From a virus (lineage: Duplodnaviria > Caudoviricetes): DNA of 26,000 nt. Of this stretch, positions 1 to 26,000 are shown in pieces. Position 1 is the first letter of the stretch; every line of letters starts with the position of its first letter. The translations under genes were made by a program, and so were the position numbers. The stretch spans positions 1 through 26,000 of the IMG/VR virus record IMGVR_UViG_3300032216_000707; one strand, written 5' to 3'. The notes under the pieces were generated by a model that was not told the DNA's origin, ran no database searches, and saw only the letters and a program-made list of their open reading frames with translations.

Positions 1-3000
1 CCTGTTGGCCAAATGCAGGCAACAGCAATGAAGTCTGCTGGAACAATCGGAAATGATTCTTATACACTTGGAAGATATAACGCAGCAAAATTAGGACTAC
101 ATCCTGCAACAATTCCATATAAGGTTCTATCTGGAATTACTGATGCATTCTTTAATATCATTACTGATCCATTTAACAGTCTTGGCAAAGTATCAAAACT
201 TGCAGGTGGCGGAAAAACTCTTGCTAAAAATGTAAAGGTTGCTCAAAAAGAGGCAGTTCTTTCAGATGCAATGATTGCAAAAGCAAAGAGTACAGCAAAA
301 GATGTTGCAGAAGAAGCAAAGAAAAAAGCAGAAGAATTAAAACTTAAAGAGCGCAATCGCTATGATGATTCTTACTTGGCTGCTGAAAAAGATTATCAAC
401 TTGCTCAACAGGCTAAAGTTACTGCTCAAGAACTTATTGCTAAAAAAGCACTTAAGCCAAAATCAGTTGAGACTACATTTGTTGGTACTGTTGCAGAGAA
501 AGTTCTTTCACCAGCAAATATAGTAAAGCATATTATTGAACACCCTAAAGCAATGACTGGTGAACTTACAGATGCAATTAATACTCTCTCTGCTGATGTA
601 AAAAATCAGGGTGACATATTTGCAAATCAAGTTCACATGGATACCCTTCCAGAGGGTGGCAAGATTTCAATTGGTGCAAATGGAAATAAAGAACTATTTG
701 TAACTAGAAGTGCATCAAAGTTTGATTTAACTGTTAAAGATCTTAATGAAACTTTTACAAATGCAGATCCTAAAATTGTTAAAAATGAAATTTTAAAACG
801 AGCAGATCTTCTTGATGCAGTAAGCAAAATTGCTAAAGAGACCACAACATGGTCTACTCATCTAGCAGCAAAAGATATGTCTACAAAACTTGCTGATCTA
901 ACAAAGTTAATGACTGGACCAATTAACGTTGGTGAAGGTGGATGGACACTTAGTAAATTCATTCAAGAAGTGAATGCCTATAAAGATCCACTATTTACAC
1001 AATTGTTTAGCGAATCTCTTCATAATATTTATTATAATGTAGATGCTTGGTCAAATACTCGTTCTATTTATGGTGGTAAAGGTGGCTATGTCATTACACC
1101 TGGAGGCGAGACTAGAATTGCAACACGACAGGCAAAAATTACTGATGCAATAGCACAATACAGAAAACCAGATCCAAGTACTGTAAATTCTGTTGCTCAA
1201 AAACTTGTAAACTCTGTAGAGCCAATTGATAAAGTAATTAAAGACGCAAAAAATAATTTATATAAAGCAACTAAAGATCGCAAAGATTTAAATTCTCGCT
1301 TAAAAGATATAGATAAACTGCAAAATTATGCCAAACTAGATCCAGAATTAGCACAAAGAATTGTTAATGATCCAAACAATATAGGTCTTAAAGGCATCAT
1401 TGATCTAAATCTTAAGCATGCTGATTCAACCTATACCATGGAATATATCCGTGCTGAAATGGGATTGCTAAAAGAAATGGGATCTTCCCTATCTCTTGAT
1501 GGAGAAAAAGCAATTAGATCCATTCTTGGTAGATATGGTGATCAAGTAGCAGAAATTACTGCTCCAATAAAAGATCCTGTTGCAATTCATAATCTTTATG
1601 GAAAGAAACTAGAAGCAGATATAGTCAATGAACTTGTCAAAGCATCTACTCCTAACGAAGTTAAGCAAGTATTTTTGCGATATCTTGCCAACAATTTAGA
1701 CATTGAAGTTGCTCAAAGTATGGCATTAAAGGCTGGAGCATTTGCTGCAGCACCTACAACAGTAAGCAAACTTGTTGCTCCTGTAAGTCTTAAGGCTATT
1801 GATAGCCTAGCAAGACTTGAAAAAGCATTCAATCTGTACTATGTTCGTGCTGGAATCTATAATCTTGATGATACCACAGCACTTGTCAATGGTTGGGAAA
1901 ACTGGGTTACATCAATTTCCAAACTTAAGAGTTCAACTGTCATCGGAAAAATGAAGCAAAATGACTTGATTCATGAGGTTCAAACCAAGTTATTTGCATC
2001 AATGACAAAAGCAGAACGATCTCAAATCATTGAAGATGGAACTGTTAAACTTACTATTATGGTGGCAGATGCACTTGGCATTAAAGATAAAGAAGTTTTT
2101 GATCAACTTAAGCAAGTTCTTAAGATAAGCGGAAAAGATAAAATTGGTCAAGCACAGTATTCCGTAAATGAGATTGCCCTTAATAAGGGTGTTGGTTTTA
2201 TTACTCAAAATGGTAGGGAAATTAAAACCGAAAAGGCTTTAATGGCTTGGCAACTACTTGATGATACAATTAAACTTCCAGACACACGTCAAGTTGAGAA
2301 GTTTTTAATTAACTATAAAGCAAATAAATCACTTATTGGAAAAGCAAAGTCTCTAGAAATCCTTGCTCAGGAAGCAGGAGATTACTGGCGTACAGCACAG
2401 TTGGCTTTCCGTGTATCATTTATTCTTCGCAACGTTGGAGAAATGCAGGTTCGTCAATACCTTGGTGGACATACAAGCATTCTCAGCAATCCATTCCAGT
2501 TCCTTTCAATGGTAATTGCCAATCCAGAAGGATCGGAAATTGGAAAGCAATTTGCAAAGGTTGCTCGCTACCAGTATGATGCCTATGGTAATCCTATTAA
2601 GGCTCTTAGCAAGACTCTTGAAAATCCAAAAGTAAAGCAAACTGAAGTTGCTGCACTACAAGAATATCAAAAGTGGGCACATCGCAGTCTTTCTGCAGGA
2701 GACTACAGACAAGGACCTAGACAGAACATTGTTAAGAATTATTCTGTAACTCGTCCTGGAGATTCTGATTACTACAAGGGTCTATCATTTACTCTTGGAA
2801 GAGCAGCAACAGATCAACTATCTAGAGATGTTGCAAAACTTATATTTAATAATGTTGATGAAGCGGAAAAGTCTAAGTATCTGGATAACCTTATTAGTAC
2901 ATTTAAAGATACTAAGATTCCAAACCCTTTAAGAGATATTGCTACTGGAGTATATCGTCAAAATAATGATTTGATGAATCTTATCTTTAAGAATCCAAAA

Positions 3001-5319
3001 CTTGAGGGTGATAAACTCTACGATCCACTTAATCTTAATAGACAAGATATTTATGATTATTTCTTTAATGATAAAAAGCCATTCTCTATTGCAAGCGAAT
3101 TGCAACTATACGCAGGAACTGGTCCTAAGTCAAACATAATTAAAGATATCCTACAAAAAGGATACTCAATTGTTGCTGACTCAAAAGGAAAAGAAACACG
3201 TATTGCTGCTCCAGTTGTGCAAAGAGTTGAATCACCTTTGCAACTAGAGAAAATGGATCAAGAGTTTTCAGCGTTGCTTTCTCGTCACTTAAAGCCAGAA
3301 GATATTAAAGGTTCTCAAGTTCTTGTTCCACATAAGAGCATTGAGGGTGGTGCTATCACAAGCACATTCCGTAAATATATGGATTCATTCTTCCAATTTT
3401 CTACAAAAATGGAAAATGTATTTAACTTTGCACCTGAATATCAACAAACATACTGGTCTTACTGGGCTCGTTATTCACGCTTACTGAGCAATAAAGACTT
3501 TGAGATTTTACGTAAGAATGCTATCAAGGCACTTGCTGGTCCGGCTATTCGATCAGAAAAAACTATTGATGGAGTTACTGCAAATATCATTCGTCCAATT
3601 GGACGTAAGCACCCTATACTTAAGCAACTTGATGCAGAGTATAAAGAGCGCATTAAACCAGGATATGAAGATTATGCAGGAGCATCATTTAATGCTGTAA
3701 ATAATCTTGCATCTGCACAGGCTGGAAAGCGTCTAGCAACAATGTTCTATGATGCTCACAACCAACGTCAGATTGCTAACTCTTGGCGTCTTGTATTTCC
3801 ATTTGCTCAAGCACAGTTTAATACACTAGCAGCATGGGGTAAGTTAGCAGTAGAAAATCCAACAAGAGTATACCGATTTGAAAAAGCCTACAATGCTCTA
3901 TTGCAACCTGGCTCATCAACTCCTTATGACTTATTTGGAATGCCACATGACTCCAATCAAGGATTCTTTTATAGCAATCCAGGAGATTCCCAACACAAAC
4001 CTAGATTCATGTACCCAGGTTCTGGAAACATAATCGGTGCTCTTGCTAGTGGTTCTATCTCTGGTGCTAGTTCAGTTAATATATCATCTCCATTATCATC
4101 ACTTAACGTAGCAACTGGTCAAGTTAATCCTCTTGTGCCAGGAATTGGACCAGCAATCAGTGCTCCATATGTTGTTACTGGAATGAGTGGATTCTTTGGA
4201 AAGCAACATCAATTTTTAAAGAGTATTATTCAACCTTTTGGTAATCCATCAAATCCATATCAGATGATTATACCTGCATGGCTCAATAAAGGATTTCTCT
4301 ATTTCATGAATGATCAAGCAACTGTGCAAACAAATGCAAAAGATTGGGCATCTTACCTAGCATCTACTGGTCAATATGGAACAAATCCACTTGTTAATAT
4401 TACTTCACGTAATGCCCTGTTTCAAGATGCAGAAGATCTTGCACGAGGTGCTGGATTTTGGACAGCAGTATTTCAGAACATACTTCCATCAACACCATCA
4501 GCAGACGTACTTGCTAGTTTTAAAACACCAGAAGGAAAAGTTGCTTTTATGCAGCAAGCAATGCTTCAAAATGACTACCAAGGAATCTTGAAGATGTATC
4601 CCGGTGATAGCATGAAAGCACGCCAAGAATTTGCAAATACTTATGGTATTGAAAATATTTTGATTACAATGAGTGGAACAACTCGTGGAGCAACACGTGG
4701 TAGTGCTGCTGCATGGAACTTCTTAAATGATAATCCAAAGATTGCCCCTGACTATTCTACTGGTGGACCAGATGTTATACCATACTTTTTCCCAGGTGCT
4801 GACTATTCAAGTGCATACTATAACTGGCAGACTCAGACTGGCGTTCGTAAAAAACTAACAGTAGAAGAACTAAAGAAGGAATCTGCATCACTGGTTTATA
4901 AGATGCGTAAGTCTAAGATTGTTGAAGATCAGATTAGCAATAACCTTCCTCGCGACTGGTATGTTGCACAAATACAACAACTTAACAAAGAGTTTGGTGG
5001 AGCAACTCCTCCAGAAACTTTAACAACTGGAAATTCTCAAGAAGCATTGGCTAGAGTTGGTCGTGCTCTCAATACTACAGAATTCCAAAGTTCACCTGTT
5101 TATAATCAGACAAAAGAGTTCTACGATAAGTATATGAACTATCAAAATGCTATTAACACTCAACGTGTTTCTATAACTGGAAGTTTAAAAACAAAGGACT
5201 GGCAAACACAGGTAATGCGTCAGAACCTTCTTGATCTAGCAGATAAACTTATTCAAGAAAATCCTTTGTTTCAGCAAATGTATTATGGTGTGTTCTACTC
5301 TAACTTGAAGGTGAAATAA
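1..5319 (+). CDS. Very large virion protein, probable internal virion/DNA-ejection protein (5'-truncated)
   Basis: Frame is open from base 1, so the true start is probably upstream of the window. At least 1768 aa with helical/coiled-coil character and no catalytic motif that I recognise. It precedes two other large ORFs and the scaffold/capsid genes; function is inferred from size and context. Confidence 0.6.
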   Translation, partial: PVGQMQATAMKSAGTIGNDSYTLGRYNAAKLGLHPATIPYKVLSGITDAFFNIITDPFNSLGKVSKLAGGGKTLAKNVKVAQKEAVLSDAMIAKAKSTAKDVAEEAKKKAEELKLKERNRYDDSYLAAEKDYQLAQQAKVTAQELIAKKALKPKSVETTFVGTVAEKVLSPANIVKHIIEHPKAMTGELTDAINTLSADVKNQGDIFANQVHMDTLPEGGKISIGANGNKELFVTRSASKFDLTVKDLNETFTNADPKIVKNEILKRADLLDAVSKIAKETTTWSTHLAAKDMSTKLADLTKLMTGPINVGEGGWTLSKFIQEVNAYKDPLFTQLFSESLHNIYYNVDAWSNTRSIYGGKGGYVITPGGETRIATRQAKITDAIAQYRKPDPSTVNSVAQKLVNSVEPIDKVIKDAKNNLYKATKDRKDLNSRLKDIDKLQNYAKLDPELAQRIVNDPNNIGLKGIIDLNLKHADSTYTMEYIRAEMGLLKEMGSSLSLDGEKAIRSILGRYGDQVAEITAPIKDPVAIHNLYGKKLEADIVNELVKASTPNEVKQVFLRYLANNLDIEVAQSMALKAGAFAAAPTTVSKLVAPVSLKAIDSLARLEKAFNLYYVRAGIYNLDDTTALVNGWENWVTSISKLKSSTVIGKMKQNDLIHEVQTKLFASMTKAERSQIIEDGTVKLTIMVADALGIKDKEVFDQLKQVLKISGKDKIGQAQYSVNEIALNKGVGFITQNGREIKTEKALMAWQLLDDTIKLPDTRQVEKFLINYKANKSLIGKAKSLEILAQEAGDYWRTAQLAFRVSFILRNVGEMQVRQYLGGHTSILSNPFQFLSMVIANPEGSEIGKQFAKVARYQYDAYGNPIKALSKTLENPKVKQTEVAALQEYQKWAHRSLSAGDYRQGPRQNIVKNYSVTRPGDSDYYKGLSFTLGRAATDQLSRDVAKLIFNNVDEAEKSKYLDNLISTFKDTKIPNPLRDIATGVYRQNNDLMNLIFKNPKLEGDKLYDPLNLNRQDIYDYFFNDKKPFSIASELQLYAGTGPKSNIIKDILQKGYSIVADSKGKETRIAAPVVQRVESPLQLEKMDQEFSALLSRHLKPEDIKGSQVLVPHKSIEGGAITSTFRKYMDSFFQFSTKMENVFNFAPEYQQTYWSYWARYSRLLSNKDFEILRKNAIKALAGPAIRSEKTIDGVTANIIRPIGRKHPILKQLDAEYKERIKPGYEDYAGASFNAVNNLASAQAGKRLATMFYDAHNQRQIANSWRLVFPFAQAQFNTLAAWGKLAVENPTRVYRFEKAYNALLQPGSSTPYDLFGMPHDSNQGFFYSNPGDSQHKPRFMYPGSGNIIGALASGSISGASSVNISSPLSSLNVATGQVNPLVPGIGPAISAPYVVTGMSGFFGKQHQFLKSIIQPFGNPSNPYQMIIPAWLNKGFLYFMNDQATVQTNAKDWASYLASTGQYGTNPLVNITSRNALFQDAEDLARGAGFWTAVFQNILPSTPSADVLASFKTPEGKVAFMQQAMLQNDYQGILKMYPGDSMKARQEFANTYGIENILITMSGTTRGATRGSAAAWNFLNDNPKIAPDYSTGGPDVIPYFFPGADYSSAYYNWQTQTGVRKKLTVEELKKESASLVYKMRKSKIVEDQISNNLPRDWYVAQIQQLNKEFGGATPPETLTTGNSQEALARVGRALNTTEFQSSPVYNQTKEFYDKYMNYQNAINTQRVSITGSLKTKDWQTQVMRQNLLDLADKLIQENPLFQQMYYGVFYSNLKVK

Positions 5320-6536
5320 TGGCAGCGTTTACAGATAGTGGTTATTGGAGCGGTGTAGTAAGTGCTGCAGATACTAACTCTCAAGCATACAATCAGTATC
5401 TATTTGCAACTGGTCAAGGATTAGATACAGATCGCTTTAGACAGTATATTTATTTACCACTTGTAAAAACAGGGCAATGGAGTCACTATCTTCAATTGCT
5501 ACGCTCCAAGGGTTGGTCAACATCTAAGGATTCATCTGGAAATCCAACACCAGAAGATGTAACAGCAGTTAAAGAACTAGTTCAAAGAGCAACAATTTCT
5601 GACACTCAAAGTTGGTTAAGTGTTCTTGAAAATGCTGCACCACCAAGTAAAAAATCAAGCGCAGTAGATACAACACCTACATACAATAAAACAATATCTA
5701 GTGCAATGAAATTTATAGATGCAACAGATGCTCAGCAAACACTAGGCAATGCATGGTTTGCTGCATTTGGCGGATATCCTGGGCAAGATCAAGTTAATCA
5801 ATTTATGAGTGCATTTAATACTGAAATGAAGAATCAGGAAAAGAATACATCTACAACTACTGATTATGTAACAACAAAAGTTCCAGTATTAGACAAAAAT
5901 GGCAAGCAGACAATTAACAAAATTACTGGACTTCCTGTATACAAAGATGTTACTACAACAACATCTGTTACAAAGGGTGAAGGCTTTACAACACAGGAAC
6001 AACAACAATTTCTTGCAGACTATATCTCTAAGAATTTTAACGTTAAAAACAGTTCTGAACTTGCTGGAAACTCAAAGTCAATATATGATTCTCTAGTCGG
6101 AGCATACAGCAATAACTATCTTGACACTCCAGATTTCGTAAATCTTGCGGGAACCATTAAGAACATACTGGATAATCCAGACGCTACTGCACAAAAAGCA
6201 ACACTAGATGATTATATCACAAAGAACATTCGTGCTGTTGCTGCAAAGAAATATGCCGGAATTGCCAATGAACTTCTTGCTGGTGGAGATACCAGTACGT
6301 TTACACAACCTCTATCGAAGACAGCAAGCAAACTTCTTGAAACACAGATAGATGCTACAGATCCATTAATTATTCAGGCATTAAATATGTCAGATGGTAA
6401 GGGTGGATTTAGAGTTGCCAATGATAATGAATTTACAAATCTTATGAAAAATGATAAACGCTACAGCGTTACATCAACTGCAAAACATGATGCAATTAGT
6501 ATGGCAGATGCAATTACACAAAGGTTAGGACGATAA
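5319..6536 (+). CDS. Hypothetical protein, putative internal virion protein (405 aa)
   Basis: TAATG overlap with the upstream gene, AAGGTG SD-like sequence, structural-module context. Confidence 0.55.
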   Translation: MAAFTDSGYWSGVVSAADTNSQAYNQYLFATGQGLDTDRFRQYIYLPLVKTGQWSHYLQLLRSKGWSTSKDSSGNPTPEDVTAVKELVQRATISDTQSWLSVLENAAPPSKKSSAVDTTPTYNKTISSAMKFIDATDAQQTLGNAWFAAFGGYPGQDQVNQFMSAFNTEMKNQEKNTSTTTDYVTTKVPVLDKNGKQTINKITGLPVYKDVTTTTSVTKGEGFTTQEQQQFLADYISKNFNVKNSSELAGNSKSIYDSLVGAYSNNYLDTPDFVNLAGTIKNILDNPDATAQKATLDDYITKNIRAVAAKKYAGIANELLAGGDTSTFTQPLSKTASKLLETQIDATDPLIIQALNMSDGKGGFRVANDNEFTNLMKNDKRYSVTSTAKHDAISMADAITQRLGR

Positions 6537-7996
6537 TGGCAACATCATATCGCGCTGGTGAAAGAGATACAACAGTACCTAACGTTCCAATAGTTTCTAA
6601 AGTACCTAACGTTCCAGCAGCACCCGCTAACCCTCTTCTTGAGTATATGCAAACTCTCACAAAGACAGCAGATGCTATTAAGGCTACACTTGCTCCAGTT
6701 GCACCTACAGTTACAACTCCTCCAGTTGTTGATGAATACGGAAGAACTGTAGTAACAAAAACAGATACTGCTACTGGAAAAGTAACCAAAGAAATAACAT
6801 CTGCAGGTGGATCATCTACTGTTATAAAAAATGATACCAATGCAACAAATCAAAATCAATTAGCAGCATATGAGGCTTTACATCCAGCACCAGAAGGTTT
6901 TCACTATGGTGAAAAACCAAATCCCGATGGAACATTTGTACTTTTTTATAATTTTGATAATCCTGACAATCCAAGTACTAAGGCACTTAAGAACGCGATT
7001 CAACCAGTAGATAATCCAATAAAAAAGCCAACAACACCAGCATTAAATACTACAACTGTTGCTGGGCCATCAACTGATATTGATGTTTTAAAATCTCTTT
7101 TGCTTGGAAGAGGATACCCTTCCTCTCTTGTTGATGAATCAGTTCCTTATCTTTCATCTCTGCTTAAAGATGGACTTGCTCCATCAGATGCTGTAGAGAT
7201 TTATCTCAATGCAAAAAACTATACAACAAAATCTGGAAATCAACTAACCTCTCCTTTCTATAATACATACGGCAAGTTTAATGAAGGACTAAAAACTCCT
7301 TATGATGCTGGAACATTATTCCAAACAGTTGAAGGTTACAAAAATATTCAAGGTAAGTATCATCTAAATTCTAACTTTTTTACAGATAATAGTATCAAAC
7401 AGTATCTATCAAATAATATCGATGTGAAGACACTAGATGAGCGTGCCAATGCTGCACGACTTAAGGCTGTAACTGCAGATCCAGTCTATGTCAGTGCTCT
7501 ACAAAAACTTGGTTATATTAACAATGCTCAAGATTTAACGGACTTTTACTTAGATCCAACAATTGGAACTGAGGCACTTACTCAAAAGCGTAACACTGCA
7601 GCATTTGCTACAGAAGCATTGCGTCAAGCAAATCTACAAAATGGTGTTCAGTTTAGAGAACAATTTGTTAATCAAATGGGTGCTGAACTTACCAATAAGG
7701 GTTACTCTGAGAATCAAATTGCTAATCTTGCACAATCAGGTTATCAGAATATTGCAGCACAACTTGGTACTACAACTAAGTTATCTGGAATATATCAAGG
7801 ACCTAATGCTGGAACAAGTGATCAGATTCAACAAGAACTTCAAGCACAAGAATTCCAAGGACTTGACTCTCAACGTAGAGCACTTCTTAACCAACAAGAA
7901 ATTCAAGGCTTCCAAGGTTCTGCTGGACTCAGTGGAACATCTGCATACCTACGTAAGACTTCTCTCCAGAAGCCTGGCGTAATTGGAATGCTATAA
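6536..7996 (+). CDS. Hypothetical protein, putative internal virion protein (486 aa; Pro/Thr-rich N-terminus, Gln-rich helical C-terminus)
   Basis: TAATG overlap, AGGA SD, lies directly before the scaffold gene. Confidence 0.55.
   Translation: MATSYRAGERDTTVPNVPIVSKVPNVPAAPANPLLEYMQTLTKTADAIKATLAPVAPTVTTPPVVDEYGRTVVTKTDTATGKVTKEITSAGGSSTVIKNDTNATNQNQLAAYEALHPAPEGFHYGEKPNPDGTFVLFYNFDNPDNPSTKALKNAIQPVDNPIKKPTTPALNTTTVAGPSTDIDVLKSLLLGRGYPSSLVDESVPYLSSLLKDGLAPSDAVEIYLNAKNYTTKSGNQLTSPFYNTYGKFNEGLKTPYDAGTLFQTVEGYKNIQGKYHLNSNFFTDNSIKQYLSNNIDVKTLDERANAARLKAVTADPVYVSALQKLGYINNAQDLTDFYLDPTIGTEALTQKRNTAAFATEALRQANLQNGVQFREQFVNQMGAELTNKGYSENQIANLAQSGYQNIAAQLGTTTKLSGIYQGPNAGTSDQIQQELQAQEFQGLDSQRRALLNQQEIQGFQGSAGLSGTSAYLRKTSLQKPGVIGML
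6574..6616 (+). repeat. In-frame 16-bp direct repeat AGTACCTAACGTTCCA x2 (encodes VPNVP twice)
   Basis: Copies at 6574-6589 and 6601-6616, 27-bp period. Confidence 0.85.
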
Positions 7997-8008
7997 CAAA
8001 CTAAAATC

Positions 8009-8130
8009 CCTACATGGATCCATCGGCCCCATGAGGCGTACAAGACCGAGAGTACAAGCCAATACAGATACCCCGTCTGGATTGAGGTGTGCGACAACTA
8101 CTAACAAGGGAGAAAGTTGCTATGAGCAAC
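8009..8130 (+). promoter_or_regulatory. Candidate structured cis-regulatory RNA leader of the scaffold gene
   Basis: Stem CCU-A-CAUGG/CCAUG-AGG (8009-8036); loop UCGG complementary to CCGA (8046-8049); long hairpin 8052-8092; GUUGCU-AUG-AGCAAC hairpin enclosing the start codon. Confidence 0.6.
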
Positions 8131-8601
8131 AACCGCGACAACTACTGGGATGACGAAGAAGATGATGTAGAGGATGTTCAATCATTCGATACTGACACAG
8201 ATCTCGTTAAGAAACTACGTAAGGCTCTCAAAGCAGAGCAACGTAAAAACAAAGAGTTTGAAACACAACTCAGTGAACTTACAAAATCCCAAAAAGAGCG
8301 GATTCTAAAGGATGTGCTTACATCCCGTGGAGTCAAACCATCAATTGCAAAGTATGTTCCAAATGACCTTGAAGCCTCACCAGAGGCTATCAATGCTTGG
8401 CTAGATGCTAACGCCGAAGATTTTAATATCGAGGCAAATACATCAAAGCCAGCAATTCCCGAGGAAGATCTTTCTAATATGAAAAAGATGGATAAGGTGA
8501 CAACGGGTGCAGAGCCTTCCGCAGCCTCTACTACTGCAGAGCAACTTATTGCTAATGCAACATCAGAAGAGGAAATTCTATCCATTCTAAGCGGTCTCTA
8601 A
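8122..8601 (+). CDS. Capsid scaffolding protein (159 aa)
   Basis: AAGGGAG SD before ATG 8122. Acidic N-terminus (DDEEDDVED), coiled coil (KKLRKALKAEQRKNKEFETQLSEL), short C-terminal helix; immediately upstream of the capsid gene. Confidence 0.75.
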   Translation: MSNNRDNYWDDEEDDVEDVQSFDTDTDLVKKLRKALKAEQRKNKEFETQLSELTKSQKERILKDVLTSRGVKPSIAKYVPNDLEASPEAINAWLDANAEDFNIEANTSKPAIPEEDLSNMKKMDKVTTGAEPSAASTTAEQLIANATSEEEILSILSGL

Positions 8602-8634
8602 ACCGCACACTAACCAGAAGGGAGACTAAGCCAA

Positions 8635-9609
8635 ATGGCAGACGTCTTTTCAACTACAACCTCTGGTGTTGGTTCCAATCTCGTAACAATGGCGTACGAC
8701 AAGTTGGTAGAACTCAACTTGCGTACAACCCCACAGTTCCGTGCTATTGCTGACAAAAAAGTTGGCAACCCAACCCACGATGGTTCATCAATCCGCTTCC
8801 AATTCTTCAATGATATTGCGGATACCTCAGTTGCTGGAGCAACGCTTTCAGAAACAACAGATCCAGATGCTGTAGCAATTCCTGCTACAACAACACTCGA
8901 TGTGTCTCAAACTGAACTCGGACGCGTTGTTCTTCCAACACGTAAACTCTCACTTATGTCTTTGACAGACGTTGATCCATGGATTGCTAACGCAGTCGCG
9001 TTCAACATGTCTTTGACACTTGACAACGCTGTGGCTGCTATCCTAGATGCAGGTACAAACGTTATCCGTGAATCTGCTGGTTCACTTTCAACATCTGCTG
9101 CTAAGACAACTATCACAACAACAGACTTGCTTAAGTCTCGTGATATTCGTTACGCAGTAACAAAGATGCGCGCTAGCAACGTTGTTCCAAAGGCTGGAAA
9201 CACATTCGTTGCATATGTTCACCCTGAAGTATCTGCGGACCTCCGCACAGAAACAGGAAACAACGTATGGCGTACACCAACAGATTACGTGGATCCAACA
9301 CGTAACTTTGCTGGTGAAATCGGTACATGGGAAGGTGTTCGTTTTATCGAGACACCAAACATGACAAATACACAATCAGGTTCTGGTACAGGTGGTACTC
9401 AGACTCGTGTATTTAACTCTTATGTCCTTGGCTCACAGGCTCTTGCAGAGGCTGTCTGGAAGGAACCACGTATTGAGTTCGGTAACGTTGTAGACAAGTT
9501 GAACCGCTTCCGTCCTGTCGGATGGCACGGAATCATCAACTGGGCTATTTATCGTCAGGCTGCTCTATACCGCATTGAGACTTCCTCTTCTGGTCGTTCT
9601 CAGGCTTAA
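8635..9609 (+). CDS. Major capsid protein (HK97 fold, N4-gp56-like family)
   Basis: 324 aa with AAGGGAG SD. Motifs YVHPEVSADLR, GEIGTWEGVRFIET and D-K-L-N-R-F-R-P-V-G-W are typical of this capsid family. Confidence 0.9.
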   Translation: MADVFSTTTSGVGSNLVTMAYDKLVELNLRTTPQFRAIADKKVGNPTHDGSSIRFQFFNDIADTSVAGATLSETTDPDAVAIPATTTLDVSQTELGRVVLPTRKLSLMSLTDVDPWIANAVAFNMSLTLDNAVAAILDAGTNVIRESAGSLSTSAAKTTITTTDLLKSRDIRYAVTKMRASNVVPKAGNTFVAYVHPEVSADLRTETGNNVWRTPTDYVDPTRNFAGEIGTWEGVRFIETPNMTNTQSGSGTGGTQTRVFNSYVLGSQALAEAVWKEPRIEFGNVVDKLNRFRPVGWHGIINWAIYRQAALYRIETSSSGRSQA

Positions 9610-9667
9610 TTAAGTAGTTAGACGGGTGGGGCTGGGGAAACCCAGCCCTATCAGTAAAACCGCTTAG
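9610..9667 (+). promoter_or_regulatory. Long RNA hairpin with GAAA tetraloop and AGACG/AGUAA internal loop, abutting the next SD
   Basis: 12-bp inner stem 9625-9636/9641-9652 and outer stem 9610-9619/9658-9667; no U-tract follows. Confidence 0.65.
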
Positions 9668-9675
9668 GAGGCGAT

Positions 9676-9927
9676 ATGACATACAAATTCACAACACCCA
9701 CAATCAGTGAGGGACCTGCTGGTGAAGGGCGTCTATTCAGCCGTTATAGGCTCGTACGGGGCATTTCAGTACTTAAGATAGGTTCTACCTACTACCAAGT
9801 CAGATATCCATCCAGCGAGGATGTAAAGGCTGCTGATAAGGCATACATTGGTGGATACTCTTATGAGGTAGATGCCACAGAAAAGGCTGCCCTAGAGGCT
9901 GCCGGATATACAGTGGCTACCATATGA
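9676..9927 (+). CDS. Hypothetical protein (83 aa), possible head-associated protein
   Basis: AGGAGG SD; directly after the capsid gene. Confidence 0.75.
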   Translation: MTYKFTTPTISEGPAGEGRLFSRYRLVRGISVLKIGSTYYQVRYPSSEDVKAADKAYIGGYSYEVDATEKAALEAAGYTVATI

Positions 9928-10361
9928 GTCGCTGTTCTCATATAACAAAAGTTCTTGAATTTGGCTTTGATGAAAACCATGACTTTAAGGCAACCCTCTA
10001 TGGTTGCGTTCTTTGTGACTGGTCATCTACAGAACCATACTATGAAGAAAATATTTTCATCGATCACACTCTGTGTGGAGATGAATGCTTTGGCTGTAAA
10101 GCCAGAGGGCTACAACTAAATACAGGAGATGCAAGTTCTCAAAAGGCTATGAGCAATAAGAAATGGGATTCTGAACTCAATGAGTATCGGAAAGCCAGAT
10201 CCGAAGGTATCCAGCCAACAGGAACTAGCATGGAAAAAATCCAAGAAGCAAGAAGGGCGTCTGAGGTTATGGGTACTGCATACAATGCAGATATTCATAC
10301 TAAGACTGACTTGATTCAAAACAATACAGTAGATAAACTAAAGGAAGTAGGACTAGTCTAA
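9924..10361 (+). CDS. Hypothetical Cys-rich protein (145 aa), probable Zn-binding N-terminus
   Basis: ATGA overlap; CxH, CxxC and CxxxCxxC motifs. Confidence 0.75.
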   Translation: MSRCSHITKVLEFGFDENHDFKATLYGCVLCDWSSTEPYYEENIFIDHTLCGDECFGCKARGLQLNTGDASSQKAMSNKKWDSELNEYRKARSEGIQPTGTSMEKIQEARRASEVMGTAYNADIHTKTDLIQNNTVDKLKEVGLV

Positions 10362-10534
10362 TGGCAAAAATGGAATCATACGCAAGCAAGTCTGCAATGA
10401 AAAAGCATGAAAAAGGCGAAGGCGCAAAGATGGCTATGCAAGAAAAGAAGATGGGCATCAAAGATGTAGTCGCAAAGAAGTCAACATCAAGCAAGGCAAA
10501 GAAGTCTTCAATGGTGCGTAAGAAGGGCATGTAA
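10361..10534 (+). CDS. Small Lys/Met-rich basic protein (57 aa; not in the ORF track)
   Basis: Translated by hand: MAKMESYASKSAMKKHEKGEGAKMAMQEKKMGIKDVVAKKSTSSKAKKSSMVRKKGM. TAATG overlap; fills the gap between neighbouring genes. Confidence 0.75.
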   Translation: MAKMESYASKSAMKKHEKGEGAKMAMQEKKMGIKDVVAKKSTSSKAKKSSMVRKKGM

Positions 10535-10536
10535 TA

Positions 10537-10905
10537 ATGGCCAGTTACTATTCAAAGCCAAAAGCATCTTCTGCTTTAGATAAAATTGAAAACAAAGTAA
10601 AAGGTTTTGTATCTAACATTGGTCATGAAATTAAAGATGTTAATAGATCAAATGCAAAGTTAGAGGAACTTCAATTCCGTGCTAGAAATTATCCGCCTAA
10701 TGAATCTGCTGTTCATGGATTGGGCAGAGAGTATTATGGTCAGCAAGCAAATATAGCAAGAGATCAACTCGATAAGCAATATGGTCAACTTGCTGGTGCT
10801 GTACTTCAAGGACGTCGTTACGATGTTAATGGTAAGCAAATTACTGCAACTTCTGTCCAGCAGAAGCCATTCATTGGCCCTTTAAAACGTATAGGTAAAA
10901 AGTAA
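10537..10905 (+). CDS. Hypothetical protein (122 aa)
   Basis: TAATAATG junction; coupled to neighbours. Confidence 0.7.
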   Translation: MASYYSKPKASSALDKIENKVKGFVSNIGHEIKDVNRSNAKLEELQFRARNYPPNESAVHGLGREYYGQQANIARDQLDKQYGQLAGAVLQGRRYDVNGKQITATSVQQKPFIGPLKRIGKK

Positions 10906-11072
10906 TGAAGAAGGCTCATCCTGGATTTAAGAAAGTTGCTGCAGGTATTGCAAAGAAGCAGGGAATCTCTGTAGAACGTGCATCTGCAATTGTAGCAGCA
11001 GGTGCTCGCAACGCATCAAAGAAAGCCGTAAAAGCAAATCCACGTCTAAAAAAAGTTTCGGGGATGAAATAA
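10905..11072 (+). CDS. Small basic protein (55 aa; not in the ORF track)
   Basis: MKKAHPGFKKVAAGIAKKQGISVERASAIVAAGARNASKKAVKANPRLKKVSGMK; TAATG overlap. Confidence 0.8.
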   Translation: MKKAHPGFKKVAAGIAKKQGISVERASAIVAAGARNASKKAVKANPRLKKVSGMK

Positions 11073-11243
11073 ATGGCAGCAGCAAAAAAGGCAACTAATA
11101 AAATGACGAAAGTCATGCATGAGTTTAAAACTGGAACACTCAACTCCGGTAAGGGTGGTCCAATTGTCAAGTCTCGTAAGCAAGCAATTGCTATTGCTAT
11201 GAGCGAACAAGCACGTGCATCAAAGAAAACAAAAAAGAAATAA
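11073..11243 (+). CDS. Small basic protein, DUF6496-like (56 aa; not in the ORF track)
   Basis: MAAAKKATNKMTKVMHEFKTGTLNSGKGGPIVKSRKQAIAIAMSEQARASKKTKKK. The KVMHEFK..L.SG...VKSRKQAIAIA.SE motif is recalled as DUF6496. Confidence 0.75.
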   Translation: MAAAKKATNKMTKVMHEFKTGTLNSGKGGPIVKSRKQAIAIAMSEQARASKKTKKK

Positions 11244-11545
11244 TGGCACAGTCACCAGCATGGCAGCGTAAAGAGGGTAAGAACCCTAAAGGTGGTCTTA
11301 ATGCAAAGGGACGTGCATCTGCAAAAGCAGAAGGACATAACTTAAAAGCACCTGTCAAGGCTGGTGACAATCCACGACGTGCTTCGTTTCTTGCTCGCAT
11401 GGGAAACATGCCAGGTCCAGAACGCAAGCCAAATGGAGATCCAACACGATTACTCTTGTCACTTCAAGCATGGGGTGCATCAAGTAAAGCAGATGCTAAG
11501 AAAAAAGCAACAGCAATATCTAATAGAAATAAGAGTAAAAAATAA
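11243..11545 (+). CDS. Small basic protein, DUF6321-like (100 aa)
   Basis: SPAWQRKEGKNPKGGLNAKGRAS...RRASFLARM motif recalled as DUF6321; TAATG overlap. Confidence 0.75.
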   Translation: MAQSPAWQRKEGKNPKGGLNAKGRASAKAEGHNLKAPVKAGDNPRRASFLARMGNMPGPERKPNGDPTRLLLSLQAWGASSKADAKKKATAISNRNKSKK

Positions 11546-11889
11546 TGCCAATTGATAAATCAAAATGGGATATGACCCAAAAAGTTTCACAGTCTACTAT
11601 TGACATGATTAAAAGCATGGGAATGACAAAGGCTCTGGCAAGTGTTGCTGGTGCAAAAAAGTCATCTGCTGATGATCCAAGTGCTCGTTCATTTGTAGAA
11701 GGCGTTACTCGCCTCTATGGTGCTAATCGTGTTTCTGCTGCAATTGCATTGCAGACAAAGCCTGGATCAAATCCAGGAGCGCAAAAAATGACACCAGCAT
11801 CTAGTGGAAAAAAGATGACACCAGGACCTGGAGCACCAAAAGTTTCACTCCCAAGAACAAAAAGTAGCAAAAACTTAAAATCAATGTAA
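11545..11889 (+). CDS. Hypothetical basic protein (114 aa) with low-complexity C-terminus (KMTP x2)
   Basis: TAATG overlap; Lys/Ser/Pro-rich tail. Confidence 0.7.
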   Translation: MPIDKSKWDMTQKVSQSTIDMIKSMGMTKALASVAGAKKSSADDPSARSFVEGVTRLYGANRVSAAIALQTKPGSNPGAQKMTPASSGKKMTPGPGAPKVSLPRTKSSKNLKSM

Positions 11890-11921
11890 TTAAAGTTTTA
11901 CATATCTAAGAAAGGTCCATT

Positions 11922-12263
11922 GTGACTGGAAAATATAATTTAACTTGTAGACAGGGTAATACTTTTAATCTACAATTTACAATCTCCAATAACTCAGTTG
12001 CTTGGAACTTGACTGGATATTCAATTGTAATGACAGTAAGACCATTCGTTGGTTCTAGTACAACAGTAATTACTGCGAGTACAGCAAATGGATTAATTAC
12101 AACAGATCCATTGAATGGAAGAACTATCGTCAATATTCCAGCAACCACAACAAGTGGTTTTGATATTGGAAGACATGACTACGATATTGTCTTTACATAT
12201 GGTTCTACAGTTACAACAATTCTAGAGGGCAAGTTTATAGTTATAGCAGGGGTGACAGTATGA
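11922..12263 (+). CDS. Virion structural beta-sandwich protein (BppU-N/LtfC-like fibre-attachment domain)
   Basis: GTG start with AAAGG SD; QG.TF...F.......NLTGY...M.VR...YDI......LEGKF pattern. Confidence 0.6.
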   Translation: MTGKYNLTCRQGNTFNLQFTISNNSVAWNLTGYSIVMTVRPFVGSSTTVITASTANGLITTDPLNGRTIVNIPATTTSGFDIGRHDYDIVFTYGSTVTTILEGKFIVIAGVTV

Positions 12264-12673
12264 GTGATACAGTAGTAGTTATTGAATCAACAAGCCCACA
12301 AGTTTCTGTAAACATATCAAATGCTCAAGGTCCACAGGGTCAACAAGGTGCGCAAGGTCTTGTTCCAGTCTTTACTCGTCAAAATGATTTGTCAGTAGTA
12401 ACTGGTAAAACTCGGTTTTACTTTGAGGAATCACGCACTATCACTAAGATACGTGCAAGTGTAGGAACTGTACCAACAGGCTCAGGTGTTACAGTAGATA
12501 CTTTGGTCAATAACGTATCTATTGGAACAATTACTATTCCTGCTGGTCAAAATACAGCGACACTCGCGGTTGCAAAATCCGTAGTTGCTGGAGATTATGC
12601 AACTGTAAGTATCTTAAGTGTGGGTTCTACAACACCAGGAACCGATTTAACACTTATTCTAACAATCAATTAA
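12260..12673 (+). CDS. Virion structural protein with a short collagen-like stretch (137 aa)
   Basis: ATGA overlap; QGPQGQQGAQG followed by a beta-rich domain. Confidence 0.65.
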   Translation: MSDTVVVIESTSPQVSVNISNAQGPQGQQGAQGLVPVFTRQNDLSVVTGKTRFYFEESRTITKIRASVGTVPTGSGVTVDTLVNNVSIGTITIPAGQNTATLAVAKSVVAGDYATVSILSVGSTTPGTDLTLILTIN

Positions 12674-12683
12674 GGAGAAATAA

Positions 12684-13037
12684 ATGGCTCGTATTTCGAC
12701 AACAGAAGCGAATCAGGCACTTAGCACAACTGGTTGGTCCTATGTTTCACTACATACTGCAGATCCTGGAACAACAGGAGCAAGCGAAGTAACAGGCGGT
12801 ACATATGCACGTGTTGCCGTTGCTTGGAACTCACCATCATCTGGTTCTGTAACCAACTCTGGTGCTCTTTCAATCAACCTTCCTGCATCTACAACTGCTT
12901 CATACTTTGGAGTATGGTCTGCTTCTACTTCTGGAACTTATTATGTAGGTGGAGCACTTAGCCCATCTGTTACAACTGGTGGTTCTGCTGGTGTAGTAAG
13001 CATTGCTGCAGCAGCACTTTCAGTATCCGCTTCCTAA
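12684..13037 (+). CDS. Fibre-associated structural protein (117 aa)
   Basis: AAGGAG SD; YVSLHTADPG.TG..EV.GG.YAR motif common in phage fibre-associated proteins. Confidence 0.7.
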   Translation: MARISTTEANQALSTTGWSYVSLHTADPGTTGASEVTGGTYARVAVAWNSPSSGSVTNSGALSINLPASTTASYFGVWSASTSGTYYVGGALSPSVTTGGSAGVVSIAAAALSVSAS

Positions 13038-13052
13038 TCTAAGGAGTAACTT

Positions 13053-13292
13053 ATGACTAGTTCGTATCCAGGTAGTTTGGATTCATTAACAAATCCAACT
13101 TCAACAGATACCCTTGATTCGGCTACAGTTCCACATGCTGCACAACATGCTAATGCAAACGATGCAATTGAAAATATTGAAGCAGAACTTGGCACAAATC
13201 CAAAAGGAACCTTTGCTACTGTAGCAGCACGTCTTGCTGCAGTAAACGGAGATTCAGATCAAACAGTATTAGCAAACCAAATTTTCGGATAA
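13053..13292 (+). CDS. Short fibre-like/adapter protein (79 aa)
   Basis: AAGGAG SD; YP.SLD...NP...H...H.N.NDAI..IE.ELG fibre N-terminal-type motif plus C-terminal GDSDQ.VLA.QIF. Confidence 0.65.
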   Translation: MTSSYPGSLDSLTNPTSTDTLDSATVPHAAQHANANDAIENIEAELGTNPKGTFATVAARLAAVNGDSDQTVLANQIFG

Positions 13293-13301
13293 AGGATAAT
13301 A

Positions 13302-13664
13302 ATGGCAACTTACTCAAAGGTACTTCTATCGGCTTCATCACAAGGTCAGCCAATTACTGTTGCTGCTACTGCATCAACTGGTACAACTATCCATGCAACA
13401 GGTACATCATCATCAACAATTGATGAAGTATGGCTTTATGCTAATAATACTTCAACATCACCTGTATTGCTTACAGTTCAATTTGGTGGCACTGCGTCCC
13501 CTCAGAACGCTAAGCCAATTACTTTGCCTCCACAATCTGGAGATACTTTGATTGTTGCCGGACTTCCGCTAACAGGTGATGGTTCAGTAGCAAAGACTGT
13601 TTATGCTTTTGCTGCAACTGCTAACGTAATAACAGTATCAGGCTATGTGAATAGGATCGCTTAA
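13302..13664 (+). CDS. Virion structural beta-sandwich protein (120 aa)
   Basis: AAGGA SD; Thr/Ser-rich, IDEVWLYANN motif. Confidence 0.7.
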   Translation: MATYSKVLLSASSQGQPITVAATASTGTTIHATGTSSSTIDEVWLYANNTSTSPVLLTVQFGGTASPQNAKPITLPPQSGDTLIVAGLPLTGDGSVAKTVYAFAATANVITVSGYVNRIA

Positions 13665-14584
13665 TGGCTAATCCAACACGCAGGGGTCACACAGGTGATC
13701 CAGTAAGCCTTTCGATGCGAAGCGATAACTTCACACCTCAATCTAATACATCATGGATTCTTCCATATGGACTAAGGGTGCAACAGACTATTTCAACAAC
13801 AACTAGCAGCGTTTCAATCCCTGCTGGTATTACTTGGGTATACGCAATTGTTGTTGGCGGTGGTGCTGCTGGTACTACCACAAGCAGTGGTGGTGCAGGT
13901 GGTGTTGCATGGGGTTGGACTTTAGCAAATACTTCTTGCATTGTTGGCACTGCCGGTACTGCTGGTGGTGCTGGAAACTATTCGCGCTATGGAAATGTTA
14001 TTGCTGGTGGTGGAGGAAGTACGACTGCATCATATCTTGGTGGCAGTGCTGGTGGAACAAATGGTTCTACTGGTTCAACCAACTATTTTGGCATGCCAGG
14101 TGGCGCAACTGTTTCATCGCAGACAACAACTAATGGGTTAAATGGCAATAGTGGTTGTAGTGGCGGTAATGGTGGTAGTACATCATTTGCTGGTGGCACA
14201 GCAGGCATAGGAGGATATGGTATTTCAGCAGGTGGCGGTGGTACTGCAAGCGCAGTAAGTTCGGCTGCTCAAACTGGTGGTGCTGGCGGTGTAGGAATAG
14301 TTGCAGGTGGAGGTGGTGCTGCAAGCAATACAACGGGAGTTCGTACTGGTGGTGCTGGCGGTACGGGATTTAATATTCTTACAGGTGTAATAACAACAGG
14401 TGGGGCTGGCTCAGTTGGTACTGGAACAAATGGTGCTGGTGGTGGCGGTGGTGGTATTGCTGGAAATGGTGGAAATGCCTCTGGTACTACTGGCGGTGCT
14501 GGTGGTACGGGTGGCGGTGGCGGTGGTGCGGGCCCAATTACTGTAGGTGCTGGTGCTGCTGGTCTTGTTTATCTTTTTTATTAG
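13664..14584 (+). CDS. Glycine-rich adhesin-like protein 1 (306 aa)
   Basis: TAATG overlap; many GGxGG/GGGG segments; ends GLVYLFY. Confidence 0.75.
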   Translation: MANPTRRGHTGDPVSLSMRSDNFTPQSNTSWILPYGLRVQQTISTTTSSVSIPAGITWVYAIVVGGGAAGTTTSSGGAGGVAWGWTLANTSCIVGTAGTAGGAGNYSRYGNVIAGGGGSTTASYLGGSAGGTNGSTGSTNYFGMPGGATVSSQTTTNGLNGNSGCSGGNGGSTSFAGGTAGIGGYGISAGGGGTASAVSSAAQTGGAGGVGIVAGGGGAASNTTGVRTGGAGGTGFNILTGVITTGGAGSVGTGTNGAGGGGGGIAGNGGNASGTTGGAGGTGGGGGGAGPITVGAGAAGLVYLFY

Positions 14585-14592
14585 GAGCAAAA

Positions 14593-15432
14593 ATGACAGT
14601 TACAATTTATTCAAATTCAACATTTACTGATACCCCATATGGGTTAAAATTGCAACAAACATTTGCCACTCCAGGTACTTTTTCAGTTACTGGAATTCCT
14701 GCTGGAATTCAGAGAGTCTATGCAATTTGCATTGGTGGTGGTGGTGCGGGTTCTACTACAACCACTGGCGGTGGTGGCGGTGGCGGTGCTGGTGGATATT
14801 CTGCCGGATGGACTTGGACAACAAACACAATAACTGTTGGTGCTGGAGGCATTGGAATAAGTAGTGCTGCTACGGCTGCTGCCGGTGGTTCATCTGTTTA
14901 TGGAATGGTTTTTGCTGGTGGTGGCGGTGGTGGAGCAAACGGAATAACTGGTGGTGCAGGAGGAGGAGCAACAACTTCAATAGGTGCTGCTTCAACAGTT
15001 TCTTATACAGGTGCTCCCTCTGCTGGTACTGGCACAGTTGGTTATGGAGGAGGTGGTAGCGGTAACGCTATTGGCGGTGCTGGAGTGTCATCAGGTGGCG
15101 GTTCAGGTTTTGCTACCACATCTGGAAACGTTTCTGGCTTTGCTGGTGGTCGAGGACTTATTTGTGGTGGCGGTGGTGCTGCTGGAACATCAGGTATTGG
15201 TACAGGTGCTGCTGGAGGAACTGGCGATTTATTTGCTGGCGGTACTGGTTCTACTGGAACTGGAACTGGTTTTGGTGGTGGTGGAGGTGGAGCAGGGTAT
15301 ACAGGTGCTGGTTCCAATGCTACAACAAACAGTGGTGCAAATGGTGGTTCAGGTGGAGGTGGTGGAGGCGGTGCTTCTACACTTGGAACTGGTGGCTCAG
15401 GTGGAGCAGGCGTTGTTTATCTTTATTACTAA
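14593..15432 (+). CDS. Glycine-rich adhesin-like protein 2 (279 aa), paralog of 13664-14584
   Basis: AGGAG SD; shares PYGL..QQT, IPAGI..VYAI..GGG.AG, GWT and G.VYL.Y motifs with the preceding gene. Confidence 0.75.
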   Translation: MTVTIYSNSTFTDTPYGLKLQQTFATPGTFSVTGIPAGIQRVYAICIGGGGAGSTTTTGGGGGGGAGGYSAGWTWTTNTITVGAGGIGISSAATAAAGGSSVYGMVFAGGGGGGANGITGGAGGGATTSIGAASTVSYTGAPSAGTGTVGYGGGGSGNAIGGAGVSSGGGSGFATTSGNVSGFAGGRGLICGGGGAAGTSGIGTGAAGGTGDLFAGGTGSTGTGTGFGGGGGGAGYTGAGSNATTNSGANGGSGGGGGGGASTLGTGGSGGAGVVYLYY

Positions 15433-15441
15433 GGAGGAAAA

Positions 15442-15591
15442 ATGGTAAAGCGATACGAATATTTATCAAATTGTTGTGGACATAAATACATTGAAGTGCG
15501 TGATTCTGAAATGGAAATGATTCACCCAAAATGCAATGTATGTCAACAGGGCGAATACGAACTAACAGCAGAGACAGTATTAGAAAACTAA
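15442..15591 (+). CDS. Small zinc-ribbon-like protein (49 aa; not in the ORF track)
   Basis: Strong AAGGAGG SD; MVKRYEYLSNCCGHKYIEVRDSEMEMIHPKCNVCQQGEYELTAETVLEN. Confidence 0.75.
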   Translation: MVKRYEYLSNCCGHKYIEVRDSEMEMIHPKCNVCQQGEYELTAETVLEN

Positions 15592-15616
15592 TTTAGTAGC
15601 ATAGGAGTAATTGCCA

Positions 15617-16363
15617 ATGGCACTCTATAATGAGAGTATTGCCTATAATGCTGCTGGTGTTCAGTACAATCAGGGAGCAAGTAGTCAAACTGCTAGTGGA
15701 TCAATATCCATTACTGGTTCAGCAACAGTTACTCTTTCTTACTCAGCAACTGCTTCTGGTTCAATATCTATTAATGGTTCAGGAAGTGCAACCTATCCAT
15801 CAACTGGATCTGGAAGTTTAACATTAACTGGATCTGCAAATGATTCGCTTATATTTTCAAGTACGGGTACTGGAAATATATCATTTAGCGGAAATGCTAT
15901 AGGCATTGTTCCATCACCAACTACTGGTAGTGGCTTATTAACCATAACTGGAACTGGTACTTCTGATCAACTTTCATTTGTTGAAACTGCATCAGGAACA
16001 ATATCTATATCTGGAAATGCTTCTGTTGTACTTGTACAACCATCAACTGGTTCAGGTTCATTATCAATAATTGGAACTGCGTCTGGATCATTATCTCAGG
16101 TAGCAACTGGATCTGGATCTCTATCTATATCCGCAAGTGGAACTCAGCAACTTAAATACATTATTACAGCAGATGGTGTATTAAATCTTGATGCTACTGC
16201 AAGACCTTCTATTAATGGTTCTGGATTAATAACAATTGACTCAAGTTCAATTGCGGTATTAAAATATCCAGTATCTGCAACAGGACAACTTAATATAAAC
16301 TCAAACTCACCAAGTGTAAAACTGACCGCTGCTGGTCACGTCGGCTGGGGAATACCACTCTAA
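15617..16363 (+). CDS. Ser/Thr/Gly-rich repeat fibre protein (about 11 repeats of about 20 aa)
   Basis: AGGAG SD spacing favours ATG 15617 over TTG 15611; repeats of T[AG]SG.[IL].[IL].G. Confidence 0.7.
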   Translation: MALYNESIAYNAAGVQYNQGASSQTASGSISITGSATVTLSYSATASGSISINGSGSATYPSTGSGSLTLTGSANDSLIFSSTGTGNISFSGNAIGIVPSPTTGSGLLTITGTGTSDQLSFVETASGTISISGNASVVLVQPSTGSGSLSIIGTASGSLSQVATGSGSLSISASGTQQLKYIITADGVLNLDATARPSINGSGLITIDSSSIAVLKYPVSATGQLNINSNSPSVKLTAAGHVGWGIPL

Positions 16364-16373
16364 AGGAGAATAA

Positions 16374-17279
16374 ATGTCATCGTTTAAAGACATGGTTGAT
16401 GAAGTAAAGAGTAAACTTACAGGTTATACTCTTCGCCAAGACCGAATTAGTTATGTTGCAAATACTGATGGAATAACCACATCAACAGCAGCAATTCAAA
16501 TTGGATCATCTGAAAACCTTGGAAAAGGAATTATAGAAATTGATGATGAACTTATCTGGGTTGATTCTTTCAGCAAGTCAACATCTACGCTAAACGTAAT
16601 TCCTGGCTTTGGTCGTGGTTATCAAAATACAACAGCAACTCCACATTCTCAATACTCTCCAGTAACTATTGCACCAACATTCCCAAGAGTTCAAATTAAA
16701 AAAGCAATCAATGATGCAATCAATGCTTCTTATCCTAAACTATGGGCAACTGCCACAAAGACATTTTCCTATAGCAGTGTTGTAAATACATATGCTATTC
16801 CAGATGATGCTCAATATATCATTGGTGTTTCCTATCAGGAAATTGGACCAACTAAAGAATGGAAGCCAGTAAAGGGTTGGACTCTTGACCCAATGGCAAA
16901 TATAAGTGCATTCAATTCTGGCAATACAATTACAATTAAAGATACAAGAATTCCACCTGGACGAACAGTTCAAGTTACCTACATTATGAAACCAAATACT
17001 CTTACTGGTGATTCAGAAGACTTTACTGATGTAAGTGGTTTGCCTCAGTCAAGTGAAGATGTAATTATTCTTGGAGCAGTTGCTCGTCTATTAACATTTG
17101 TTGATCCGGGTCGTGCAACATTAACTTCTGCAGAAGCAGATCTAGCGGATTCGAAGATTCCAGTAGGAACAATTACGAACTCTGCAAAATATATTTATGC
17201 TCTTTATCAACAAAGACTTCAAGAAGAATCTGATAAATTGCTTGGCAAGTATCCAGTACGAGTCCACTACACCCGCTAA
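16374..17279 (+). CDS. Putative head-tail adaptor / tail tubular protein A-like (301 aa)
   Basis: AAGGAG SD; helical N-terminus, IKKAINDAI...YP motif, C-terminal DVIILGAVARLL helix; position before fibre and nozzle genes. Confidence 0.6.
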   Translation: MSSFKDMVDEVKSKLTGYTLRQDRISYVANTDGITTSTAAIQIGSSENLGKGIIEIDDELIWVDSFSKSTSTLNVIPGFGRGYQNTTATPHSQYSPVTIAPTFPRVQIKKAINDAINASYPKLWATATKTFSYSSVVNTYAIPDDAQYIIGVSYQEIGPTKEWKPVKGWTLDPMANISAFNSGNTITIKDTRIPPGRTVQVTYIMKPNTLTGDSEDFTDVSGLPQSSEDVIILGAVARLLTFVDPGRATLTSAEADLADSKIPVGTITNSAKYIYALYQQRLQEESDKLLGKYPVRVHYTR

Positions 17280-17288
17280 GGAAAATAA

Positions 17289-18068
17289 ATGACAAGACAA
17301 TACTCAAGTACAAGTGTTACAACAACACTCAATCTAAACTTAACAGCAAGTGCAACATCAATGAGCGTTGCTACTGGAACTGGTTCAGCACTTCTTGGCG
17401 GAGTTAGTCTTGCTGCTGGAAACGTAGATCAATTTACAGTTGCAATTGATCCTGATACAACAAATGAAGAAATTGTATTTGTAACATATGCATCTGGTGA
17501 CTCCTTTACAATTGTTCGTGGTAGGGCTGGAAGCAGTGCAACAACGCATCTTCCTGGTGCAACTGTTAAACATGTATTGACAAGTGACGATTTGACATAC
17601 TTTAAGAATGGTATTGTTACAGATACGATTACAGCAAAGGGTGATTTAATTGCTGGAACTGGAACAAACACATTCTCAAAACTTGCTATTGGAACTGATG
17701 CTCAGGTTCTTACTGCTGATTCAACATCAACAACAGGTTTAAAGTGGTCAACTGCAAGTACAATATCAATTAACTCTCAAGCGGGACCAACATACACTCT
17801 TGTATCAACAGACAATAACAAAGTTGTTCTTATGACAAACTCTGCTTCTCAAACAGTTACTGTTCCATCTGGAGTATTTTCTGCTGGAAATGTTATAAGT
17901 GTTGTTCAAACTGGAACGGGTCAAGTTACACTTGCTCCAGGATCTGGTGTAACAATAACATCAAATGCCATAACAACATCTTCACCTAAAATTCGTCTTC
18001 AATATTCTGCTGCTTCTGTTATTTGTACTGCTCCAAATACATTTTCAATTGTAGGTGATTTACTGTAA
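17289..18068 (+). CDS. Tail fibre protein (259 aa)
   Basis: ITAKGDLIAGTG...LAIGTDAQVLTADS...GLKW fibre shaft motif; C-terminal YTLV.TD....V.Q.G.GQVT...GDL domain. Confidence 0.75.
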   Translation: MTRQYSSTSVTTTLNLNLTASATSMSVATGTGSALLGGVSLAAGNVDQFTVAIDPDTTNEEIVFVTYASGDSFTIVRGRAGSSATTHLPGATVKHVLTSDDLTYFKNGIVTDTITAKGDLIAGTGTNTFSKLAIGTDAQVLTADSTSTTGLKWSTASTISINSQAGPTYTLVSTDNNKVVLMTNSASQTVTVPSGVFSAGNVISVVQTGTGQVTLAPGSGVTITSNAITTSSPKIRLQYSAASVICTAPNTFSIVGDLL

Positions 18069-19420
18069 TGTCACTTCTAGGGATTATGTCCTCAGCGCAG
18101 CCAAGTCAGTATTGGATTGCAAATTTACTTAGTGCTTATAGAGGTTGGGCAGAAGGAGATGGTTCTGAAAACTCTTATTTTTCTGCAGAAAGTGTTGACT
18201 CTAGTGGCACTGCATTAAGTGGAGATTTGCTTTGTAAAAAGAATAAAACTGGTTCACAAATGTGGTCTAAATATTTTTATTCTGCTACTAGTTATATTCG
18301 ACCTAATGTTAGAAAACTCATATGGGCAAATTCTAAATTAAATTTTATTTGTACTTTTTACAATACAGCATATAATCTTGCTGGTTGGGGAAGTATTGCT
18401 GCAGATGGAACTCCAAATGCAATAACAAGATTGATTTGGCCTTCTGCAAATGGTTTTGAATGTTATCCATATGACATGGCTATTGATTCATCTGCAAATA
18501 TTTGGCTTACAACAACTGGAAGAACTACTGCGGGTGCAACAACTGGAGCAATAACAAAAATATCAGGCTCTAACAATCAAATTTTATTTTCAAAAGTTGG
18601 AGATGCTAACAATACAATTTATAAAACTGTAGTTGATTCAAATGGATATATTTGGCTTGGCTGTTATAGTGCAACATTAACAAATACATCTGCTAATACA
18701 GGAAACTGGTTTTTTACTAAAATAGATGGTTCAGGAAATGTTCAAGGATCTAAAGGCCTAAGTGGAAATTTTACTTCTATAGAAAGTATGGCTGCTGATT
18801 CTTCTGGTAATATTTACTTACTTGGAAATCAAACAACATCTAGTAATAACAATTATATTGCTTTAATTAAAATTGATACAACTTATAACATAGCATGGCA
18901 AAGACAAATTCAAGGTGATCTTGTTGGTGGTTATCGTGCTTCAAGTCCAGGAAGTATAGCAATTGATTCAAATAATGATATCTATATTACTGGTAATGGA
19001 GTTCTTAGTCCTGGAGTTAATGCAGGACTTATTGCAAAGTATAATTCTTCTGGTGTTTTACAATGGAAAAATACTATTAGTGTAAGCGCAAATTCTATAG
19101 ACATAAGACCTAATGCTTTATCTATAAAAAATTCTTCAATTTTATTAACACTATCAACTCTTGATTTTGCTGAAAATAATATTGAACAAATAATTGCCCT
19201 TCCAAAAGATGGCACAAAAACTGGATTTAATTATCCAATAACAGTTGGTGGAAATACAATCAATATAGCATATTCTGCTGGTGGTTTTACAGATGTAGCA
19301 AACAGTTTATCATTAGTTGCTTATTCATTTTCACCTACATCAATAACTCTTGTTGCATCAAATGAGACATCATATTCACTGCAAACTGCAACACCAACTA
19401 TTACAACAAAAAATATATAA
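18068..19420 (+). CDS. Beta-propeller repeat protein, putative receptor-binding protein (450 aa)
   Basis: TAATG overlap; repeated [AV][IVA]DS.[GAN]NI[YW] blades and AKYNSSGVLQW; AT-rich sequence. Confidence 0.65.
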   Translation: MSLLGIMSSAQPSQYWIANLLSAYRGWAEGDGSENSYFSAESVDSSGTALSGDLLCKKNKTGSQMWSKYFYSATSYIRPNVRKLIWANSKLNFICTFYNTAYNLAGWGSIAADGTPNAITRLIWPSANGFECYPYDMAIDSSANIWLTTTGRTTAGATTGAITKISGSNNQILFSKVGDANNTIYKTVVDSNGYIWLGCYSATLTNTSANTGNWFFTKIDGSGNVQGSKGLSGNFTSIESMAADSSGNIYLLGNQTTSSNNNYIALIKIDTTYNIAWQRQIQGDLVGGYRASSPGSIAIDSNNDIYITGNGVLSPGVNAGLIAKYNSSGVLQWKNTISVSANSIDIRPNALSIKNSSILLTLSTLDFAENNIEQIIALPKDGTKTGFNYPITVGGNTINIAYSAGGFTDVANSLSLVAYSFSPTSITLVASNETSYSLQTATPTITTKNI

Positions 19421-19432
19421 TAAGGAGTAATA

Positions 19433-21646
19433 ATGGCATATGGTTCAGATATTACAGAAGCACTTCCATATTCTCTTTCCAACCCAATTGGTGCTACTGC
19501 CTACGATGTAACAAATCTTTCTTATGATTTATCTATTGATGGAAAACCTTGGTTTATTCAATCATCAGATGAGACTCCGCATCGTCGTTCTACAGCACCA
19601 TACCGCAAGCAACAAATTGATCAATCAAGAGAACCAGGCGAGCAATCTCTTACCGGTTGGTGGATGCGTTCTCAATCATCTTTCCATTGTGGTGCTGGAA
19701 TTAAATTTTATGATCCAGGTGCTGGCGAATCTATTGGGTATCGTTTTTATGACTCTCAAGGGCTTAATGTTTGGGAAAAGGGAAAGGTTGTACTACTTAA
19801 AGATACAACACGTGGACACTATACAACAACAACATTAAATTCAAACACTCGTCCAGAACAGCACTTACGCTCTATTCAATGGGTTACAAATGGAACAACC
19901 TATGATGGAGCACTTCTTCATGATGGTTATGATGTTGATAAAGTATATCCAACTATTACTAATTCTATTACAAACAAATCATTAACATCTAACGTGGCAA
20001 CTCTTACAACTGCATCTGCACATGGAATGCAAGTTGGAATGGAAATTACTGTTTCTGGAGTAGATTCAACATTTAATGGATCATATACAATTACAACTGT
20101 TCCAACAACAACAACATTCACTTATGCTAAAACTTTTACTAACGTAACATCTGCAGTTGTATCACCAGTTGGTTCTGTAACAAGTAACGTTATTAACTTT
20201 ATTGATTATGTATCTGGAGTTGATGATAAAGTATTTGCAATTTGCGATGATGGAACATATGCATACTGGGTAACAAACAGTGCTACTGGCGCAACGGGAA
20301 GACTTCGCCTGTACAAAAAACTTCTTAGCGGTACTTCTGCTACTGCAGATACTCTTATGCTTTCACATGCATCTATTACAATTACATCTGCTCATATGGA
20401 ATGGGTTAAAGATCGTATTGTTGCTGCAGTTAATGGTGTAATTTATGAAATAGCACCAAATGCAAGCACACTTCCAAGCCCTGTTTATACAAATCCAAAT
20501 AGCGGATATATTTATACAAGTGTTTCTGCATCTGGTCCAGCAATTTATACATCTGGATTTTCTGGTATCCAATCAACAATTCAAAAGTATACACTTGTAA
20601 CTTCAACTGGTTCAATGCCAACCCTGTCTGCTGCTGCAGTTGCTGCAGAATTTCCAGCAGGAGAAGTTGTTCATAAAATATTTTACTATCTTGGCTATAT
20701 GATGATTGGTACATCTCGCGGTGTTCGTGCTGCAATGGTGAATGACCAAGATGGATCGCTTGACTATGGCCCACTTATTGTGGAAACATCGCAACCTATT
20801 TATGATTTTGCTGCACGAGATAGATTTATTTGGTGTGCATCTGGTGTTGCTGGTGATGCTGGTGTTATTCGTATTGATTTAGGTCAACCAATTGAGCAAG
20901 AACACTTGCGTTTTGCTTATGCAAATGATCTACAGTATGTAGGTGACTCTGGTCACAATACAACAGCAGTATGCTTCTTAGGTTCTACAAATAGGCTTGC
21001 TTTCTCAACTGCTGCAACCTCGTCAAATGGTTCTACTTATTTTGAAGAAGCAACTACTCTTCGCTCATCTGGCTATGTAACCACAGGTAAAATTCGATAT
21101 GCAACTCTTGAAGGTAAGATATTTAAAAATCTTAAAGCAAGAATTGACAACAACTATGGTGGAGTTCAGATAACTGTTATTGATTCAGAAAATGATAACT
21201 ATGTTATTGGAAACTATTCTCAAGGTGATTTTACTGGTGAAATTGGAATCCCATATCCAACAGGTTCTCAGGAATATTTGACATTTAAATTTACCCTTAG
21301 TCGTTCTACAACTGACTCAACTCAAGGTGCTATCATGAATGGGTATCAAGTTAAAGCACTCCCTGCTGCACCTAGACAAAGATTAATTGAATATCCACTT
21401 GCTTGCTATGATCACGAAGCAGATAAATTTGGCGTTTCTGTTGGCTATGAAGGTCGTACATATGACAGAATTGTTGAACTAGAAACAGTCGAAAATGCAG
21501 GAGACTCAGTTAAAGTCTATGACTTCAAGACAGGAGAATCTTATTCTGGAGTTATTGAACAGATTGACTTTATAAATCGTACACCATCTGATAAAAGGTT
21601 TTCCGGCTTCGGCGGTATTCTCCTTGTTCAGATAAGAACCTTATAG
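19433..21646 (+). CDS. Putative tail nozzle / tail tubular protein B-like (737 aa)
   Basis: AAGGAG SD; W..SQSSFH.GAG motif and beta-propeller-like body; last structural gene before the lysis cassette. Confidence 0.55.
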   Translation: MAYGSDITEALPYSLSNPIGATAYDVTNLSYDLSIDGKPWFIQSSDETPHRRSTAPYRKQQIDQSREPGEQSLTGWWMRSQSSFHCGAGIKFYDPGAGESIGYRFYDSQGLNVWEKGKVVLLKDTTRGHYTTTTLNSNTRPEQHLRSIQWVTNGTTYDGALLHDGYDVDKVYPTITNSITNKSLTSNVATLTTASAHGMQVGMEITVSGVDSTFNGSYTITTVPTTTTFTYAKTFTNVTSAVVSPVGSVTSNVINFIDYVSGVDDKVFAICDDGTYAYWVTNSATGATGRLRLYKKLLSGTSATADTLMLSHASITITSAHMEWVKDRIVAAVNGVIYEIAPNASTLPSPVYTNPNSGYIYTSVSASGPAIYTSGFSGIQSTIQKYTLVTSTGSMPTLSAAAVAAEFPAGEVVHKIFYYLGYMMIGTSRGVRAAMVNDQDGSLDYGPLIVETSQPIYDFAARDRFIWCASGVAGDAGVIRIDLGQPIEQEHLRFAYANDLQYVGDSGHNTTAVCFLGSTNRLAFSTAATSSNGSTYFEEATTLRSSGYVTTGKIRYATLEGKIFKNLKARIDNNYGGVQITVIDSENDNYVIGNYSQGDFTGEIGIPYPTGSQEYLTFKFTLSRSTTDSTQGAIMNGYQVKALPAAPRQRLIEYPLACYDHEADKFGVSVGYEGRTYDRIVELETVENAGDSVKVYDFKTGESYSGVIEQIDFINRTPSDKRFSGFGGILLVQIRTL

Positions 21647-21655
21647 GAGAGTAAG

Positions 21656-21859
21656 TTGAACATCACACAATGGTCTGGCTTGATTGTTTCTTTTATTGCA
21701 ATTGTTACTGCAGTTGGCGGTGGAATTAGATGGCTAGTTAAACATTATTTAGCAGAACTTAAGCCCAATGGTGGAGGTTCTATGAACGATAGAATTAATC
21801 GAGTAGAAGCAAAGTTAGATCGACTATACGAAATATTGGTTGGAAAATCAATTGACTAA
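21656..21859 (+). CDS. Small membrane protein (one TM plus coiled coil), lysis cassette
   Basis: TTG start with AGGAG SD; hydrophobic N-terminus then ELKPNGGGSM.D.I.R.E.KLD. Confidence 0.7.
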   Translation: MNITQWSGLIVSFIAIVTAVGGGIRWLVKHYLAELKPNGGGSMNDRINRVEAKLDRLYEILVGKSID

Positions 21860-22349
21860 AGCATCAGAATTTGTTCAAGTTGCTCGGGGCGAAATAGGAA
21901 CTGTTGAAGGACCAAAAGATAACGAAACCAAGTATGGCAAGTTCACCAAACATGACTTCCAACCTTGGTGTGGATCATTCATCATGTGGTGCGCTCACGA
22001 AGTGGGCTTTAATGGCATGCCTAATTGCGTCTATACCCCTGCCGGAGCCGAGGCTTTCAAGGGTCAGGGTAGATGGTCGAATCATGAAACTGCCAAACCA
22101 CAGGCTGGTGATATAGTCTTTTTCTCCTTTAGCGGAAAAGGAATCGAGCATGTTGGAATAGCCGTCAAGGATAATCTTGATGGAACTCTCGTTACTGTCG
22201 AAGGTAATACCGCAGGCGACAAGAAAAAGTCCACCTCCGAGAATAACGGAGGAGAAGTAGTTATGAAGGTTCGAGCATATCGGACTGATAATAAGCGAAA
22301 ACTCCCTGTTTATGTGGTAGGATTTGGTCGTCCCAACTGGGGCAAGTAA
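21852..22349 (+). CDS. Endolysin, CHAP domain
   Basis: QPWCGSFIMWC (catalytic Cys), GDIVFF, EHVGI (catalytic His), TVEGNT. Start is uncertain (TTG 21852 or TTG 21840). Confidence 0.85.
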   Translation: MTKASEFVQVARGEIGTVEGPKDNETKYGKFTKHDFQPWCGSFIMWCAHEVGFNGMPNCVYTPAGAEAFKGQGRWSNHETAKPQAGDIVFFSFSGKGIEHVGIAVKDNLDGTLVTVEGNTAGDKKKSTSENNGGEVVMKVRAYRTDNKRKLPVYVVGFGRPNWGK

Positions 22350-22358
22350 AGGAGAAAC

Positions 22359-22550
22359 ATGAATACAGATAAGTTAAAGGCGATTGCCTTGTCATACTTC
22401 CGTGCTGCTGCAGCATCTGCAGTTGCCCTCTATGTGGCTGGCATAACTGACCCTAAGACTCTTGGTAGTGCGTTCCTTGCGGGTCTTGTTGGACCTATTT
22501 TGAAGGCTCTGGATGCTTCTGCACCAGAATTCGGACGCGGTTCAAAGTAA
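22359..22550 (+). CDS. Putative holin (63 aa)
   Basis: AAGGAG SD; two hydrophobic segments and a charged C-terminus; follows the endolysin. Confidence 0.7.
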   Translation: MNTDKLKAIALSYFRAAAASAVALYVAGITDPKTLGSAFLAGLVGPILKALDASAPEFGRGSK

Positions 22551-22591
22551 AAAATATGCCCCTAAATGGGCTTTAAATGCCCTTTAGAGGC
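22549..22591 (-). terminator. Putative intrinsic terminator for the minus-strand transcript
   Basis: Imperfect stem 22558-22591 (GCCCCTAAATGGGC/GCCCTTTAGAGGC); on the minus strand it is followed by AUAUUUUUU. Confidence 0.5.
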
Positions 22592-22595
22592 GAGA

Positions 22596-22646
22596 AACCC
22601 CCCGTTCTAGTATCTTTACTAGGACAGGGGGTTCTTTTTTGTTTTT
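22596..22646 (+). terminator. Rho-independent terminator of the late operon
   Basis: AACCCCC-C-GTTCTAGTA / TCTT loop / TACTAGGAC-A-GGGGGTT, followed by CTTTTTTGTTTTT. Confidence 0.85.
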
Positions 22647-22652
22647 CTAGGC

Positions 22653-22775
22653 TTAGTTAAAGTCGGAATCCTTCTTCTGTTCGACCTTAATCGCTAGATA
22701 TGTGGCGAATTCCTTAAGGAAATCATAGGCAAAAACAGCCCCAAAGCAAGCAGCGAAAACGCTAAAATAATTCAT
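22653..22775 (-). CDS. Single-TM microprotein (40 aa)
   Basis: MNYFSVFAACFGAVFAYDFLKEFATYLAIKVEQKKDSDFN. Near-perfect SD GGGAGGTG just upstream and its own extended -10 element. Confidence 0.7.
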   Translation of the reverse strand: MNYFSVFAACFGAVFAYDFLKEFATYLAIKVEQKKDSDFN

Positions 22776-22797
22776 GTCACCTCCCTCGTCTATGGTG

Positions 22798-22809
22798 TAT
22801 AATAGCACA
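22798..22809. promoter_or_regulatory. Overlapping divergent -10 elements (bidirectional promoter)
   Basis: Plus strand TATAAT at 22798-22803, with ATGTCA as a possible -35 at 18-bp spacing. Minus strand TGTGC-TATTAT at 22809-22799. Confidence 0.65.
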
Positions 22810-22900
22810 TGCAGGAGACTGCGGGGGCGAAACCTCAAATGACGGGTGACGGAGATATCCGACCTTGATAGGGGCTTCTCCTACCCTACCAGATGTTTTT
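22810..22900 (+). ncRNA. Candidate small structured ncRNA
   Basis: Four consecutive hairpins beginning about 7 nt after TATAAT and ending near a U5 run; no convincing ORF. Confidence 0.45.
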
Positions 22901-22918
22901 AATTCTGGGGGGTAGGGG

Positions 22919-22960
22919 GGCATTTCCTAAAATCAAGGCTCAGGAGATTTTGGAAATGCC
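22919..22960. repeat. Inverted repeat GGCATTTCC-T-AAAATC / GATTTT-GGAAATGCC flanked by G-tracts
   Basis: 9+6 bp arms with one bulge and an 11-nt spacer; G6-TA-G6 on the left, GGGTTAGGG on the right. Confidence 0.8.
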
Positions 22961-22969
22961 GGGTTAGGG

Positions 22970-22980
22970 TGTGGTAGGCT
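22970..22980 (+). promoter_or_regulatory. Extended -10 promoter (TGTGG-TAGGCT) of the early operon
   Basis: Matches TRTGn-TAnnnT; 27 bp upstream of an ATG that has an AAGGAGG SD. Confidence 0.55.
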
Positions 22981-23007
22981 TTTCTTCCATTAACTAAAGG
23001 AGGAAAC

Positions 23008-23169
23008 ATGTCGTATGGTACAAGCGGTGAAGATGCATTTGAAGTAGAATTAAATTGGCAATGTGGTTCTTGCCGTCATGAGAATGAAGAAATTACTTGT
23101 TGGGCAGAAGGATCTGTAGCAACAGGAATTTGCGAAGATTGTAAGTACGAACAGGAAATCGGAATATGA
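23008..23169 (+). CDS. Acidic zinc-ribbon microprotein (53 aa; not in the ORF track)
   Basis: AAAGGAGG SD; MSYGTSGEDAFEVELNWQCGSCRHENEEITCWAEGSVATGICEDCKYEQEIGI with two CxxC motifs. Confidence 0.75.
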   Translation: MSYGTSGEDAFEVELNWQCGSCRHENEEITCWAEGSVATGICEDCKYEQEIGI

Positions 23170-23333
23170 CATACGAGTTCACCTGCAAGGTATGCAACAT
23201 TGAAGTATCAGTTGAGTGTTCTATTCACGACACTCCAGATACACCCATGCATTGCGGTGAACTCACTGTCAAGAAATTCTATGCTGCTCCTGTTAAATTT
23301 AATGCGAGTGGCTTCTACTCCACCGGCAATTAG
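23166..23333 (+). CDS. FmdB-family-like zinc-ribbon protein (55 aa; not in the ORF track)
   Basis: ATGA overlap; MTYEFTCKVC...MHCG...APVKFNASGFYSTGN matches the YEFxCxxC / FxGSGFYST family pattern. Confidence 0.8.
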   Translation: MTYEFTCKVCNIEVSVECSIHDTPDTPMHCGELTVKKFYAAPVKFNASGFYSTGN

Positions 23334-23344
23334 TGTGGTATGAT
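23334..23344 (+). promoter_or_regulatory. Extended -10 promoter (TGTGG-TATGAT), predicted leaderless transcript
   Basis: The -10 ends at 23344 and the ATG is at 23351; no SD lies between them. Confidence 0.7.
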
Positions 23345-23350
23345 TCTGTT

Positions 23351-24136
23351 ATGAATACATTACCTGAACACATTAGTTACTCATCCCTTAGTACTTGGCT
23401 TGAGTGCGGTTGGAAATATAAACTATCTAAGATAGATAAGATCGAAGAGCCTCATGCAGTTTGGTTTACAGGGGGCTCTGCACTTCATAAGGCAACAGAA
23501 CTCTATGACTTAGGTCATACTGGAACTTCTGAAGAAATCTGGAATGAAGCATGGTTTGCTCAAGTATCTGAAGATGAATCACTTAATGGCGATATGAACA
23601 CTTGGCAATACGCTAAGCGTGAAGATATGTCATGGTGGTACGGGGAAGGTCTTTGGATGCTTGATCGATGGGTGAAATTCCGTCAACATTGGACTCCTTA
23701 CAAAGACTATATTGAAAAAGAGATCGAGGTTCCTGTTGGCGGAACAATCCTACGTGGTGCTATTGACCGAGTAATGGTTGATCCAGAAGGAAAGATTGTT
23801 CTATTAGATATTAAAACTGGTGCATCAGCACAACGCCACCCTTTGCAACTTGCTACATATGCATGGGCTCTTGAAAAAGAAGGCGTTGTTATTGAACGTG
23901 CCGGATTCTGGGAATCAAGAACTGGTCACGTTTCATTATGGAATCTTGACCACATTAAATCTGCCAAGGTCGATGAGATTTATTCTACATTTGACCGCGC
24001 TCGCAAGGCAGATATTTTCGTACCAAATCTTAGCAATTGTGGAAGATGTGGTATGCTATCCCACTGCAAGTTTATGAATGGAAAACATACGAGAAAGGAA
24101 AACGAAGATGGCACAAACGCCATTTCAAGTAAGTAG
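23351..24136 (+). CDS. PD-(D/E)XK exonuclease (RecB/Cas4-like) with a probable Fe-S cluster
   Basis: HISYSSL..W.EC, GSALH, RGAIDRV, LDIKTG, QLATY and C-terminal CxxC-x5-C. True start is probably ATG 23351. Confidence 0.85.
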   Translation: MNTLPEHISYSSLSTWLECGWKYKLSKIDKIEEPHAVWFTGGSALHKATELYDLGHTGTSEEIWNEAWFAQVSEDESLNGDMNTWQYAKREDMSWWYGEGLWMLDRWVKFRQHWTPYKDYIEKEIEVPVGGTILRGAIDRVMVDPEGKIVLLDIKTGASAQRHPLQLATYAWALEKEGVVIERAGFWESRTGHVSLWNLDHIKSAKVDEIYSTFDRARKADIFVPNLSNCGRCGMLSHCKFMNGKHTRKENEDGTNAISSK

Positions 24137-24518
24137 CAAGATGAATGACGGAAGAATTTTCGTCATTGCCGGAGACACCTATGAGGAGTTCAAGTCACGC
24201 TTGAGCGAAGTCGTTGGTGATATTGGTGCAGAAAATGTTCTCACTACAATGGCTAGTTCCATTGAGGGTGCTGCAACATCTACACCTCAAGCAGTTAGCA
24301 TGCTAGCGCAAGGTTTGGGAGCAACTCCAACACAAACTTTTTCGCATAGCACAGGCCCATCCTCCAAGGTATGTAAGCATGGAGAGATGACCAAGCGTAC
24401 TGGCAATGGTCCAAAGGGTCCTTGGAAGGCATACATGTGTCCTTCACCAAAGGGAACTCCGGATCAATGCGAGCCAATCTGGGTTCGTCGTAATGATGCA
24501 GATTGGAATTCATTCTAA
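24108..24518 (+). CDS. Hypothetical replication-module protein with a C-terminal Cys/His motif (136 aa)
   Basis: AAAGGA SD before ATG 24108; CKHGEM..RTG....PWKAYMCP......QC. Confidence 0.7.
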   Translation: MAQTPFQVSSKMNDGRIFVIAGDTYEEFKSRLSEVVGDIGAENVLTTMASSIEGAATSTPQAVSMLAQGLGATPTQTFSHSTGPSSKVCKHGEMTKRTGNGPKGPWKAYMCPSPKGTPDQCEPIWVRRNDADWNSF

Positions 24519-24521
24519 CCA

Positions 24522-25310
24522 ATGAGAACTCTTGCCCGAGCAGTAGGTAGTAAGGATATCGGTGGCGAACCATTGCCATCGGTATTCCGTACCTTTGATG
24601 TTAACAAGGTTGCTATCCGTAGGGCAGAGGTATCTATGATTGCTGGAACTCCTGGCGCGGGTAAATCTACACTATCGTTAGCGATTGCACTTCGCGCCAA
24701 AGTTCCAACACTCTATATCAGTGCAGATACCAATGCTCACACGATGGCTATGCGCTTGTTATCAATGATAACTGGACAGTCGCAAACTGTTGCAGAGCAA
24801 ATGTTAATTGAAAAGGTAGATGAAACACGTAAGATAATCAATGAACACTCCGGTCATATCTTCTGGTCATTTGAGTCAGCACCATCGCTTGATGATCTTG
24901 ATATGGAGTGTGCTGCATTTGAAGAACTTTGGGGTTGTCCTCCAACTTTAATCGTTGTGGATAACCTTATGGATGTAGCAAATGATAGTGGTGATGAATT
25001 TGGATCAATGCGTTCAACGCTTAAGGAACTAAAATTCTTAGCAAGAGATACGAATGCAGCGATACTTGTTCTTCACCATACAAAAGAATCATATTTGGGA
25101 AATCCTTGTCAGCCACGTAGTGCGTTGCAGGGAATGGTTGCGCAATTGCCAGCATTGATTTGTACAGTTGGCAGTAATGCACCCGGGTATATCGCTGTTG
25201 CGCCAGTCAAGAATAGATATGGCAAGGCAGATCCTACAGGAGATACTTCTTTCTGGCTTACATTTAATCCAGAAGTTATGGAAGTTGCTGATATACCAGA
25301 GCGAATATGA
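24522..25310 (+). CDS. DnaB/RecA-like ATPase (putative replicative helicase)
   Basis: Walker A GTPGAGKS, Walker B LIVVDNL, LVLHH, and KNRYG arginine finger. Confidence 0.85.
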   Translation: MRTLARAVGSKDIGGEPLPSVFRTFDVNKVAIRRAEVSMIAGTPGAGKSTLSLAIALRAKVPTLYISADTNAHTMAMRLLSMITGQSQTVAEQMLIEKVDETRKIINEHSGHIFWSFESAPSLDDLDMECAAFEELWGCPPTLIVVDNLMDVANDSGDEFGSMRSTLKELKFLARDTNAAILVLHHTKESYLGNPCQPRSALQGMVAQLPALICTVGSNAPGYIAVAPVKNRYGKADPTGDTSFWLTFNPEVMEVADIPERI

Positions 25311-25522
25311 CTCCAAAAGAAATCTGGGAACTTAAGCCAGACTATAAACAGTCCATGGACATACGTGGTGAACCCACAAAAGTGTGTCCATGTGGATGTT
25401 TTCTTTGGAAACTAATTGTTGAATGGGACGAGGAATCTGATACTATCAGTTCCTATTTTACTGAAATGGAGTGCGCTGCTTGTGGAACTAGAGCAACCAC
25501 CCCAACAGAGGAGAAACTATGA
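25307..25522 (+). CDS. Small zinc-finger protein (71 aa)
   Basis: ATGA overlap; CPCG and CAACG motifs. Confidence 0.75.
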   Translation: MTPKEIWELKPDYKQSMDIRGEPTKVCPCGCFLWKLIVEWDEESDTISSYFTEMECAACGTRATTPTEEKL

Positions 25523-25947
25523 AAACAATAAACCCATCGCTGTTCCTATTGTGTACTGCTCTTTTTGTGGCTTCAACGCCTCAACTTGCGGTTGCATCTA
25601 CGATGCACCAAGAAACCCCTATCAAGTGTAGTTCAATAGTAAAAATTAAAAACTCAATGTCTTTATCAAAAAGTTTTGCTAAGACATATGCTCATTCTCA
25701 AATGTATAAGATGGGCTGGTCTAATGGCGAATGGAAGTCTTTGCTTAAACTATGGACCCGTGAATCCCGGTGGGATCCCTCCGCAAAGAATCCACACTCA
25801 ACAGCATTTGGCATAGCGCAGATGCTCAATACGCCTCATGACTCTACGATTATTGAACAGGTTAATTCAGGCTTGATCTATATTAAACACCGCTATAAGA
25901 GCCCTACAATGGCTTTAAAACACCATTATAGGACTGGTTGGTACTAA
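25519..25947 (+). CDS. Exported lysozyme-like / SLT-type lytic transglycosylase (142 aa)
   Basis: Signal-peptide-like N-terminus; LWTRESRW.P.A.NP.STAFGIAQ.L with candidate catalytic Glu; YIKHRY and terminal GWY. Confidence 0.75.
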   Translation: MKTINPSLFLLCTALFVASTPQLAVASTMHQETPIKCSSIVKIKNSMSLSKSFAKTYAHSQMYKMGWSNGEWKSLLKLWTRESRWDPSAKNPHSTAFGIAQMLNTPHDSTIIEQVNSGLIYIKHRYKSPTMALKHHYRTGWY

Positions 25948-26000
25948 TGACTAACAAGAATGGGAGAAAGGGGTCTCTCTTTGAGACCTCTGTTCTTAAG
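25947..26000 (+). CDS. Partial CDS, possibly a Holliday junction resolvase (3'-truncated)
   Basis: TAATG overlap; MTNKNGRKGSLFETSVLK resembles the RKG..FE start of Hjc-like resolvases, but only 18 codons are visible. Confidence 0.4.
   Translation, partial: MTNKNGRKGSLFETSVLK

Follow-up and report, generated by a model that had tools for sequence, protein, structure and literature searches.

A comparison of homologous loci indicates that the gap ahead of the head scaffolding gene in a 26-kb linear virus record (the window, that is, the whole stretch of DNA analyzed) carries a real, conserved, uncatalogued, and widespread cis-regulatory RNA. Covariation supports stem P1, pseudoknot 1, stem P3, and a three-pair helix between a hairpin loop and the Shine-Dalgarno (SD) sequence of the scaffold gene, set at a fixed distance from an AG/G internal loop. 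The structured leader occupies positions 8009-8112. Because pairing of its tip with the ribosome-binding site is predicted, the leader is likely a switch that limits scaffold production.

Locus and architecture of the leader

Three open reading frames spanning 13-7996, coupled through TAATG overlaps, precede a gap of 125 nt (7997-8121; the upstream stop codon ends at 7996 and the scaffold ATG lies at 8122), and the scaffold and capsid genes follow (Table 1). The earlier note had singled out this gap within a TAATG-coupled operon, and both the gap length and the joins of the three upstream frames were confirmed in the sequence. The syntenic gene of phages Dennebes and JPandJE is annotated as encoding a scaffolding protein. 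A GTG at 8089 was considered as the scaffold start and rejected; the conserved start is the ATG at 8122 with its SD. The nearest cultured capsids are those of Streptomyces Beephvirinae (42-44% identity to the window capsid), and relatives of the capsid gene are present in Streptomyces and Herbidospora genomes, so the host of the window phage is likely actinobacterial.

Table 1. Positions of the leader elements and neighboring genes in the window.
Feature	Position	Strand	Description
Upstream ORF, 486 aa	6536..7996	+	phrog_8424, function unknown; stop codon 12 nt 5′ of P1
P1 (stem 1 of pseudoknot 1)	8009..8036	+	8009-8017 with 8029-8036; A8012 bulged
Pseudoknot 1 helix	8023..8049	+	UCGG 8023-8026 with CCGA 8046-8049; C8027-G8044 added across bulged A8045
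Pseudoknot 1 loop 3	8037..8043	+	CGUACAA; last base is the conserved A, then G8044
Second domain	8051..8093	+	Conserved A8051 opposite G8093; P3, GUACA 8052-8056 with UGUGC 8088-8092
Second domain, inside P3			Internal loop A8057 G8058 / G8087; C8059-G8086; bulge 8085; 8060-8063 with 8081-8084
P4 hairpin stem	8065-8069 with 8075-8079	+	Closes distal loop
Distal loop	8070..8074	+	ACCCC; C8072-C8074 predicted partners of G8110-G8108 (pseudoknot 2)
Linker, P3 base to SD	8094..8107	+	A/C-rich; 8-24 nt in 201 of 202 leaders
SD of scaffold gene	8108..8112	+	GGGAG, 9 nt 5′ of ATG; read in the sequence, conserved
Head scaffolding protein, 159 aa	8122..8601	+	phrog_7813, E 2.6e-29; phrog_648 (scaffolding), E 5e-6
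Major capsid protein	8635..9609	+	phrog_1357, E 2.5e-60; own SD in 33-nt leader

P1 and the UCGG helix would together form one H-type pseudoknot, followed by the conserved A/G opposition leading into P3, the AG/G internal loop, P4, and the C loop. The second pseudoknot would then be closed by the A/C-rich linker, which returns the SD up to the C loop. In the window P1 encloses 11 nt, made up of a conserved A-Y-C-N-R (8018-8022), the pairing strand, and C8028, and the enclosed length is 10-12 nt in all 202 leaders of the parsed set described below. A8022 and G8050 are mismatched in the window and form an A-U pair in most relatives. Loop 3 ends in A in 97% of leaders, and the next base is G in 96% (n = 186). 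The hairpin measures 25-30 nt from AGC to GG in 202/202 leaders, and its sequence varies freely. At two loci (L465 and L468) the near-invariant AGC/GG internal loop reads AUC/GC, two opposed non-pairing positions having changed in concert. The linker resembles the leader of the capsid gene and may therefore be a plain open stretch; several of the longer linkers (L339, L498, L576, L599, and L635) contain a small hairpin, as judged by eye. A structured RNA had been proposed at 8009..8093, and it is real; its 3′ end lies further on, at the SD (8108-8112).

The capsid leader (33 nt) lacks a stable fold (z 0.03). An ACUAA(C)-AGAAGGGAG-type run in it (8602-8634) also occurs in the scaffold linker and SD, and close relatives keep it. 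After the capsid stop, positions 9605-9680 of the window hold a very stable predicted hairpin (z -5.5), in which the terminator scan called no U tail; it is likely a 3′ stabilizer or an atypical terminator of the scaffold-capsid mRNA.

Folding energy, covariation, and the loop-SD helix

The gap had been described as almost fully pairable. The pairings are present, but their energy is unremarkable against shuffles, with z about -1. Folds that ignore pseudoknots gave z -0.5 for 7985-8125 and -1.04 for 8005-8097, and similarly pseudoknot-blind folds of 40 members drawn from the 202 leaders had a median z of -1.24; the 3′ hairpin alone was the sole part to reach z -2.3. The earlier note had held that an energy no better than that of shuffled controls, as found here, would speak against the element, but such folds cannot score pseudoknots. 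It is covariation, not folding energy, that places the element above chance.

Conservation was strong across the leaders of 80 loci with scaffold homologues (protein identity 57-65%), and in 12 of these the motif had 81% identity versus 51% in the upstream coding stretch. An alignment of 59 leaders (A1), part of them fetched by a pattern with a fixed CCGA, had P1 paired at 96.5%, with two-sided changes at 5/5 P1 pairs, and pseudoknot 1 paired at 93.5%, with its four core pairs standard in 59/59. The nine pairs of the P3 region were 100% paired. P4 was paired at 73.5%, a low figure because MAFFT cannot register P4 indels. Overall, 93.2% of cells were paired, and two-sided changes occurred at 17 of 24 pairs. 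This score was matched by none of 500 shuffles, which ignore relatedness, and slid controls were paired at 22-40%. In 89 more diverse leaders, P1 was paired at 94.2%, and the core pairs of pseudoknot 1 were standard in all 89.

These data bear directly on the pairings of the earlier note. Its P1 (CCU-A-CAUGG with CCAUG-AGG) and its UCGG/CCGA H-type pseudoknot lie where it had placed them, the latter now extended by C8027-G8044, and the covariation of both in related phages, which it had proposed as a check, was found in the 59 leaders. Its second hairpin (CAAU/AUUG and CAGAU/GUCUG around an ACCCC loop) is likewise in place, and the GUAC/GUGC closure it suggested for that hairpin is P3, kept in 59/59. 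A kissing loop between GUAC 8038-8041 and 8052-8055 fared poorly by comparison, with all four pairs in only 31/59 leaders and no covariation. CGUAC with GUGCG, for which all five pairs form in only 33/59, was rejected as a conserved helix, as was the kissing loop. Since four of the CGUAC/GUGCG pairs can still form in 56-58 of the 59 leaders, though they show no two-sided change, an alternative fold of this kind is possible in the window's clade.

The pairing words of pseudoknot 1 also occur as CCGG/CCGG, CCAG/CUGG, CUAG/CUAG, and CUGG/CCAG, in counts biased by the search patterns used. On a quick tree of the scaffold protein (80 rows picked for diversity) these words switch repeatedly: UCGG appears within CCAG-rich clades (L243, L491, and L465/L468) and CCAG within a UCGG clade (L395). 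Chance pairing, or conservation of a DNA site such as a promoter, would fit a folding energy close to that of shuffles. The two-sided changes in P1, pseudoknot 1, and P3, the G-U-tolerant changes, and the repeated switches on the tree speak against it, and we regard its probability as negligible.

The earlier note had added, as an aside, that the CCC loop could pair with the GGG of the SD. We counted this helix, pseudoknot 2, with an anchored parser because MAFFT had misaligned its columns in alignment A4. The parser returned 219 distinct rows; 17 were dropped, namely 5 false parses and 12 rows that looked genuine but had no scaffold hit or were excluded by locus id (each of the 12 was CCC/GGG), and 202 were kept. 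These 202 distinct leaders comprised 197 with CCC/GGG, three with UCC/GGA (L498, L618, and L635), two with CUC/GAG (L114 and L130), and no discordant case, so the aside holds, with five leaders changed on both sides and none on one side; the DNA patterns that fetched the loop/SD variants did not include the SD, and the parser itself required an SD-like word. All 12 Beephvirinae leaders examined had CCU/AGG, the loop reading CCUAG and the SD CUAGG. With these variants, each of the three loop-SD pairs is compensated in some lineage, comparative evidence for a structure overlapping with the ribosome-binding site. The UCC/GGA rows sit on long, unresolved branches of the quick tree and may represent one to three events. 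No discordant loop/SD case was found among 20 distinct rows from 26 unparsed scaffold loci. The loop triplet was unpaired in the minimum free energy fold of the hairpin in 201/202 leaders, and its distance from the internal-loop AGC was 11-13 nt in 197/202. A pair flanking the triplet forms in 83/202 leaders against a shuffled mean of 64, so its covariation is partial. A reading as an anticodon-loop mimic was dropped because loop size varies.

Distribution and 5′ contexts

Every full-length model hit precedes a scaffold homologue. Among 250 loci found from the protein side with a scaffold hit, a redundant set in which some contigs are repeated, 225 were parsed, 16 were too short, 2 had the 3′ half only, and for 7 further loci the motif was seen by eye or the row duplicated a motif-bearing one. 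From the other direction, a motif-only scan yielded 40 distinct rows with a scaffold hit just downstream, and model R2, run on the 90 remaining pattern loci, gave 11 full-length strong hits, 11/11 ahead of a scaffold gene. An earlier DNA pattern with an over-long minimum gap held 2 true members among the 94 scanned of its 107 loci. A capsid alignment was used for the wider homologue search. Genomes holding a scaffold locus had one motif hit each (5/5), and 150 other genomes of the same phylum, with 24 candidates scored per genome, had only two weak hits (E about 0.005, one in G093), which we counted as chance. The structure is thus conserved in the initiation region of a single gene family. 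No genes other than scaffold homologues were found to follow the motif, whereas a metabolite riboswitch would be expected before host genes of one pathway.

Models R1 and R2 do not detect the Beephvirinae leaders, which we count as members on the basis of position, architecture, shared words (AAGA, GCAYGAGC, and GGCRUGC), and covariation of their own (GCUGG/CCAGC, GUCAG/CUGAC, and GCCAG/CUGGC). The 3′ half of the motif occurs alone, fused to upstream coding sequence, in L094/L466 and L429, and is duplicated next to an N in L188; these partial motifs are probably misassemblies and possibly deletions.

The motif is found in three 5′ contexts: after a stop codon, at a predicted promoter, and at a tRNA or tRNA-like 3′ end. 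The RNA accordingly behaves as a self-contained leader. The window belongs to the first class, in which only 5 of 178 leaders have a TAnnnT hexamer at the promoter place, and a promoter at P1 is not supported there. In short-linker leaders of the Streptomyces-prophage type, a TAnnnT hexamer ends 17-19 nt 5′ of the pseudoknot strand in 20/27, compared with 0-2 in upstream windows, and its position predicts a transcription start at P1. A tRNA 3′ end lies within a few nucleotides of P1 in 12/12 Beephvirinae loci and in L472, L487, L630, and L631, and tRNA-like ends do so in others. A tRNA search of the window found none, and adjoining tRNAs are a feature of some other lineages only.

Several elements accompany these 5′ contexts. 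An inverted repeat of GCTAGC half-sites lies ~20-50 nt upstream of P1 at 14 Streptomyces-prophage-type loci (L480, L481, L482, L483, L485, L582, L595, L601, L604, L628, L643, L657, L659, and L693), overlapping the predicted scaffold promoter in its -35 region, and is a possible site for a late-gene regulator. Short tmRNA-like tRNA-like domains without an apparent mRNA-like part occur upstream of the motif in L476 (30-111, + strand) and L634 (877-957, - strand), with similar domains in L498, L535, and L609; their Rfam tmRNA matches score 41-43 bits over ~80 nt. In L201 (6349-8369) and other Beephvirinae a whole tRNA array of ~21-23 genes is placed between the upstream gene and the motif, and the array includes a GC-rich, highly foldable, unannotated gap of ~245 nt that is conserved in L201 (7300-7543) and L202 (1535-1778).

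Proposed control of scaffold synthesis and related systems

We consider it quite probable, from the compensation in the comparative data, that translational control acts through the loop-SD helix. The leader would fold into two stacked pseudoknots, the second joining the C-rich loop to the GGG of the scaffold SD. Three pairs should be too weak alone against the 30S subunit, so the site would stay mostly open until a partner stabilizes the fold. The likely partner would be scaffold protein not yet taken up by capsid protein, bound through a basic helix face. In this way the output of scaffold would follow capsid supply, and the capsid gene, with its own open SD, would stay on. Whether the leader is a translational operator clamped shut by free scaffolding protein, in an autoregulation like that of P22, is in our estimate an even call. 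We advance more tentatively, at somewhat below even chances, a fuller proposal in which the tandem-pseudoknot RNA is a dedicated scaffold sensor, its ribosome site locked by the basic helix, across a range that runs from phages and prophages of Streptomyces to a large group of uncultured phages, and in which the same fold caps the mRNA 5′ end, letting tRNA arrays insert directly upstream.

The scaffold protein has features that suit such a role. Its AlphaFold2 model (mean pLDDT 82) has an acidic N-tail, a long helix (residues 25-69), a small helical domain, and a C-terminal helix-loop-helix. The long helix in the model bears a conserved basic face (K30, R33, K34, K37, R41, and K44). In 84 homologues chosen by likeness to the query, the mean net charge is -14, yet residues 27-44 are net positive in 84/84; R33 is invariant, and positions 30, 34, 37, and 41 are K or R in 82-87%. 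Beephvirinae scaffolds keep the L-R and are less basic in that region. The model matched no RNA-binding fold in these searches: Foldseek gave no match at E 0.001, and VIA-align returned generic coiled coils only (best Z 6.0, rmsd 1.8, 49 aligned). The basic face could instead contact capsid, portal, or the acidic tail of a neighboring scaffold.

The same SD-pairing leader might answer to another partner, such as capsid or portal protein, a host factor (e.g., S1), or a metabolite, or might have no partner and simply fix a low scaffold-to-capsid ratio. All of the RNA evidence bears on the fold and not on the ligand, and SD-pairing pseudoknots are common in riboswitches. We still judge this alternative unlikely, since the motif, unlike metabolite riboswitches, is confined to positions before scaffold homologues and absent from sampled host chromosomes, and near-invariant unpaired bases or a fixed hairpin length would be superfluous in a fixed damper. 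The rigid dimensions, strict head-gene linkage, and basic scaffold face would also suit an assembly RNA. Such an RNA could bring in scaffold or portal and seed procapsid formation on the mRNA, or it could be cut out and work in trans in the manner of phi29 pRNA; for P22, an interaction between portal and mRNA was at one time suggested, with scant evidence according to PMC5529062. The SD lies inside the fold, which points to a role in cis, and the terminator scan found nothing resembling a terminator from the motif to the scaffold gene, so that we regard an assembly RNA as very improbable.

Of the roles listed in the earlier note, a translational operator fits best, 5′ stabilization is perhaps an added one, and a ribozyme is unlikely. 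HDV-like ribozymes fold as a nested double pseudoknot, with a P2 strand and the P3 hairpin both lying inside P1. The 10-12 nt enclosed by P1 in 202/202 leaders are too few for this fold, which excludes it. A self-cleaving, theta-like ribozyme that frees the scaffold-capsid mRNA or trims an upstream tRNA would explain the invariant unpaired bases and the tRNA 3′ ends that adjoin the motif in several lineages, the context in which theta (minimal HDV-like) ribozymes are described as starting in passages of PMC10879173 on phage RNAs. The leader differs from these in its tandem, not nested, pseudoknots and in that most members have no upstream tRNA; promoter-type leaders offer no upstream RNA for cleavage, the SD forms the end of the fold, and Rfam gave no ribozyme match, all of which makes self-cleavage extremely improbable. 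Protection or definition of the 5′ end of the scaffold-capsid mRNA against 5′-dependent decay (RNase J or RNase E) accords better with the predicted start at P1 in 20/27 short-linker leaders and with tRNA ends close to P1 in Beephvirinae and other loci; RNase J degrades 5′-monophosphate RNA and is present in mycobacteria, according to sections of PMC3997798. As the main job of the leader it is rather improbable, because it leaves the loop-SD compensation unexplained, the window's class has the hexamer in only 5/178 and the window has no tRNA, and the promoter-type and tRNA-type lineages are not independent samples. As a second role beside translational control it is plausible, and pseudoknot 1 would likely also shield the 5′ end where the mRNA begins at P1.

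The earlier note could not assign the RNA to a known family, and a whole-window scan with Rfam 15 agreed, with no covariance model reaching its gathering score at the locus. Rfam 15 on 7950-8170 gave only fragments at E 4 and E 9, Rfam on 20 related loci gave only tRNA and tmRNA matches beside the motif, and blastn of the gap against annotated phages gave no match. The GP20-a and GP20-b motifs, reportedly put forward by Weinberg and colleagues in 2017, are candidate cis-regulatory RNAs upstream of phage scaffold-type genes. The present leader shares this position with them, and Rfam gave no hit at the window locus; the main text of PMC5737381, in the part covered, does not name them. A published description of the leader RNA was not found in the literature searched, the alignment archives of Weinberg 2017 and Fremin 2023, which could hold the motif, lying outside the comparison. 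The RNA is not described in the portions of text covered from Weinberg 2017, Fremin 2023, and a 2026 genome-language-model preprint, and the tables covered from Fremin et al. 2023 (PMC10690425), alignment archives apart, had no match for the motif words or for capsid/scaffold terms.

The leader brings a new architecture to a type of control that is already known. Autoregulation of the P22 scaffold is said to have been known since 1985, through work by Casjens and Adams and by Wyckoff and Casjens. Passages of a preprint (bioRxiv 10.1101/2022.12.13.520362) describe post-transcriptional self-control of the P22 gene 8 scaffold and implicate its N-terminal part. No defined RNA structure for the gene 8 target was found in the literature searched. 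Both systems concern a scaffold gene; regulation was observed for P22 and is proposed here, and the window scaffold has no demonstrated homology to that of P22. An H-type pseudoknot in a phage leader is also found in gene 32 of T4, T2, and RB69, where an A-rich stretch and the ribosome site lie 3′ of it (PMC3014915, in part). That gene specifies a protein that binds single-stranded DNA, whereas the present one encodes a scaffold, and the gene 32 protein spreads over an unstructured ribosome site, whereas here the second domain would pair with the SD directly. The preQ1, SAM-II, and guanidine-III riboswitches are SD-pairing pseudoknots. They resemble the leader in the short loop-SD helix that closes a pseudoknot and in conserved junction bases; the leader, unlike them, has no Rfam match and occurs only before phage scaffold genes, not metabolic genes.

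Head assembly requires scaffold and capsid in the right ratio. The leader offers precise mutable pairs at a ribosome site, a candidate protein surface, and cultured Streptomyces phages in which both could be tested. If the scaffold-sensor reading is true, the leader would be a structurally defined operator for scaffold autoregulation, and a protein-gated SD switch, if that is what it is, would provide a compact regulatory part for expression in actinomycetes. The group is large, with an estimated ~3,400 IMG/VR stretches hit by the capsid patterns and 650 scaffold-matching protein clusters at 50% identity. Capsid proteins encoded by L204 (3514-4710) and a subset of L245-L284 have an insertion of ~65-70 residues close to the C-terminus.
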